64,000 bases of DNA from Thermoanaerobaculia bacterium. Its GTDB lineage: Bacteria > Acidobacteriota > Thermoanaerobaculia > Multivoradales > Multivoraceae. The stretch lies in contig OY761158.1 in NCBI GenBank assembly GCA_963664405.1, positions 3,360,001-3,424,000 of the forward strand. The letters are read 5' to 3'. A model generated the notes under the pieces. It was not told the origin of the DNA. It ran no database searches and saw only the letters and a program-made list of their open reading frames with translations. Positions 1 to 64,000 of the stretch are shown here, piece by piece (the stretch's first letter is position 1; the number at the start of each line of letters is the position of its first letter). Both the position numbers and the translations under genes were made by a program.

Positions 1-73
1 AGATCGGCTCGCCTTCTGTTATGATCGTCGTCTTCTCCGGCCGTCTTCAGGCCGCTCCTCCAAGCCGACGAGC

Positions 74-1282
74 ATGGCACGCCTGCGCAACCTGGACGAC
101 CTTCTTGCGCAAGACCTCACGGGTGTTGGGGTCTTCCTGAGAGCCGACCTCAATTTACCCCGCTCCGGTAGCAAGATCCTCGACGACACTCGCATGCGCG
201 CGACCCTGCCGACATTAAAAGCGCTCTCTGCGGCACAGGCACGAACTCTCGTCTTCTCGCACTACGGCCGGCCGCGGGGCGAGCGAAAGGCAGGGCTGAG
301 CCTGGAGCCGCTGACCCCTCCGCTATCCCGACTCCTCGACGCCGAGGTCTCGTTCGCGCCGGAGTGCGTTGGCACCGTCGCTGCCGAGGCAGCCGCCAAC
401 ACCCCCCCCGGTGGCTACTGCCTGTTCGAAAATCTTCGATTCCACGCCGGCGAAGAGAGTAACGACCCTGACTTCGCAAACGCGCTGAGTAGCCTGGCCG
501 GGGCCTACATCAACGACGCCTTCGGCTGCTCCCACCGCGCCCACGCATCCATCGTCGGGGTTGCCGATCGTCTCGAGCGACACGCCGCCGGCCGTCTTCT
601 GATCAGCGAAACGACCGCTCTTCAACGTCTACTCGAACGCCCAGAGCCGCCCTTCGTCGCCGTCGTCGGTGGAGCCAAGATCCGGAGCAAGATCGACACA
701 CTCAGGAACCTCCTTTCCCGCCTCGACACCCTCCTCGTCGGTGGTGCAATGGCCAACACCCTTCTCGCCGCGCAGGGGCACGAGCTCGGCGCGTCAAGGG
801 TCGCCGAGGATGAGCTGGATCTCGCCGGACGCTTGCTGGCAGACGCCGAGGCTCGCCAGGTCGAGGTCGTGCTACCCACCGATCTAGTGGTAACGGACCG
901 CCCGGGCGAGGGACGCGAGGCGGACATCAAGACCGTAGCGGTCGAAGATGTGGGCGACGGCTGGATGGCCGTCGATCTGGGAGAGTCCACCCTAGCCGAG
1001 TTCGACCGCGCCCTCTCCAAGGCCGGCACCGTATTTTGGAACGGGCCAGTCGGCCTCTTCGAAACACCGCCCTTCGACCAGGGTAGTCGGCACTTGGCGT
1101 GCAGCCTCGCTGCAAGCTCGGCCTACACCGTAGTCGGAGGTGGGGAGACGGTGGCCGTGGTGAACCAGAGCGGCGTCGCTAAAGCCATCGACCACGTGTC
1201 TACCGGAGGTGGCGCGGCCCTCGATCTGCTCGCCGGTAAGGCCCTTCCTGGGGTCGAAGTCCTGATCGGGGGCACAGTGTGA
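74..1282 (+). CDS. pgk: phosphoglycerate kinase
   Basis: RADLNLP, SHYGRP, ENLRF, NDAFG..HRAHAS, WNGPVGLFE and STGGGA motifs. Confidence 0.97.
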   Translation: MARLRNLDDLLAQDLTGVGVFLRADLNLPRSGSKILDDTRMRATLPTLKALSAAQARTLVFSHYGRPRGERKAGLSLEPLTPPLSRLLDAEVSFAPECVGTVAAEAAANTPPGGYCLFENLRFHAGEESNDPDFANALSSLAGAYINDAFGCSHRAHASIVGVADRLERHAAGRLLISETTALQRLLERPEPPFVAVVGGAKIRSKIDTLRNLLSRLDTLLVGGAMANTLLAAQGHELGASRVAEDELDLAGRLLADAEARQVEVVLPTDLVVTDRPGEGREADIKTVAVEDVGDGWMAVDLGESTLAEFDRALSKAGTVFWNGPVGLFETPPFDQGSRHLACSLAASSAYTVVGGGETVAVVNQSGVAKAIDHVSTGGGAALDLLAGKALPGVEVLIGGTV

Positions 1283-2034
1283 GCGGGCGCGGCGTCATCG
1301 TTGCGGCAAACTGGAAAATGAACCTCCGCCGCGAAGAGGCGGTGGCTTACTGTGCAGAGCTGGCGGCGTTCTCGTCCGCTTCGCCAAGCGCCGAGGCAAT
1401 CGTATTTCCACCCTTCCCGCTTCTGTCGACCGTCAACGAAGGCCTTGCCGGCAGCGCCTTCGGCTGGGGCGGCCAGGACGTACACCCCGACGACAGCGGT
1501 GCTCACACCGGCGACACCTCTGCAGTCCATCTTCTCGATTGGGGCTGCCAGTGGGTGCTCTGCGGCCACAGTGAGCGCCGAGCGGATCACCACGAGAGTC
1601 CCGAGCTGGTGGGCGCCAAGGTAGCCGCCGCTCAACGCCATGGCATCACTCCGCTGCTCTGTGTCGGCGAGACCGAAGAAGAGCGCAACGAAGGCCGGAT
1701 GCAGGCGGTCCTAGATACGCAGCTGGCTGCCGCCCTACCGTCGAGCGGGAGCTGGGCCCTTGCCTACGAGCCGGTCTGGGCGATCGGCACCGGCCGCACG
1801 GCGACTCCCGAGATGGCGCAGGAGGCCCACGCATTTCTGCGCGAGACCGTCGCAGCTCGCCAGGGCAACAATGTTGCGGACACCCTGCTCATCCTTTACG
1901 GAGGCTCCGTCAAGCCGGCCAACTGCGAGACTCTACTCGAGCAAAAAGACGTCGACGGTTTCCTTGTCGGCGGCGCAGGCCTTGATCCAAACTCATTCCT
2001 CGATATCATTCGCCGTTGTGGCTCCGTGAGCTGA
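1279..2034 (+). CDS. tpiA: triosephosphate isomerase
   Basis: AANWKMN, GHSERR, AYEPVWAIGTG, YGGSVK; GTGA overlap with pgk. Confidence 0.97.
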   Translation: MSGRGVIVAANWKMNLRREEAVAYCAELAAFSSASPSAEAIVFPPFPLLSTVNEGLAGSAFGWGGQDVHPDDSGAHTGDTSAVHLLDWGCQWVLCGHSERRADHHESPELVGAKVAAAQRHGITPLLCVGETEEERNEGRMQAVLDTQLAAALPSSGSWALAYEPVWAIGTGRTATPEMAQEAHAFLRETVAARQGNNVADTLLILYGGSVKPANCETLLEQKDVDGFLVGGAGLDPNSFLDIIRRCGSVS

Positions 2035-2055
2035 GCTGCTAGGAGGCAATCCAAC

Positions 2056-2496
2056 GTGATCTATTTCGTCTACACCGTTCACATTTTCATTTCTTTCTTC
2101 TTGATCCTGGTCGTCCTGCTCCAACAGGGTAAGGGCGCCGATCTCTCGGTCTTCGGCGGCGGTAGCACACAAGCCGCGTTCGGAGCTCGAGGTGCAGCCA
2201 CGATCCTGCACAAGCTCACAGTCGCCTGTTTCGTGCTCTTCATTGTCACGACGATGTCGATCGGCATCCTCCAGCGGGGCCAACGAACGTCATCGGTGAT
2301 GACGGACGTCGAGGCCGGTGAAGTGGAGGAGGAGGCCGCGGTTCCAGCCGCGACGGAGACCGATGCAGCGCCCGAGGCGGCGCTCGAAGCGGCTGCCGAG
2401 GCCCCAGCGCCAACCGACCCGGGACCGGGAGCAGAAGAAGCGGCCGCGGAGGCCTCGGACACCCCTGTGGAGGCGGCCCCCGAAAGCGAGAATTGA
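2056..2496 (+). CDS. secG: preprotein translocase subunit SecG with long acidic tail
   Basis: VLLQQGKGADLSVFGGG, two TM segments, AGGAGG RBS, tpiA-secG-tRNA-Leu synteny. Confidence 0.93.
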   Translation: MIYFVYTVHIFISFFLILVVLLQQGKGADLSVFGGGSTQAAFGARGAATILHKLTVACFVLFIVTTMSIGILQRGQRTSSVMTDVEAGEVEEEAAVPAATETDAAPEAALEAAAEAPAPTDPGPGAEEAAAEASDTPVEAAPESEN

Positions 2497-2551
2497 CGAG
2501 ACGATTGTTGCCCTGACAGTGGGTTGGTGTCCTGCTAGACTCGCGCCCCAC

Positions 2552-2636
2552 GCCGAAGTGGCGGAATTGGTAGACGCGCACGGTTGAGGGCCGTGTGGGG
2601 TGACCCGTGCCGGTTCGAGTCCGGCCTTCGGCACCA
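2552..2636 (+). tRNA. tRNA-Leu(GAG)
   Basis: GCCGAAG/CTTCGGC acceptor stem + ACCA, anticodon arm CACGG-TTGAGGG-CCGTG, variable arm, GGTTCGAGTCC. Confidence 0.96.
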
Positions 2637-2668
2637 GTAACAAGTTCTCAGAAAGAGGGTCAAGCGAT

Positions 2669-3295
2669 ATGTCGAGCGAGACGGCAGAAGACAGCGGCGC
2701 CAACCAAGCGAGCGAGCCCTCGGAAGAAGAAAAGCAGAAAGCCATAGCGGCCGCCAAGGCTGCAGCTGCCGCCAAAGCCAAGGCTGAAGAGGCTCCACCC
2801 CGACCCCTTCCCTCTCCCGAGGCGATCGAGGCCTGGGCCGGCGGCGCCGACGCCAACGTGGGCATCCTCTTCGAGGACTTGAAGCTCGCCCGCTACGACG
2901 CCTTCAACATGCAGATTCGAGCCAAGGAGCTCGTAGCGCAGCATTGGCAGGTGATCACCGCCATGCAAGCGCCAGACGACGCCGAGTTCGACACGCTGCC
3001 TGAAGTTGGACGGCTGCGCAAGCACTACAAAGATCAGGAGCTCGCTCGCCGGAGGCTCTCGAACCTCCGAGTAGCGTGGCGGGAGCTTCGCGGCAAGCGC
3101 CCGAACCTGTGGGCGGTCCCTGATCTTCTCGCGGCCCTGCGACGCATCCTCGACAAGGGGTTGGAGGTCGACTACAACGAGCTCCTCGCCGCCGCTCGTG
3201 ACTTGTGGAGTACGAGTAGCTCGGAAGCAGGGCAGTCTCAGGTGGCCCAGCTCGAAGCCTGCCTAGCGCTGATTCGTAAGGGCACGAAGAAGTAG
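2669..3295 (+). CDS. hypothetical protein with Ala/Lys-rich N-terminus
   Basis: GC3-biased ORF, ATG 2669 after GAGGG; no family recognised. Confidence 0.75.
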   Translation: MSSETAEDSGANQASEPSEEEKQKAIAAAKAAAAAKAKAEEAPPRPLPSPEAIEAWAGGADANVGILFEDLKLARYDAFNMQIRAKELVAQHWQVITAMQAPDDAEFDTLPEVGRLRKHYKDQELARRRLSNLRVAWRELRGKRPNLWAVPDLLAALRRILDKGLEVDYNELLAAARDLWSTSSSEAGQSQVAQLEACLALIRKGTKK

Positions 3296-3364
3296 CCGCG
3301 AGGCGCGACCGGCTTGCAGGGCCCCAAATGGGCCTCGCGCCGGCAAGAGCAGGCGACTCGCCGT

Positions 3365-3943
3365 CTACCGCGCAGCGCCGTCTAGCCTCACCGACTCGAT
3401 TACGACGGTTTCCTTCGGCACGTTCTGGAGGCCGTTCTTGTTTCCGGTCGCGACGCCGGAGATCTTGTCGACCGTGTCGAGCCCCTCGACCACCTTGCCG
3501 AACACGGCGTAACCCCAACCCTGTCCCTTGTCGGTGTGGTCGAGCATGCGACGGTTATCCACTGAATTGATGAAGAACTGAGCGGTCGCGCTATCGGGGG
3601 CGTTGGTGCGAGCCATTGAAATGGTGCCACGCTCATTGGATACACCGTTATCGGCCTCGTTCTTGATCGGAGCGCGAGTGTCCGTTTTTTTTACCAGGTT
3701 GGCATCGAAACCGCCGCCCTGGATCATGAATTCGGGAATGACGCGATGGAACACCGTGCCGTCATAGTATTTGGCGTCTACGTACTCTAGGAAGTTCTTC
3801 ACCGTGCCGGGCGCCTTGTCGGCGTAGAGCTCCAGAACGATGGTCCCCTGGGTGGTCTTCATCGTAACTCGAGGGTTCTCGGCAGTGGCAGCGGTGGCCA
3901 AGAGACCGAAACAGACAAGCGAAAGCAGCAGTCGTTGCAGCAT
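3365..3943 (-). CDS. ppiA: exported cyclophilin-type peptidyl-prolyl isomerase
   Basis: FHRVIPEFMIQGGG, SMART, SATAQFFIN, GYAVFGKV; signal peptide. Confidence 0.93.
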   Translation of the reverse strand: MLQRLLLSLVCFGLLATAATAENPRVTMKTTQGTIVLELYADKAPGTVKNFLEYVDAKYYDGTVFHRVIPEFMIQGGGFDANLVKKTDTRAPIKNEADNGVSNERGTISMARTNAPDSATAQFFINSVDNRRMLDHTDKGQGWGYAVFGKVVEGLDTVDKISGVATGNKNGLQNVPKETVVIESVRLDGAAR

Positions 3944-3968
3944 TTTTCCTCCGGCGTCGGACATTAAC

Positions 3969-5201
3969 ATGCCACCCATGGACAGCGGACTCGACCTCTC
4001 ACCCCTACCCTTGAATCAGCGACGGTCGTCCGTTCTCGATGTGCTGTTGGTCTTCGCCGGAGCCAACATCGTCACCACGACATTGGTCACCGGTGGCTCG
4101 ATCGGAACCTCGTTCTCGCTCGCGGACGGTGCCGCCGTTGTCTTCATCGGCACTCTCGTTGGCACCGGTATTCTCGCGCTCCTATCTCGCCTCGGGCCTC
4201 GTTTCGCCGTACCGAGCATGGTGCTGCTGCGCCAGCCCTTCGGCGATCGTGGTTCCCAGGCAATCTCGCTGCTGCTGGTGCTGACGAACTTCGCCTGGAT
4301 CGCGCTGAATAACGTAATCGCCGGCAAGGCCCTCGCCAATCTGGCCGGCGGTGAGGAGTGGCTTTGGTCTGTCGCCGTCGGCGCGGCCGCGGTTGCTCTT
4401 ACTCTCTACGGTCCTCGGGCAATGGCCCTCTTCAACCGATTCGCGGTGCCTCTACTCGTGGTGGTCGGCGTCGCACTCACCGTGGCGCTGTCTACGGCCG
4501 AGAATCGAGCTCGTCTGGCGCTGCCGGGTACGGGATCGCTGAGCTGGCTCGGCGGCCTCGACCTGGTCATCGGCTACCAGGTGAGCTGGAGTCTCATGTT
4601 CGCGGACTACACCCGCTTTCAGCGTCGCGAGAGCCGCGCTGCATTGGCCGTCTTTCTGGGCATGACCCTCAGTAGCATGTGGTTGATGACCCTCGGCGCC
4701 GCCGCCGGCAAAATCGGTGGCGCCAACGACCCCACCGCGATGATCCTGGGTGTCGGACTGCCGATCGCGGCCCTCCTGTTGATGGCGCTCTCAACGATCA
4801 CGACCAACTTCGTGAATCTCTATCTGTCCTCGTTGGCGGTCCGCAATCTGTGGAGCGCGGCGCCGGCGGCGCGTACGGTTCTGACCCTTGGCGCCATTGG
4901 GACCGCACTCGGACTCGCCTCACCGAACCTGCTCGACAGCTACGCCGGATTCATGGGCTGGATCGGATCGAGCTTCCTGCCGATCGTTGCCATCGTCATC
5001 GTGCATTTCTTCTCGCTCCACCGAGAACCGGACCTACCCGCCACTCGCACAGGGTCGATCGCCGCGATGGCGGCGTGGGCAGCGGGCGTCGCCACCTATC
5101 TGCTAGCTCTGCACGTCTACTCGAACTGGGGTGCGACGCTGCCGACCCTGTTGGTCTCAGGCCTCTGCTACCGGATACTCTGCCGCCCTTCGAGAGACTG
5201 A
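3969..5201 (+). CDS. NCS1 family purine-cytosine/hydroxymethylpyrimidine permease (CytX-like)
   Basis: ~12 TM segments; FGDRGS, SWSLMFADYTRF, TITTNFVNLY motifs; start uncertain (3969 or 3978). Confidence 0.8.
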   Translation: MPPMDSGLDLSPLPLNQRRSSVLDVLLVFAGANIVTTTLVTGGSIGTSFSLADGAAVVFIGTLVGTGILALLSRLGPRFAVPSMVLLRQPFGDRGSQAISLLLVLTNFAWIALNNVIAGKALANLAGGEEWLWSVAVGAAAVALTLYGPRAMALFNRFAVPLLVVVGVALTVALSTAENRARLALPGTGSLSWLGGLDLVIGYQVSWSLMFADYTRFQRRESRAALAVFLGMTLSSMWLMTLGAAAGKIGGANDPTAMILGVGLPIAALLLMALSTITTNFVNLYLSSLAVRNLWSAAPAARTVLTLGAIGTALGLASPNLLDSYAGFMGWIGSSFLPIVAIVIVHFFSLHREPDLPATRTGSIAAMAAWAAGVATYLLALHVYSNWGATLPTLLVSGLCYRILCRPSRD

Positions 5202-5343
5202 CACCTGCGCCGTCCTCGGCGCCACGTCCTTTGGCCGAAGGAAGGCGAGCTGTCTCCAATAGCTCAAACTCGTGACCCATGAGTCAAGTCTTCCCTGGTG
5301 CGAGCTCGTGCCGGTGAGGTGGGGTGCCCTGGACGCCCGGCCG

Positions 5344-5434
5344 CTAGGAGTCTGTCCGAGTATTCGGACAGGCGAGTAGTTCTCAGGCGGGGATGGGCCG
5401 GAGAACGGGCCGAAGGCGCGTTCTCCGGGGCTAG
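5344..5434. repeat. CTAG-bounded repeat unit A (~90 bp)
   Basis: Near-identical to 43680-43761 and 43758-43848; internal hairpins CTGTCCGA/TCGGACAG and CCGGAGAACG/CGTTCTCCGG. Confidence 0.9.
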
Positions 5435-5549
5435 GAGCGTGTATCTGGACTCCAATGTCAACAGGGGTGGGTCGGTCTTCTTGTTCTTCGATAGAGGTTT
5501 CCTTGGTGTGTAATCACAGGCAGTATGGAGGTCGATGGTGAGTCAAGAC

Positions 5550-5700
5550 AGCAGACGTATCTCCGGCCTGTAGTGGGCGATTATTAGCGCCGGGCCATGA
5601 TGAAGAAATGCGCGTGAGGGAGCCGAATCGTCCGAAAGGGCCTCGAAGGCCAACGCTCCTATCGGCTTTTCCCCCCACGCCAGTCTGACTGGAAACCATC
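5550..5700 (-). ncRNA. putative bridge/seek RNA of the IS1111 element (ends approximate)
   Basis: Stem AGCCGA/TCGGCT (5621-5626/5662-5667) encloses target-matching ACGCTCCTA and GTCCGA; donor-matching ATGATGAA and TATCT lie further 3' in the RNA. Confidence 0.75.
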
Positions 5701-5790
5701 AGAATTCTCTACTCGCGCTGTCGGAGTGTTTGTGAGTGTTCAATTTGAAGTCTTCGGGTGCGTTGGGGTCCAGAGATCGAGGCCAAGGGC

Positions 5791-6831
5791 TCAGGCCGTG
5801 ACTTGCCGTGGAGGCTGCAGCTGGAAGGAGGTCTCGTGGGTCCAGACCGCCCAGACAACGCGTGCGAGCTTGTTGGCGAGGGCAACGGCGGCCCGGTTCC
5901 GTCCCCGCGAGCTCTCGACTCTGAGGGCCCACTGTTCGAGCCTACCGGCGGGTCCCTTTCTCCTCGCCCAGCTGAGCACCGACCTGGCGCCATGAATGAG
6001 GAGAGTTCGTAAGTACGCGTCCCCGCGTTTGCTGATCCTGCCGAGCCACCGCCGAGCGCCACTGGAGTGTTCCCTAGGAGTCAGTCCGAGATAGCTGGCG
6101 AGATGCCGGCCGCTTTTGAAGCGGCGAATGTCTCCGATCCAAGCGACCATGGCTGTGGCCGTGAGTACGCCTACGCCCTTGATCGTCAGGAGTCGCTTCA
6201 CGGCCTCGTCCTGGCGCGCGAGGGCTTGGATCTGTGCCTCGAGCTCTTGGATCTTCGTGGTCAGCTCGTCGATGTGGTCACAGATGCTTTCGAAAAAGGG
6301 TCGCAAGACGAGCGGGATCTCGGTATCCGGATCCGCGAGCCAGACGCGGACGCGCGGCAGGACCTGGGCGCGTCCCTGGGGCAGAAAGAGCCCGAGCTCT
6401 CGTAGGTGCCCGCGCAGAGCATTGATGTGGGCGGTGCGATCGTCCATGAACGACGAACGGATGCGATGGAGCGTGGTCATCGTCTGCTGCTCGAGCGATT
6501 TGACCGGCACGGGTAGGATGTCCTCGTTTCGATGCGCCTCGAGCATGCCCGTGGTATCCGTTCGATCCGATTTATTGCGCAACACATAGCGCCGGGTGAA
6601 ATGCGGTGGCAGCAGGATCACCTCGTGGCCGAGACTCTGAATACGCCGGCCCCAGTAGTGCGCCGAACCGCAGGCTTCCATGAGGACGGTCGCGGGCTTG
6701 ATCTGCGCGAAGAACCTGAGGAATTTCGCCCTGCGCACGCGCTGCCTCTCGGCGACCTTACCCGGCTCGTAAGACACCGCGATCTCGAAGACATCCTTGG
6801 CGATATCGACTGCGATACGTGTACTCTTCAT
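5791..6831 (-). CDS. IS110 family DEDD recombinase/transposase
   Basis: IAVDIAK, MEACG, KSDRTD (DEDD) and C-terminal HSSG...GRISKRGD; ATG 6831 with GGGAG RBS. Confidence 0.95.
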   Translation of the reverse strand: MKSTRIAVDIAKDVFEIAVSYEPGKVAERQRVRRAKFLRFFAQIKPATVLMEACGSAHYWGRRIQSLGHEVILLPPHFTRRYVLRNKSDRTDTTGMLEAHRNEDILPVPVKSLEQQTMTTLHRIRSSFMDDRTAHINALRGHLRELGLFLPQGRAQVLPRVRVWLADPDTEIPLVLRPFFESICDHIDELTTKIQELEAQIQALARQDEAVKRLLTIKGVGVLTATAMVAWIGDIRRFKSGRHLASYLGLTPREHSSGARRWLGRISKRGDAYLRTLLIHGARSVLSWARRKGPAGRLEQWALRVESSRGRNRAAVALANKLARVVWAVWTHETSFQLQPPRQVTA

Positions 6832-6920
6832 CGTGGACTCCCTTTCTACGATCAACGTTTGCGACTTAGGTGACCCCTGGCACATAGATGCCGAAGTCAC
6901 CGGGGAGTCCATTTCATCAT

Positions 6921-7040
6921 CCGAGTATTCGTCCTGAGCCGTTTCCGTGAGCGAATAGGAAGCAACGCCCAAGTGCGCCGTCCTCGGCGCCGAAAGACAA
7001 CTAGGCGGAGGAAATGATAGCCATCATTTCTGGAGCCTAG
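6921..7040. repeat. repeat unit B, distal part (interrupted by the IS; proximal part 5431-5442)
   Basis: Matches 33091-33224 apart from a short internal indel; ends in CTAG. Confidence 0.9.
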
Positions 7041-7417
7041 GGCGGGTCCTCGGTTCCTCGGGTCGTCCAGGGGCCGCACTTGAGAAGGCGAACCATCGAG
7101 CGCGCCGTGCCTCTGGCAGCGCCGTACTTTTCGATCGATGCCGCCGCATATCGGCTGCATGTGGGAGTGAAGCGGCAGTGCACTCCCAAAACCGGCATCA
7201 CCCTCGACAGGGTTGCCTGGTAGGCGTGAATGCCGCCGAGAAAGAGGCGTCCCGTCCACTGCTGCTGTGGAGCCCGAGCGAGATCGAAGAACAGCAAGAA
7301 GGCGGCCGCGGGCGCAATCAGAAGCCTCCATCGACGAGGCCGAACCGACGCGACCGCCACAGCCCTCTCGTCCGCGCCCGCGACACGACCGGCATCCCCG
7401 GCCGTGTCGGGGCTCAT
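7037..7417 (-). CDS. YidD-like membrane protein insertion efficiency factor paralog
   Basis: YQATLS...CRFTPTCSRYA...RLLKCGPW..G.EDP; extra N-terminal hydrophobic segment. Confidence 0.8.
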   Translation of the reverse strand: MSPDTAGDAGRVAGADERAVAVASVRPRRWRLLIAPAAAFLLFFDLARAPQQQWTGRLFLGGIHAYQATLSRVMPVLGVHCRFTPTCSRYAAASIEKYGAARGTARSMVRLLKCGPWTTRGTEDPP

Positions 7418-7427
7418 CCCTTGCGTT

Positions 7428-7853
7428 TCAAAAACGGTCGGCGTACTGGCTGACTCCGGGAACGAGAAAACGCCCGCCACCGACGCCTTTGACAATACAC
7501 ACCACGCGGACGACGAGAGTGGCGATCCAAACCGGAATCATCGCCAACGCTCCTAGGCAACCGAGGCCGGGGATCATCGAAATTACCGTGAAGGCAACCC
7601 ACAAGATGATCTCCGCGACCAAGAGTACGAGCCCGTGCTTGGCATGCCACTGCACCTCTTTGTCTTCCTTCTCTACCAGCAGTGGTACCAACGCCAGAAT
7701 CCACAGGTAGGACAAGACGACCATGACCGTGTTTACATTGCCCTCTCCTCCTCCGGCGGAGGCTGAGGGTGGTGGCGGCGGCCCTCCCGAGGGAGGCTGA
7801 GGTGGTTCAGGCGGACCCGGCGGCGGCGGCGGCGGGGTTTCGGGCTCACTCAT
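7428..7853 (-). CDS. DUF4870-like membrane protein with Pro-rich N-terminus
   Basis: LSYLWILALVPLLVEKEDKEVQWHAKHGL pattern, 3 TM segments. Confidence 0.75.
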   Translation of the reverse strand: MSEPETPPPPPPGPPEPPQPPSGGPPPPPSASAGGGEGNVNTVMVVLSYLWILALVPLLVEKEDKEVQWHAKHGLVLLVAEIILWVAFTVISMIPGLGCLGALAMIPVWIATLVVRVVCIVKGVGGGRFLVPGVSQYADRF

Positions 7854-7981
7854 GATAGTCCTCTCCTTAAGCGGAAGGCGCGTCTCGGGCCTTCCCGTTG
7901 CAACGAAGGGTGAACCTCCGCAGTTTAGCCGACAGCCCAAGTCCGCCACAAGCGCGCCTCTCCAGACGCCCCAAACCCTCC

Positions 7982-9133
7982 TCAGCCGGAGGCGACCGAG
8001 TCACGGCGCGCCATCTCGTCGAGCGCTCTCTTGTAGACTTTGCGATAGCCCTCGACTGCAGCTTCGCGACCGAAGCGCTCCTGCGCATCGCGGCGACCTG
8101 CGGTGCCAAATCGCCGGCGCAGCTCTTGGTCACGCAACAGGCGGAGAGCGGCCCGAGACATGCCTTCGACATCGCCGACGGGAAGCAGAAAGCCGGTCTC
8201 GCCATCCACTACCACCTCCGGAAGGCCCCCGGCGGAGCTCGCCACCACGGGCACCTCGCAGGCAAGCGCCTCCAGTGCGGCCAGACCGAAGGACTCTGTC
8301 TCCGACGGCAGCAAGAATAGATCGGCTGAGGCGAGGACATCCTCCACCTCCGCGACAGTGCCGACAAACTCGACCCGCTCTCGAACTCCCAGCTCGCGCG
8401 CCGTCCGTTCCGCAATCGCGAGCTCCGGGCCGTCTCCGACGAGAAGCAGGCGGCAAGGTAGCTCCTGGCAGACGCGAAAGAAGATGTGCACGACATCGGT
8501 GACTCTCTTCACCGGCCGGAAGTTCGAAATGTGTACCAGCACGTGTTCGCCGTCTTCGCCCCATCGCCGCCCGCCGCGCCGCGCCACTGCCTCGGGGTAA
8601 CGAGAGGCGTCGACGAAGTTCGGCACCACGTCGATCTGCTTGTCCACCTCGAGCTTGTCGACTGTCGCTTGGCGCAACGACTCAGAGACCGCGGTAACCG
8701 CATCTGAGCGAAGAATGCCGAAGCGAATCGCGTCGATATAGCTCGGATCATGGCCGATCAGGGTGATGTCGGTGCCGTGGAGGGTCGTAACCACCGCCAC
8801 CGGCTGCGGAGCCAGCATCTGTTTGGCGAGGATCGCAGACACCGCGTGGGGTATCGCGTAGTGAGCGTGGAGGATGTCCAGCCCCTGCTGACGAGCAACC
8901 TCGACCATCTTTGTGGCCAGCGCCAACGAGTAGGGCGGGTACTCGAAGAGCGGATACTGCGTCACCGCCACTTCGTGAAAAAACAATCGTTGCCCCGACC
9001 ACGACCAGCGCGGCGGAACCGCATAGCTCATGACGTGAACTTCGTCACCGGTCTCCGCCAGTGCTCGTGCCAGCTCGGTGGCGATCACACCGGATCCACC
9101 CACCGTCGGGTGACAGCAGATGCCAATCTTCAC
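7982..9133 (-). CDS. bshA: N-acetyl-alpha-D-glucosaminyl L-malate synthase
   Basis: KIGICCHPTVGGSG, HAHYAIPH, TTLHGTDIT, HISNFRPVKR, ESFGLAALEA. Confidence 0.93.
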   Translation of the reverse strand: MKIGICCHPTVGGSGVIATELARALAETGDEVHVMSYAVPPRWSWSGQRLFFHEVAVTQYPLFEYPPYSLALATKMVEVARQQGLDILHAHYAIPHAVSAILAKQMLAPQPVAVVTTLHGTDITLIGHDPSYIDAIRFGILRSDAVTAVSESLRQATVDKLEVDKQIDVVPNFVDASRYPEAVARRGGRRWGEDGEHVLVHISNFRPVKRVTDVVHIFFRVCQELPCRLLLVGDGPELAIAERTARELGVRERVEFVGTVAEVEDVLASADLFLLPSETESFGLAALEALACEVPVVASSAGGLPEVVVDGETGFLLPVGDVEGMSRAALRLLRDQELRRRFGTAGRRDAQERFGREAAVEGYRKVYKRALDEMARRDSVASG

Positions 9134-9861
9134 CGCAGCGCTCCCGAGACCAGATGCCACGGGCTGGTCACTGACAGGGGTCCGGCGGAGACAAAGGACT
9201 CACCGTAGGTGGCGCCGATAAGCATGCCGGCATGACGGTCGCGGCCCTCCAGGGCAAGAAGAAACTCGGGAGAGGAGATCTTCGTCGCCGGCGCCAACAG
9301 CTCTTCGGCGCCGGGCTGATGAAGCTGACTCTCATAGGCCTGCAAGGCACTGCGCTTTTGCTCCCAGGTCGAGGTGACATCGACGATGAAGGTCGGAGGA
9401 AGCGGGTCGTGCCCCATATAGCTGAACAGCGCGGAAGATCGATGCGGGGACCCGGCCGTATCGGGCAAGCGCTTTCCCAGGCCGGCGTAGAAAAAGGCGT
9501 CGCGCACCAGATCGTGGGCTCGACCATGATCTGGATGACGATCTCGGGGCGGAGGGCCGAGGACCAGCTCGGGACGCCAGCTCCGCAGCACTTCGATCAC
9601 CCAATCCACTTCCTGGCGACCCTGGCGCAGGCCGCCGTCACCACAGTCGAGGAAGGCAAGCTCCGAGACCCCCAGGGCTGCTGCTGCCGCGGTGGCCTCC
9701 TCGCGGCGTCGCTCGGGTGTCCCCCTGGTACCGGCTTCGCCGGCGGTCAAGTGCAGGATACCCACCGAACGACCCTGCGACGCAAGCAGGGCGAGGGTCG
9801 CACCGCAGCCGATCTCGACATCGTCCGGATGGGCGCCGATCGCAAGCACGTCGACGCTCAA
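9130..9861 (-). CDS. bshB1: bacillithiol biosynthesis deacetylase
   Basis: AHPDDVE, GEAGTRGT, DRHPDH, AYESQ; coupled to bshC and bshA by 4-bp overlaps. Confidence 0.9.
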   Translation of the reverse strand: MSVDVLAIGAHPDDVEIGCGATLALLASQGRSVGILHLTAGEAGTRGTPERRREEATAAAAALGVSELAFLDCGDGGLRQGRQEVDWVIEVLRSWRPELVLGPPPRDRHPDHGRAHDLVRDAFFYAGLGKRLPDTAGSPHRSSALFSYMGHDPLPPTFIVDVTSTWEQKRSALQAYESQLHQPGAEELLAPATKISSPEFLLALEGRDRHAGMLIGATYGESFVSAGPLSVTSPWHLVSGALR

Positions 9862-11468
9862 GCTTCCACCTCCTGGGGGTCGACGATCTGGATCGCGTCT
9901 GAGCTCACATCGAGCTGCTCCCATGCGCGAAGCGCAAACCCAGGTCCATGCCGCAAGGCGAAGTGGGCGGTGCAGAGGACCCTTTCCTGCGGGCGGCCGA
10001 GCGGGAGGCAAGCCGCGCGAATCGACTCGCATCGTTGACGAAGGGTGTCGTCACGACGGACCGCCGCGGCGTAGGCCTTCGCACTCAAAAGATCCAGCGC
10101 TCGCGCCACCTGATCCCGAGTCTTCCGCCAGGGTCGTTCGAGATCGCGGTCGATGCCGAGGCACGGGTCCCGTAGATCTTCGATGCCCGCTAACACCGCG
10201 GCTCGGGCGGTATCCATCGCACCAGCCCCCAGGTCCTCTGCCAGACGACGCTCGAGCTCGGCCTCACTGCCGAGGATCTCGGTCAGCGGTAGGCCCAGCT
10301 TCTGGAGTTGGCGACGGGGTGCGCGCTCGAGAACCAGCATCTGGGGTCGCAAGGCAGTGAACGGTGCCCCGACGTCGAGAATCGGGTACAGCGAAGACGC
10401 CTGGGCCAAATAGGCCAGCTCTCCGGGACCCATCAGCTGCAACGAGCTCCCGAGTACAGCATCCTGAATCGCCGGTCTCGCCAGCACACCGGGAGACACT
10501 GCGCCTGGATCTTCTTCAATCATCGCCAACAGACTCGAAACCTCTCGGGTCTCGTTCTCGCCGCGCAAGCTCCAGCCCTCTTCCCCCTCCCAAACCACCC
10601 GTCGCCGGGCAGACCCCGAAAGAACGAAGAGAGGGCTCGCTCCCTTCTGTTCGGGGACCTGCAGACGATGGCCGCTGTCGTCGACCCTCTTGGCTGCTTC
10701 CGAGAGTGCGGAGGAGACCTCGGCACGCCGCTCCACCAGCCGCCGCAACCAGGGCCGCTCAGCCTTCTTCAACGCCGGCAACATCGAGTCCAGCAGCAGA
10801 GGCGATCGCTCCCCGAGCAGTCCGACCATGAAACGGCTGAAGGCCTCACCGAATGTGGCTTCGGGGCAATAGGCCGACTCGAGCAGCTCCGATCCCGCGC
10901 TCGACACCTCCGTTCCGTACAGAGCCTCGATCTCTTTCAGGACTCGGGCGAGCTGGGGACCCAGAGGGCGCATTCCGACCGGCATCAGCGGATCGAGATC
11001 TTCGCCGAGGTCGAGGACTTTCGCTCCGGAAGCTGCGAAAGTGGCCCGGGCCACCTCGGCGAAGTCATGATCTTCGGTGGCGACCCAGAACACCCCCACC
11101 GCCGCAACGCCCTGGGCCTCGAGCCGCTCCGCCCACCGCGCGACTGCGATCATCTTGGTCAGGGAGTACAGCGGACCGCCGAAGAGCCCGGCCTGCTGAC
11201 CGCTGACGACGATTGCCGTGTTCGGATCGGCGAAGCGCTCAGCAAGCTCTGCCGCGCGGGGATGACCATAGCCCTGGTTCGCCATGGCAAGCTCTGCCGC
11301 GAGGCTGACCCGGGCGCCCGGAGAAGGGTGCGGCTCGAGGACAGAGCCGGGCCGAAGGAAGCGCAGCGGGCGGAGTAGCTCACAGCATCTTCCTTCGAGG
11401 AGGTCGGCTGCGAGGCCCGAAACCAAATGGGAGGCTGGGAGGTGGAGAAGGGGATTCGCAGTTTCCAT
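9858..11468 (-). CDS. bshC: bacillithiol biosynthesis cysteine-adding enzyme
   Basis: SGQQAGLFGGPLY..K, FWVATEDHDFAE, SPGVLARP..QD, GPGELAY, PQER; start approximate. Confidence 0.9.
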   Translation of the reverse strand: METANPLLHLPASHLVSGLAADLLEGRCCELLRPLRFLRPGSVLEPHPSPGARVSLAAELAMANQGYGHPRAAELAERFADPNTAIVVSGQQAGLFGGPLYSLTKMIAVARWAERLEAQGVAAVGVFWVATEDHDFAEVARATFAASGAKVLDLGEDLDPLMPVGMRPLGPQLARVLKEIEALYGTEVSSAGSELLESAYCPEATFGEAFSRFMVGLLGERSPLLLDSMLPALKKAERPWLRRLVERRAEVSSALSEAAKRVDDSGHRLQVPEQKGASPLFVLSGSARRRVVWEGEEGWSLRGENETREVSSLLAMIEEDPGAVSPGVLARPAIQDAVLGSSLQLMGPGELAYLAQASSLYPILDVGAPFTALRPQMLVLERAPRRQLQKLGLPLTEILGSEAELERRLAEDLGAGAMDTARAAVLAGIEDLRDPCLGIDRDLERPWRKTRDQVARALDLLSAKAYAAAVRRDDTLRQRCESIRAACLPLGRPQERVLCTAHFALRHGPGFALRAWEQLDVSSDAIQIVDPQEVEA

Positions 11469-11564
11469 TAAGGCCATCAGGCTCGTTTTCGTGACTGGAG
11501 AGTGGCTGGATCGAGTGGGCGCCAACGAATCTTACGCCATGGGAGATACGCTATTCTGGACTCG

Positions 11565-12260
11565 GTGGTTTTGGATTGGATCGAGATTCCCGCAATGACC
11601 TTCTGGATGGGAGGCAGCTGCAGGGAGGAAGAGGGCCCTCGGCACAGTGTCAGCCTGGGCCCCTATCGACTCGCCCGCACCCCGATAACCCGCGACCAGT
11701 ACCAGAGATTCCTGGACGCGTGCGACCATGAGGCACCGGACTTCTGGGAAGAAGAGAGATTCGCCCATCCTCGCATGCCCGCGGTCGGCCCATCCTGGGA
11801 CGACGCGATGGCGTTCTGCCGCTGGGTCGCCGAGACCAGCGGTGAGGCCGTAGGCCTGCCGAGCGAGGCGGAGTGGGAGCTGGCCGCAAAGGCGGGGAGA
11901 GAGGTGCTCTACCCCTGGGGCGACCAGGGTCCGGCCGGCGTTCCCGACTACGAGCGCCGCTGGGTCGAAGGACCCGAGCCGGTGGATCTCTATCCTTCTC
12001 GCCATCCATGGGGTTTCGTAGGACTCGGCGAAAACGTACACGAATGGTGCTCCGACTGGTACGCCCCCAACTACTACGAAGTGTCGCCGATTGAGAGCCC
12101 ACTCGGACCGCAAGAGGGCCGCCGCCGCTCCTCGCGTGGCGGATCGTGGCGCCACCAGATCAAAGTTACCCGCTGCGCGGCCCGCTCGTCGATCCCCCCG
12201 CACATGCGCTACGCCGACTACGGCTTCCGGCTGCGCGCCGGAGGGAGCGGGAGAGAGTGA
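11565..12260 (+). CDS. formylglycine-generating enzyme (FGE-sulfatase) domain protein
   Basis: FWMG, LPSEAEWE.AA, YPWG, NVHEWCSDWY, RGGSW, GFR; start approximate. Confidence 0.85.
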   Translation: MVLDWIEIPAMTFWMGGSCREEEGPRHSVSLGPYRLARTPITRDQYQRFLDACDHEAPDFWEEERFAHPRMPAVGPSWDDAMAFCRWVAETSGEAVGLPSEAEWELAAKAGREVLYPWGDQGPAGVPDYERRWVEGPEPVDLYPSRHPWGFVGLGENVHEWCSDWYAPNYYEVSPIESPLGPQEGRRRSSRGGSWRHQIKVTRCAARSSIPPHMRYADYGFRLRAGGSGRE

Positions 12261-12307
12261 GAGAGTAAGACTCACTCTCCCACCGCGTCCACTGTAGAAT
12301 CTATCGG

Positions 12308-13291
12308 ATGTTGCGCTTCGGATCGGTCGTCGTCGACCCGCCACTGCTGCTTGCTCCCATGGCAGGCGTTACCGACAGAGATTTCCGCCTGCTGGTACGC
12401 CGCATTCAAGGGGTTGGTGTGGTCTCGATGGAGTTCATCTCTTCGAGGGCGGTAGTCTCGGGCAACCCACACACGCGAGCTCTCATGGACTTCAGCGCCG
12501 AGGAACGCCCCCTCGCAATCCAGATCTACGGCTCCGATGCCGCCACCATGGCAGAGGCGGCACGTGTCGTAGAAGAGCTCGGCGCCGACATCTGCGACAT
12601 CAATATGGGGTGTCCCGCAAATAAGGTGCTCAAGGGGTGCTCTGGCGCCGCTCTGATGGGCGACCCCGCTCTCGCCGAGCAGATCATCGCGGCCGTGCGT
12701 AAGGCAATCTCGATTCCCCTGACGGTCAAGTTTCGGCTCGGTCTCGATGTCGCCTCGCAGAACTACATCGAGTTGGGCAGAATCTGCGAGGCGAACGGAG
12801 TCGCCGCGGTATCGATGCATGCCCGGACCGCGCGCCAGATGTTCAAAGGGGAGGCCGACTGGTCTCAGATCTCGCTCTTGAAGGAAGCTCTCGACATCCC
12901 GGTCATCGGTAACGGGGACGTCCGGGAGCCCGAAGACGCTATCCGCATGATGGCGAGAACCGGTTGCGACGGGGTGATGGTCGGGCGCGGTGCTACTCGC
13001 AACCCGTGGATCTTCCGCCAAACCGCGGCACGTTTGTGTGGAGCAACACTGCCGGAGCCGACGATCGAAGATCGCAGAGACCTCATCCTCGAGCATTTCC
13101 GTATGGTGAGCGCACGCGAGCCTTCGGCGTACGCGTTACACAAGCTGCGCAAATTCACCGGTTGGTACACCTATGGTCTGCCGCACGGGCGACGCCTGCG
13201 CGGCCGCATCAACGAACTTGCAGACGTACCCTCTTTTCTGGCAGCGGTGGAAGATTTCTTCGCCGAGATCTTGCTAGAGGAAGCCGCCTGA
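12308..13291 (+). CDS. dusB: tRNA dihydrouridine synthase
   Basis: LAPMAGVTD, DINMGCP, HARTA, IGNGDV, GVMVGRG. Confidence 0.92.
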   Translation: MLRFGSVVVDPPLLLAPMAGVTDRDFRLLVRRIQGVGVVSMEFISSRAVVSGNPHTRALMDFSAEERPLAIQIYGSDAATMAEAARVVEELGADICDINMGCPANKVLKGCSGAALMGDPALAEQIIAAVRKAISIPLTVKFRLGLDVASQNYIELGRICEANGVAAVSMHARTARQMFKGEADWSQISLLKEALDIPVIGNGDVREPEDAIRMMARTGCDGVMVGRGATRNPWIFRQTAARLCGATLPEPTIEDRRDLILEHFRMVSAREPSAYALHKLRKFTGWYTYGLPHGRRLRGRINELADVPSFLAAVEDFFAEILLEEAA

Positions 13292-13333
13292 AGTCGACTT
13301 TTCGGTGCTCGACGAGGCATCGACACCGTAGCC

Positions 13334-13801
13334 ATGGAAACACAGCATCGGGTCGAGATCGAGGCCGATGTGCCGTTGGCCCTCGAGGCCGTAGCGGACG
13401 CTGCCGAGATGTGGGGCGGCGACTGGGAGCGGCAGGGAGAAGGAGGCCGGCTGACCATCCCCGTTTCTGCCGGCGTTCGCCACGGTCACGTGTCGGGCCA
13501 GATATCGACTCGCCCTCAGGGCCGCGTTTCAGAAGTCGTTCTCCACGTGGAGAGCGTCCATTACCAACTCCATTGGCCATCCCTGGCGGTCCTGCTCTTC
13601 GGAGCAGTCGGTGGGCTCCTCATCGTTGTCGCGCCTTTCTTCCCGCCACTCTTCCCTCTCGTCCCTGTCGGGGTCATTCTCAGTCTCGCCGCTTGGTTCC
13701 TCGTTGTCGCGCGACTGAAAAGCAGAGGGAGCCCCGAGTTCCTCGCTTTCGTGGGAGAGCTGGTTGCGGCGGAGCAAGGGCCGTCGTCCGGCAACGAGTG
13801 A
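13334..13801 (+). CDS. hypothetical membrane protein
   Basis: Coding-like ORF with two C-terminal TM segments. Confidence 0.7.
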   Translation: METQHRVEIEADVPLALEAVADAAEMWGGDWERQGEGGRLTIPVSAGVRHGHVSGQISTRPQGRVSEVVLHVESVHYQLHWPSLAVLLFGAVGGLLIVVAPFFPPLFPLVPVGVILSLAAWFLVVARLKSRGSPEFLAFVGELVAAEQGPSSGNE

Positions 13802-13905
13802 GCGCCGGTTTCTGCTATCGGCTGGCTCTGCCGACTGGTACACTAGAGGCCCGCGGGCGCAAGCCCGGCGGCTACGGGCACCGGCCCGAAGGTTCTTTCA
13901 TAATT

Positions 13906-14259
13906 GGGGGCGATCGGTTTAGACGGGGAACTTGGCGCGCTGAAGGTTGCGTGTCGCCTGCTCGTACGACAAACGGGCATTTTTATACCTGCCAATAACG
14001 ACTTGGCTTTGGCGGCCTAGGCTGTCAACGATTCGATAGAGCTGTCTTGATTCGCGGCTTCTAACGGATTGTCATAAATGCGGATCCCCACGGCGGAGGG
14101 AGGTCTCGCTCCTCCGCCTGGGTACTTAGCGAGTACTGGCCTATGGGACGGGGTGCTTTCTCCCAAAGCCTATAGGTAAGACCTCAATCGAAAGCTACGC
14201 ACGTAGACGCCTCGGGGCGTGTTTTCCGGACGTGGGTTCGATTCCCACCGCCTCCACCA
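13906..14259 (+). ncRNA. ssrA: tmRNA; tag ANNDLALAA
   Basis: 5' GGGGGCG..GAC, 3' GGTTCGATTCCCACCGCCTCCACCA; tag reading frame 13991-14020. Confidence 0.95.
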
Positions 14260-14285
14260 ATTTTCCTCGCGGAGCGAGGACAATT

Positions 14286-14421
14286 GGAGGAGCCGCTGGT
14301 CAGTCGGCGGCTCGCTCGCGTGCAAGCACGCGAACTCGGCGAACGATTCCCACTCTTCCCCCTAACTATCCACCGATTCGCGAGTGAAACCGGAGGAGCC
14401 GCTGGTCAGGCGGCGACTCGC
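14286..14421. repeat. 30-bp direct repeat pair downstream of tmRNA
   Basis: GGAGGAGCCGCTGGTCAGnCGGCGnCTCGC at 14286-14315 and 14392-14421. Confidence 0.8.
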
Positions 14422-14572
14422 GCCCCTCGAAGAGCAGCTCGGCGACGCCGGGGAGCATGAGATAGTTGTCACGTGGCAGTCGATACAGGTCGTCGCTGGC
14501 CAAATGAGGCGATAAATCCCGCCGACAGCGCGCAGTCGCTGTGGGCGCACTGGGCGGCGGCGGAGAGCTCTG

Positions 14573-14971
14573 ATGCCTGATCACAGTTATTTCGCCAACT
14601 TGATCTGGCAAATCGCTGACCTGCTGCGCGGTCCCTATCGCCCTGCGCAGTACGAGCGCGTCATGCTGCCGATGACGGTGCTCCGCCGCTTCGACTGCGT
14701 GCTCGCGCCGACCAAGGAGAAGGTGCTAGCGAGTTACGAAAAGCGCAAGGACGGCAAGGTCAAGGGCGACGCTCTCGACGGGATCCTCAACGCTGCCGCC
14801 GGCCAGCGCTTCCATAACCACTCGCAGCTCGACTTCGAGAAGCTGAAAGGCGATCCAGACAACATTGCCCAGCACCTGATGGACTACATCGGCGGCTTCT
14901 CGGGCAACGTGCGGCGCATCTTCGACTACTTCGAGTTCACGGCCGGTTCGTCCGTCCGCCCGGCCTGTTGA
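14573..14971 (+). pseudogene. hsdM: type I restriction-modification M subunit, 5' fragment
   Basis: ANLIWQIADLLRG.Y...Y..VMLPMTVLRRFDCVL...YIGGFS.NVR.IFDYFEF, then abrupt end with no methyltransferase domain. Confidence 0.85.
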
Positions 14972-15115
14972 GGCCATCGTCGGCGCGACTCCGATCCTGT
15001 GCATCGGACACCGGTCTTTTGAGAAATCCGACCGCGGATCCATTTTTCGCAGGCTCGGGGCACCCTACTCATCTAAGACGGTTCGCCCACGACTCAGCAA
15101 GAAGGGACCCCGCGA

Positions 15116-15901
15116 ATGGCACCAAAAATCAAGGCATCGTTCCCCGTTATGGTCGGTCCCGGCGTTAAGCCACTGAGCAGCGACGATCGGCGGGCCCTGG
15201 CGGCCTTCCTGGCAGCTCCCGGGCAGCCGGTCAACGTCACGACGTACCACGGCCTTCAGGGCTTCCTGTTTGCGGTCGCCTGCTCACCCGAGCTGATCCT
15301 GCCCTCCACATGGTTGAGCGTCTTGATGGAGGACGACGAGGCCCGATATTCGAGCGCCGAGAAAGCGAGGCAAGCGCTGGACTGGATCGTGGCCCTCTAC
15401 AACGAGACGACGGTCGCCGTCGCCGATCTTGCAACCGCCCCCCCTCTTCCCGCCGACTGTCGCTTTCGCGACGACGTGTTGGCGAACTTGGACCACGACG
15501 CGCCCATTTCCCAGTGGTCGATGGCGTTCGCCGAGACGCATACTTCGCTCGAGGACTCATGGAAGAAGCTATTGCCGGCGGAGCTCGAACAGGACTTCCG
15601 CAGCGCTTTTGTGACACTTGCCTTCTTCGCCTCGCGAAGCGTTGCCGAGAAGGTGGTGGACAACCTCGCGCAACTCGAAACGACGACAGATCCACCTTCG
15701 CTGACGGACCTCGCCACCCAGATGATGGAGAATTTTCCCACGGCGGCTACGAACTACGCGAACATCGGCCGGTCGATAGAGCAGCTGCAGCACTCGTGGT
15801 CGGCCGCCTCCGCCATCAAAACGGGCCGCAATAAGCCCTGCCCTTGCGGCAGCGGGAGGAAGTACAAGAAGTGTTGTCGGAGGCTACATACGCTTGCGTA
15901 A
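15116..15901 (+). CDS. UPF0149/YecA family protein with C-terminal SEC-C motif
   Basis: LQGFLFAVACSPELILPSTWL; GRNKPCPCGSGRKYKKCC. Confidence 0.85.
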   Translation: MAPKIKASFPVMVGPGVKPLSSDDRRALAAFLAAPGQPVNVTTYHGLQGFLFAVACSPELILPSTWLSVLMEDDEARYSSAEKARQALDWIVALYNETTVAVADLATAPPLPADCRFRDDVLANLDHDAPISQWSMAFAETHTSLEDSWKKLLPAELEQDFRSAFVTLAFFASRSVAEKVVDNLAQLETTTDPPSLTDLATQMMENFPTAATNYANIGRSIEQLQHSWSAASAIKTGRNKPCPCGSGRKYKKCCRRLHTLA

Positions 15902-15918
15902 TGCACCATAATGAATGC

Positions 15919-16155
15919 GTGCCTGTTCGAATCACTATCAGGGGCGTTCCCGATCTTGTTCGAGACGAGCTGGCCGCCCGCGCGGCGCTACAGCGAAAGT
16001 CGATGCAACAGTATCTTCGTCAAGAGCTCGAACGGATTGCCTCAGGACCGCAGATCGAGACCAGGCTCGACGAGACCAGGCGACGGAAGAAGTCTTTCGG
16101 AACCAGACTCTCAGCCGAAGATATACTCGAGCACAGAGACCTGGATCGCCGGTGA
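15919..16155 (+). CDS. FitA-like ribbon-helix-helix antitoxin
   Basis: ITIRGVPDLVRDELAARAA...SMQQYLR; GTGA overlap with a PIN fragment; start uncertain (15901 or 15919). Confidence 0.8.
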   Translation: MPVRITIRGVPDLVRDELAARAALQRKSMQQYLRQELERIASGPQIETRLDETRRRKKSFGTRLSAEDILEHRDLDRR

Positions 16156-16244
16156 GCGTTGTCGTCGACGCTTCGGTCCTAGTGGCCGCGGTCGTGTGTC
16201 GTCCCGTCAGGCGACGCCACAAGCCGCCCTGGCTCGATCGGTGA
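16152..16244 (+). pseudogene. truncated VapC/PIN toxin (first ~14 codons only)
   Basis: MSVVVDASVLVAAV PIN strand 1 with the first Asp, then runs into unrelated sequence. Confidence 0.7.
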
Positions 16245-16359
16245 TCTCTCGCGCGACGGCGCGGGCCTTGGCTGCGCCGGCGCAGAGGACGTCCTCGACA
16301 AAATCGCGGTGCAGCGTGCCGGAGGGCTGGATGCCTGACAGGTATCGGCGGCGACTCAT
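16207..16359 (-). pseudogene. trpS: in-frame internally deleted tryptophanyl-tRNA synthetase remnant (50 aa)
   Basis: MSRRRYLSGIQPSGTLH joined to RDFVEDVLCAGAAKARAVAREITDRARAACGVA*; GGAGA RBS retained. Confidence 0.8.
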
Positions 16360-16428
16360 CTGCGCTTCTCCCGAGAGGGGACAGTATTGGTATAGCGCGG
16401 CCTCAGGTCAAGGATCCATCCGGCCGGA

Positions 16429-19400
16429 TCATTGCGATCCCTTAAGTAGCGAAGATGGCAGCTGCGCCAGAAGCTTGCGACCGACGATGGCGGCCGCTAT
16501 CAGCACTACAACCAAAGAGAGAATAGCGGCCGGAGCTGCGCTCACTCTGTAGAAGCCAATGGTGACTGCAAGCAGAGCAGCACCCAGGCCAGCCAACGCC
16601 GATGCCTGACGTGAACTGACCGAGCCCACCCTGCGTACCCGTAAGGCGAGACCCGACCAGAGCAGAAGGGCACCGACTATGCTCAACGCGCGCGCCGTGC
16701 TGCGACCCGCCGACGATGCATAGGAGATCGCAAACCAACTGTCTTCCCCCGACTGATTCGCGTATAGCTTATGAAAGGCATAGTGCACACCCTCAGCGGG
16801 AACGGCAATGCGCAGAGGTTCGATGGCCTGGCTCGCGAGCCTAGCCTGGAGCCGATCCATCTCTGCCTTCAGCTCACCGCTCGCCATCGGCGCTCCTGCG
16901 GTGGAGATGTCGAGATTGCCTCGTGCCTGCCGGTAGGCCATATGGGCCGGCAGGTAGATGTCCCACTGCGATTCGGTCACCAAGATGTCGGGCCGAGGAA
17001 GGACTCCTCGCACGGTGCCGAGTCCGCGGATCTTCGAGCCTGGAGTCGCGTAGATCAGCTCGACCGGGAAACCTTCGGTGGAGTTGACGATCTTGAGCAG
17101 CACGCTGCCTTCCTTTTCGGGCTCTCCATTCTCGGCAAGTGCCGGTTGCTCGGGGCGGCCGGCGACGAAGGCGGACCATACCTCGGCGTTCGCCGGTAGC
17201 CGGATGCGCAGGAACTGCTTGCGACTGTTGCGCACCTGAAAACGGGCGATGGTCACCGCCAGGCCGTCACGGGTGAAGAGGGTGCGGTACTCGGCTCGAT
17301 CGATGACCGCCTCTTGCACGTCCAGGAGACGATGACGCGTGACCTTCAACGTGAGTGATGGCGGCGGTTCGTTCTGCACGTACTTGAAAGCGAGCAAGAT
17401 CGGGTGCGTGGTGCGCAGGATCAGCTGTCGAGGCAGCTCGCCGATATCGAAGGTGGTCAGCTGTTCGCTATTGGCCACTTGCACCTCTACCGCGCTCAGC
17501 GCCTCGACCGCCAGCCGTCCCTGTTCGACCTCGGCACCTCGCACGTGGATCGTCGGCACTTCCGCGGCCGCCTCACCGTCGGACAAGATCCGCTCGTAAA
17601 GAAGCTCTAGGCGGAACTGGCCGTCCATCTCCTGGGTGAACTCGACCTCGACCGACTGCCCACCGTCATCCTCGGTTGAAACCTCGTAGTCGCGAATCGA
17701 CGGACCGGTCAGGTTGAGGATATTGACGTCGCCGGGGGCCGTGAGCACCAGCTCCGTGACGCTTCCGGATTTGAGATTGATCTCGACGATCGCCGACGCA
17801 CCGAGAGTGACCTCTCCAAGCGAGATCAAGGTATCAACCTGCGCATCGAACCTGCCCTCCTTGCGCTCCGGCGCCGACGCCGCCACCACTAGCACAGGCG
17901 GGCTCTCGACATACTTGAAGGTGTGGGCTACGGGCAGATCGAAGGCCTGACGAACGAAGGCCGGCAGTTGGTTCTCCCCGACTCGGGTCGCGACGCCGTC
18001 TTCGACCGGCGCTAGCGTGAGCTCCGAGCTCGAAAGCAAGGCAACCATTCCGCGCTGGCGATGGGTCTCGACCGCTCGCAGCAAGGGAACTTCGATGCGC
18101 GCGTCGGCGTCGCCTCCAGCCAGCGAGTGGTCGTAGTGAACTTCAAAAAAAAGCTCTCCTTCGACCTTGCGATCGAGAAAGATCTGCACTTCTCTCTCCT
18201 CACCTTGAGCCGCATCGGCGATGCGCCAATCGGCGACCGCGCCCGAAGCCGAGGTAATCCGGTTGACCTGGACGTCGGGTGGCACCATCAGACGAAGAAG
18301 ACTGGTCTCGCCGCGGGTCATCTCGAAGTGCACTAGAGCTCGTACGTTGAGCACGCCCTCTTCGGCATAGACACCGTGGAAGATCGCCGCATTGGCGCGA
18401 ACCTCGGCGCGAATGTCTGCGGGTACCGCCTCGGCCCACGCGAAGGAGATCGTGGTCGTCATCGGTGCGTAGACCGTGGCAACGGTGTCACCGCCGAGCA
18501 CACGACTGGATACGCTTGCCGCCGGGGTCACAGTGATCTCTTTCTTCCCGGCTAGAGTCAGGTCGAAGCGCGACACCGGCACCTGCGGCACCTGCAAGGA
18601 GACCCGAGGGGGGCCCTCGCCGCGCACCACCGGGACCTGGAAACCGAGCACCACTCGGTGCTTGCCCCGACCTCTGATCAAAGTGGCGAAGTGGCCGTCT
18701 TCGACGAGGATGGGGGCGTCGACTCCGTCGACTTTGAGATCGTTGAGAGTGACGGTTCGGGGAAGCAGCTCGAGGGTAACGGTACCTTCGGTAAAGAGCT
18801 CGACGCCGAAGTCACCCGACCATTGCACCGCATCGCCAACCAGCTGCCCCTTGTAGAGAGCGCGACTGAGGGTATGACCTTGCCGGCTGGGGGTGCGCCA
18901 GGCTATCTGCACACCGGTAGTCGTTGGCACGGTTGCTCGGACCAAGGTGGCTTGACCTTGCGGCTCGACTCGCACTCCCGCCGCGGGAATGACCGTCACA
19001 TCGAGACCACTGCCGGGGAGAGTCGCCCTGAGGCTCATCGACGCCGCCCGCGGCAGCGGAACCGCCATCGCGAACCCCGCCTCGGAACGAGCCGCGTCGA
19101 TGCGATAGCTGAGGCTCATTCGGTGCGAACCCTTCTGACGAGTGATCCAGGCCAGGCCTTCGGGCGTCGGCACCAGTTGTACCTGATTCCCCCCGACGAT
19201 GACACTCTCCACCGGCGTGGCGGCGGGCAGCACCGGGATCAGAGTCCACTCATCCTCGAAGACGTCGATGCTCAGCTCGACGCGCACCACGCCACTCGCC
19301 GCGGGCCCAGGCTGAGTCGCATCTACAGTGACTGTGGCACTGCCGAGCGCAAAGTCCGCCGGGACCGGTCGCGGATGCTGCACGGGGTCGCGGCTGAGAT

Positions 19401-19566
19401 CGATCAGGCGGTTGTAAGCATCAATGGGTATCTGCACTTGTCCGGATACCGGTGGGTCGGAGATCTGGGCTGCAAGCGGTAGAGCCAGGACTAGAGAGGC
19501 GAAGAGCAAGGCCGTCATGCCACCGAGCAACACGGACAGCTTGGGACATTTGTGTAGAGATCTCAT
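16429..19566 (-). CDS. large exported repeat protein with C-terminal membrane anchor (1045 aa), function unknown
   Basis: Signal peptide, about five repeated beta-rich modules, 3 C-terminal TM segments; AAGGAG RBS. Confidence 0.85.
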   Translation of the reverse strand: MRSLHKCPKLSVLLGGMTALLFASLVLALPLAAQISDPPVSGQVQIPIDAYNRLIDLSRDPVQHPRPVPADFALGSATVTVDATQPGPAASGVVRVELSIDVFEDEWTLIPVLPAATPVESVIVGGNQVQLVPTPEGLAWITRQKGSHRMSLSYRIDAARSEAGFAMAVPLPRAASMSLRATLPGSGLDVTVIPAAGVRVEPQGQATLVRATVPTTTGVQIAWRTPSRQGHTLSRALYKGQLVGDAVQWSGDFGVELFTEGTVTLELLPRTVTLNDLKVDGVDAPILVEDGHFATLIRGRGKHRVVLGFQVPVVRGEGPPRVSLQVPQVPVSRFDLTLAGKKEITVTPAASVSSRVLGGDTVATVYAPMTTTISFAWAEAVPADIRAEVRANAAIFHGVYAEEGVLNVRALVHFEMTRGETSLLRLMVPPDVQVNRITSASGAVADWRIADAAQGEEREVQIFLDRKVEGELFFEVHYDHSLAGGDADARIEVPLLRAVETHRQRGMVALLSSSELTLAPVEDGVATRVGENQLPAFVRQAFDLPVAHTFKYVESPPVLVVAASAPERKEGRFDAQVDTLISLGEVTLGASAIVEINLKSGSVTELVLTAPGDVNILNLTGPSIRDYEVSTEDDGGQSVEVEFTQEMDGQFRLELLYERILSDGEAAAEVPTIHVRGAEVEQGRLAVEALSAVEVQVANSEQLTTFDIGELPRQLILRTTHPILLAFKYVQNEPPPSLTLKVTRHRLLDVQEAVIDRAEYRTLFTRDGLAVTIARFQVRNSRKQFLRIRLPANAEVWSAFVAGRPEQPALAENGEPEKEGSVLLKIVNSTEGFPVELIYATPGSKIRGLGTVRGVLPRPDILVTESQWDIYLPAHMAYRQARGNLDISTAGAPMASGELKAEMDRLQARLASQAIEPLRIAVPAEGVHYAFHKLYANQSGEDSWFAISYASSAGRSTARALSIVGALLLWSGLALRVRRVGSVSSRQASALAGLGAALLAVTIGFYRVSAAPAAILSLVVVLIAAAIVGRKLLAQLPSSLLKGSQ

Positions 19567-19595
19567 GAGCACTCCTTGTGACGGGGTGAGGCGGG

Positions 19596-22301
19596 TCAGC
19601 GACTGTCGCCGATCGCCAGAGCGGGACGCGGCAGCACCTTGAGGTGCCCCGCATAGCGTAGAGATTCCGCAAGCTGGATCTGCCACAGCGGCAGGACCGA
19701 GGGACGGGCAGCGAGGACAGCCAGGTACTCGTCGAGCATGGCGAGATCGGCAACGATGTCGCGATCACGCTCGAGGCCTGGGACCTCGCCGCGCAGGCCC
19801 TGGAGCAGCAGTCGAGCGCGCTCCAGCGTTTGCCCCGCGTCCTCGGGTCGGCCCTCCGCCACTTCTCGTCCGGCGAGGTCGAGAGTGGTGAAGAGCTCGT
19901 GGGCGAGAAGGTTCTTGAAAACGTTCGTCTCCAGCGCACCCGCCGGCCGCTGCTGGCGTGCGAGGTCGAGATGGGACCGGCTCACACCGTTGCGCAGATA
20001 GACCAGATCCTTGTAGCGAACGGTCACGTCGGCGATCTCGCCCGCACCCGGTGCAACCACGTCGAGCAGAAAGACATGGGCGTCGCCTGCGTAGAAGCTC
20101 GGAATGACGATCTGGATACCGTCTTCGTCGTCACCTCGATCGGCGGTGATGCCCAGGTTCTTGGCCAATCGGCGATCGACGCTCTCTTCCGCCTCCCGGA
20201 CCCGGGCAGCGCCGCTCTCGCCGAGGCGCTCGGAGCCCACAACCTCGATCAGTCGAACTCCGGGCGCGAGTCGAATGCGCAGCCGCACGGCTCGAGCGAC
20301 AACCCGACTCACCGCTTCGAGCTCACGCTCGACCAGGGCATCGGCCTCCGTGGCGCTCTGCAACAGGCGCCGGTTGCCCTGCCCAGCGAGGGCGATTCGA
20401 TCGAGCTCTTTGGTGTCAACGCCGTCGCCAATGCCGACCACACCCACTGGAACACCCGCAACGGCACTGACATGGGCCAGCTTTTCGAGCGTTTCACCGG
20501 CAGCGCCGAACGGCTGCGAAGTAGCGAGGAGAACGACGCTGCTGCCGAGCGGCGACGAAGGGTCGTCGCTCGCCGCCACTCGCTCGATCGCGGTCTCGAG
20601 TGCCCGGACGGGATCGAGTGCCTCGCCGTCGCCGCCGCGCTCCAGCAGAAGCCGGTCCATGGCTACCCGAAGCGGGCCGTAGTGAAACTGGCCAGGCTCG
20701 ACGATGACACCGCCGAGGCGCCCCGCCGCAACTAGGCAGAAGCGATCGCCGAGGTCCCTCGCGGCGCCCAGAGAGCTCACTAGGGCGCGCATCGCGGTGA
20801 CGGCCTCGCTGTCCAGCTCGGAGCGCAGATCGAGCACCAGACACAGATTCATCGGTCCGCGCCTCCCGCTCGATCGCGTTGTCGCTTGAAGCCCGACCTG
20901 AAGCAGGACTCTGCCCTCCTGCTCGAGCCCGCTACGGTCCGCGTGCAGATAGGCGGCGAGCGCCGCAGCCGTCGGCGGATCGAAAGGCTGAGTGGTCTGC
21001 CGGGCGGCGTTATGAAGCTGGAGCGGGCGGCCGAGAACGGAGCGAAGCTCGGATCGGTCCTCTCCGGTGACTCTCGATTCGAGAAGGCGCAAAAGTGGAT
21101 CTCCCGGCACATAGGTGTTGGCCCAATAACCGGCAGCCTCCTGGAAGCTCAGATTGTCGGTGCTCTCGCGGCCGGCCAGGAAGCGCACAGCCGAACTGGT
21201 CGCGTCAGCGGGATTGTTGAAGGGGCCGTTCATCCGCGAGTCCTCTTTCTTGTCGGCAAGCTCCTCTCCTGGACGATGGGCCTGGTCGCCGCGGAAGCTA
21301 TCCACCCCTCGAGGCAAATACACATCTCTCTTCCTGAAACGCTCGTCGGGCGGCACCGACTCGGGCAAGACGGCCGCAGCAGAGGAGGATGTCTCACTTC
21401 GCTCGGGTGCCTCGGTGGTCTCTGTGACCGTCTCGCCTAGCGAGGGGAAAGTCTCGACAAGCGAAGGGGGGGTCTCGACAAACGACAGGTCGTCCGCGTG
21501 AGTATTGCCGTCGCGCCCCCGCTCCTGATCAGGGAGGGACAACTGCTTGCTCTCGACCCCGTCTGGGTCCTCGCCGAACGCGAGTGCTCCTCCGAGAGCG
21601 CCGCCGTCCGTTCTCGGCTGGCCCTCCGCTTCGGGGACCGAGCCCGCTTTCTGCGCAGCACGAATGTCCTTCGAGAGAGCGATATTCCGGCCGCCTTCTC
21701 GGTCTTCTTCGTACTTGCGCTCACCCTCCACGATGGCGGGTTCGTCGCCCACATACCCCAAGGCCCGAAGCTCCTCCAAGGCGTCCTCCGGCACCGAGGC
21801 GATCGGCGCTTTCACCTTGCCTGCCGATCGCCGGACGGCTTGCTCCGCACTCTCGACCGCCACCGACACATACTCCTCACTCAGCCCGTCCAGCGCTAGC
21901 TTGTTCCGCTCGAAGAGCCGCGGAGTGACAAAGAAGAGCATGGCAGCAAAACCCGCGACGCCGAGTGACAGCTGGACAGGCCGAGATCGGGTCAGCGTGC
22001 CAACGGCCTCTTTCAAGGCGCCAAGCCACCGACGATCACCTTCCGCCTCACCTTCCACGCAGGGTGTCGATGTGGCCGAAGCAACCACTCTCTCCACCAG
22101 ATCCTGGGGCGCCTGGTATGGAGGCAGGGAAGACAGCTCCGCCTCGATTGCGGCCAGCGCCTCGAGGAAGGGGAAGCAGTCGGAGCAGTCCGTCACGTGG
22201 TCCCGGGCCTGCGGGTTCTGATGCAGAGCCGCCACTCCCTCTGCGGCAAGTAGCTCTTGTGTCAGCTGACAGATCTTCTTCATCGAGAGACCCTTCTTCA
22301 T
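19596..22301 (-). CDS. zinc-finger anti-sigma factor fused to TM, acidic linker and degenerate vWA domain
   Basis: HVTDCSDC ZAS motif, one TM, vWA-like NLCLVLD...VLLATS...GVVGIG; ATGA-coupled to the ECF sigma. Confidence 0.8.
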   Translation of the reverse strand: MKKGLSMKKICQLTQELLAAEGVAALHQNPQARDHVTDCSDCFPFLEALAAIEAELSSLPPYQAPQDLVERVVASATSTPCVEGEAEGDRRWLGALKEAVGTLTRSRPVQLSLGVAGFAAMLFFVTPRLFERNKLALDGLSEEYVSVAVESAEQAVRRSAGKVKAPIASVPEDALEELRALGYVGDEPAIVEGERKYEEDREGGRNIALSKDIRAAQKAGSVPEAEGQPRTDGGALGGALAFGEDPDGVESKQLSLPDQERGRDGNTHADDLSFVETPPSLVETFPSLGETVTETTEAPERSETSSSAAAVLPESVPPDERFRKRDVYLPRGVDSFRGDQAHRPGEELADKKEDSRMNGPFNNPADATSSAVRFLAGRESTDNLSFQEAAGYWANTYVPGDPLLRLLESRVTGEDRSELRSVLGRPLQLHNAARQTTQPFDPPTAAALAAYLHADRSGLEQEGRVLLQVGLQATTRSSGRRGPMNLCLVLDLRSELDSEAVTAMRALVSSLGAARDLGDRFCLVAAGRLGGVIVEPGQFHYGPLRVAMDRLLLERGGDGEALDPVRALETAIERVAASDDPSSPLGSSVVLLATSQPFGAAGETLEKLAHVSAVAGVPVGVVGIGDGVDTKELDRIALAGQGNRRLLQSATEADALVERELEAVSRVVARAVRLRIRLAPGVRLIEVVGSERLGESGAARVREAEESVDRRLAKNLGITADRGDDEDGIQIVIPSFYAGDAHVFLLDVVAPGAGEIADVTVRYKDLVYLRNGVSRSHLDLARQQRPAGALETNVFKNLLAHELFTTLDLAGREVAEGRPEDAGQTLERARLLLQGLRGEVPGLERDRDIVADLAMLDEYLAVLAARPSVLPLWQIQLAESLRYAGHLKVLPRPALAIGDSR

Positions 22302-22903
22302 TGGAAGACCTCGCCTTCGCGGTCGGGGTGAAGCCTCGCCCGGGATCGAGCCAGAGCAAGGCGGGCGCGCCTCAAGCGCGTCTTGACTGTGTTGAGCGGT
22401 ATCGCGAGCGAAGAGGCGACGCTCTTGAGAGCGAGGCCCTCGACGGAAACCAGGAGCAGTACCTCGCGCTGCTCTCGTGGAAGACGCGCGATCTCGCCCT
22501 CCAACCAGGCTGCGGACTCGCGGCCTTCGAGGACCCGCGCGCCATCCGGCGCCGGATCGGCAGGCTCGTGCTCAGGCGCAGCCGCTTGCATGATCTGACG
22601 CACCCGCCTTCTTCGATAGTGGTTGCGGACGGTGTTGGCAACGATGGTGAACACCCAGGGATGAAGCGGGCGATCGGAGCTGTAGCGAGCTGCCGATCGA
22701 TGAACCTTCATGAAGATGTCCTGGAAGAGGTCGTCACGGTCCGCGCCGACGACCCCGGTCCGCGTCAGATAGGAGTAGATGGGCGCCTGATAGCGTGCGA
22801 CCAGCTCGCCGAAAGCGTCGCGGTCGCCGTCGCGATGGCGCTCCAGAAGACGGCCTTCGTCACTCGTCTCAACCGACTGAGGCACTCCGGCTCCCTCGCT
22901 CAT
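22298..22903 (-). CDS. ECF RNA polymerase sigma factor
   Basis: GDRDAFGELVARY, DDLFQDIF, WVFTIVAN..RN, LPREQREV, PLNTVKTRLRRAR. Confidence 0.92.
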   Translation of the reverse strand: MSEGAGVPQSVETSDEGRLLERHRDGDRDAFGELVARYQAPIYSYLTRTGVVGADRDDLFQDIFMKVHRSAARYSSDRPLHPWVFTIVANTVRNHYRRRRVRQIMQAAAPEHEPADPAPDGARVLEGRESAAWLEGEIARLPREQREVLLLVSVEGLALKSVASSLAIPLNTVKTRLRRARLALARSRARLHPDREGEVFQ

Positions 22904-22945
22904 CGCCGTGCCTCGAGCCTGCTGCAAAGTGTCCACAACAACGCC

Positions 22946-22971
22946 ATACCCACAAGGCGACGAAAGGTTCC
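22946..22971 (-). promoter_or_regulatory. putative ECF-type promoter (GGAAC-N17-GTAT)
   Basis: Directly upstream of the ECF gene; pattern match only. Confidence 0.4.
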
Positions 22972-23034
22972 CGTCTTTTCTATGGCTCCGATGGACATCG
23001 CTCTTGTATCCGGACACCACCACGCCCGCTTTCG

Positions 23035-24393
23035 CTACTGTGAGCGGCAGCGGGGCCAGCAACTCATAGCGCGGATCTCGACCAGGCCGGCGCGGGTGCC
23101 CACCCAGAGGGTGTCTCCAACCGCGAGGAGAGCTGTGACGTCGTCGGAAGGAAGACCGTGGTCGCTGCTGATGCGCTTGAGGCGCGCCCCGTCGCGCCGA
23201 TGAAGCAACAGGCCGTCGCCCATGGTCCCAACCGCGACTCGCCTCTGCCACACGGAAACGGCATTGGGATTGACCCATACGTCGTTTGCAAGCGGACTCG
23301 CGGACTCGTCGCCATCGATCGAATGCAGCCCGGCATCGTAGGTGCCGACCCAGACTCGCCGCCCGACCGGCTCGAGTGCGGTAACCCAGCTGTCCGGCAG
23401 CTTGCCGTTGAGCTCGGAGAAGCGCTGCCACCTTCCACTCGTTCGCCGCAGCACACCTCGCATTCCGGCCGCCCACAGAACATCCTGATGAACGAAGGCT
23501 GTGTGCAGCGCCTCTCCCGGCAACTCGATCGAATCCCAGCCCGCCGCCGATTGCAGCCATACTGCCGAACCCGTCGTCACCACCAAGCGACCCTGATCAC
23601 CGCGAATCGCCTGAACGGAGCCACGAACGCCCGCGACCGGCTCGATTCGTGCGCTGACCTCATCCCAACGGCCGAGGCCCGCGCCGCTGCCAACCCAAAG
23701 GGCAGCCCCATCGAAGTGAATGGCATTGATCCACCGCGCGCGCGGCCGGTCGCCGGAATCGACCTCGACCCACACACCGTCCTCGAGCCGCGCCAAGCCA
23801 TTGTCGAAGTAGCCGGCCCAAAGGACCCCATCCTGTGCAGCGAGCGCGGAGACATTCGTTCCCGGCGGGCCGGGGAGACGGATGCTGCGAACCTCGAAAC
23901 CGTCGTAGAGAGACAGTCCGCCCGGGTGGGCGAGGACCAGCAGTCTACCCACCGTCGCCAGGTCGCTGATCCAGGATGGGCTACCGGCGACTGGATCTGC
24001 TCCGGCGCGAAAGAGCCCACCCCCGAAAGTAGCGACCAGACGCCGGCCGTGCGAGACCCCGACAGCGCTGACCGGGAAGCCTGCCACTTGCTCGGTCGAG
24101 GGCGAGACCGCCGAAGTGGGCGAAGAAGCAGCACCCTGGCACCAACCGACAACCGACAGGGGCGCGGCGGAAGGCCGGCGGAACGCCCTCTCCAAGTCGA
24201 CAGGTCTCAGGGTGAGTACCGAACCGGTCGCGGTAGTAGCAACGAGAGCGCCGCTCTCGATCTTCAAGCGCCTCACATCGCTGAAGCTGCAATGACGGCG
24301 GATCTCGAGGTCGCTACGGGAGGCATCCGACCCACCGGCCGCCGCAACATTCACTACGAGCAGCGCGGTCCCGACAAACCTCACGACCCTCAC
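23035..24393 (-). CDS. exported beta-propeller protein (two-component regulator propeller-like repeats)
   Basis: Repeated LWVG/LWAG..GL blades, LPDSWVTAL, GLPSDDVTAL; signal peptide; GTGA overlap. Confidence 0.8.
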   Translation of the reverse strand: MRVVRFVGTALLVVNVAAAGGSDASRSDLEIRRHCSFSDVRRLKIESGALVATTATGSVLTLRPVDLERAFRRPSAAPLSVVGWCQGAASSPTSAVSPSTEQVAGFPVSAVGVSHGRRLVATFGGGLFRAGADPVAGSPSWISDLATVGRLLVLAHPGGLSLYDGFEVRSIRLPGPPGTNVSALAAQDGVLWAGYFDNGLARLEDGVWVEVDSGDRPRARWINAIHFDGAALWVGSGAGLGRWDEVSARIEPVAGVRGSVQAIRGDQGRLVVTTGSAVWLQSAAGWDSIELPGEALHTAFVHQDVLWAAGMRGVLRRTSGRWQRFSELNGKLPDSWVTALEPVGRRVWVGTYDAGLHSIDGDESASPLANDVWVNPNAVSVWQRRVAVGTMGDGLLLHRRDGARLKRISSDHGLPSDDVTALLAVGDTLWVGTRAGLVEIRAMSCWPRCRSQ

Positions 24394-26971
24394 CTCGACG
24401 CCTCCTGGACGGGGATCTCCACCGCCACGCTTCGGCTGAAGGTGTTGCGAGCGGCATCCACAGCCAAGAAACGAAAGCTGTAGCGTCCGGGCCGATACCA
24501 CTCGGGAAGCTCGTAGTCTCCCCGCCACACCGCCGGCATCTCGTCGTTGATCTCGAGCACCCTGCGCAGCACGACGTACCCCCCCTGGGGCGGGCGGACC
24601 ACGACACTGATTACGTCGGGAATGACGAAGGCCAAAGCACCCTCGGACGGCGAACGAAAAGACAGTGAGTCGAAAACGCCGCCAACGGGGGTGGCTTCAA
24701 AGCGCAGCGTTCGTCCTACCAGCTCGGTCCTGACAGCGAAGCGTGGCGCGGTTTCGTCAACCACGTACTCCGCGGAGGTGGTGATCCAGTCGCCGTGGGG
24801 AAGCACGATGCGAATCTGAATGGTGTAACGGCCCTGTTCCTGATCCTTGGGCACGAGGAAGCGACACACCCAGACACCGCTGACCGGGTCTTTTTCGAGC
24901 TGCTTACGCAGACCGAAGGGAAAGAAGGCAGACACCGAGGTCGCCTCCTCTGGAGCCCTCACCGTAAGCACAGGGTCGCCGGGTTTGATTCGCTCCATGC
25001 TCAGCTCGGCCGGCCCGAAGACTCCTTCGTAACTCATCCCGTCGGGCAGCTCGGAGGGAATCAAGACGGTCTCATAAGGCAGATCGGCGCCCTCTCGGAG
25101 CCTTCGCTCGACCGCGACGAAGGAGGTGTACTTGCTCATCAAGTGGTACTCGAGGGCCAGCCCGAGCACAGCCTCGCGGATCTCGGGAATCTCCCGCCGC
25201 ACTTGAAGGCGCATGAGATCAGCGATCGTGCGTCGCGCCCAGAGCTGCCTCAGGGAGCCATTCTCGGGCTCGCGAGCAGGGAGCTCGACGTCCACCGGAA
25301 TCTCCTCCCAGCCCTGGCCCCGACGACCGCGTAGATAGATCGTTGCCGTCCCCGGCTCGCGATAGCGGCCGACGAGAAAGACCGGCTGCCGATCGAAGAG
25401 ATCGGGAACGGTCGCCGGAAGCGGGCTCTCGACAGAAAGGCCATTCCAATCCGTCTCGACCGAAGTGAGCACAGGCATATTGAGGCGGCGAAAGAAGCGG
25501 TCCACGGCAGGAGCTGGGTCCTCGTCGTTACGCAGGTACTGAGCAAAGCCGCGACCCTCACGAGCCATCTCCCCGATGAGATAGCGGTTGGGCGAGGAGC
25601 CCACGCCGAGCGAGTAGAGACGCGTGTCACCGACGCGCTGCCGGATTGCGTCGAGGATCTGGGTCTCGTTGCCGATGTAACCATCGGTGAGAAAAAAGAC
25701 CATTCGCTGGCGATCGGGGTCGGGAGGGAAGTCGAGCGCAGCCTTGACCCCTTCGATCATCTGCGTTCCTCCAGAGCCACGTAAGCTGTCTACGTAGGTC
25801 GTGCCGAGCCGCCGGTTCTCGACCGTATTCGCCAAAGCGCGGGGAGAAAGTGCCGACGCGGTCTCAGAGAAGCGGATGACCCGAAAGGTGTCGTGCGGGT
25901 TCATACCGGCGATGAACTTCTTCATCAGCGCTTTGGACGCCGTCATCGGGAAGCCCGACATCGACCCCGAGCAGTCGAGGACAAAAACCATCTCCTTGGG
26001 AACCACCTCCTCACTACTGACCTCGGCGGGTGGTTGAACCATCAGCAAGAAATAGCCGACGTCGCCGGTACGATGGGTCAAGAGAGACGTTTCAATCTCT
26101 CTGCCTACGGTCGAATAGCTGAGAACGAAGTCCTTGTTCGGGATCCGCTCCTCCGGCCCCAAGCTCACCAGCACCTGCGAGCCGCCCTGCCAATCGAAGA
26201 TCGGGTCGTGGCTGGGCGAGCCGATCTCGCGCAGCGGGAAACCCGCCGAAATGAGCACTGAGAGCTCGATGTCATGACCACTGCGCAGAGGGCCGGCGGC
26301 AGAACCGGTGGAGTGATGCGGCTCGCGTCAGGCACCACATCGCTATCGAGCGAGGTGCCGGTCCCTTGATGACCGGCACCTCGACCCGGGTTGAAGCGCG
26401 GACCCACCGTCATCGGGAAGGAAAAGGTGTAGACGCCGTCGTCGTAGGCGAGCTCCTGGGTGTAGCGCAATGCGACCACGATCTCCTCCCCAGGACCGAT
26501 ATTCGCCACCGATTGGGTGAAGATATTGGGGCGCTCCTGCTCCAACAAAGCAGCTCGCTTCCCGCTGGCCTTCGCCTTCTCATATTTCTTGCGAGCCGCC
26601 TTGCGCTCTTTGATCTCGGCCGTGACCAGGCGGTCTCCGATGCGGATCACAGACTCGTGCACGGCCGCGTTGGCCGGCAGTGGAAACTTGTAAATGGCCT
26701 CGATGGGTCGTGGACTGGGGTTGGAGAAGAACTGTTGGACTGTGACTCGAGCCACGAAGCCCGAGACCTCGCCAACAACGGAAGTCTTCCGCAGAGGCAA
26801 AGCGAGCGTTCTCTCTCCTTCGGGGCCGATCTCGCCGGTGGTCTCCCAGCGGTACTCCATGACTCCCTGCCGCAGACTTACGTCCTCGGCAAGGGAAGGC
26901 ACCAGGGGTAGCAGGAAGAGAAGAGCGGCAAAGGCAGTGCGTTCTAGGGCAGGTGCGCGGGAAGCTCTCAT
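24390..26971 (-). CDS. exported VIT + vWA domain protein, split by a 1-nt frameshift near 26290
   Basis: VIT (QFFSNP..IEAIYKFPLP..AAV..ALLEQERPNIF) in 26165-26971; vWA with MIDAS DCSGS and TDG in 24390-26258; frames join at PPVLPP/LRSGHDI. Confidence 0.85.
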
Positions 26972-27007
26972 GAGGTGGACTCCTTTCTGTCGTTACACCT
27001 GAGGTAA

Positions 27008-27023
27008 GGCAACTGCCGTGCCA
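27008..27023 (-). promoter_or_regulatory. sigma54 -24/-12 promoter
   Basis: TGGCACGGCAGTTGC, matching the TGGCAC-N5-TTGC consensus, ~40 bp upstream of the VIT-vWA start. Confidence 0.85.
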
Positions 27024-27065
27024 GGCGTAGGTGACGCCACTTTGGGGTCCGGGCGACCGACGTCC

Positions 27066-27102
27066 GTGTCCAGCTCGACACCAGCCGTGTCCGAGGGGGC
27101 AC
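27066..27102. promoter_or_regulatory. tandem palindromes, candidate enhancer (UAS)
   Basis: GTGTC-N6-GACAC (27066-27081) and GTGTC-N6-GGCAC (27087-27102), 21 bp apart. Confidence 0.5.
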
Positions 27103-27146
27103 GTGGTCGCAGCCGGGGCCGCCAGCTACCATAGGTAAAGGAAAGA

Positions 27147-28634
27147 GTGCGAAGGTTGCCTCGAATCAACCAAAAAGAGCGGAGGTCGGTAGCAGCCGCG
27201 ACGGGCTTCGCCCTCGGCCTTGCGCTCACCGCCCTCCTCACCTCCTGCTCCGGCACCAGCTCGGCACCCGATCTGACTCCTACCGGCGTGGAGGAGTGCC
27301 TCCTCTCCGTAGGACCCTTCGCCAGGGACACCGCCGTCGAGATCGCCGTCGACGAGGCCATCGACCTAGCGCACGCACCGACACCTCATAACGACGACGA
27401 GCGCCTCGTCTTTCGGCAACTCTACGAGACCGCGGTCACCCTCGACTGCAACCACCGGCTGCAGCCGGGCCTCGCCGAGAAGTGGAGCAGCACGGATGGA
27501 GGACGTATCTGGACCCTGAGATTGAGACCGAGAGCCCGATTCTGGAGCGGCTCTCTTGTCACCGCCGCCGAAGTTAGAGCGAGCTGGATCACTCACTCTG
27601 CCGGCGACAGAAGAGAGCTACCCTGGGAGTCGCTGCGAGTCGTGGGAGAGCGGGAATTGGTGATGGTCTTCTCTCAACCACGCTCCGATCTCTCATTTCT
27701 TGCTGCCCCTGACTTCGCCGTTTCGCGCAAAGCCGCCTCTGAAGCCTGGCCGGAAGGCACGGGGCCATTCCGCGTCCGAAGCGATCTGAACGGGACGCGA
27801 CCCCAGGAGGGCCTGACCCTGATACCTACCGCCGACGGGATCGCGGGCCGCGAGATCCGACTACGGCAGGCCGGTGCAAGCGACCCGCGGGATCTGCTCG
27901 ACGAAGGGATCGATCTCCTCTTCACCCGCGACTCTTCGGTACTCGAGTACGCCGCGACTCTACCGGGCTTCGAGTCTCGACCCTTGCCCTGGGACCGTTC
28001 ACTCTTGCTTCTGTTGTCCCCTCCGAGAGCGCCTAGGGAGCGTGGCTCCTCGCTGCCACGCGACCTCCTCGACGACCTGGCCGGCGACGCCCTGTCGGGT
28101 GAGGCCAGGGTCGCCAGAAGATCCGGTTGGCTCGACGGGCTCGACGATTGTGATCTCGCCGCCTCTCCCGGAGCTGTGTTGCCTCGCGTATCCCCGAGGG
28201 AGGTGGATCGAATTGTTCACTTCGAGGACGACCCAGATGCCGCCGCCCTCGCGGCCCGCCTCGTCGCTCTCGGTGACCGGGTCGATACCCGCGGTTCCAA
28301 GGCGCAGCTAGAGCGCCTCTTCCTAGGTCCAGTCCCGGCCGTCGCGGCAGGTCTGTCGGCGCAAGAGCTGCAGGCGACCCTCGAGGCGGGCGGCGAAACG
28401 GCCTATCTTCTACACCTGCCAATCCCTGTGAGCGACCGCTGCCTCGCTGCTCGGACTCTCTTCGACCGGGCTCCGTGGCTCTCGCTCGACCTCGCCCGAG
28501 AGCTAGTCGTCCCACTCGTCGAGACCCGCAGGCGGGCGATCGTGCGACGACAAATTGGCGGCGTGAGAGTCGGCTCGCAAGGTACGCCCCTGTTCTACCC
28601 GCCCCGATGGCGAGAAGCGGAGAGCTGGCAGTGA
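27147..28634 (+). CDS. orphan family-5-like solute-binding lipoprotein
   Basis: LTSC lipobox, QLYET...PGLAEKWSSTDGGRIWTLRLR..ARFWSG, GTGPF; no permease or ATPase nearby. Confidence 0.75.
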   Translation: MRRLPRINQKERRSVAAATGFALGLALTALLTSCSGTSSAPDLTPTGVEECLLSVGPFARDTAVEIAVDEAIDLAHAPTPHNDDERLVFRQLYETAVTLDCNHRLQPGLAEKWSSTDGGRIWTLRLRPRARFWSGSLVTAAEVRASWITHSAGDRRELPWESLRVVGERELVMVFSQPRSDLSFLAAPDFAVSRKAASEAWPEGTGPFRVRSDLNGTRPQEGLTLIPTADGIAGREIRLRQAGASDPRDLLDEGIDLLFTRDSSVLEYAATLPGFESRPLPWDRSLLLLLSPPRAPRERGSSLPRDLLDDLAGDALSGEARVARRSGWLDGLDDCDLAASPGAVLPRVSPREVDRIVHFEDDPDAAALAARLVALGDRVDTRGSKAQLERLFLGPVPAVAAGLSAQELQATLEAGGETAYLLHLPIPVSDRCLAARTLFDRAPWLSLDLARELVVPLVETRRRAIVRRQIGGVRVGSQGTPLFYPPRWREAESWQ

Positions 28635-30372
28635 GTTTTCGCACCCGTCTGCTTCTTACCTTCGTCGGGCTGGTCTCGCTGCCGATCGCTTTCCTTGCCA
28701 TCGGAGTGCGCACCGAGATGACTCGGCGGGTGAGTAGGGAGTACGAGGAGCGCGTCCGCTCGCTGGCGACGCTCATCGCCGCGGACCTCGAGCGACAAGG
28801 AGATGCGATCGCCACTCGCCTGGCCACCCTCGAAAGTGCCCTGCGCAACGACAACCGATTTCGACTCGCCGCCATCGCCGGCGACAACACCGAGCGGCCC
28901 TACCTCTTGGACTGGGCCAAGCCTGCGATGGAGCTAGCCGGCCTGTCCTTGCTCAAGCTTCACGACCAAGAAGGTCGGGTCTTGAGCTCTGGCAGTTTTC
29001 GTAATGACTATGGTCGACTCGAGCCCGCTTTCCCTGCATCACTCGCAGAACTTGGAGACCAGCCTGCCCTTATCCAAGCACGAGCGCCCGAGGGGTCGTA
29101 TCTTGCTCTCGTCCGTAGCGAGACCTTCGCGATTGGAGAAAGGGAGTTTTCCCTGGCAGGCGGCGTCACGGTCGACCGGCGATTCCTTGTCCGGCTCGCA
29201 GGCGGTGGCGGACTCCAGGTGTCCCTGCTGTTTCCCGGTGGCGGTTTCTCCTCCGATGCCGCGATTGACCAGCGTCTCTCCGCCCAGGCTACTCCCTTCG
29301 CAGATCGCATCGTCGACGAGCTCGAGCTCCCTATCGTCCAAACCGTCTCCGACGGAGGAAGCGAGACTTCGGTCGCAAGAATCGTAGTAACCCAGACCCT
29401 CGACTCGCTGGTGCCCTCGAGCACAGCGTCGCGACTTGGTTCTTCAGAGCGGTCGCACTGATCGGAGCTCTCACTCTACTGGTGGCCGCCCTTCTAACCT
29501 CCCTTATCAGCCGCCCCCTGTCGACCCTCGCTCGCAAGACCGCGGATCTCGACCTGGATCATCTCGACCTGGACTTCTCCAGCACCAGAAAGGACGAGCT
29601 CGGCGCGCTGTCTCGTATGCTGGCCTCAATGACGACAAGATTGGGAGCGAGCGCGACCCAGCTCCGCGCCGCCGAGCGCCGCGCCGCCGTCGGTGATCTA
29701 GCCAGGCAGGTCAACCATGACATCAAGAACGCACTCACTCCACTACGCAATGTCGTGCGTCATATGACCGAAGTCGCCAGTCGCGATCCCGACCAGCTCG
29801 CCGGCGTCCTGGCCGACCGTCAAGCGACCCTCGACTCGAGCATGGACTACTTGCAGACCCTGGCCGGCCGCTATGCCCGCCTTTCACCGACCGCACAAAA
29901 AGTGCGCTGCGATGTCAACGTTCTCATCGAGCAGATCGTGCGAGATACGGCGTGCCAAGACGGAGTCGACTTGCGAACCAAGCTCGAGCCAGTGCCGCGG
30001 GTTTTGGCCGATCCACTCTCGCTGCGCCGCATCCTCGAGAACCTGATCGCCAACGCCGTCGAGAGTCTCGACCAGGAACCTCGCCGAATTACCGTCGCCT
30101 CTTCGTCGGTCGATCACCAGATCGACGGCGAGCAGATCCGCATCGCGGTCACGGATACCGGGCGTGGTATGTCAGCAGAGGAGCGGAGGCGAATCTTCGA
30201 CGATTTCTTCACCACCAAAGATCAAGGTACAGGCCTGGGATTGTCTATTGTGCGACGCCTCGTCCTCGACCTCGGCGGGACCCTGCGGGTCGAGAGCCAA
30301 CCCGGTCGAGGATCGTGCTTCGTAGTCGAGGTGCCGGGGATCCGTCCAGATGGCCGAGGTGAGACCAGATGA
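28631..30372 (+). CDS. HAMP sensor histidine kinase, split by a 1-nt frameshift near 29411
   Basis: TM + periplasmic domain in 28631-29461; TM2, HAMP, H-box NHDIKNALTP, N/G boxes (DTGRGM, FFTTK, GTGLGL) in the next frame. Confidence 0.85.
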
Positions 30373-31754
30373 AGACTGTACTCGTGGTCGACGATATGCG
30401 GGCCTTGGCCGAGCAATACAGCTACGACCTCAAGAGAGTCGGCGGCTTCGAGACCCTGATCGCCGGCGGTGGCCAAGAAGCCATAGAGCTCGCCTCCCGA
30501 GAAGCCGTCGACTGCATCGTTCTCGACCTCGAAATGCCAGGTGTCGACGGCTTCGACGTTCTGCGACATCTACGCGACGAGAAGATCGAGACGCCGGTTA
30601 TCGTATACACGGGCACCGCCAGCTACGACCGCTGTGCGCAAGCCGTGCGTCTCGGCGCCTACAGCTTCATCGACAAAGCCGAGCCGATGGAGCGCGTAGT
30701 CCAAGAGATCCGCAACGCGCTAGAGAGCGGTCGGCTGGTTTCCGCAGTGCGCTCTCTGGAGATCAGATTGGATGCGGAGTCTTCACTGGTCGGCACCAGT
30801 GCGGCGATGCTGGAGCTCAGGCAGGCAATGGCCAGGGTCGCGCCGATCCCCAGCCAGGTTCTGATCGTCGGCGAGAGCGGATCCGGCAAAGAGTTGGTGG
30901 CTCGAGATCTCCATCGCATCAGCGCCCCCCCGCGAGCGCCGTTCGTCGCTCTCAACTGCGCAGCCCTTCAGGAGAATCTGATCGACAGTGAGCTCTTCGG
31001 CCATGAACACGGCGCCTTCACCGGCGCCAACCGCCTGCGCAAGGGCGCGTTTGAGCTGGCCGGGCACGGCACTCTCTTTCTCGATGAAATTGGCGAGCTA
31101 CCGCTGCCATCTCAAGCCAAGCTATTGCGGGTCATCGAAGAACGACGGCTACTCCGTGTCGGCGGGAGCCGTGAAGTCTCTGTGGAAACTCGGGTCCTGG
31201 CTGCGACCAACCGCGATCTCGAAGCCGAGATCGAAGCAGGCCGCTTTCGCCAAGACCTCTATTACCGTCTCGCGGTCCACGTTCTCGAGCTACCGCCGCT
31301 GCGCGAACGCCTCAGTGACATTCCCCAGCTGGTCGAGCATCTGCTGGCCGCGATCTGCGACCGCTTCGGCATCCGTCAACGAACCGTCGACGCCCGAGCT
31401 ATCGAGGCACTACAGGCCTACGACTGGGCAAAGAACAACGTGCGCGAGCTTCGGAACATCCTCGAGCGGATGGTCATCGCCACTGATGACAGCGTGCTCG
31501 GGCTATCGAGCGTACCCCCGGAGATCCTCCACCCCTCACCAGGACGCTCAGCGCGGAGCTCCGAGGACGGCGAGCAGACGTTCAGGTCGCTCAAGGCCGA
31601 AGCGGAGAGACGCATTCTCCTCAGAGCCCTCCGGCAGCACAATTGGCACATCACTAAAACGGCTCACGCACTCGGACTCGCTGACCACTCGAGCCTGCTC
31701 AAGATCATGAAGCGCCACGGCCTGCGTTCGAGTGGACACACTCCGACGCCCTAG
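30369..31754 (+). CDS. NtrC-family sigma54-dependent response regulator
   Basis: Receiver domain, [30 protein letters not shown]-terminal HTH. Confidence 0.95.
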
Positions 31755-31756
31755 TC

Positions 31757-31772
31757 GTGTGCGCTCGCACAC
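31757..31772. promoter_or_regulatory. palindrome GTGTG-N6-CACAC, candidate UAS
   Basis: Resembles the 27066 palindrome; ~105-120 bp upstream of the -24 box. Confidence 0.45.
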
Positions 31773-31874
31773 GAACTGACGGAAATGAGGGGCCAGCTAC
31801 GGGGCCGGCCTCAGCGCCATAACTCCCTGAGAAAAAACGCGGTTGCGGTCGTAGGCTCGAGCGATCCCTGCACT

Positions 31875-31890
31875 CGGCAGGCCTCTTGCG
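31875..31890 (+). promoter_or_regulatory. sigma54 -24/-12 promoter
   Basis: CGGCAGGCCTCTTGCG: GG-N10-GC with TTGC. Confidence 0.65.
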
Positions 31891-31954
31891 ATGGAGAGGT
31901 CATACGCGTGTCCGCCTGTCGCGGTGCACCGAGTCCAACGGAGGATCGAAGAAA

Positions 31955-33082
31955 ATGAAGCTGGAAAACAAACACTCTCATCATCGCGTCGGCTTCCTCG
32001 CCCTAGTCTGCATCGTTGCCTGGGTGGCCGGCTGCGACCGCGCCGAAAGCTGGGAAGCGCGTCGCAATCAGCTCGTACCGAGCCGTTCACGTCACTCGGT
32101 CCGCATGCCAACGGTGCACAATCGCCGGGCCCTGGTAACCGCGTCGATGTCACAGCAGTCGCCCGCACCACCAACTCCGATCCGGCTAGAGGCTGAGAAG
32201 GTTCCAGAGCCTGAGCACGACCGTTCGGCGGCGTCCTCTCTCGGCGCAGAGGTGGCGAAACCGAGCTACCCCTCGGCCGAGGCCGCCTACCGCGACAAGA
32301 ACTGGGAGCGCGCGACACAGCTCTATCGCAATCGAACGGAGCGATCTCCAAACCTCGGCTGGAATCACTACATGCTTGGACTATCGGCGTGGAGAGCCGG
32401 ACTCCTGGCAGAATCGCAGTCGGCCTTCGCACGAGTCCTGGAATTGGACCCGAACCACACCAAGAGCATGCTCAATCTGAGCCGCGTGCTACTCGAGGAT
32501 GGGCGACCGCACAACGCCTTGCGCTACGTTGAAGGCGCTCTGGCCAACAACCCCAAGTCCAGCGTGGCGTATCGAGTCCTCGGCGAAGTCCACGAAGCTC
32601 TCGGCAGCGACCAGCGGGCGATCAATTCCTATCGCAAGGCGCTGGCGCTTCACGACCAGGACGTCTGGGCAATGAATCGGCTAGGGATGGTGCTGAGCCG
32701 CGAGGGTCGCCACCAGGAGGCACTGCCGCCTCTCGCGCGAGCTGTCGAGCTAAGACGGGACGTGGCCTCTCTGCAGATCGATCTCGGTCTCGCGTTGGAG
32801 CGGGACGGTCACTACTACTCCGCGGGGTCACGCTACAAGGCGGCGCTGGCGATCGACCGGACGAATGAGGTCGCCGCGCTCGGGGTCGCTCGAGTAAAGC
32901 AGCTGAACGAGCCGCCTGGACCCCGATGGGTGGACCTCGGGATGCTTGCAAAGAAATTCGTCGACGGCCTCGAGGAAGAACGGAGCGCGCTAGCGACGGA
33001 GAACGTCTCCGGTCCGGAGGGCGCTGTCGCCGACGGGGATCGAAGTGGAGACACCGACTCGATCTCGCAAGGCGGTTCCTAG
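31955..33082 (+). CDS. TPR repeat (lipo)protein
   Basis: Hydrophobic leader with VAGC, followed by ~6 TPR motifs. Confidence 0.85.
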   Translation: MKLENKHSHHRVGFLALVCIVAWVAGCDRAESWEARRNQLVPSRSRHSVRMPTVHNRRALVTASMSQQSPAPPTPIRLEAEKVPEPEHDRSAASSLGAEVAKPSYPSAEAAYRDKNWERATQLYRNRTERSPNLGWNHYMLGLSAWRAGLLAESQSAFARVLELDPNHTKSMLNLSRVLLEDGRPHNALRYVEGALANNPKSSVAYRVLGEVHEALGSDQRAINSYRKALALHDQDVWAMNRLGMVLSREGRHQEALPPLARAVELRRDVASLQIDLGLALERDGHYYSAGSRYKAALAIDRTNEVAALGVARVKQLNEPPGPRWVDLGMLAKKFVDGLEEERSALATENVSGPEGAVADGDRSGDTDSISQGGS

Positions 33083-33224
33083 GAGCGTGTCCGAGTATTC
33101 ATCCTGAGCCGTTTCCGTGAGCGAATAGGAAGCAACGCCCAAGTGCGCCGTCCTCGGCGCCAAGAGACAACTAGGCGGGGCGCGCCCAGCGGAGGAAATG
33201 ATAGCCATCATTTCTGGAGCCTAG
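33079..33224. repeat. CTAG-bounded repeat unit B, intact (empty IS target)
   Basis: Equals 5431-5442 plus 6921-7040 joined; begins at the TPR gene TAG. Confidence 0.9.
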
Positions 33225-33253
33225 GCCCGAGCTCAGGAGCTGAGCCGAGAGAG

Positions 33254-34228
33254 CTATTCGCTTTTTGGAACGAGCTGCTGCTGGGGTCCTCGCCAACGCC
33301 GCAGCGCAAACACCGTACCGTCCTCTTGCCTCTCGAAGCGAAAGATGACAACACCCGGATCGCCGACCCGATAGAACGTCGTCTCGGTGAGCCCGACCAG
33401 TTCAGACTCCCAGATGCCGCCATTGGTCTTACGCTCGACGATAAAGAGGTGCCCTCGATCCTCGTGTACTACAAGCTCGATAGGCTCGATCTCGTAGCGG
33501 CCTGAGTACTCCTCCAAGAGAGCGGCCGGCAGGTGGACGAGGGGAAGGGGCGCGACTCCCGCAGCGAAGAGCTGTTGTTTGATGACTTCGAAGTGGTAGG
33601 CGGTCGCCACCAGAAGCGGAGTTCTACCTGCATCGTCGCCAAGCTCCGGATCCACTCCACTGTCGAGAAGAAGCTGTACCAGCCCCTGATCGCCTAAGGT
33701 GATCGCCTCGAACAGAGCCGTGCGGCCACGGCCATCCCGGCTGTTCACGTTCGCTCCGCCATCGATCAGCAGTTTCGCCGTCGTCTCGTCTTTGACTAGA
33801 TTGAGTGCAGGGGTGCCCCCTTTTCCCCCCCGGCCGTTGGGGTCGGCTCCGGCGCCAAGAAGCAGAGCTGCAGCCTCGTCGTGGCCATTTATGACGGCTC
33901 CAAATAGAGGCGAAACACCTCCGCGGCCCATATCGACGTCTACGCCGGCCTCGAGAAGCATCTCGACGATCTCCAACTGGCCATTGGCTGCGGCAGTACT
34001 CAGCGCCCGTCCCTCGCCGGCATCCGGGTCCATACCGGCGGCCAGATACAAGCGGAGATCGGCCTCATCGCCCGCCGTTGCCCGCTCTATGAAGGCGTCT
34101 TCGGTGAAGGGGAGGTCGAGTCTCCGGAGACGGTCCCGCGCCTCCTCGGGTTCGAGATCTGACAGCTGCGGTGATCCACAGGCTCCGAGCAGCACAACAA
34201 GCGCGGCGGGCGCGATTCGAGCTGCCAT
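33254..34228 (-). CDS. ankyrin repeat lipoprotein
   Basis: LGAC lipobox, ankyrin repeats (GRTALFEA, GRTPLLVA), C-terminal LEEYSGRY domain. Confidence 0.87.
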   Translation of the reverse strand: MAARIAPAALVVLLGACGSPQLSDLEPEEARDRLRRLDLPFTEDAFIERATAGDEADLRLYLAAGMDPDAGEGRALSTAAANGQLEIVEMLLEAGVDVDMGRGGVSPLFGAVINGHDEAAALLLGAGADPNGRGGKGGTPALNLVKDETTAKLLIDGGANVNSRDGRGRTALFEAITLGDQGLVQLLLDSGVDPELGDDAGRTPLLVATAYHFEVIKQQLFAAGVAPLPLVHLPAALLEEYSGRYEIEPIELVVHEDRGHLFIVERKTNGGIWESELVGLTETTFYRVGDPGVVIFRFERQEDGTVFALRRWRGPQQQLVPKSE

Positions 34229-34241
34229 GGCGTTCTCAGGC

Positions 34242-35318
34242 TCAATCGCCGGCTTGGCGATCGAATGCCTTTTGAATCGCCGCGGTGTAGGGCGGGCGCA
34301 AGACTCCTACTTCGGTGATGATGGCTCCGACCAGCTCTGCTGGCGTAACGTCGAACGCCAGATTGAGTGCGGCAGTTTCGTCGGGTGCGATTCTGGAACC
34401 GAAGACATCTACCACTTCGCCCTCGCTCCGCTCCTCGATGGGAATGGAGTCCCCGGAGCAAGTCGCCAGGTCTATCGTCGACAGAGGAGCCGCCACATAA
34501 AACGGAACTCCATGGCGGTGGGCCAGCACGGCGACGGTATAAGTACCGATCTTGTTGGCGACGTCGCCGTTTGCGGCAATCCGATCAGCACCGACGACGA
34601 TGCGATCAACTCGACCCCTCGCCATTACAAACCCCGCCGAGCTGTCCGTGATCAAACGGAAGGGAATACCAAGGCGCTTGAGCTCCCAGGTAGTGAGCCG
34701 CGCACCCTGGAGTAGGGGCCGGGTCTCGTCGACCCAAACCGACCCAAGACACCCCGCCTCCCAGCTCGCCTGGATCACCCCTACCGCGGTGCCGAAACCC
34801 CCAGTCGCGAGCGCGCCGGCATTGCAGTGAGTGAGAACGCGGTCACCCTCGGCAAACAGAGCCTTACCGTGATGACCGATGCGGATATTGGTCTCGATGT
34901 CCTCGCGATGAAGCTGCTCAGCCCACTCTCTCAGAGCATGACGAATCTCGGCCGCGGTCTTCTCTTCGGACATCGCGATCGAGAAGACCCGCTTGCCGCG
35001 CTCCAGCGCCCAACCCAAGTTCACCGCAGTCGGGCGAGTCGAAAGTAGAAGCTCACAGGTTGCCTCGAACGCCGCTATGAGGGCATCTCGATCCGTCTCC
35101 CGAGGATCGACGCCAAGAACCAAGCCAAACGCCGTGGCTACGCCGATGGCAGGGGCCCCGCGAATCGAAAGCCGCCGGATCGCCGAAGCGACGTCAGCTG
35201 GACTACGGCATGTCAGCCACTCCTCAACCATTGGAAGCCGCGTCTGATCCAAGAGCACAAGGGCATCGGCTTCCCAGCGTAGGGGCGAGAAAACGTTGGG
35301 CTCGGCTACGCTGCTCAT
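34242..35318 (-). CDS. mtnA: methylthioribose-1-phosphate isomerase
   Basis: LDQTRLP, RGAPAIG, RPTAVNL, THCNAGALAT, ETRPLLQGARLT, GADRIAANGDVANKIGT. Confidence 0.96.
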   Translation of the reverse strand: MSSVAEPNVFSPLRWEADALVLLDQTRLPMVEEWLTCRSPADVASAIRRLSIRGAPAIGVATAFGLVLGVDPRETDRDALIAAFEATCELLLSTRPTAVNLGWALERGKRVFSIAMSEEKTAAEIRHALREWAEQLHREDIETNIRIGHHGKALFAEGDRVLTHCNAGALATGGFGTAVGVIQASWEAGCLGSVWVDETRPLLQGARLTTWELKRLGIPFRLITDSSAGFVMARGRVDRIVVGADRIAANGDVANKIGTYTVAVLAHRHGVPFYVAAPLSTIDLATCSGDSIPIEERSEGEVVDVFGSRIAPDETAALNLAFDVTPAELVGAIITEVGVLRPPYTAAIQKAFDRQAGD

Positions 35319-35366
35319 TTCGTTTCCGATACTCTATCGCTCCCTGAAACCTAGGCGGAGAAAGCT

Positions 35367-36515
35367 ATGAGATTCGACACAAAGTGCGTGCACGCTGGAG
35401 TCAGTCCCGACGCGACCACCGGCGCGATCGTGCCTCCCATCTACCAAACTGCTACCTACGTTCTGCCGGAAGTCGGTCGGGATCTCGGATTTGACTACAC
35501 CAGAAGCTCGAACCCCACGCGTTCGATCATGGAGCACCTGCTGGCGGAGCTCGACGGCCTGGAGTACGGTCGCGCCTTCGCGAGCGGGATGAGCGCGGTA
35601 GACGCTGTCCTGCGAACGCTTCGAGCAGGCGACCACGTCGTCTGTAGCGACGATGTTTACGGTGGCGTAAGCAGGCTTTTCAATCGCGTTCTGTCCAACT
35701 TCGAGTTGGAGTTCAGCTACGTCGACACGAGTGAGCCCGCGGCTGTCGAGGAAGCCATCCGTCCAAATACCCGCATGGTCTGGGTCGAGACTCCGACAAA
35801 CCCCCTGCTCAAAGTGAGTGATATCGAAGCGCTCGCCGAGATCGCCCATGCGCGAGGTGTGCTCCTCGGCGTCGACTCCACGTTCGCGACGCCTTACCAT
35901 CTGCAGCCGGCGAAGTTCGGAGCCGACCTGGTGATGCACTCCACCACCAAATACCTCTCTGGGCACAACCTCATCATTGGCGGCATTCTCTGTACCGACA
36001 ACGAGGAGCTCGCCGCGAAGCTTCACTTCATGCAGAAAACCATCGGCGCTGTCCCCTCACCCTTCGACTGTTGGCTGGTGATCGAAGGAGTAAAGACGCT
36101 CGGTCTGCGAATGCGGCGCCACAGCTCCAATGGCATGGCGATAGCGAGTCTCCTCGAGGATCATCCCAAAGTGTCGAGGGTCTCCTACCCCGGACTCCCC
36201 AGCCATCCGCAGCACGAGATCGCGGCCCGGCAGATGGAGAACGGCTTCAGCGGCATGATCTCCTTCGAGCTCGAAGGTGGAACTGAAGCGGGGAAAGAGC
36301 TGATGAACACCGTCAGCCTCTGCGCCTTGGCAGAGAGCCTCGGCTCAGTGGAGACGATGATCACCCATCCGGCAAGCATGACCCACGCCGACGTCCCTGC
36401 GCAAGAGCGCAGAGCGCGCGGATTGAGTGACGGGCTAGTGCGTATCTCGGTGGGAATCGAAGATCTCGAAGACATTCAGGCTGACCTCGCCCAGGCGCTC
36501 GACGCGCTCGATTGA
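35367..36515 (+). CDS. metB: cystathionine gamma-synthase/lyase family PLP enzyme
   Basis: YTRSSNPTR, FASGMSA, ETPTNP, HSTTKYLSGH, LAESLG; synthase vs lyase not resolvable from sequence. Confidence 0.85.
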   Translation: MRFDTKCVHAGVSPDATTGAIVPPIYQTATYVLPEVGRDLGFDYTRSSNPTRSIMEHLLAELDGLEYGRAFASGMSAVDAVLRTLRAGDHVVCSDDVYGGVSRLFNRVLSNFELEFSYVDTSEPAAVEEAIRPNTRMVWVETPTNPLLKVSDIEALAEIAHARGVLLGVDSTFATPYHLQPAKFGADLVMHSTTKYLSGHNLIIGGILCTDNEELAAKLHFMQKTIGAVPSPFDCWLVIEGVKTLGLRMRRHSSNGMAIASLLEDHPKVSRVSYPGLPSHPQHEIAARQMENGFSGMISFELEGGTEAGKELMNTVSLCALAESLGSVETMITHPASMTHADVPAQERRARGLSDGLVRISVGIEDLEDIQADLAQALDALD

Positions 36516-36549
36516 CCCCGTGGAGGCGAGTCGGGCGGCGCTATATCCC

Positions 36550-36715
36550 CTAGGCCAGCGTTTCTAAAGTTCGTGCTGCATAGCTCGAGGTCATTCTGTT
36601 CGCTGGCTAGGCGCGCTGACGCAGGCATATTAGGCAATATGTCGAGGAAGCGAAACGACGCCAGCGGGCAGAAGGGCCCGAGATATGTGCGCGAACCTTA
36701 GAAACGCTGGCCTAG
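36550..36715. mobile_element. 166-bp MITE-like palindromic element C
   Basis: Terminal IR CTAGGCCAGCGTTTCTAA/TTAGAAACGCTGGCCTAG; half copy at 43623-43683; core shared with 60796-60961. Confidence 0.85.
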
Positions 36716-37353
36716 TTCGACCGCCACTTTTCGCTGTCGTGGTCGAATCGCATTACCCTCACCCGCCCGGTCCGGTTCGAGACCCGGACGGCGAATAACT
36801 CTCTCCGGCCGTCGGTAAGATAGAGGGTGCCAGGTGTCGCCCCACCTTCGGAGCTGAAAGACGCGATATCCGAGCGATTGAAACGGATGGGATCGTCGAG
36901 GCGGTCAAGGAGTCTCCCACTCGTGGGATGTGGCAGCGGCCCCCCGGGCGGGAACCCGAACCCCACTCCCCTACCGAGAGCGGTCAGCCGCCGTGGCGGC
37001 TGGGCAGGGGGGTCGACTCCCGAGTCGATGTCTCTTGTTCTCACGCCGTCACCGTCACCGTCACGATAGAGAGTGAAGGTCACCACGCCGTCTTCGAGGG
37101 TTCGAAACTTGGCGCCGACGTTGGCGCTGTGTCGAAGTGCGTAGATGCGCGACAGCCTGAGAGTAGTCGCCAGCTCGGCTGCGGCAAGCCTTACCCGGGC
37201 TCGGGAGGTCGTGCGAAAGAGGGAAGGCGCACCAACGACCCAGATCATTCCGACGACCGCGAGAGAGACCAGCAGCTGCACAAGCGAGAAACCGAGCTGG
37301 CGGCGGCCACGGCCGGAAAACGGGACTTCGACCCGCTCTCCGGCCCAGACCAA
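36712..37353 (-). CDS. GspH/FimT family prepilin-like protein
   Basis: RRQLG|FSLVQLLVSLAVVG prepilin motif; TPGTLYL..GRVRV C-terminus; start uncertain. Confidence 0.8.
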   Translation of the reverse strand: MVWAGERVEVPFSGRGRRQLGFSLVQLLVSLAVVGMIWVVGAPSLFRTTSRARVRLAAAELATTLRLSRIYALRHSANVGAKFRTLEDGVVTFTLYRDGDGDGVRTRDIDSGVDPPAQPPRRLTALGRGVGFGFPPGGPLPHPTSGRLLDRLDDPIRFNRSDIASFSSEGGATPGTLYLTDGRRELFAVRVSNRTGRVRVMRFDHDSEKWRSN

Positions 37354-37381
37354 CCTAGGAACGGCTCGCCTGCTGAGCAGG

Positions 37382-37717
37382 CTAGTCCTCCTCTCGGTCG
37401 GGGGATGGGTTGGCTCTGACCTTTTCCTTCAAGGTCGTCTCGCCCGTGACCACGACAAAGGGCTCGATGTCATCGAACGTTCGATCTCCGATGCCGCGAA
37501 CGAGAATGAGCTCCTCGCTGCTCTTGAAGCCCTCGTTCGCGCCGCGAAAATCGATGATTCTCTTAGCGAGCGCTGGTCCAACTCCCGGCAGCAACGCGAG
37601 CTGCTGTTCGGTCGCGGTGTTGATATTCACCACTCCCTCAGCGGCAGAGACTAGGCTCGCCGCCAGAGCCGCGCAAAGAAAGAACAGCGCGACAGGCTTG
37701 AGGTTCAGCTTCTTCAT
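37382..37717 (-). CDS. comEA: ComEA helix-hairpin-helix DNA-binding protein
   Basis: VNINTAT..LALLPGVGPALAKRII..VRGIG; signal peptide; AGGAG RBS. Confidence 0.9.
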   Translation of the reverse strand: MKKLNLKPVALFFLCAALAASLVSAAEGVVNINTATEQQLALLPGVGPALAKRIIDFRGANEGFKSSEELILVRGIGDRTFDDIEPFVVVTGETTLKEKVRANPSPDREED

Positions 37718-37855
37718 AAATCTTGCTCCTCTTGGCTGGTTGTAGGGATACTCGGGGGTGCGAGAGCACCCCCGTTCCTCCGACTGCTTTGTCTTTCGGC
37801 TTACTTCTTCCGGTCAGGCACCTCCTCTCCTCGGGTTGATCATGGTCTTCCTTAC

Positions 37856-37871
37856 TACAAGCACTGTGCCA
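37856..37871 (-). promoter_or_regulatory. putative sigma54 promoter upstream of comEA
   Basis: TGGCACAGTGCTTGTA (-12 is GT, not GC); upstream palindrome GCGCAA-N6-TTGCGC at 37949-37966. Confidence 0.55.
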
Positions 37872-38177
37872 ACCCCGCGTCTTGGAGGCTAAACCTTGTT
37901 AATACAACGGTTTGAGAGAGATTTCCTAGGTTTTCTGGGTCCGCATCGGCGCAAATGATCTTGCGCGAACGCCGGGTCTTCTCGCCCGGGCAAGCAGACT
38001 CGTCAGCGGTGACGCGGGCCTAGCTCAGCGAAAATCTTCTTGGCGACAGCAAGAGTCTTTGCGCCATGGCCGATCGGCTCCGAGTCCCGCTTGAGCTTGC
38101 GGCGGCGAAACAGAGTCGGCTACACTGCCGAGTCGCTAGCATGGGCGGTCTAGCCGCTAGCGCTGCCTACGCCCCTC

Positions 38178-38882
38178 ATGTCGCAAGCCAAACGATCTGT
38201 GTTCCGCGAGTACTTCGAGGCCCTAGTGGTGGCGGGGCTTTTCCTCGGTTTCACTAATACGTTTGTGCTCAAGACGTTCTACATCCCCAGCGGGTCGATG
38301 GAAGACACCCTCCTCATCGGCGATCACCTATTCGTTAATCGCTACCTCTACGGCCCTACTACGACCAAGCTCGAGCAGGCGCTCTTCCCCTCGAGAAAGA
38401 TCCGTCGCGGAGACATCGTCATCTTCCGCTCTCCAGAGACTCCAGAGGTCGACCTGGTCAAGAGGTGCGTAGCGCTGCCTGGTGATGAGGTCGAAGTAAT
38501 CGACAAAGAGCTGTGGATCAACGGTGAGAAGGTAGAAGACTCGAGCTATGCCTCGAGAAGAGACCCTCGAGTCCTCCCCCGACGCTCTCGCTTCAGCAAG
38601 CAGACCATTCCACGCGACAACTACGGACCGCTTACGATCCCTGAGAGCAATTACTTCTGCATGGGCGACAACCGCGACCACTCGCACGACTCGCGTTTTT
38701 GGGGCACCCTTCCAGAGCACTACGTGAAGGGTCGAGCCTTCATGATCTATTGGTCCTACGGCGGCGGCACATCCGACGGCAACTGGTACGGCTGGGGAGA
38801 GCGGCTAAAACAGCTGGGAAAGACGACTCTGGGCTTCGCTACCAAGACTCGCTGGCGGCGCACGCTCAAGATCATCCGTTAG
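38178..38882 (+). CDS. lepB: signal peptidase I
   Basis: IPSGSMEDTLLIGD, LVKRC, GDNRDHSHDSRFWG. Confidence 0.94.
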   Translation: MSQAKRSVFREYFEALVVAGLFLGFTNTFVLKTFYIPSGSMEDTLLIGDHLFVNRYLYGPTTTKLEQALFPSRKIRRGDIVIFRSPETPEVDLVKRCVALPGDEVEVIDKELWINGEKVEDSSYASRRDPRVLPRRSRFSKQTIPRDNYGPLTIPESNYFCMGDNRDHSHDSRFWGTLPEHYVKGRAFMIYWSYGGGTSDGNWYGWGERLKQLGKTTLGFATKTRWRRTLKIIR

Positions 38883-38892
38883 GTGGATAAAG

Positions 38893-39558
38893 ATGCCGAG
38901 CGCTAGAGGGGTGGCTCGGATCTACTTGGAAGTATTGATCGTCACGCTGATGGCGGCGACTTTCGGCCGTACCTTCTTGGCCCAGGGCCTCCGTATCTCC
39001 AGCGGCTCGATGGAAGAAGCCCTTCTTGTCGGCGACCACGTGTTGGTCAATCGCTTCCTCTTTGCGCCGAGCGGCTCCCGCTACGCCGAGTCCTTCCTAC
39101 CCATCCGCTCTGCTCGCAGGGGCGAGATCGTCGTCCTGCGATTTCCGCAGGACCCTACGACGCTGTTCGTAAAGCGGTGCATCGGGCTGCCCGGCGAGCA
39201 GGTCGACATCGTCCGCGGTCGAGTGCTTATCGACGGCCTGGCTCTCGACGAATCAGCCTACCTCGACACCGCACCCACGATAACGGCAAAGGAGACGCCG
39301 TCTGGCGACTATTCAGTCCGAGTGCCGGATGATCACTTCTTCGTCCTCGGCGATCGCCGCGGCCATTCCTTCGATTCGAGGCACTGGGGCAGCGTGCCGG
39401 CCGCCTCTCTGGTGGGGAGGCCGATCTTCGTCTACTGGTCGTGGAACGAGCGCGCCCGCGACGTTGGGGAAACGCAGCCGCAGGGGCGTTTCGAGCGAGC
39501 TATTTCAGGCTTTTTAGGCGCTACGAGGTGGCGTCGAACCTTCTCGATCGTGAGATAG
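38893..39558 (+). CDS. lepB: signal peptidase I paralog
   Basis: SSGSMEEALLVGD, FVKRCIG, GDRRGHSFDSRHWG. Confidence 0.9.
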   Translation: MPSARGVARIYLEVLIVTLMAATFGRTFLAQGLRISSGSMEEALLVGDHVLVNRFLFAPSGSRYAESFLPIRSARRGEIVVLRFPQDPTTLFVKRCIGLPGEQVDIVRGRVLIDGLALDESAYLDTAPTITAKETPSGDYSVRVPDDHFFVLGDRRGHSFDSRHWGSVPAASLVGRPIFVYWSWNERARDVGETQPQGRFERAISGFLGATRWRRTFSIVR

Positions 39559-39644
39559 GGAACAGAGTTATGTAAGATAGTCTCTGCATGGAACGTCTAG
39601 CGAGGTCGCTGGCGCTCCTAGGCGAGCAGAGAGGAGCTTGAGCT

Positions 39645-40028
39645 ATGAAGACTTCAGACAATCCGAACTGGACCCGACAGAGAGGCGGAGCCAAGATCGG
39701 CACCCTCATCTGGCTGTTCATGTTCGTCGCCATCATCATTGTCGGTAAGGAAGCTATCCCGGTAAAGATGAGGAGCTCGCAGTTCGAGGACTACATGATC
39801 GAACAAGCGAAGTTCGCCGGGGGTCGGGGAGCCGAGTCGCTTCAAAGAGCCTTGTTGAACAAGGCGAACGAACTCGAAATACCGGTTGACAAGAAGACCT
39901 GTCGAGTCCGCAAGAGCAACGGACGGGTCAAAATGGACGCCGAGTACACGATCAGGCTCACATTCCCGTTCTACGAGTACGACTGGCACTTCGTGCACTA
40001 CGTCGATCGCCCGGTCTTTATCATCTAG
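39645..40028 (+). CDS. DUF4845-like membrane-anchored protein
   Basis: RQRGG + TM leader; lies downstream of lepB. Confidence 0.65.
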   Translation: MKTSDNPNWTRQRGGAKIGTLIWLFMFVAIIIVGKEAIPVKMRSSQFEDYMIEQAKFAGGRGAESLQRALLNKANELEIPVDKKTCRVRKSNGRVKMDAEYTIRLTFPFYEYDWHFVHYVDRPVFII

Positions 40029-40085
40029 CCCTAGCCGAGGTCGCGCCTCTGAGCTTCGGGGCCTTCCCGCCGCTGCGGGCCCGGG

Positions 40086-41015
40086 TCAGGTGTCGCTCGG
40101 CAGCTCGACGGCGCCGACCAGCTCGCTCACTTTGGCGATGCCGGATTCGCGAAGGTAGGACCTGAGGCCATCGAGAATTCGCTCCGGCGTGGCCGGGTCG
40201 CGGAAGAGTGCCGTGCCGATTTGTACCGCGCTCGCGCCCGCCAGCAGGAATTCGATGACATCGGAAGCCGTCTCGATACCTCCGATACCGATCACCGGAA
40301 GGCCGACCTTTCGAGCCACATCGAAAACGATCCGCAATGCGATGGGCTTGATCGCCGGTCCCGAGAGCCCGCCGCGGACGGTGTGCAACAACGGCCGCCG
40401 CGTGCCGGCATCGATCGCCATCCCCACGACCGTATTGATGCACGAGAGAATGTCGGCTCCCCCCTCCCTGGCGGCCTCCCCGAGCTCGTGCGGAGCCGCA
40501 ACATTGGGCGACAGCTTGACGATCAAGGGCTTCGTCGTTTCTTGCCGCACTGCGGCAACGAGCTTGGCGAGGATCTCGGGGTCGTGCCCGAACTCGATCC
40601 CCCCGCGGTCGACATTCGGACACGACACGTTGAGCTCGACGCCAGCGACCTCGGGTATGGGCTCGGCGCGGCGCGCGAGCTGGCGATACTCATCTATCGA
40701 AGTCCCGAAGAGGTTCAGGACCACGCGAGCGGGGTACTGACGCAACCCAGGCAAGACATCGACAAGAAAAGCCTCGATGCCGATATTCTGCAGACCGATC
40801 GAGTTGAGCATCCCGCCTCGGGTTTCGCAGATCCGCGGCCCGGGGTTTCCTTTCCGTGGCTCGAGCGACAGACCCTTGGTGACAATGCCGCCAAGCTTTG
40901 CTAGCGAGCCGAGGTGGGAGAACTCGAGCCCGTAGCCGAAGGTCCCGCTCGCCGTAAGCACCGGATTGGGCAGCTCGAGGGGCCCGACCCGAGTGGAAAG
41001 ATCCGGTTCGGTCAC
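40086..41015 (-). CDS. pyrD: dihydroorotate dehydrogenase 1B catalytic subunit
   Basis: NPVLTASGTFG, NSIGLQN, ELNVSCPN, VKLSPN, GGLSGPAIKP. Confidence 0.95.
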   Translation of the reverse strand: MTEPDLSTRVGPLELPNPVLTASGTFGYGLEFSHLGSLAKLGGIVTKGLSLEPRKGNPGPRICETRGGMLNSIGLQNIGIEAFLVDVLPGLRQYPARVVLNLFGTSIDEYRQLARRAEPIPEVAGVELNVSCPNVDRGGIEFGHDPEILAKLVAAVRQETTKPLIVKLSPNVAAPHELGEAAREGGADILSCINTVVGMAIDAGTRRPLLHTVRGGLSGPAIKPIALRIVFDVARKVGLPVIGIGGIETASDVIEFLLAGASAVQIGTALFRDPATPERILDGLRSYLRESGIAKVSELVGAVELPSDT

Positions 41016-41809
41016 CAACGCACCTCGTCGAAGCGAAAAACAGGGCCATCCTTGCAGCACAGAGCGAAGCGGCCGTCGACATGGGGAACCGCGCAACCCA
41101 AACAGGCGCCGTAGCCGCAACCCATCGGCGTCTCGAGCGCGGCCTCCCCTGCTACCCCATGGTCACGAGCGAGTCCGGCGAGTGCGGCCAGAAGGCCCAT
41201 CGGACCACACGCGTAAAGAAAACCATAAGCACCTTGCTCTAGCGCCTCGCCAAGGGGACCGGTCACCAGGCCCTCACGACCCTCGCTTCCATCCTCGGTG
41301 GTGACAATGCAACTCCCACCCGACGCCGTCGCCGCTTCCTCGAAATCGCTGCGGCAAGGTAGGTCGATGGACGACCGGCCGCCGTAGTAAAAATCGAAGG
41401 GAATTCGCCGATCGGCGAGCTGGCGACCCAGCAGAAGGAGTGCGGCCGAACCGACTCCTCCTGCGACCAGGGCCACCCGATCGTGAGGCTGGACCTCGAA
41501 CCCCCGGCCCAGCGGGCCCAGAACTCGCAAGATGCTCCCTGGAGAAGCTGTGGACAGAAGGTGGGTGCCGCGCCCGATGACCTTCCCGAGAAGGTCGATC
41601 TCCACTCGACTCCCCGCCACGCGTAGATCGTGCACCGAGAAGGGCCGTCGTAAATAGGGCTCGAGCCTCTCTCCGACCTCGACCATCACGAACTGGCCGG
41701 GCACAACCGGAAGGAAGTCTTCGGCGATCTCGAGGTGAAGAGTGAAATAGGGGAGAGGGTGGGGCTCGACCGAACTCACCGTCGCCCGGAGGTCGCGCAT
41801 CTGCTCCAA
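41012..41809 (-). CDS. pyrK: dihydroorotate dehydrogenase electron transfer subunit
   Basis: PGQF, RRPFS, GPLGRGF, ACGP, MGCGYGACLGC, CKDGPVF. Confidence 0.93.
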   Translation of the reverse strand: MEQMRDLRATVSSVEPHPLPYFTLHLEIAEDFLPVVPGQFVMVEVGERLEPYLRRPFSVHDLRVAGSRVEIDLLGKVIGRGTHLLSTASPGSILRVLGPLGRGFEVQPHDRVALVAGGVGSAALLLLGRQLADRRIPFDFYYGGRSSIDLPCRSDFEEAATASGGSCIVTTEDGSEGREGLVTGPLGEALEQGAYGFLYACGPMGLLAALAGLARDHGVAGEAALETPMGCGYGACLGCAVPHVDGRFALCCKDGPVFRFDEVRW

Positions 41810-41854
41810 ACTTTAGCATGCAACATCCACGATCTCTGTCACAATCCGCTGGCG

Positions 41855-43609
41855 ATGCCCCCAGCAAAATCGCAGTCATGGCCGAGTAGGCGCCGACGGC
41901 TGCTGGAGATCCTTGCCCTCCTCGCACCCGGCGCCCTACTGGGCGTTCAATTCGCGACTCTCCTCTTCTTTCTCAACCCCAGAGCGGAATTCGGCCCCGG
42001 CCCACTGGCCGGCGCCTGCGTAGCTTTCGGAGGCTTTTTTGCAGTGGCGTGGGCGGGGCTCAGGCGCGCCTGGAGAGGGAAGCGAGGGCGCAGCAACGTC
42101 GAGATTCTCCCCTGGGCCCTGACCGTGATTCTCTTCCTGACCGCAACGGCTCAGTGGGCACACGCATCTCTGTACGCTTTCTACCTTCCACCAGGAATCA
42201 ATAGCCGACTGATCAAGGCTGCCGTAGGCGTCAGCCTCTCCTCCTTGATCTGCTTCTACACCGCCCTTCTCCACACGGTGCAGCAAAGGAGGTACGGTCG
42301 GGGCAGTCGTCTCGCCATCGGTGCCCTCGTGTGTCTTTCGATCGTCATTTCTCTAGAGCGGCGCTACGCCTACACATCCACCCCCAGCGCCGCTCCAACT
42401 ACAGCAACGCTAGCCCGGTCACCACGACCAAAGCTAGTGGTGATCGGCCTCGAAGGCGCGACCCTCGACGCGATTCTGCCACTGGCCGAAGAAGGCCAGC
42501 TTCCCTTCCTCGCGTCACTCTTGCAGCAGGGCGCCTATGGCCGCCTCTCAACGCTCTCACCGGTGAGGCGACTCCCGCTTTGGTACGCCTTGGCCACGGG
42601 AAGCTACCCCTACCGTCATGGCGTCGTTTCCGAGACCTCGCTTACGGCGGCATTTCTCCCCGATGACTCGCCGCCCCTGACGCTGGTCCCCTGGGCTTCG
42701 GGCCTGCAGCGCTGGGGGTCCCTCATCGGCATCCGCGCGTCCACTTCCTTGCCGCCTTCGAACGTCCCAGCTCTATGGGAGATTCTGGAAGGGCTTGGTG
42801 TCTCCACTACTGTTCTCGGCTGGCCGGCGCTCGAGGCCGACCTTGCACAGGCGAGCCGATCCCTCGGACCGCACTTCTCGAGATTTCCAGAAACGACTGT
42901 CACTCTTAAGGAAGAAAGCTTTCGACTGTGGGCAGAGGCCCGCCGTATCTGCCCGTCATTGGCCGCCGCCGACCCCGAGCTCTTCTCGCCGCTCGGCGAG
43001 GACTCCCCTGACGCGGTCAAGGAAGCGCTACTGGGAGATCTCTGGCGGGTCGAGGTGGCTCGTTACGTTCTCTCATCGGGCGAAGATGCTGTCTTTCTTG
43101 GCCTCCCCGGCCTCCTCGACATCTCACGTTCCTACTTCGGCGGCTACGCAGCAGTCCAGTTCGATGGAGAGAGTCAGGAACAGCAGCAACGAGCCTCGCA
43201 GATCCTCGCCGGGTACTACCGCATTCTCGACGATGAGCTGTCTCGCTTGTGGAACAGCATGCCGAGCCCTCGACTCTTGGTCATCGTGTCGCCATTCGGT
43301 GTCCGGGAGCCGAGCGGGTGGCAACGGCTGTGGTCGACGGTCTCTCCCGAGAGCGCCCTGCTCGGCCGCGTAGACGGCGCCGCCGACGGCGTTCTTCTGC
43401 TCTTGGGAGACAATCTTCGCTCGGGCACTCTTCTCGACCGATCCCAGCTAACCGACCTGGCGCCTACGCTTCTGTACGCCCTCGGCGCCCCGGTCGCCCG
43501 CGATCTAGATGGGAGTGTGCTTACCCAAGCGTTCGGAACCACGTTCCTCAACCGAATGCCGCTGAGGTTCGTTCCGTCCTATTCCTCACTGGCTCGTCCA
43601 CGGCGATAA
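41855..43609 (+). CDS. membrane protein with alkaline-phosphatase/NPP-fold domain, degenerate active site
   Basis: 5 N-terminal TM segments; LVVIGLEGAT, GAYGRL, LATG..P..HG, DLAPTLLYALG.PVARDLDG. Confidence 0.75.
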   Translation: MPPAKSQSWPSRRRRLLEILALLAPGALLGVQFATLLFFLNPRAEFGPGPLAGACVAFGGFFAVAWAGLRRAWRGKRGRSNVEILPWALTVILFLTATAQWAHASLYAFYLPPGINSRLIKAAVGVSLSSLICFYTALLHTVQQRRYGRGSRLAIGALVCLSIVISLERRYAYTSTPSAAPTTATLARSPRPKLVVIGLEGATLDAILPLAEEGQLPFLASLLQQGAYGRLSTLSPVRRLPLWYALATGSYPYRHGVVSETSLTAAFLPDDSPPLTLVPWASGLQRWGSLIGIRASTSLPPSNVPALWEILEGLGVSTTVLGWPALEADLAQASRSLGPHFSRFPETTVTLKEESFRLWAEARRICPSLAAADPELFSPLGEDSPDAVKEALLGDLWRVEVARYVLSSGEDAVFLGLPGLLDISRSYFGGYAAVQFDGESQEQQQRASQILAGYYRILDDELSRLWNSMPSPRLLVIVSPFGVREPSGWQRLWSTVSPESALLGRVDGAADGVLLLLGDNLRSGTLLDRSQLTDLAPTLLYALGAPVARDLDGSVLTQAFGTTFLNRMPLRFVPSYSSLARPRR

Positions 43610-43622
43610 CAGATTGTCGTGC

Positions 43623-43848
43623 CTAGGACCAGCGTTCCAAAGTTCGTGCTGCATAGCTCGAGGTCATTCTGTTCGTTGGCTAGGAGCCTGCGAAGCAGGC
43701 GAGTAGTTCTCAGGCGGGGATGGGCCGGAGAACGGGCCGAAGGCGCGTTTTCCGGGGCTAGGAGCGTGTCCGAGAATTCGGACAGGCGAGTAGTTCTCAG
43801 GCGGGGATGGGCCGGAAAACGGGCCGATGGCGCGTTTTCTGGGGCTAG
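43623..43848. repeat. CTAG-linked chain: half of element C + unit A variant + unit A
   Basis: CTAG at 43623, 43680, 43758 and 43845; the last is the parB stop. Confidence 0.9.
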
Positions 43849-44789
43849 GGCTCCGCGGCTGGATTGATCGGATCCGAACCCTGGTTCTCTGACGACGGAG
43901 CATCCGCCGCGGGAAGGCGCTCGACCGCTTCAGCCAAAAGGCGATCGAACAAGCGGATCAACTCTTCCTCCGAATGAAAATGGATGCGCAGACTCCCACC
44001 TCTCTTGGATCTGCGGATCTCGACTCGCGTCTGCAGCGCCCGAGTCAACTTTTCTTCGGCTGCCGTCGTGTGAACGTCATTGCGCAAGGCGCGGCCCTTA
44101 CTTGCCCGTGAGGACCCGGCTGCCCCGGCTCTCACCAACGCCTCCACGCGACGCGCGCTCAAACCCTCTTTGACCGCCCGCTCCGCAACCTCGACCTGAC
44201 TCGACGGAGAGGCCAGGGCAAGCAGGGGCCTCGCCTGCCCTGCGCTGAGTCTCCCCGCACGCAGCAGGTCTTGGACGCTCGCCGGTAGACGGAGCAGCCT
44301 CAATGTATTCGTGATCGTCGAGCGCGCCCTCCCCACCTGCTCCGAGATCTGATCCTGAGTCAGCTGGAACCGGTCCGAAAGGCTGCGGTAGGCCTCGGCT
44401 TCCTCGATCGAGTTGAGATCCGCTCTTTGAAGATTCTCCACGAGTGCAAGCTCCAGCGACGCCTGATCGCTGGCAACCTCGCGCACAATCGCGGGAACCT
44501 CGGCGAGGCCGCACTTCTGTGCCGCCCTCCAACGGCGTTCGCCTGCAATGATGGTGAAACTCCCATCCGCTCGAGCAGAAACAATCAACGGTTGAATCAC
44601 GCCCTGGGACCGAATTGAGCTTGCAAGCTCCTCCAGTCCCTCCTCATCAAAGCTGGATCGAGGTTGGAAGCGATTGGGGACAAGCCTGGTGACCGGAATC
44701 TTCTCTACCGCCGCTGCCCCTGCTCGGGTCGGAGTTGCTTCTCCGTCACCGAGAATCGCATCCAAACCTCTCCCAAGTCCTTTACGCAT
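43845..44789 (-). CDS. parB: chromosome partitioning protein ParB
   Basis: LGRGLDA, NRFQPR, GERRWRA, ENLQRADL, RSTITNTLRLL. Confidence 0.96.
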   Translation of the reverse strand: MRKGLGRGLDAILGDGEATPTRAGAAAVEKIPVTRLVPNRFQPRSSFDEEGLEELASSIRSQGVIQPLIVSARADGSFTIIAGERRWRAAQKCGLAEVPAIVREVASDQASLELALVENLQRADLNSIEEAEAYRSLSDRFQLTQDQISEQVGRARSTITNTLRLLRLPASVQDLLRAGRLSAGQARPLLALASPSSQVEVAERAVKEGLSARRVEALVRAGAAGSSRASKGRALRNDVHTTAAEEKLTRALQTRVEIRRSKRGGSLRIHFHSEEELIRLFDRLLAEAVERLPAADAPSSENQGSDPINPAAEP

Positions 44790-44807
44790 AGTTATTTACC
44801 CCATTCT

Positions 44808-45548
44808 TCAAAGAAGCTCTCTGGCTAGGTTCAAGTATGCCTGGGCCCCTCGACTCTTGATGTCGTACTGCAACACCGGCACGCCGTGACTCGGCGCCTC
44901 GGCCAGTCGAACGTTTCGCGGAACGACGGTTTTGAAGACGCGATCCGGGAAATGCTGCCGAACTTCCTCAGCGACCTCCTTGGAAAGGCGTGTTCGCTCG
45001 TCGTACATGGTGAGCGCGATTCCGCGAATCTCCAGGGCTGGATTGACGCTTCCTCGAACTCTCTTGAGGGTCGAGAAGAGCTCACCCATGCCTTCGAGCG
45101 CAAAATATTCGCACTGCAGAGGAATCAGCACTCCGTCCGCTGCCGCCAGCGCACAGACGGTGAGGTGGCCAAGCGACGGAGGGCAATCGAGGAGGACGGT
45201 GTCATAACCATCAAGAGCCTGAACGAGCGTACGCAAACGCAGCTCCCAGCCTTGCTGGCCGACAAACTCGACCTCTATCCCAACCAAATGGCGATCCGAT
45301 GGAGCCACATCGAGACCGGGAAAACCGGAGGGCCGAATGACCTCGGATAGAGGGCATTGGCCCAATAGCGCCTCGTAGAGGAGTGGTGGCTCGGTATCTG
45401 CTCCAACGCCACGAGAGGCGTTGCCCTGGGGATCACAGTCAACCAGCAGCACGCGTTGCTCGAGCGCACCTAGTGCCGCACCAAGATTGACAGCGGTGGT
45501 GGTCTTCCCGACCCCCCCTTTCTGATTGACAATCGCCAAGACGCTCAA
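44808..45548 (-). CDS. parA: ParA/Soj ATPase
   Basis: NQKGGVGKTT, DCDPQGNA, DCPPSLG, QCEYFALEG, LAEAPSHG; start approximate. Confidence 0.95.
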   Translation of the reverse strand: MSVLAIVNQKGGVGKTTTAVNLGAALGALEQRVLLVDCDPQGNASRGVGADTEPPLLYEALLGQCPLSEVIRPSGFPGLDVAPSDRHLVGIEVEFVGQQGWELRLRTLVQALDGYDTVLLDCPPSLGHLTVCALAAADGVLIPLQCEYFALEGMGELFSTLKRVRGSVNPALEIRGIALTMYDERTRLSKEVAEEVRQHFPDRVFKTVVPRNVRLAEAPSHGVPVLQYDIKSRGAQAYLNLARELL

Positions 45549-45682
45549 ATGCTGTGTCTCCGCCCCGATATCGACAAGGTCATTCCGACGGGGCCCCAGT
45601 ATTGGGCCGCACACGTCGTCAAGGCCTCTTTACTCCATCCTGTCATGCTGGCGCATGTGCGTCTCGAGAGTCAACAGTCCAT

Positions 45683-46327
45683 CTATCTAGACTCCGACCG
45701 TCCGAACATCAACAGCTGTCTGTGCTTCGAGCCGGCAACCGGCACACGCTCGAGAAGGCGCAGAGATTGCGGAAGCGGAGGCGCCTCGAGGCCGGCCCAG
45801 ATCAGGACGCGCCCTTGTTCGGAGAGGCACGACTCGAGGAGGCCCCAAGTCTCGAGTGGTAGGCGAACGGCCCTCACCGTAATCAGATCCGCCAGCTCCT
45901 CCTCCATTACGGCGGGCAAAGACGGCCCGAGGCGCTCGTTGATGCACGCCACCGAGACCCCGCCCGCCCTTGCCGCAGACCTCAAGAACGCCCACTTCGC
46001 CTGTCGCGACTCGATCAGCAGCACGGACAAATCGGCGCGGGCGGCTGCAAGAACAAGACCTGGAAACCCACCGCCAGACCCAACATCCACAACTCTCGCC
46101 CCAATCGGTACCAAAGGCAGACCCTGCAAAGACTCCCCGAAATGGCGCTCCGGAGTTTCCTGCAGTGTGCCGGGCCCCACCAGTGAAAGGCGACGATTCC
46201 AACGCAGAAGCTCTTGGTAATGGGCGTAGAGCGCCGTCGCGACCCTGTCTGACAGACAAAGGTTTGCCGCTCGTCCAACTCGGACGGCGAACTCCTCGAG
46301 TGAGAGTGTCTGTTGTGGATGTTTCAC
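45683..46327 (-). CDS. rsmG: 16S rRNA m7G527 methyltransferase
   Basis: WNRRLSL, RHFGESL, DVGSGGGFPG, ESRQAK.AFL. Confidence 0.9.
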   Translation of the reverse strand: MKHPQQTLSLEEFAVRVGRAANLCLSDRVATALYAHYQELLRWNRRLSLVGPGTLQETPERHFGESLQGLPLVPIGARVVDVGSGGGFPGLVLAAARADLSVLLIESRQAKWAFLRSAARAGGVSVACINERLGPSLPAVMEEELADLITVRAVRLPLETWGLLESCLSEQGRVLIWAGLEAPPLPQSLRLLERVPVAGSKHRQLLMFGRSESR

Positions 46328-46335
46328 GTGAAACG
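46320..46335. promoter_or_regulatory. parS site
   Basis: TGTTTCACGTGAAACG. Confidence 0.92.
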
Positions 46336-46488
46336 CCGTCTCGACGTTGGCGACAAACTATCACTCGTAGACCCGACGCCAGGCCCTGGCCGACGCGAGC
46401 TCCACCCATCATCACGCTCCTATCCAGCGAAGCACCCAGTACCCGCCCCGGGGCCTAGAATTCCTCGAGCGAGGGTGTCCGTTGCGGA

Positions 46489-46504
46489 TGTTTCACGTGA
46501 AACG
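46489..46504. promoter_or_regulatory. parS site
   Basis: TGTTTCACGTGAAACG. Confidence 0.92.
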
Positions 46505-46533
46505 CCCGACGGCCGGCCCACGCACGAAGACTC

Positions 46534-47427
46534 CTACGCGGGCAGGATCGTTACGCGCTTGTAGAATCCCTGTCCGTTGCTTTCGGTGACCACGTCGCTT
46601 TCGTTCTTCAGCGCTAGGTGAATCGTTCGGCGGTCCGCCGGATTCATTGATTGGAGCGTGTAGGCGCGGCCCTCTCTCCGAACATCCTCCGCCGCACCAA
46701 GTGCCATCTGCTCCAATCGACTCACTCGCCGTTCTCGAAAACGCTGACTGTCAACCCTGCAGGCCCCCATGGTGCCCGCGCTGCCTCGCAGCACGCGCGG
46801 CAGCAGGTGCTGGATCGCCAACAACAAACGACCCTCGCCCCGGACCAACAGCTCCTGATCAGGACCCGACAGCTCGACCTCGAGCTCTTCCTCGCCCTGA
46901 AAGACCACGACTTCGAGGTCGAGCCCCGCAATCGATGCGAGCTGACGAGTGGCTTCGGCAGCGGCCTCTGCAGCCTCTCCCTCTGCGAGTGGAAGATCAC
47001 GAGAAGGCAGAGGCAGCTCTGAGTCGGCCTCTGGCAACTCCTCACCCGCGTCACCAGGCCGACCCTGCGGGTGACCAGATCCTCCTGCCGGTGCTCTTTC
47101 GTCCAGGCTCTCCTCTGTTTTCTGGCCAGGAGGCGCTTGCGGAGTGAGGTTGAAATCCTGCTGGTTCTCAGGGGGATCAGGGGTGACGCTCTCATGGGGA
47201 GGCGTCGCAACGTTATCCCCCTCTTCGACTGCAGGGTCTCGCTCCCTCGTTGGGTGCTCGGGGTCGACTTTGATCACTACATTGCGCCTCGTGCGGAGCG
47301 GACCGCTACGTCGCTCCACCCGCTCGTACGCCACATCGTCGGGCTCGACACCGTGGTGTTCGGCCGCTGCTGTCACCGCTAGATCCAAAGAACCACCAGT
47401 GAAGAAAACACGAGTTGAACCGCTCAT
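46534..47427 (-). CDS. jag: Jag/KhpB RNA-binding protein
   Basis: Jag_N, KH (GRLLLAIQHL) and R3H (MNPADRRTIHLAL); follows yidC. Confidence 0.88.
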   Translation of the reverse strand: MSGSTRVFFTGGSLDLAVTAAAEHHGVEPDDVAYERVERRSGPLRTRRNVVIKVDPEHPTRERDPAVEEGDNVATPPHESVTPDPPENQQDFNLTPQAPPGQKTEESLDERAPAGGSGHPQGRPGDAGEELPEADSELPLPSRDLPLAEGEAAEAAAEATRQLASIAGLDLEVVVFQGEEELEVELSGPDQELLVRGEGRLLLAIQHLLPRVLRGSAGTMGACRVDSQRFRERRVSRLEQMALGAAEDVRREGRAYTLQSMNPADRRTIHLALKNESDVVTESNGQGFYKRVTILPA

Positions 47428-49184
47428 TTCTTCTTTCCCCGCTCCTTTTTCTTACCTACCGGTTTGACCACTGCGGCGGCATCCTCACCACCGAAGTAAC
47501 CGGCCTTCTTAAGACGTTGGTAACCGGTCTGTTGCACGATCGTCAATATGTTATTGGTGAGCCAATACAAAACCAGCCCGCTCGCGAAGCCAAACGAGAT
47601 CACAGTGAACCAGACCGGCATCGTGTTCATGATGATTCTTTGGCTTGGGTTCATACTCGCAGCCGGCATCATTCGCTGCTGCAGAAACTGAGCGCCGCCC
47701 ATGATGATGGGCAGTGCGTACCACGGATCCGGGGCGCTCAGATCCTGGATCCAGAGGGTCCAGGGAGCGTTCCACAGCTCTCCTGAATTCCTCAGCAGGG
47801 TGAAGAAAGAGAAGAAGACCGGCATCTGCAGCAGCATCGGTAGGCAGCCCCCGGCGGGATTTACGCCTTCGCTGCGGAACAGCGCCTGCATCTCTTCGTT
47901 CATCTTGCGCTGAGACTCCAGATTCGGTCGACCCTTCTTGTCTCGCTGTTTACCTCGGTGCTTCTGCTTGATCGCCTCGATCTTGGGATTCAGCTTCTGC
48001 ATCTTCTGCATCGAGACGTAACTCTTGTGGGTCAATGGAAACAGAGCCACCTTGATTACGACGGTGAGCAGAATGATCGACCAGCCGAAGTTGCCAACCA
48101 CATTGTCGTGGATCCAAAGCAACATGAAGAGCATCGGGCGGGACAACGCACCGAGGTACTTACCCCACCGGATCGTTCGATCGAGCCCGCCCTCGAGCTT
48201 CGCGAGGCGTTGGTACTTCTTCGCCCCCCAGTACCCGGCAGCCTGGAACTCTCCGCCCTGCGGAAAGAGCGCCAGCTGGAGCTCCTGCGGTAGATCTTCC
48301 TGAGTGGAGCTTATCGACTCCTCGGGAGGCCGTGGCAGGAACGAATGGGGGGCGCCCTCGCCCTGGCTGACCAAGAGAACCGGTTGGGCCAACACCTCGA
48401 CTAAGGGTGTCCGAGGTGCCAAGGTAGTCAGAAAATACGTGTCCTCCAAGGCAAACCATCCAACGCCGGCGCCGGGGATTCGCACATCGGCCCGCTGTTT
48501 TGGGGCGTCGAGCTGTTCCACTTCGTCACCTGCCGAGAAGGACGCGCTTCTCTGAAGATTCCGGCTAACGAGCTCCTTGTCCGTCGGGTTTCGAAGTCCT
48601 GGGCCGAGGAGGACTCCCCAGTCCCTCAGATTCGTTTCGATCCCGACCTCGAACATGCCGTTGTCAGAAAAGCGGAACTCTTTGGTCACCACCCCCAGAG
48701 CGCCCCGGTACTTGAAGCGGATGCCAGGGCCCTTGGTTCCCTCTCCGGCCAGCTCCTCGTGCACGAAAAGAGCCTCATTCACCGGCAGCGGATCGCCTTC
48801 CGGGTTCACCAGGGCGAAGGGGTAGGGAGCCGATTCACGCTCCCGAACCATCTCGAGCTGGCCTCCGTCTCGACCGATTACATCCTTGAGTCTAAAGGAG
48901 ATAAGCTGAGCCCCGCGATTCGAGAACACGGCCTGGGTGGTCGGCCCATCGAGGTCGACGTTGGTCGCGAGGGTCGCCTCCAAGGGCTCGAACGTCAGCT
49001 CTTCCTCCACCGCCGGGTCGACGACGACAGCATCTTGCGCCTGGGCGGGTCGAGTCGAGGGAGAGGGCAGGGCCGCGTCTGGAGCAGGCTGCGCCACCCG
49101 CTCCGGGGCCGGGAAAAGGAAGCCCCAGCCAATCAGCACCAGCAGGGAGAGAAACGCCGCGAGGATGAGCCGTTTTTGGTCCAA
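47424..49184 (-). CDS. yidC: membrane protein insertase YidC
   Basis: GNFGWSII, SMQKMQ, NPAGGCLPMLLQMP, WIQDLSAPDP, LYWLTNN. Confidence 0.96.
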   Translation of the reverse strand: MDQKRLILAAFLSLLVLIGWGFLFPAPERVAQPAPDAALPSPSTRPAQAQDAVVVDPAVEEELTFEPLEATLATNVDLDGPTTQAVFSNRGAQLISFRLKDVIGRDGGQLEMVRERESAPYPFALVNPEGDPLPVNEALFVHEELAGEGTKGPGIRFKYRGALGVVTKEFRFSDNGMFEVGIETNLRDWGVLLGPGLRNPTDKELVSRNLQRSASFSAGDEVEQLDAPKQRADVRIPGAGVGWFALEDTYFLTTLAPRTPLVEVLAQPVLLVSQGEGAPHSFLPRPPEESISSTQEDLPQELQLALFPQGGEFQAAGYWGAKKYQRLAKLEGGLDRTIRWGKYLGALSRPMLFMLLWIHDNVVGNFGWSIILLTVVIKVALFPLTHKSYVSMQKMQKLNPKIEAIKQKHRGKQRDKKGRPNLESQRKMNEEMQALFRSEGVNPAGGCLPMLLQMPVFFSFFTLLRNSGELWNAPWTLWIQDLSAPDPWYALPIIMGGAQFLQQRMMPAASMNPSQRIIMNTMPVWFTVISFGFASGLVLYWLTNNILTIVQQTGYQRLKKAGYFGGEDAAAVVKPVGKKKERGKKK

Positions 49185-49209
49185 GGCTGAGAGTCCTCTT
49201 GGTCAACCC

Positions 49210-49416
49210 CTAAGGGAGGTCGACGCCCCCCTTGTGGAGGGGGTGACAACGAAGGAGCCTGGCACCGCTCTTGGCGAAGGCGGTCCCGAATCCGTACTTC
49301 TGAAAGGAGAGACGGGCATACTCGGAGCAAGACGGCGAGAAGCGGCAGGCGCCGGGTAGTAACGGGGAGACCCACCGTTGATACCCCTCGAGTGCCGCCA
49401 CCGCGAGTCGACTCAT
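49210..49416 (-). CDS. yidD: membrane protein insertion efficiency factor
   Basis: YQRWVSP..ACRFSPSCSEY..RLLRCHP..GGVD. Confidence 0.93.
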   Translation of the reverse strand: MSRLAVAALEGYQRWVSPLLPGACRFSPSCSEYARLSFQKYGFGTAFAKSGARLLRCHPLHKGGVDLP

Positions 49417-49802
49417 GACACCCAATCGCCTGTCAGTAGCCTGGACAACTGGTCTTCCAGGGCTCGTTTCACTTCCTCGAAGTCTCTGCGGATTGCGGGA
49501 TGCTTCAAATTCATCACGATGTCCACTGCCGGGAGCTCGTCGCGACGCCCCCAGCGCCGATAGACCTCCCGGCACCGGCGCCGTCCCAGATTTCGCAGTA
49601 CTGCGCATCCCAACTTCCGACTGGCGGTCAGGCCCAGCCGCGGAGCTCCCAAATCGTTCGATAGGACAAAAAACGTCGCAACAGGTCCACCCAAGCGCTT
49701 GCCACGGTTATAGCAACGAAGGTACTCACTCCGTTTCAGTAGACGACCTGCAGAATCAAGACTCTCAGGCCTCTTGCGCGCCACCTTCGCTTCCGCGTTC
49801 AA
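49413..49802 (-). CDS. rnpA: ribonuclease P protein
   Basis: [21 protein letters not shown]; synteny with rpmH and yidD. Confidence 0.9.
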
Positions 49803-49933
49803 ACCGCCAAGCGCGTGCGCCCCTTGCGGCGGCGATGAGAGAGTATGGCGCGACCCTGCCGCGTACGCATTCTGATACGAAATCCGTGGGTCTTCTTACG
49901 GCGACGATTGTTCGGTTGAAATGTTCTCTTCAC
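49799..49933 (-). CDS. rpmH: 50S ribosomal protein L34
   Basis: [44 protein letters not shown] (GTG start; below the ORF-track length cutoff). Confidence 0.96.
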
Positions 49934-49982
49934 AGCATCACCTTTGTCGATTCTTCAGTTTCTATACACACGGCCCAGGGGA

Positions 49983-50072
49983 TGGCGGAGAGGGTGGGAT
50001 TCGAACCCACGGATCGCGTAAACGATCAACGGTTTTCGAGACCGCCCCGTTCGACCACTCTGGCACCTCTCC
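49983..50072 (-). tRNA. tRNA-Ser(CGA)
   Basis: GGAGAGG acceptor stem, anticodon loop CT-CGA-AA, long variable arm, CCA end. Confidence 0.96.
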
Positions 50073-50111
50073 TACTCTCAAACACAAACCTCCAGGTCCA
50101 GCCCACTCGGA

Positions 50112-50202
<91 letters not shown>

Positions 50203-50219
50203 CTATTTTCGGATCTATA

Positions 50220-50678
50220 TCAAGTATTGTGCCGCAGCGCGGCAAAAAAGCTTTTTAGCAACTGTCGACTTTCTTCTCGCATCTCTCCGCGGCAGACTTC
50301 CAGTCGATGATTCAAGCGAGCATCCTGGACCAAGTTTCCCAGCGATCCGCAGAAGCCTGCTTTGGGATCCTCTGTTGCGAAGACCAGCCGGCGTATGCGG
50401 CTCTGCACCAAGGCGCCGGCGCACATGGCACAGGGCTCGAGTGTTACAAAGAGGGTGCACTCGGATAGTCGCCAATCTCCGATTCGACGCGCGGCCTCTC
50501 GCAGCGCAAGAATCTCGGCGTGGCCGAGTGGATCTTTGTCCGTCTCCTTTCGATTGTGTGCACGGCTCAACACCTCATCGGTGCCGTGAACAACCACGGC
50601 TCCAACCGGCACCTCGCCGAGCTTTGCCGCCTTCCGCGCCTCGTGTACTGCTTCCGACATCCAGTGCTCATCGTTCAT
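50220..50678 (-). CDS. tadA: tRNA adenosine(34) deaminase
   Basis: GEVPVGAV, HAEI, TLEPCAMCAGA. Confidence 0.94.
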   Translation of the reverse strand: MNDEHWMSEAVHEARKAAKLGEVPVGAVVVHGTDEVLSRAHNRKETDKDPLGHAEILALREAARRIGDWRLSECTLFVTLEPCAMCAGALVQSRIRRLVFATEDPKAGFCGSLGNLVQDARLNHRLEVCRGEMREESRQLLKSFFAALRHNT

Positions 50679-50817
50679 CGGCAGATCTGCAAACTGGCGC
50701 GGCGGACGAACGCCCTATAGTAGCTCATCTAAGAACGTCGGTAAACAACCAGTCGTCCCTGCCGATGCAAGTCACGAGCTCTGCTTTACAAGCGGCGGAC
50801 CACACACTACGATGCCG

Positions 50818-50960
50818 GGTGGGGAGCCCCCCGTGAAGGGTTCGGGCCCTGTGCGTTGAGGGGCTCCGAACCTCGTCAGGCCCGGAAGGGAGCAGCGATA
50901 AGGTGTTCTCCTCGAGCGCCGCAGTTTCAGCCGGAACCCTTCACGCGAGGCTCCTGCACC
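50818..50960 (+). ncRNA. ffs: SRP RNA
   Basis: TCAGGCCCGGAAGGGAGCAGC domain IV inside a long hairpin; upstream of dnaX. Confidence 0.9.
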
Positions 50961-51006
50961 AAGTGAGGGTCGCAGGCTCCCTCGCTGGAGACGGCCTAAC
51001 ACCAAA

Positions 51007-52686
51007 ATGACTTATCAAGCCCTCGCCAGGAAGTGGCGTCCGCAGGACTTCTCCTCGATCGTCGGACAAGAGGCAGTGGTCACGGCGCTGCGCAATAGCA
51101 TTGCTGAGGACCGCATCGCGCAGGCCTACCTTTTTTCCGGCATCCGCGGCGTCGGCAAAACAACGGCCGCCAGAGTTCTGGCCAAGGCCCTCAATTGTGA
51201 GACCCGACGCGACGCCGACGAGAGCACCGAATCGTTCTCCGACCCCTGCAACAACTGTGTCCCTTGCCGTGAGATCACTCGAGGGTCGGACCTCGATGTC
51301 ATCGAGATCGACGCCGCCACCTATTCCAAAGTGGAACAAGTCCGCGAGCTCACCGAGAGTCTTCGCTACGGCCCCGCCCGAGACACCTACAAGGTCGTCG
51401 TCATCGACGAGATTCATCGGCTCTCTCGGCAGGCCTTCGACGCGTTGCTCAAGATTGTCGAGGAGCCGCCTTCCCATCTAGTCTTCATCTTTGCCACCAC
51501 CGAGATCGAAGTCGTACCGGCAACCCTGCTCTCGCGGTGCCAGGACTTTCACTTCCGACGGGTGTCCGCCGCCGACTTGGTTTCGCTGCTCAAGAAGCTC
51601 ACCGACGCCGAGAACATCGACGCCACCGAGAGAGCGCTGCGATTGATCGCCCGGGCGGGGGAAGGAAGCGCTCGTGATGCGGTAGCTCTTCTCGATCAAC
51701 TTGCGACTTTCGGCTCGGGCAAAATCGCCGAGGAGGACGCGGTTCGCTTACTTGGAGGACTCGACCTCCGCCTTTTTCACCATCTGCTCTCGAGCATTCT
51801 CAGCGGTGATTCGTCGTCGGTCTCCACCGCTCTGCAACAAGTGGAGGACCAAGGCTGGGACCCCAGACGCACCCATACCCAATTCCTCGCCTACTGCCGA
51901 GACGCGCTCCATGCCGCCGTCGGCACCGAGGCCAATGCGCTCGACCTACCTAAGGAAGACGCAGACCAGCTGGTGACCCTGGCGCGCGAAACAGGGTACG
52001 AGAATCTGCTCCGCCTACTCAATCAGCTGCTGAAGAGCGAGGAGCTGGTTAGAAGAAGCGACGCACCGGCCTTGGCTGTCGAGATCGCCTGGCTGCGGGC
52101 CGCAGAGCTTCCCAAGCTGACTCGAATCGAGGAGATCCTGAGCGGGGCGCCGGCGCCGAAGAGAAGGGAGGCCCTCGAGGAACCCGCGCCGGCCAAAGCC
52201 CCTCGTCCACGGGCGAGCGACGCAGACCCGACTCCGAGCTCGGCGCAACCGGCGACGCCGACGACTGCTCAACCGGAGCCCACCGCGGACGGACCTCGGC
52301 TGTCCCGGAACCCTAAAGAAGCGCTGCTCGAGCTGGTAAGCCAACGCAAACAGCCCCTCGCGGCCCGGCTTCGTCAATGTCAGAGCCTCGAGGTCGTGGG
52401 AAGCGAGCTGCGCATCGTCATCGCGCAAGGCGACGACTGGCCGAGAGAAGCTCTGGAGCGAAGCCAAAACAAAGAGCTACTCGACCAGGCCGTCGCTGAG
52501 CTCTGGGGGAAAGACGCGAGCTGGACCCTGGTCGAGGGAGAGCCTGTCGCAGAACCGGTAGAGTCAGCGTCGCCCGCCGTCGGCCCTGCGGTCGAGCACC
52601 CTGTAGTCCAATCGGCGCTCGATCTCTTTGCCGGCACCATTGAAACCATCGAAGAGACTCAACCGAACACGGAGGACCAGGAATGA
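51007..52686 (+). CDS. dnaX: DNA polymerase III gamma/tau
   Basis: YQALARKWRPQ, GVGKTT, DEIH, LLKIVEEPP, SRC. Confidence 0.97.
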   Translation: MTYQALARKWRPQDFSSIVGQEAVVTALRNSIAEDRIAQAYLFSGIRGVGKTTAARVLAKALNCETRRDADESTESFSDPCNNCVPCREITRGSDLDVIEIDAATYSKVEQVRELTESLRYGPARDTYKVVVIDEIHRLSRQAFDALLKIVEEPPSHLVFIFATTEIEVVPATLLSRCQDFHFRRVSAADLVSLLKKLTDAENIDATERALRLIARAGEGSARDAVALLDQLATFGSGKIAEEDAVRLLGGLDLRLFHHLLSSILSGDSSSVSTALQQVEDQGWDPRRTHTQFLAYCRDALHAAVGTEANALDLPKEDADQLVTLARETGYENLLRLLNQLLKSEELVRRSDAPALAVEIAWLRAAELPKLTRIEEILSGAPAPKRREALEEPAPAKAPRPRASDADPTPSSAQPATPTTAQPEPTADGPRLSRNPKEALLELVSQRKQPLAARLRQCQSLEVVGSELRIVIAQGDDWPREALERSQNKELLDQAVAELWGKDASWTLVEGEPVAEPVESASPAVGPAVEHPVVQSALDLFAGTIETIEETQPNTEDQE

Positions 52687-52979
52687 ACCTGCAAAAACTC
52701 ATGAAGCAGGCTCAGGAAATGCAAACGCGCCTCCAGGGCGAGCTCGAGACCCTGGAGGTCGAGGCGTCTGTCGGCGGCGGTATGGTGTCGGTGACCCTCA
52801 GTGGCCACAAACTTCTGCGCTCTGTACGCATCGACGCCGAGGTCATGGACCCCGAGGATCCCGAGATGCTCCAAGATCTGATCGTCGCGGCGGTGAACGA
52901 AGCTGCCCGTAAAGTGGATGAAGAGATGCAGAGCAAGCTTGGCGGCCTTGGCGGAGGCTTGCCCGGCATGTTCGGCTAG
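52683..52979 (+). CDS. ybaB: YbaB/EbfC nucleoid-associated protein
   Basis: MKQAQEMQ..GGGMV..DPEMLQDLIVAAVN. Confidence 0.94.
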   Translation: MNLQKLMKQAQEMQTRLQGELETLEVEASVGGGMVSVTLSGHKLLRSVRIDAEVMDPEDPEMLQDLIVAAVNEAARKVDEEMQSKLGGLGGGLPGMFG

Positions 52980-52986
52980 CTCGAGA

Positions 52987-53577
52987 ATGCGGCCCTCCGA
53001 TCCGCTGGGCCGGTTGGTCGGGGAGCTTTCGCGGCTACCCGGCATCGGCCCCAAGACCGCTACCCGACTAGCGCATCACCTGCTCCGCGTTCCGGAGTCC
53101 GATGCCAGATCACTGGCCGAGGCCATCGTGGAGATCAAGGAGAAGCTCACCCACTGCTCTACCTGCAACAGCATCACCGCTGAGGACCCCTGCGATCTCT
53201 GCACAGATCCTCAGCGGGACCGCTCTAAGATCTGTGTAGTGGAAGAGCCCTTCAACATCCAGCCCATCGAGCGCACCGGCGAGTATCGCGGCCTCTTTCA
53301 CGCACTCATGGGCGCTCTTTCACCGCAACGTGGCATCGGGCCCGACCAATTGGCCATCGACGGGCTGCTCGAGCGCCTCGACGGCGTCGAAGAGGTCATC
53401 ATCGCCACGAATCCCAATGTGGAGGGAGAAGCGACGGCCCTCTTCCTCGCCCGAATCCTGAGGCCCAGAGGAATAGCGGTCACCCGCCTTGCCTTCGGGC
53501 TGCCGATCGGCGGAGACATCGATTACATCGACGAAGTGACCCTCGCCCGATCGCTCACCGGCCGAAGGGACTTTTGA
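52987..53577 (+). CDS. recR: recombination protein RecR
   Basis: LPGIGPKTA, C4 zinc finger, ICVVE, ATNPNVEGEAT. Confidence 0.96.
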   Translation: MRPSDPLGRLVGELSRLPGIGPKTATRLAHHLLRVPESDARSLAEAIVEIKEKLTHCSTCNSITAEDPCDLCTDPQRDRSKICVVEEPFNIQPIERTGEYRGLFHALMGALSPQRGIGPDQLAIDGLLERLDGVEEVIIATNPNVEGEATALFLARILRPRGIAVTRLAFGLPIGGDIDYIDEVTLARSLTGRRDF

Positions 53578-54893
53578 GCCCCCCGGAAGCGATGGACACG
53601 AGCCTCGGCCGCGGCGATCTCCTTCCGGAGGTCCTGATCGCACCGCCCGGGCCCGAATCGAGACGTCTCTGTACCCGCCTAGAGGACGTCGAGGCGCCGA
53701 TCGTCAACACCGTTTCGGCCGCCGGGCCGGCGGTGGTGTGGGCTGAAGCGCTGGGAGCTAACGTGCTCGACGTCGACGGCAATCGCTATATCGACCTCAC
53801 TTCCGGCTTCGGCGCCGCGGCGGTGGGTCACCGACACCCTAGGGTGGTCGAGGCGGTGAACCGCCAGGCGGCGAAGCTGCTCCATGGCCTCGGCGACATC
53901 GCCGCCCACCCGACGCGAGTAGCCCTCGCGACGAGTCTCAAGAAACTCGCACCCATCACCGACGCGCGCATTTTCTTTGCTACCAGCGGCTCCGACGCGG
54001 TCGAGATTGCCCTCAAATCAGCAATGCTCGCGACCGGGCGCAGTGGCGTCTTAGTCTTCGAGCCCGCGTACCATGGCCTCTCCTTCGGCGCGCTGGCTCT
54101 GAGCTCGCGGGCTTCGTTCCGCCTTCCCTTTGAGGATGTGCTCAACCCCGCAATCGCAAGGCTGCCTTTCGGCTGTGATACCGAGTTGTTGGCTAGCGCC
54201 CTTTCGGGCGGCCGAGAGCGGCTCGCCTGCGTAGTCTTCGAGCCCATCGTCGGTCGAGAAGGCGTTCTCCTACCACCAACTGGATGGCTCGAGGCATTGC
54301 AGCGAATCTGTCAGGCCGAGGGCATCCTTCTGGTTGCGGACGAGATCTTTACCGGATTCGGCAGGACTGGCCAAACCTTCGCGATCGAGGAAGAAGGCAT
54401 CGAGGTAGATCTTCTCTGCTGCGGAAAGGCGCTCGCCGGCGGTCTACCGCTCGCCTCGGTGATCGGGCGAAGAGAGGTAATGGCGGCCTGGGACCGGCCC
54501 GGCGAAGCTCTTCATACCGGGACTTTCATGGCCCACCCTCTGAGCTGCGCCGCAGCTCTCGAGGTTCTTGGCCTGCTCGAGGAAGAGAACCTTCTCGAGA
54601 AGGCGAGGAGGGGTGGGCAAAAGATCGAGAAGCGCCTGTCTCCTTGGGTCGGCGCAGCTGGCGTGACAGACCTTCGCGGTCGTGGTCTTCTCTGGGGGCT
54701 GGAAATGGATCGCGCCTCGCGTGCCAAGGCGCTCGCGAGCGAGGCCCTGGCCGAGGGGCTCATCATCCTCGCCGGTGGTAGCGACGGCCGAACGCTCCAA
54801 ATTCTGCCACCGTTAACCATAGATAGTCGCCAACTCGACGCCGCTCTCGATATCCTGGAGCACCTGCTGTCGAGCTCCGAGGCTTCCGGATGA
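53574..54893 (+). CDS. class III aminotransferase (GabT/ArgD-like)
   Basis: DVDGNRYID, SGSDAVE, EPIVG, DEIFTGFGRTG, GKALAGG. Confidence 0.9.
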   Translation: MSPPEAMDTSLGRGDLLPEVLIAPPGPESRRLCTRLEDVEAPIVNTVSAAGPAVVWAEALGANVLDVDGNRYIDLTSGFGAAAVGHRHPRVVEAVNRQAAKLLHGLGDIAAHPTRVALATSLKKLAPITDARIFFATSGSDAVEIALKSAMLATGRSGVLVFEPAYHGLSFGALALSSRASFRLPFEDVLNPAIARLPFGCDTELLASALSGGRERLACVVFEPIVGREGVLLPPTGWLEALQRICQAEGILLVADEIFTGFGRTGQTFAIEEEGIEVDLLCCGKALAGGLPLASVIGRREVMAAWDRPGEALHTGTFMAHPLSCAAALEVLGLLEEENLLEKARRGGQKIEKRLSPWVGAAGVTDLRGRGLLWGLEMDRASRAKALASEALAEGLIILAGGSDGRTLQILPPLTIDSRQLDAALDILEHLLSSSEASG

Positions 54894-56068
54894 CGCATAG
54901 TCAAGATTCTTCCAGACCCATACCGCTGGTCGATGTCGGTCGCGAGCACGAACCGATACGAGAGGAGCTCTCGAGAGCCGTCACTCGAGTGCTGGCGAGT
55001 GGGCGTTTTATTCTCGGCGAAGAGGTTGCCACCTTCGAGGCTGCCACCGCCGCCTATCTCGGCTCCGGTCACTCTTTGGGTACCTCATCGGGCAGCGACT
55101 CCTTACTCGCTTGCCTGATGGCCTTGGATCTCGAGCCCGATGACGAGGTCCTGTGTCCGGCTTTCACCTTTATCGCCACCGCCGGCGGCATTTCGAGGGC
55201 CGGCGCGAAGCCTGTCTTCGCAGACGTCTCTCCGCTTACGCTCGACTGCCGGCGGGAGGACCTCGAATCGCGGATTACTCCTCACACACGGGCCATTGTC
55301 GCGGTCCATCTCTTCGGTCGGTGCAGCGAACTGGATCCCATCGTAGAGCTCGCCAACGATCACGGGCTAGTGCTGATAGAAGATACGGCGCAGGCGCTGG
55401 GGGCGTCGATCGGAGGCCGAAAGGCAGGCACACGCGGCGACGCCGGCTGCTTCTCGTTCTACCCGACCAAGAACCTCGGCGGCTTTGGGGACGGCGGCCT
55501 GATCTGCACCGACCGCGACGACTTGGCGAACCGGCTTCGATCTCTCCGCGACCACGGGCAGGTTGGACGCTACATTCATGGCGAGATCGGCGGGAACTTC
55601 CGGCTCGATGCCCTGCAAGCGGCGCTTCTCTCAGTGAAGCTGCCCCGACTCGACGAGATGAACGTGCGTCGTGGCGAGGCTGCAAAGCGCTACTCTGACC
55701 TGTTCTTCGACAGTGAGCTCGCGGCTGCCGCTGACGCCGACTGTGACCGAGTCCCGCCGCCCATCCTTGTGCCCCTGGGAGCGTACCCAGAGCACGTCTT
55801 CCACCAGTACGTGATCCGAATTACCGAGGTCGGGGCCAGGGATCGAGTCCGCGATGTGCTGCAAACGGCCGGCGTTGGCACACAAATCTACTACCCGGTA
55901 CCCCTCCATCTACAACCCTGCTTCGCGGACCTGGGTTACCAAGGCGGCGAGCTCCCCAACGCCGAGCGCCTTTCGCGAGAGGTCCTCGCTCTCCCCATCT
56001 TCCCGTACATCACCGAAGAGGAGCAGACGAGGGTCGTAGATCTCGTCACCGCCAGCCTCCGGACGTGA
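54890..56068 (+). CDS. DegT/DnrJ/EryC1/StrS aminotransferase
   Basis: SGSDSL, VHLFG, EDTAQA, FSFYPTKNLG, NFRLDALQA, LALPIFP. Confidence 0.92.
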   Translation: MTHSQDSSRPIPLVDVGREHEPIREELSRAVTRVLASGRFILGEEVATFEAATAAYLGSGHSLGTSSGSDSLLACLMALDLEPDDEVLCPAFTFIATAGGISRAGAKPVFADVSPLTLDCRREDLESRITPHTRAIVAVHLFGRCSELDPIVELANDHGLVLIEDTAQALGASIGGRKAGTRGDAGCFSFYPTKNLGGFGDGGLICTDRDDLANRLRSLRDHGQVGRYIHGEIGGNFRLDALQAALLSVKLPRLDEMNVRRGEAAKRYSDLFFDSELAAAADADCDRVPPPILVPLGAYPEHVFHQYVIRITEVGARDRVRDVLQTAGVGTQIYYPVPLHLQPCFADLGYQGGELPNAERLSREVLALPIFPYITEEEQTRVVDLVTASLRT

Positions 56069-56132
56069 TCGCCGTCGTTGACGGTCGAGCTGTCCTGGAC
56101 GGTTGAGAGATGGCGGCCCCGCAAGGCGCATC

Positions 56133-56840
56133 GTGCCAGCCTTCGAAACGATCTTCATTTTCCTACTTGTGATCGCTGCAGGGCTCACAACACTTCTCCT
56201 CTTCGTAGCTCTCAAGCGCTCGAGGGCCTCACCCGCAGGCGATGCCCTGGGAGCAGGCCAGTTCGAAGATGCGCTGGTCCTCGCCGGAAGAGGCCTCGGA
56301 GACCAACGAGACGAGTGGATGGCCGGCGCGGTCGCGGCTAAGCATCTAGCGCGCTGGTCCCAGGCTCACGCGTTCCTTGACCGGATCCTGGCCGAGGATC
56401 CAAAAGACGGGGAGGGCCTAGCCGAGCGCGGACTCCTGAGTCTCTATCAAGATCGCCCGCAGGACGCGCGCGGCTACTTTCAAAGCGCCCTGGCGCAGCG
56501 CGGAGATCTAATCGAGTCGCTGACTCTTCATCTCGCCCTGGCCGCTTTGGTCGAGGGCGACCTCGCCCTCGCCCGCAGGACCTTCGAAGAGGTCGAGGTC
56601 TCGCTCGAAACCAAGCTGCGAATCGACCTGGGGGATGATGAGCCACTGTTCTCGGAGTGGCTCTTTCACGCGGCAGCACTGTGGGACGCGCTGGGCAAAG
56701 AAGGCAAGGCCCGCTGGGCCTGGGGTCAGGCCCTGGCCGCCGCACCTGCGAGCCAACTCGCGACCGTCCTCAACGACCTCGGCCTCGCTCAGCACCTCCA
56801 TCCGCCTGGTCCAGAACCTTGTCAATCATCGACGACGTAG
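56133..56840 (+). CDS. membrane-anchored TPR-like hypothetical protein
   Basis: N-terminal TM, helical TPR-like segments. Confidence 0.65.
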   Translation: MPAFETIFIFLLVIAAGLTTLLLFVALKRSRASPAGDALGAGQFEDALVLAGRGLGDQRDEWMAGAVAAKHLARWSQAHAFLDRILAEDPKDGEGLAERGLLSLYQDRPQDARGYFQSALAQRGDLIESLTLHLALAALVEGDLALARRTFEEVEVSLETKLRIDLGDDEPLFSEWLFHAAALWDALGKEGKARWAWGQALAAAPASQLATVLNDLGLAQHLHPPGPEPCQSSTT

Positions 56841-57915
56841 GAATGCTCGACAATTCCTGTCGATTTCTCCAACTCATCTCTCCGGCTTCGCTTTCTGCAA
56901 CGACGTCGTCCTCGTAGACCACTCGGGCGCGACGAATCTCCAGCCTCAGATCACGGAATGTGATGTGGTGCCTGGCCTCACCGAGCTTTCTCCCAAGGCT
57001 CCATGTCCCACCGTAGCGCTGCGCCAGAGCCAACTCCCAGCCCGCCTTTCTCTCCCCGCTCCTCTTCGTCCAGGGCAACTCCCAGAGACCCGCGAGGATC
57101 TTCTCGTCGTCGCTGTTTCGACACAAAAGAATGCGGCCCTTTGTTTCGACCACGACGACGATGCGCTTCTCAACGATCGGCCGTCGGCTCTCCCTTCGCG
57201 GCGGATAGGCCTCGGGATGGCCCGAGGCTCGCGCGAGACAGTCTCGACCCAGAGGACACTCCGAGCACCGGGGCCGCAACGGCGAGCAAACAGTCGCGCC
57301 GATCTCCATCAGGGCTTGATTGGAGTCGCCGGGCGCCCCGCGATCCAACAGCTCGGTCGCCTTGGCCAGGAGCTTCAGGCGAGCCTGCTTGCGCTTGGGA
57401 TCCGCCGACAGCGCGATCAGGCGGCCGACCACTCGCTCGACGTTTCCGTCGAGAACGGCAACAGGCTCGCCGAACGAGATGCTCGCCACGGCTGCCGCCG
57501 TATAGGCGCCAACCCCAGGGAGTCGGCGCAGCTCCCTCTCGGATCGAGGAAAGCCCCCTTTCTCTACGACCTGCTTCGCCGCCGCATGCAGATGTCGGGC
57601 TCGGCGGTAGTAGCCGAGTCCCGACCACAACGAGAGCACCTTCTCGATCGGCGCTTCCGCAAGGCTGTCGACGGTTGGAAACTCGCTGAGGAATCGACCG
57701 TAGTACGGGATCACGGTGTCGAGTCGCGTCTGCTGCAGCATCACCTCCGAGACCAAGACCTCATAGGGCCCGCTCCGCCGACGCCAGGGCAGTTTTCTAG
57801 CGTGCTTTCGAAACCATTCGAGCAGCTCCGTTCGCAGCTTCTGCTCACCACTGACTGACGCAAGACTTGGAGCGCCAAATTGATCGGCGTCACGGCGCAA
57901 ATTTTTTTTCGTCAT
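56770..57915 (-). CDS. mutY: A/G-specific adenine glycosylase
   Basis: SEVMLQQT, WSGLGYY, LPGVGAYT, LDGNV, CX6CX2CX5C, GLWELP. Confidence 0.94.
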   Translation of the reverse strand: MTKKNLRRDADQFGAPSLASVSGEQKLRTELLEWFRKHARKLPWRRRSGPYEVLVSEVMLQQTRLDTVIPYYGRFLSEFPTVDSLAEAPIEKVLSLWSGLGYYRRARHLHAAAKQVVEKGGFPRSERELRRLPGVGAYTAAAVASISFGEPVAVLDGNVERVVGRLIALSADPKRKQARLKLLAKATELLDRGAPGDSNQALMEIGATVCSPLRPRCSECPLGRDCLARASGHPEAYPPRRESRRPIVEKRIVVVVETKGRILLCRNSDDEKILAGLWELPWTKRSGERKAGWELALAQRYGGTWSLGRKLGEARHHITFRDLRLEIRRARVVYEDDVVAESEAGEMSWRNRQELSSIPTSSMIDKVLDQADGGAERGRGR

Positions 57916-58056
57916 GGAAGGTCAGAATTCTCAGTAGGTTAGACGTTGGGGGCCCAGATTTCTTGACGCAGAGCGTTGCGTACGTCAACAACCCGATGTT
58001 AGGATTCGAATCCTTCCGCGGGGTCGGAAGTAATATCAAAAAAGGGACTTCTTTTA

Positions 58057-58088
58057 GTTTCCACAGGTTGTGGAAATAATGTGGAATT
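58057..58088. promoter_or_regulatory. DnaA boxes upstream of dnaA
   Basis: GTTTCCACA, TGTGGAAAT and TGTGGAATT in an AT-rich stretch. Confidence 0.7.
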
Positions 58089-58101
58089 TCGTCCCGGCGC
58101 G

Positions 58102-59373
58102 ATGAGTAGCACCGTCTGGAACCAGCTCTTAGACCAACTCGACCGGACCCTCCCGGCCGAAGAGGTTCGCACTTGGTTTCGTCCCCTGAGGGTCGAATCC
58201 GAGAGCGAGCACCAGCTCGTTCTGCGCGCTCCCAACCAGCGCTTCGTCTCCTCTCTGGAGGAAGCCTACCGGCCGGTCGTCGATCGGGCCATTGGCACTC
58301 TTCAGGGCGCCTCCTATGAGGTTCTGTTCTCGGTCGGGAATGGGGGGGCTGAGAAGGCCGATCCCTTCGACCCACGCTATCGATTCGACACCTTTGTGGT
58401 GGGCAACTCGAATCAGCTGGCTCATGCTGCCGCGAGGGCCGTCGCCGAGCGCCCGGGTCGCAGCTATAACCCCCTCTTCCTCTACGGCGGCGTGGGCCTC
58501 GGTAAGACCCATCTTCTCTACGCCATCGGGTACGAGATTCGCCGTCGGAATCCGAAGCTCCGAGTGAAGTATTTTCCTACCGAGCAATTCGTCAACGAGC
58601 TCATCAACTCGATCCGATTCGATCGAACGGTTGCCTTTCGCGAGCGTTACCGCTCTATCGATGTGCTGCTGATCGACGACGTTCAATTTCTCGCCAACAA
58701 AGAGCGTACACAGGAAGAATTCTTCCACACATTCAACACGCTCTACACATCACAGAAACAGATCATTCTCTCCTCCGACTCATCTCCGAGGAAGATCCCC
58801 ACCCTCCAAGAACGGCTCCGAAGTCGCTTTGAATGGGGCCTTATCGCCGATATCGGCTCTCCCGATCTCGAAACCAAGGTGGCCATCCTGCGGCGAAAGG
58901 CGAGCGCCGAGGGAGTCAATCTACCTGACGATGTGGCTCTCTTCATTGCCCGACAGGTGCGATCGAATATTCGCGAGCTCGAAGGTCTCCTGAACCGCGT
59001 TCTCGCGTATTCATCCCTGACCGCGCGAAGCCTCGATCTCAATCTCACCAAGGAGACCCTCAAAGACATCCTGCTCGACGGGGATCGTCGCACCAAGGCG
59101 GCGGAGGTGATCAAATACGTCGCCCGTTTCTACGGTCTTCGCCTCACAGAGATCAAGAGCAAGAACAACTCACGGCCTATCGCCTTTCCTCGCCAGGTAG
59201 CCATGTACCTGTGCAAGCGATTGACGGATCTGTCCTATCCCGAAATCGGCAAGAACTTCAACGACAAGCATCACTCCACGGTGATGTATTCGGTGGAGAA
59301 GATCGAGCAGCTGAGGAGGAAGGATCCTGACCTCGATCGCTCGATCCAGGACATGCTCAATCAGTTCTCCTGA
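58102..59373 (+). CDS. dnaA: chromosomal replication initiator DnaA
   Basis: YNPLFLYGGVGLGKTHL, IDDVQF, RLRSRF, RELEG, RQVAMY, KHHSTV. Confidence 0.98.
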   Translation: MSSTVWNQLLDQLDRTLPAEEVRTWFRPLRVESESEHQLVLRAPNQRFVSSLEEAYRPVVDRAIGTLQGASYEVLFSVGNGGAEKADPFDPRYRFDTFVVGNSNQLAHAAARAVAERPGRSYNPLFLYGGVGLGKTHLLYAIGYEIRRRNPKLRVKYFPTEQFVNELINSIRFDRTVAFRERYRSIDVLLIDDVQFLANKERTQEEFFHTFNTLYTSQKQIILSSDSSPRKIPTLQERLRSRFEWGLIADIGSPDLETKVAILRRKASAEGVNLPDDVALFIARQVRSNIRELEGLLNRVLAYSSLTARSLDLNLTKETLKDILLDGDRRTKAAEVIKYVARFYGLRLTEIKSKNNSRPIAFPRQVAMYLCKRLTDLSYPEIGKNFNDKHHSTVMYSVEKIEQLRRKDPDLDRSIQDMLNQFS

Positions 59374-59698
59374 GTCGCCGCCGGTCGCCCCCTTCGACCG
59401 CCCCCTCCCATCCCTTAGCTTCCGGTGGTGCCCTCGGTTGTGGGTCTCTATCTGTGGAAACCTTCGGTTTCGGCTGTGCATAGATTGAGGATTACGGCTC
59501 GGCTTCCATGCCTCCCGCAAATAGGGGCCCTTTTTCGACCTGAAATCCGGCTCGGATCCACTGTGCGTTCCACATCCTCTGTAGTACCCCAAGAGGTTGA
59601 ACGGAAAGCACATATAGAAAGATTTCCGAGTTTCCACAGCGCCTAGCTACTACGACTACTGTGTTATATAAAGAGATATCGGAGGAGGAAGACAAACC
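59374..59698. other. oriC (dnaA-dnaN intergenic) with basal unwinding system
   Basis: DnaA-box-like 9-mers at 59453, 59475, 59566, 59630; then GCGCC, CTA trios (59647-59660) and AT-rich TTATATAAA. Confidence 0.85.
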
Positions 59699-60799
59699 AT
59701 GGAGCTTCGGTGTAATCGCAGTATTCTGCTCAACGAGCTAGGGCCGATGCAAGGAGTAGTGGAGCGTAAGACCACAATCCCAGTCCTCTCCCACATCTTG
59801 TTGACCGCCCGCGACCAGCAGCTACATATCGCGGCGACAGACCTGGACGTGTCGCTGACATCTTCTTGCGAGGCCGAAGTCGCGCAAGAAGGGGGTATCG
59901 CTATCCAGGCGAGGAAGTTCCTCGAGATCATCCGTTCTCTCGCTGGTGAGGAGGTCCATCTTCTCCAGGAAGACCCGAATATCCTGAGTATCCATGCGAT
60001 GCAATCGCGCTTCAAGCTCAATGGGCTTGCGCCTGAGGACTTTCCGACCCTTCCCGAAGCAGCTTCGGGAGACACTCTCGAGCTACCCTTCGCAGAGTTT
60101 CGAAGAATGATCTCGAAGATCATCTTCGCGGTCTCGGCGGAGGAGTCTAGGTTCCAGCTCAACGGTGCGCTGCTGTTGGAAAAGGACGGTTCCTTCGAGA
60201 TGGTCGCTACCGACGGTCACCGTCTGGCTCTGGTCGAGATCGCTCAAGAGGGCGCGTCGGCAAAGGAGGGTGTGTTGGTACCGCGCAAAGCCCTGCAGGA
60301 GCTCCAGCGCTTCGAGAGCGACGGGAATCTCGAGTTCTCGAGAGGGGAGCATCACCTCTCTTTTCGAGTGGGTCGCCGAGAGTTGATCTGTCGAATTCTG
60401 GAGGGGACCTTTCCCGACCACGAGCGTGCCATCGCCAAGGATAACGACAAGAAGGCTATATTCGACGCTCGGGCGCTGGCGTCGACGACCCAGCGCGTAG
60501 CTCTTCTCACAGGCGATCGGGCTCGCGCCATTCGCTTGCAGATGGGTCCTGACCTACTGGTGGTTTCAACCGCCAATCCGGATCTGGGAGAAGCCGTTGA
60601 GGAAGTTGCCTGTGAGTATCCCGGAGGGGAAGAGTTCCGGCTCGGCGTCAACCCGGACTATCTCTCCCAGTTTCTTGCGGCGGTGGAGACCGAAAAGGTG
60701 CGCTTCGAGTTCAAGGACGAGAATAGCCAGTGTGTTGGCTATCCGATCGATGGAGAGGACACCCGTTACCTCTGCGTCATCATGCCGATGAGGATCTAG
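59699..60799 (+). CDS. dnaN: DNA polymerase III beta clamp
   Basis: TIPVLS, ATDLD, VATDGHRL, LEGTFPD, VIMPMRI. Confidence 0.97.
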   Translation: MELRCNRSILLNELGPMQGVVERKTTIPVLSHILLTARDQQLHIAATDLDVSLTSSCEAEVAQEGGIAIQARKFLEIIRSLAGEEVHLLQEDPNILSIHAMQSRFKLNGLAPEDFPTLPEAASGDTLELPFAEFRRMISKIIFAVSAEESRFQLNGALLLEKDGSFEMVATDGHRLALVEIAQEGASAKEGVLVPRKALQELQRFESDGNLEFSRGEHHLSFRVGRRELICRILEGTFPDHERAIAKDNDKKAIFDARALASTTQRVALLTGDRARAIRLQMGPDLLVVSTANPDLGEAVEEVACEYPGGEEFRLGVNPDYLSQFLAAVETEKVRFEFKDENSQCVGYPIDGEDTRYLCVIMPMRI

Positions 60800-60961
60800 T
60801 GCCGTGTCTCCGACATGGCTTACCAATATCTCGGCCCCTTTAGCCCGCTGCCGTCGTCGCGACTCGTCGACATATTCCCAATATGCCTGCCTCGTCGCTC
60901 CTTGACAGCGAATAAAATGACCTCGAGCTCTTGGCAAGCCATGTCGGAGACACAACACTAG
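60796..60961. mobile_element. 166-bp MITE-like palindromic element D
   Basis: 31-bp terminal IR with 3 mismatches; starts at the dnaN TAG; core homologous to 36550-36715. Confidence 0.85.
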
Positions 60962-60991
60962 GAAGGAGAACCTTCCGGCTAGAGAACCTCG

Positions 60992-62062
60992 TTGCTTTCC
61001 GGACTCACCCTTCACCAGTTCCGCAATCTCGAACACTTCCAGCTGCGGCTCGAGCCTGGCACGAACGTCTTGCTCGGCAGCAACGGTAGCGGTAAGACCA
61101 GCCTGTTGGAGGCAGCGCACGTAGCGGCTACGACCCGCAGCTTTCGTACCGCGCAGATTGCCGATTGCGCCTCTCTTTTGCCGTTGGAGCAAGAGGAGTC
61201 GGCAGAGCCAGGCTTCTCGGTCCGTGCGGAGGTTGTTGGCAAGAGTAGGGCGGAGTTGGCCGTCGTTTGGAATCGAGAGGGTCTCCAGCGAAGTCTCAAT
61301 TCAAAGGCCTCGACGCTTCAGGAATACCTGGGCGCTCTACCGGTCATCGCTTGGACCGCTCGCGAAGACGAGATCCTGGCGGGAGTTCCTGATCGTCGGC
61401 GACGGATGATCGACGCCGGGTTGGTGGCGGAAGACTCGAACAACCTTGGGGTACTGTCGCGCTACCGCAGGGCTCTGGCGCAGAAGAGGGAGCTCCTGAA
61501 GCGAGGCCATGGCGGCCTGGAAGAGTGGAATCGGCTGCTGGCGGAGGGCGCGGTCGAGCTCGTTGCCGCTCGATCCGAGTGGGTCGCTCGCCTTCGCAGC
61601 GGGGTGAAGGAAGCTCTCGATGAGTCCGGTCTCACGTTCCCACCCATCGACCTCCGCTACGAGCCCTCGCCACCGAGCGCCCTCGACGGAGTCGAATCAA
61701 CCTTTGGGAGCCTTGCCGAAGTCGCGGACGAAGAAAGGCGACAGAGAAGGCCGCTTCTGGGGCCGCATCGAGATCGACTGTGGATTCTCTGGGGCGGCAT
61801 CGATGTCTCCCGGGTAGCTTCCGCCGGCGAGCGCAAGGCGCTCGGGTTGCTGCTTGCGAGCGCTCAGGCTGCTCTGGTCGAGGCGCGGGGAAAAGAGCCT
61901 CTGATCCTCGCCGACGACTTCGACTCGGAGCTCGACCTGCGTGCCCTGGCGGCTGTGTGGCGGGTGCTCGGGAGCCAACGCCAAGTGCTTGCGAGTACCA
62001 ACAGAGAGGAGATTCTGACCACCCTCGAAGGCGCACTGACCCATCGCTTGGGTGGGCTCTGA
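60992..62062 (+). CDS. recF: DNA replication/repair protein RecF
   Basis: FRNL, GSNGSGKTSLLEA, RSFR, GPHRD, SAGERK, DDFDSELD. Confidence 0.93.
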   Translation: MLSGLTLHQFRNLEHFQLRLEPGTNVLLGSNGSGKTSLLEAAHVAATTRSFRTAQIADCASLLPLEQEESAEPGFSVRAEVVGKSRAELAVVWNREGLQRSLNSKASTLQEYLGALPVIAWTAREDEILAGVPDRRRRMIDAGLVAEDSNNLGVLSRYRRALAQKRELLKRGHGGLEEWNRLLAEGAVELVAARSEWVARLRSGVKEALDESGLTFPPIDLRYEPSPPSALDGVESTFGSLAEVADEERRQRRPLLGPHRDRLWILWGGIDVSRVASAGERKALGLLLASAQAALVEARGKEPLILADDFDSELDLRALAAVWRVLGSQRQVLASTNREEILTTLEGALTHRLGGL

Positions 62063-62186
62063 GACGACCCCGAACAAAACTTATAAGTGTCGCATAATCA
62101 GACACTTACGGATTGTGGTCAGGGCCTCGTCTGTGATATGATCTGGCTGGTTGCATAGAGAGTGGGAGGACGTGCTCGATGGCTGA

Positions 62187-64000
<1,814 letters not shown>

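Follow-up and report, generated by a model that had tools for sequence, protein, structure and literature searches.

Repeated intergenic sequences serve as targets for several insertion sequences of the IS110 family and its IS1111 group, and the target of ISPa11 is a REP. Elements that insert in REPs were described by Tobes & Pareja (2006), and repeat targets of IS110/IS1111 members also by Partridge & Hall (2003) and Post & Hall (2009). The first-pass annotation of the locus studied here had named such repeat targeting as known, and it is indeed in print for ISPpu9 and ISPpu10, IS110 family members reported to lie in REPs or in conserved intergenic sequences of other kinds. The targets of ISKpn4, ISPst6 and ISPa25 are reported to be attC sites. 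Target choice by IS110/IS1111 elements is attributed to an RNA from their non-coding region, termed seekRNA by Siddiquee et al. (PMC11187229) and bridge RNA by Durrant et al. (PMC11208160). In IS1111 seekRNAs a stretch complementary to the top strand of the target lies 5′ of the stretch matching the bottom strand, and the two overlap in the target (PMC11187229). For ISPpu10, bridge-RNA-guided target recognition and a hybrid promoter formed at the circle junction have been reported, and junction promoters in circles of this IS family are likewise described in PMC11187229.

We have analysed a 64,000-nt stretch of a Thermoanaerobaculia genome (the window), in which the 1478 bp between positions 5443 and 6920 (minus strand), here called IS-A, form a complete and active-looking insertion sequence. 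IS-A is an IS110-family element of IS1111 architecture, and very probably it is by RNA-guided, site-specific recombination that it inserts into the 16-nt sequence TAGGAGCGTGT/CCGAG (the slash marks the insertion point). A family of modular intergenic repeats has this sequence as its head module. The boundaries follow from a comparison of filled and empty sites. Read along the plus strand, CTAGGAGCGTGT (5431-5442) is followed by the insert and then by CCGAGTATTC (6921-6930), and excision of 5443-6920 therefore rejoins the two, as the first-pass annotation had proposed. The restored, IS-free site would be CTAGGAGCGTGTCCGAG. There is no target-site duplication: the filled site minus the IS equals the empty site. 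The annotation's remark that the junctions have no more than a single T in common is also borne out, the ambiguity being one base, T on the plus strand (GTGT/ATCT ... TCAT/CCGA).

The transposase gene (5791-6831, minus strand, ATG at 6831) encodes 346 amino acids before the stop codon. The protein matches PF01548 (DEDD_Tnp_IS110, E 5.2e-11) and PF02371 (Transposase_20, E 2.2e-27), and thus has the N-terminal DEDD/RuvC-like and the C-terminal domain of the IS110 family; it scores 316.8 bits against the NCBIfam model NF033542, 'IS110 family RNA-guided transposase', whose cut-off is 140. The transposases of IS621 (PDB 8wt6) and ISCro4 match residues 182-332 (E 1.5e-10 and 1.3e-9, respectively). 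Of the named relatives among plasmid records, the ISPa25 transposase matches best, with 49.7% identity over 97% of the protein, and PMC11187229 discusses ISPa25 alongside the IS1111 member ISKpn4. Both the length of the protein and its motif GLTPREHSSG are as described for IS1111 transposases (330-350 aa, GL-P----S(t)G; PMC11187229). In the sense of the gene, 89 nt precede the transposase reading frame and 348 nt follow it. Taken with this long downstream non-coding region, with the subterminal repeats and with the missing target duplication, protein length and motif support the IS1111 assignment already made in the annotation; the marks of the group were taken from PMC11187229 and from what PMC11208160 gives on them.

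The ends deviate slightly from the published geometry. The left subterminal repeat, TGGACTCC (6904-6911, minus strand), starts 9 nt from the left terminus and the right one, GGAGTCCA (5446-5453, minus strand), ends 3 nt from the right terminus. They form a perfect 8-bp pair, at the short end of the 7-17 bp reported for IS1111 elements by Durrant et al. (PMC11208160). The terminal extensions are GAT on the right and ATGATGAAA on the left, i.e. 3 and 9 nt, or 4 and 8 nt if the shared base is reassigned. Measured against the usual values of Siddiquee et al. (PMC11187229), 11-13 bp for the subterminal repeats, 7 (or 6) bp for the left extension and 3 bp for the right one, the right extension of IS-A fits, whereas its left extension is longer and its subterminal repeats are shorter.

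The window occupies positions 3360001-3424000 of a single 6.78-Mb contig with 62.6% G+C. By blastn the genome contains three copies of IS-A (99.7-100% identity) and a 1439-bp sister element, IS-B, present as two intact copies and two fragments. The transposase gene of IS-B is 73% identical to that of IS-A, while part of its non-coding region is 84% identical. IS-B has the termini of IS-A and inserts at the same base, and the transposase gene is uninterrupted in all three copies of IS-A and in both full copies of IS-B. The IS-B fragments are collinear and separated by 41 kb, and a different IS, of 1846 bp, has copies at or close to the breaks; the fragments may be the halves of one copy, so that we count six or seven insertion events. 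Among the 41 genomes searched, IS-A and IS-B occur only in the source genome (G000).

The first-pass annotation had suggested searching the genome for all copies and sites, and had held that copies in unrelated sequence would speak against a fixed target. A whole-genome search with junction strings recovered six left and six right junctions of IS-A and IS-B, all exact and all at TAGGAGCGTGT/CCGAG, and none of the 12 placed an IS terminus beside any other sequence. The orientation of the IS relative to this head is invariant, while the outer flanks differ. All three copies of IS-A lie within CTAGGAGCGTGT/CCGAG(T or A)ATTC. One site for 12 of 12 junctions and insertion without duplication are what is expected of the IS110 family.

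Public sequencing runs agree with this picture. Seven runs from two studies cover most of the window as assembled contigs, and 18 entries cover part of it, again all as assembled contigs and with no RNA run among them. In four runs that we compared, a single unitig corresponds to 5431-6931, that is, the IS with 12 and 11 nt of the common head. This unitig is covered about 2.6-3.7 times as deeply as the unique flanks, in keeping with three copies at sites of one kind. The joints listed in the four runs fall within the flanking repeats. No contig skipping 5443-6920 and no clean circle junction was present in the four runs, in which contigs cannot display minor alleles.

Both filled and empty sites occur within the window, at the positions given by the annotation. 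A search for the rejoined 22-mer allowing up to three mismatches returned three matches on the plus strand, compared with a chance expectation of 0.00 in 100 shuffles: an exact empty target in the head of a B unit (33079-33100), an empty target with one mismatch in an A-type head, CCGAGAATTC (43758-43779), in which no mismatch falls within the 16-mer that the guides span, and a variant with two mismatches (5344-5365). In the whole genome the uninterrupted 16-mer, TAGGAGCGTGTCCGAG, occurs 63 times exactly and 77 times with up to one mismatch; by an arithmetic estimate a random 16-mer would be expected in about 0.003 copies. The annotation had described the target as a head common to two different repeat units, and TAGGAGCGTGTCCGAG does head two units, A of 87 bp and B of 128 bp. 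This description can be refined. Nhmmer finds 84 matches to A and 257 to B, 121 of the latter being tails only, and the repeats are therefore modular. IS-A interrupts a B unit, which starts with CTAGGAGCGTGT and continues beyond the IS with the remainder of the B consensus (6921-7036, plus strand). Directly upstream lies an empty 87-bp A-type unit (5344-5430, plus strand) whose head has two mismatches to the first target guide of the IS.

The two units differ in structure. The A-type head forms a 10-bp hairpin with one mismatch (GCGTGTCCGA with TCGGACAGGC), and the insertion point lies in the 5′ arm. Unit A continues as the hairpin GTGTCCGAGAATTCGGACAG, of which the 3′ arm is not kept in unit B: B-type heads have TCGTCC or TCGGCC where the arm would read TCGGAC. 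When units were picked by their tails alone, an exact head was found on 31 of 65 A units and on 24 of 100 B tails. In such units we rejected a special constraint on the head: mean identity is 0.67 for A heads and 0.53 for B heads, compared with 0.93 for A tails and 0.77 for B tails, and the values for the heads may be lowered by indels.

Units also occur in tandem arrays (A-B, B-B-B and A-A). The annotation's expectation of many intergenic landing sites is confirmed, in that just 2 of the 63 exact empty heads fall in likely-coding ORFs, compared with 66% of the genome so covered under a crude ORF/GC3 mask. Like REP/BIME-type elements, the repeats are short, intergenic, partly palindromic, present in many copies and mosaic. 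No cognate RAYT (Y1) gene was found beside them; there are 13 weak matches to PF01797, and the exact heads nearest to these are 6.4-581 kb away, a weak test in that exact heads alone were counted. Three further genera of the host family also have the head motif with up to one mismatch (22 matches in G001, 6 in G004 and 3 in G008), in genomes that have neither IS-A nor IS-B. In the other 34 relatives searched the motif was not found, save single one-mismatch matches in three of them.

The non-coding region downstream of the transposase gene (5443-5790, minus strand) could encode an RNA with the properties required to recognize this head. Its conserved core (5542-5701, minus strand), which we propose to be the seekRNA or bridge RNA, has a fold common to seven homologues. 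On this strand, a putative first target guide, RNA UAGGAGCGU (5653-5661), has as its complement ACGCTCCTA, which occupies positions +3 to +11 in the flank at the right end. A candidate second target guide, RNA UCGGAC (5630-5635), begins 17 nt past the first with a small hairpin in between; it is identical to TCGG/AC over the insertion point and would therefore pair with the other strand of the target. This second guide covers 6 nt by Watson–Crick pairing (−4 to +2), or 8 nt with wobble (−5 to +3), and then overlaps the first at +3. Jointly, the guides span exactly the 16 nt common to A and B heads, and the T/A difference between these lies just outside. The arrangement is that of the published seekRNAs, with two stretches directed against opposite strands, the top-strand complement 5′ of the other and, with wobble, an overlap in the target. 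IS-B shares the first guide (10 nt), and its second one, UUCUCGGAC, is longer, with a 9-nt match to A-type heads.

A third stretch of the same strand, RNA UUCAUCAU (5597-5604), is complementary to the outermost 8 nt of the left end of the IS, ATGATGAA, and may act as donor guide. Its role is less certain and the match could be partly structural, because it has another complement within the RNA, in a 5′ segment (helix 1, 92.7% paired). Further along, AGAUAC (5557-5562) is identical to the junction between right end and flank (AGAT/AC), and AGATACG is kept in six of the seven aligned homologues. Rfam 15 gave no match in 5000-7500 at E values up to 1, and a scan of the whole window at the gathering threshold returned only tmRNA, SRP RNA and three tRNAs.

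Relatives of IS-A allow the proposed fold to be examined. A transposase search of genome contigs recovered six loci. The same genome carries IS-C, with a protein 54% identical to that of IS-A but interrupted by an IS21-family element; an IS of a Marinacidobacterales MAG is 57% identical and present in two copies (L002, L003); two genomes of the same order have relatives at 56% (L008) and 52% (L009), and one more lies on a Phycisphaeraceae contig (L001). The non-coding regions of the relatives align with that of IS-A, and each folds independently into the same two-module shape. Over seven homologues, a small sample with the structure derived from IS-A, 83.6% of the cells of the 35 proposed pairs are paired, against 34-53.3% when the partners are slid, and compensatory changes at 10 pairs were reached by none of 500 shuffles.

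While the stems are retained, the guide stretches vary with the target, as in published seekRNAs. The first guide loop matches the right flank of its own element over 9 nt in IS-A, 10 in IS-B, 7 in IS-C, 9 in the Marinacidobacterales IS and 9 in L008, the last including one G·T wobble. Against flanks of elements with other targets the match is at most 5 nt of Watson–Crick pairing, and IS-A guide 1 in particular matches 9 nt of its own target and at most 5 nt of the targets of three relatives. The register of this guide is +3 in IS-A, IS-C and L008 and +1 in the Marinacidobacterales IS. Boundaries of the latter were set by analogy because its empty site was not found: the 14-nt left flank is exact only at the two filled sites, and seven one-mismatch matches were unrelated. 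Read by eye and unscored, the donor guide tracks A/G differences at left-end positions 6-8 in the relatives. For the bottom-strand guide of IS-C, an interrupted copy, there was no convincing match (4 nt only).

Recognition of the target could also reside in the transposase protein alone, which might read, for instance, the hairpin that A-type heads form; the complementarities of the non-coding region would then be incidental. The insertion point in the 5′ arm of that hairpin would fit such a protein-based recognition, the targets of three relatives are likewise palindromic, and for ISPpu10 a target stem-loop is reported to determine specificity. However, B-type heads lacking the arm are used by IS-A copies 1 and 3 and by the IS-B fragment at 5984705. 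Since heads with and without the hairpin arm are both used, a match in sequence rather than a structure of the target appears to suffice. Moreover, the loops vary with the target in four independent elements, and an RNA derived from the non-coding region is reported to be required experimentally in four IS1111 members (PMC11187229). We therefore regard recognition by protein alone as unlikely. About equally unlikely is an extension of RNA guidance, namely that bridge-type recombination between heads shuffles the repeat modules, the IS building the mosaics and targeting them without a stem-loop gate of the ISPpu10 type. It is prompted by the finding that not all A and B units have the head and that two IS species keep guides for it, and might be likened to ssr9, which is described as riding on the ISPpu9 transposase.

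The distribution of copies might alternatively reflect segmental duplication, or homologous recombination, of the IS together with its flanks instead of repeated site-specific insertion. Copies 1 and 3 of IS-A do have the same 60-nt B-type right flank, and the repeats could support recombination, but copy 2 has an A unit on this side and the left flanks of all three diverge straight after the 12-nt head. In addition, IS-B, only 73% identical, occupies the same base in other loci, and the restored sites equal the 63 empty ones, which makes an origin by duplication very improbable. We give even less credence to the possibility that the repeat units are remnants of the IS, MITE-like or left as excision footprints, rather than an independent target. 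Within the B-unit tail, ATCATTTC loosely resembles the IS end CATTTCATCAT; yet blastn of the units against the IS revealed no similarity beyond the junction base, the heads are continuous in empty sites, and the head motif exists in three genera (G001, G004 and G008) that have neither IS-A nor IS-B.

Under the preferred reading, RNA-guided insertion into the head, the cycle of IS-A may be pictured as follows, by analogy with ISEc11, ISKpn4, ISPa11 and IS621. The IS would excise as a circle, in which TTGACA of the right end (5456-5461, minus strand, an outward −35 hexamer) would be joined to the −10-like TGAAAT of the left end at a spacing of 17 nt. The predicted junction, TTGACA-17-TGAAAT, has 10 of 12 matches plus a TG; that of IS-B would be the same, and that of the Marinacidobacterales IS would read TTGACA-17-TATGAT. 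No sigma-70-like site was found in integrated IS-A. A promoter at the circle junction could then drive transcription of the transposase gene and of the downstream non-coding region, which would yield a seekRNA or bridge RNA with two stem-loop modules. In the first, UAGGAGCGU would pair with one strand of the target and UCGGAC with the opposite strand over the crossover point; in the second, UUCAUCAU would pair with the left end of the IS. Bound to this RNA and directed by it, the DEDD/serine recombinase would swap strands without duplicating the target. Head targeting of this kind would explain how the IS can increase in number within a gene-dense genome while sparing the genes. The locus thus offers a natural and internally controlled illustration of what is probably RNA-guided target choice, with about 63 free sites on units with hairpin-forming heads and on units without them, and IS-A could serve as a compact bridge/seek system with a defined 16-nt natural target.

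Among the described systems, ISPpu9 and ISPpu10 of Pseudomonas putida KT2440 resemble IS-A in being present in several copies that are all reported to lie in one repeated intergenic sequence. IS-A differs from them in its 8-bp subterminal repeats, its host lineage and its repeat family, and from ISPpu10 also in using the head with and without a hairpin arm. The ISPpu10 bridge RNA is given as IS110-type, upstream of the transposase gene (Durrant et al., PMC11208160), whereas the non-coding region of IS-A is downstream. ISPa11 (PMC11187229) shares with IS-A the IS1111 type, a conserved repeated target and the 5′ position of the top-strand complement in the seekRNA; the target of IS-A is distinct in being the head of a modular 87/128-bp system with no Y1/RAYT gene near the heads. 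Diverged transposases with the same target-matching stretches, fold and site are known from ISKpn4, ISPst6 and ISPa25 (PMC11187229), where transposase identities are 86% and 46%, compared with 73% between IS-A and IS-B; the latter pair coexists in one chromosome and has another target. Natural retargeting, in which stems are kept and loops vary with the flanks, was described for ISEc11 and ISXne4 (PMC11187229) and experimentally confirmed, and IS-A compares in the same way with IS-C, the Marinacidobacterales IS and L008, relatives known from their sequences alone.

IS621 belongs to the same protein family and has, as proposed for IS-A, an RNA of two modules, for target and donor. Target and donor of IS-A have at most 1 nt in common at the crossover, as against the 2-nt core of IS621. 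A further difference is that the IS621 RNA is reported to come from the left end, upstream of the gene (PMC11208160), and the non-coding region of IS-A lies downstream. As judged by its sequence, IS-A fits the published seekRNA/bridge-RNA picture in every respect tested, with the small deviations in end geometry. Repeat targeting, guidance by a seekRNA or bridge RNA, the sharing of a target by diverged transposases and natural retargeting are all published, and no new principle emerges here. Particular to this locus are its host lineage, a modular repeat family to which we found no name attached, the coexistence in one chromosome of two IS species that share their guides and a third, retargeted relative, and insertion into heads whether or not these have a hairpin arm.

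The sister element IS-B occurs in the host genome as a tandem pair of copies (G000:C1:6026854-6028379), where a single A-type repeat unit lies between the two elements and successive units of one array each carry an IS-B in their head. One IS-B copy is cut off by a multi-copy IS of 1846 bp (G000:C1:6023837-6025682 and 5987742-5989107, outside the window; at least seven full copies), and a second IS-B fragment, 41 kb distant, has a partial inverted copy of the same 1846-bp IS nearby. The presence of this IS at or near both fragments suggests that one IS-B was split in two by an IS-mediated rearrangement. The IS110-family relative IS-C is interrupted by one copy of an IS21-family element of 3390 bp (G000:C1:593337-596726, outside the window) with a duplication of GTCTA. 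This element encodes IstB together with an IstA that has both an rve and a Mu-transposase C-terminal domain, and it occurs at least 22 times at ~100% identity.

The tail of the B unit (positions 60-128) is a repeat module in its own right, occurring alone 121 times genome-wide, with both head and front half missing; its hairpins are GCGCCGTCCTCGGCGC and GAAATGAT..ATCATTTC. Within the window, two convergent genes flank the repeat array with their 3′ ends, and the adjoining minus-strand ORF (7037-7495) carries a putative YidD-like motif, CRFTPTCSRY. Rfam, at the gathering threshold, also called a tmRNA (13906-14259), a small SRP RNA (50840-50940) and three tRNA genes (2552-2633 and 49986-50202) in the window.

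A small hairpin, CGGCATC..N..GTGCCA (window 6855-6885, minus strand), is conserved between IS-A and the left ends of the IS1111-like elements L001, L002, L008, L009, L013 and L015, and sits in the short upstream region in the order left subterminal repeat, hairpin, start codon. A more distant IS1111-like family of 38% protein identity (L010-L012, L017-L019, L021-L023, L025, L026), with the subterminal repeat GGTCCGCCCCGC, is matched 24, 3 and 5 times in three sister-genus genomes (G010, G021 and G022). On account of the GC-rich hairpins that form its right flanks, for example GCCGACGTCCCCGTCGGC, this family appears to be a further repeat-targeting lineage.

Follow-up and report, generated by a model that had tools for sequence, protein, structure and literature searches.

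A predicted guide RNA at the downstream end of an IS1111-group insertion sequence that occupies a REP-like host repeat

Does the non-coding end of this insertion sequence (IS) encode an RNA that directs its transposase to a host repeat, and are the target and donor of that RNA legible from the same genome? The question arises near the start of the window, the 64,000-nucleotide stretch of Thermoanaerobaculia bacterium DNA that was analysed here. A first-pass annotation, made from the letters alone, had proposed a natural bridge RNA or seekRNA with four guide segments, two for the target and two for the IS ends. Its reading held for the target half, where the arms both match and covary with the flanks, and proved less secure for the donor half, where one arm (d2) does well and the other (d1) is weak and lies in a helix (P0). 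From sequence comparison we hold with good confidence that the whole is an RNA-guided IS1111 element; that the RNA is made, bound by the transposase and required is what we infer.

Guide matches mean something only once the ends of the IS are fixed, and these were therefore determined first and independently. Features are given as window positions, strand and description.

5443-6920, minus strand (that of the transposase): whole IS, 1478 bp, with a boundary ambiguous by one shared T/A
5432-5442, plus strand: one half of the interrupted target, TAGGAGCGTGT, from the flanks of the copies and the joined sites
6921-6931, plus strand: the other half of the interrupted target, CCGAGTATTCG, on the same basis

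The genome, a single contig of 6.78 Mb, holds three copies of window 5443-6920, each at 100% identity. All three lie between the same flanks, CTAGGAGCGTGT and CCGAG(T/A)ATTCG. Joined to each other as TAGGAGCGTGTCCGA, these flanks recur without interruption at 64 places in the genome, two of which are in the window (33080 and 43759). The identical flanks of the copies and the uninterrupted joined flanks together define the IS as 5443-6920, without target duplication.

The insertion site is the start of a REP-like host repeat of ~87 nt, whose first hairpin is GTCCGAGAATTCGGAC and which is often tandem, with spacings of 87 and 128 bp. Of six occupied sites in the genome, this IS fills three and its relative at 73% protein identity the other three, and in all six the insertion has the same position and orientation. 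Insertion is thus site- and orientation-specific and leaves no target duplication, the 64 empty sites being exact joined flanks. The string TAGGAGCGT, which lies next to the IS, has six occurrences in the window where 0.42 would be expected, a count reached by none of 100 shuffles; its remaining copies there are host repeats.

The transposase and the ends assign the element to a group.

5791-6831, minus strand: transposase gene, 346 amino acids plus stop, starting MKSTRIAV; the listed open reading frame extends upstream past the IS end
6904-6911, GGAGTCCA on the plus strand: subterminal inverted repeat of the left (transposase-proximal) end, with a 9-nt terminal extension at 6912-6920
5446-5453, TGGACTCC on the plus strand: subterminal inverted repeat of the right end, with a 3-nt terminal extension at 5443-5445

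Both the DEDD/RuvC-like N-terminal domain (PF01548, E 7.3e-11) and the C-terminal domain (PF02371, E 2.7e-27) were found, and the protein scores 316.8 bits against NF033542, 'IS110 family RNA-guided transposase', for which the cut-off is 140. Residues 249-258, GLTPREHSSG, are the GL-P----S(T)G motif and align with GLTPRRYESG of IS621, SG under SG; the catalytic serine of IS621 aligned to the motif is S241 (PMC11208158). The C-terminal domain aligns with that of IS621 (8wt6) at E 1.5e-10, while phmmer left the N-terminal domain unaligned. The inverted repeats, at 8 bp, are inside the IS1111-group range of 7-17 bp with terminal extensions, and non-coding DNA amounts to 348 nt downstream of the gene (5443-5790) versus 89 nt upstream (6832-6920). 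Subterminal repeats and a long downstream non-coding end distinguish the IS1111 group from the IS110 group (PMC11187229, PMC11208160). By these sequence features the element is an active-looking insertion sequence of the IS110 family and IS1111 group with a DEDD/serine transposase. Among named transposases in the plasmid collection the nearest, at 49.7% identity, belongs to the ISPa25 family; that copy lies within a class 1 integron.

The downstream end contains a conserved segment.

5539-5706, minus strand: predicted seekRNA/bridge-RNA element of ~168 nt (nhmmer hit at genome 3365539-3365706, E 6.4e-27)

Relatives were collected by searching 401 genomes of the phylum, of which 32, this genome included, matched at E <= 1e-40 and gave 30 loci; a pattern scan of species genomes added six more. 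The 33 loci with a usable transposase match were oriented for analysis. A DNA profile seeded on the downstream element of the window and iterated twice matches 32 of these 33, the single miss having other sequence after a truncated gene. In the window's genome it finds seven loci, each beside a transposase gene: the three copies of this IS, three of the species at 73% protein identity (one with a 5'-truncated gene) and one of a species at 54% identity. All six proteobacterial plasmid relatives, ISPa25 and five more, also match the profile, one in its 5' half only. The non-coding end of ISPa25 does so at E 1.5e-22; it shares the scaffold, and its arms match ISPa25's own flanks. That RNAs of the IS1111 group are encoded downstream of the gene, as the first-pass annotation had stated, agrees with the predicted element at 5539-5706 and its homology to the ISPa25 end. 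Rfam gave no match at E <= 1 in 5000-7500.

The proposed structure has the following parts, in 5' to 3' order of the RNA.

5696-5701, minus strand: 5' segment of helix P0, UGAUGG, which pairs with UCAUCA of arm d1 and resembles the IS left end
5680-5692, minus strand: hairpin H1, CCAGU CAG ACUGG
5612-5680, minus strand: candidate target-binding stem-loop, comprising P1 (5672-5680/5612-5620), P2 (5662-5667/5621-5626), an internal loop and P3 (5639-5651)
5565-5596, minus strand: P4/P5 hairpin between arms d1 and d2, with P4 GGCC at 5593-5596/5565-5568 and P5 at 5588-5591/5576-5579

The stem AGCCGA (5621-5626) with TCGGCT (5662-5667) and the inner hairpin GGCCT (5639-5643) with AGGCC (5647-5651) lie exactly where they had first been placed. 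The 74-nt stem-loop that they form folds as then described, into an internal loop with the guide arms: on the minus strand its minimum free energy is -36.5 kcal/mol (z -2.78, equalled by 3/200 shuffles), and on the plus strand -30.3 (z -1.77). In the minus-strand fold of 5443-5790 that the annotation had suggested, this stem-loop alone is distinctive; the 348-nt end and the 171-nt element fold no better than shuffles (z -0.22 and -0.43).

Covariation was measured in an alignment of 20 of the 22 distinct full-length RNAs, made with MAFFT, which is not structure-aware; L028, whose 3' half is unalignable, and L032, a near-copy of L031, were omitted. RNAalifold on this alignment gives 18 pairs only (P0, P1 and P4). 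The remaining helices were written by hand from the row of one relative and then tested, for a total of 35 pairs in seven helices. Across the 20 RNAs 86.1% of cells are paired, versus 32-48% when partners are slid by one to three columns; the same slides lower the covariation score from 0.244 to 0.07-0.11 and the number of cells changed on both sides from 50 to 4-15. None of 500 shuffles gave pairing or a covariation score as observed.

Among single helices, P0 (helix 1) has 91.7% of its cells paired and three of six pairs changed on both sides. H1 (helix 2) is the weakest, at 69% paired, a figure that, like that for P2, is lowered by MAFFT having misplaced the window's row. The helices of the target stem-loop (3-5) covary. 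P4 (GGCC/GGCC) is invariant, and P5 changes on both sides at two of four pairs.

One P2 pair appears as G-U 15 times and as U-G three times. Such pairs at P2 fit the transposase-sense strand only. They also bear on a different reading, in which the conserved end works as DNA, as transposase binding sites or as a structured single strand during transposition. Inverted repeats would exist in DNA as well, but the frequent one-sided G-U pairs would be C-A on the opposite strand, the transposase-sense strand folds better, and the homologous ends of ISKpn4, ISPa11 and ISEc11 yield RNAs that co-purify with transposases (PMC11187229). We consider a role as DNA highly improbable and conclude, on computational grounds, that the downstream end holds a predicted structured RNA element in the sense of the transposase.

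Two arms in the internal loop of the stem-loop match the flanks of the IS.

5653-5661, minus strand: target arm g1, UAGGAGCGU, which would pair with the strand carrying ACGCTCCTA, the flank at the IS right end (5432-5440)
5630-5635, minus strand: target arm g2, UCGGAC, which would pair with plus-strand GTCCGA across the insertion point (5441-5442 and 6921-6924)

Both matches had been noticed at the outset, and both are exact: ACGCTCCTA at 5653-5661 is the reverse complement of TAGGAGCGT at 5432-5440, and GTCCGA at 5630-5635 spans the site as G5441 and T5442 followed by CCGA at 6921-6924. Read in the sense of the transposase gene, the target is ...CTCGG A CACGCTCCTAG, and the loop of the RNA reads 5'-AGCCGA UAGGAGCGU (P3 hairpin) UUUCGGACGAU UCGGCU-3'. 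On the top strand of that direction g1 is complementary to the right half, ACGCTCCTA, and g2 is the left half plus one base past the crossover; being identical to the top strand, g2 would pair with the bottom strand. This arm order, with the top-strand match 5' of the bottom-strand match, agrees with that of the IS1111 seekRNAs shown in PMC11187229. The footprints of the two arms on the target abut (TCGGAC and ACGCTCCTA), while those of most relatives overlap by ~3 nt; a site shorter by 2 nt, on which the arms would overlap as in the relatives, has no copy in the genome.

Covariation of guides with flanks across homologous elements had been named as a check of the idea, and it was found for both arms. 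One representative was kept per distinct arm; L005, L019, L025 and L037, which are same-target duplicates, and flanks cut by contig ends were dropped. For reverse-complemented g1 against 16 nt of right flank the longest common stretch averages 6.62 in cognate and 3.37 in non-cognate combinations (13 representatives; 0/20000 permutations), and for g2 against the left flank 4.43 and 3.38 (14 representatives; 15/20000 permutations), in sets whose members are related and so not independent. Four controls with the wrong strand or the swapped side show no signal, the observed value being reached by between 4460 and 13518 of 20000 permutations. The fit is not uniform: L036 shares just 3 nt with its right flank, and g2 shares 3 nt or less with the left flank in six loci (L018, L021, L027, L033, L029 and L030). 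In a distant clade outside the test, g2 matches 6 nt in each of four elements whose left flanks all differ. Within the window's own genome the relative at 73% identity occupies the same site and keeps both arms, the 3' arm being longer (UUCUCGGAC), with hairpin loops and helix sequences that have drifted; the relative at 54% identity has different arms and a different flank, with a 7-nt match. The flanks of ISPa25 that its arms match agree with the target given in Table 1 of PMC13604230.

Could the arms match by chance, or derive from a piece of the host repeat that the IS has captured? By a rough estimate the probability of one 9-mer match between the 348-nt end and the flanks is ~0.04, so a single such match is not very rare, and the host repeat is abundant, with 64 or more copies. 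Similarity to the repeat is confined, however, to the arms themselves (9 and 6 nt), which are on opposite strands, and the scaffold is conserved in relatives whose different arms match different flanks. The 9-mer match exceeds chance because of its conserved position in the internal loop and because of the covariation across relatives. Chance or capture is in our judgement almost certainly not the explanation, and we are highly confident, from these comparisons, that the target stem-loop would act as a guide.

The second module follows the target stem-loop, in the order UUCAUCAU, P4/P5 hairpin, GGAGAUACG.

5597-5604, minus strand: arm d1, UUCAUCAU, the complement of the outermost 8 nt at the IS left end (6913-6920); it doubles as the 3' strand of P0
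5557-5562, minus strand: arm d2, AGAUAC, which repeats the terminal 5 nt of the IS right end and the flank base next to it

These matches, too, are as first annotated: ATGATGAA at 5597-5604 is the reverse complement of TTCATCAT at 6913-6920, one IS end, and TATCT at 5558-5562 equals 5442-5446, the other. Thus d1 is complementary to the left end, ATGATGAA, and d2 repeats the right end (AGAT A) with the first flank base (C). Both modules are on one plan, with a 5' arm complementary to a right half and a 3' arm identical to a left half, and both 3' arms extend one to three bases into the right flank. The junctions are GG A|TGATG on the left and AGAT A|CACGC on the right, with one A/T common to donor and target. 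A 2-nt core common to donor and target, as in IS621, was not seen in this element; a Burkholderia relative has AG at both junctions.

Across relatives, d2 agrees with its own right end in register at 7.13 of 8 positions, versus 5.22 for the ends of others (0/20000 permutations; 15 distinct of 22), and d1 with its left end at 6.95 versus 6.20 of 11 (1/20000 permutations; 21 distinct of 23), which is a small effect; both permutation counts are inflated by shared descent, since ends and RNA are co-inherited and there are only about five independent end variants. The right-end variants that d2 tracks are AGATAC, ATATAC, ATATAGG, ATACATGC and ATACATT, and in a Burkholderia plasmid relative it tracks ATATAAGT. 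Compensatory cases for d1 are L048, an element of Stutzerimonas, with left end TGCTGTAA and arm UACAG, and L027, with left end GGATGAA and arm UUCAUCC.

Six nucleotides of d1 form the covarying helix P0, so that d1 would not be free in the naked RNA. With G-U allowed, P0 pairs at 6/6 positions in 13 of 21 rows, at 5/6 in six rows and at 4/6 in two; the left end pairs perfectly with the same six nucleotides in just 5 of 19 rows. One P0 pair is UA in nine cases, CG in three, AU in two and GC in one, and the next is GC in 14, CG in three and AU in one. Guides buried in stems had been named as one outcome that would speak against the annotation: the target arms lie in the internal loop, and d1 lies partly in P0.

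These observations suggest an alternative for the second module, namely that it serves folding, processing or protein binding, that the RNA guides to the target only, and that the ends are recognised through their subterminal inverted repeats. The d1 match would then be a by-product of P0, and the d2 match would have another cause. For ISEc11 an 82-nt RNA with target matches only sufficed for movement, the long form being left unexplained in the available text, and end recognition in the IS1111 group is possibly different (Siddiquee et al., PMC11187229). Also in favour are the covariation of P0, its persistence in L010, L020, L035, L036 and L046, whose left ends would mispair, and the second module by itself, which is thermodynamically undistinguished (z +0.46). 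Against it, d2 follows five right-end variants and ATATAAGT, for which no intramolecular partner accounts, d1 follows the deviant left ends of L048 and L027, and both modules are built alike. Potential donor-binding nucleotides have moreover been reported in IS1111 RNAs by Durrant et al. (PMC11208160), the candidates of many sitting in a multi-loop, a placement that fits P0 closing a junction. Guidance to the target only is in our view possible but doubtful. We lean slightly towards the second module being a donor guide, as judged from these alignments; it is rated below the target guide because d1 is held in P0, because the permutation counts are inflated by descent and because an 82-nt RNA is enough for ISEc11.

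Under the preferred reading, an RNA encoded in the downstream non-coding end (~5539-5706, minus strand) would guide the transposase. Its first stem-loop would bind the target, g1 (UAGGAGCGU) pairing with one strand of the half that adjoins the IS right end and g2 (UCGGAC) with the opposite strand of the remaining half and one base across the crossover. Together they would specify TAGGAGCGTGT|CCGA at the start of the host repeat, in a single orientation. The second module would most likely hold either the right junction or the ends as joined in the excised circle, in the manner of the donor-binding loop of a bridge RNA.

Circular intermediates with a junction promoter are reported for the family (PMC12288879). 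The promoter scan found no sigma-70-like promoter in the integrated copy. Among the sequencing runs listed as containing this sequence there was none of RNA. One promoter-like motif was noted by eye.

5456-5461, minus strand: TTGACA, resembling a -35 element, 13 nt from the right end

Joined ends would give TTGACA, 17 nt and TGAAAT, a combination also seen by eye, which fails the -10 rule of the promoter scan; it agrees, if weakly, with the junction promoters of the family. In four DNA contig sets the IS is a collapsed repeat contig (5431-6931) at ~2.6 times the depth of its flanks, and no circle joint across the IS was found in these sets, in which contigs drop rare forms and can show neither circles nor empty alleles.

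The P0 segment UGAUGG (5696-5701) invites a more speculative thought. It may be a mimic, within the RNA, of the IS left end, masking or switching the donor arm until the transposase or donor DNA opens it; we think this rather unlikely. Such a mimic might be lost on processing of the long RNA to the short one, gating donor binding or the balance of excision and insertion. If true, the mimic, combined with a donor arm extending 1-3 nt into the flank, would be a regulatory layer of the IS1111 group not described for IS621.

What does the example contribute? Mechanism, RNA location, arm order and natural retargeting were already published in 2024 (seekRNA, Siddiquee; bridge RNA, Durrant). Because those features are in print, the element is an ordinary example of a known mechanism, which it leaves unchanged. 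Any novelty is small and could lie in the left-end mimic masking the donor arm and in the abutting footprints. The use of the element is practical. A cognate 15-bp target, the donor ends and the four arms are legible from one genome with 64 free and six occupied sites, and three related IS species in that genome are natural controls, two sharing arms and target and one differing in both. Since target, ends, arms and controls are all in one genome, the element would be a handy starting point for an orthogonal programmable recombinase. The role of the 3' half of the long IS1111 RNA, which the available text of PMC11187229 leaves unexplained, could be studied in it as well.

Among known systems, ISPpu9 and ISPpu10 of Pseudomonas putida (IS110 group, PMC12288879) resemble this element in REP-specific insertion and in multiple copies. 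ISPpu9 differs in that it has no subterminal inverted repeats, carries AG at either end and encodes its bridge RNA upstream; the sRNA on its downstream side, Ssr9, forms a module of its own (PMC12288879).

With the bridge RNA of IS621 (Durrant et al. 2024, PMC11208160; Hiraizumi et al. 2024, PMC11208158) the predicted RNA shares a plan of two internal loops with one arm per DNA strand, one loop for the target and the other putatively for the donor, and the two elements share a homologous C-terminal domain and a REP target. The donor-like 3' arm extends 1-3 nt into the target flank, as do the handshake guides of IS621 (PMC11208158), and the 3' arms that read into the flank may, by analogy, resemble those guides in function. 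Unlike in IS621, the RNA is here downstream of the gene, the arm order is reversed and long subterminal inverted repeats are present (PMC11208160, PMC11208158); no common 2-nt core is visible, whereas IS621 has the core CT, and the donor-matching 5' arm is partly in an intramolecular helix.

The closest likeness is to ISPa25 and other members of the IS1111 group (ISKpn4, ISPst6, ISEc11 and ISPa11; Siddiquee et al. 2024, PMC11187229), for 93% of which group such RNAs were predicted by Durrant et al. (PMC11208160). The transposase has 346 amino acids, in a family of 330-350, and the GL-P----SG motif, the subterminal repeats with short extensions, the downstream non-coding end, the lack of a visible duplication and the fixed orientation are all those of the family (PMC11187229). 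The seekRNA of ISPa25 was predicted, and those of its relatives were shown experimentally (PMC11187229). Like that of ISPa11, which uses a Pseudomonas REP, the target is REP-like, while ISKpn4, ISPst6 and ISPa25 target the attC sites of integrons (PMC11187229). From ISPa25 the element differs by a protein identity of ~50%, by its target (the ~87-nt repeat) and arms, and by target arms that abut (6 and 9 nt). Relatives in this phylum that share 55-60% identity still adjoin ...GTTGTTAGG, which resembles the attC targets of ISKpn4 and ISPa25 (PMC13604230, Table 1), and for this reason the element looks like a natural retargeting from an attC-like site to a REP. As far as its sequence tells, it is a predicted seekRNA or bridge-RNA member of the IS1111 group whose RNA is homologous to that of the ISKpn4/ISPa25 type and which appears to have been retargeted to a REP-like repeat.

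The insertion sequence (IS) at 5443-6920, a 1478-bp member of the IS1111 group, is bordered by high-copy DNA on both sides. A REP-like host repeat of approximately 87 nt, folding into two hairpins, occurs in the window at 5343-5442, 33080 and 43759 and also genome-wide; its copies are often in tandem with a spacing of 87 or 128 bp, and the exact 15-mer target of the IS is present in 64 of them. Read depth over this repeat at 5335-5421 is approximately 70 times that of the flank. The other flank (6921-7040) runs into a second, different high-copy repeat (depth approximately 500 versus 8), in which an inverted repeat, GAAATGAT...ATCATTTC, is present. Over the 60 nt listed, starting from the IS, this flank is identical at two of the three IS copies.

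A target-like sequence, TAGGAGTCAGTCCGA, is also found within the transposase gene at 6075-6089, where 12 of 15 positions agree with the target, including the whole 6-nt footprint of one guide RNA arm. This is the only occurrence of TAGGAGNNNNTCCGA outside the host repeat among the matches listed (40 of 76). The stretch encodes LGLTP, a conserved transposase motif, and since comparison of the two IS sequences shows the target-like stretch to be absent from a relative with 73% transposase protein identity, the likeness is probably due to chance.

Relative to the window copy, the IS contigs obtained from four public sequencing runs of DNA show four to five differing positions and one 1-nt indel. 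These differences are strain or copy variants, and none of them falls inside the guide arms.

Sites of difference between the window copy and these four sets of IS contigs
5486-5489, within the IS
6076, within the IS
6508, within the IS
6733, within the IS

Two more IS1111-type species are harboured by the same genome (C1:5487854-5489217, 6025684-6028293 and 592102-593326). The first, the 73% relative, has the same target and arms as the window IS and is present as two full copies and one 5′-truncated copy in tandem; the second has 54% protein identity, and its arms and flank differ from those of the window IS. The 73% species recurs at L017 (G164:C5:1577425-1581444), in a genome assigned to another family of the same phylum, with an identical non-coding end and inserted into the same kind of host repeat, which suggests either that IS and repeat were both transferred recently or that the two genomes are more closely related than the label indicates.

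More distant relatives at L018, L019, L025, L033 and L027 (54-60% protein identity; 52-63% in two segments for L033) adjoin ...(C)GGTTGTTAGG or similar, resembling the integron attC targets tabulated for the IS1111-family elements ISKpn4, ISPst6 and ISPa25 (PMC13604230 Table 1). Their 5′ arms match this attC-like flank over 8-10 nt; agreement between the 3′ arms and the left flank is poor. In L050, a relative on the Burkholderia sp. SFA1 plasmid AP022308.1, AG is present at each of the two junctions and is included in or touched by all four arms, so that the geometry resembles far more closely that of two IS110-group elements, IS621 with its 2-nt core and ISPpu9 with its AG.
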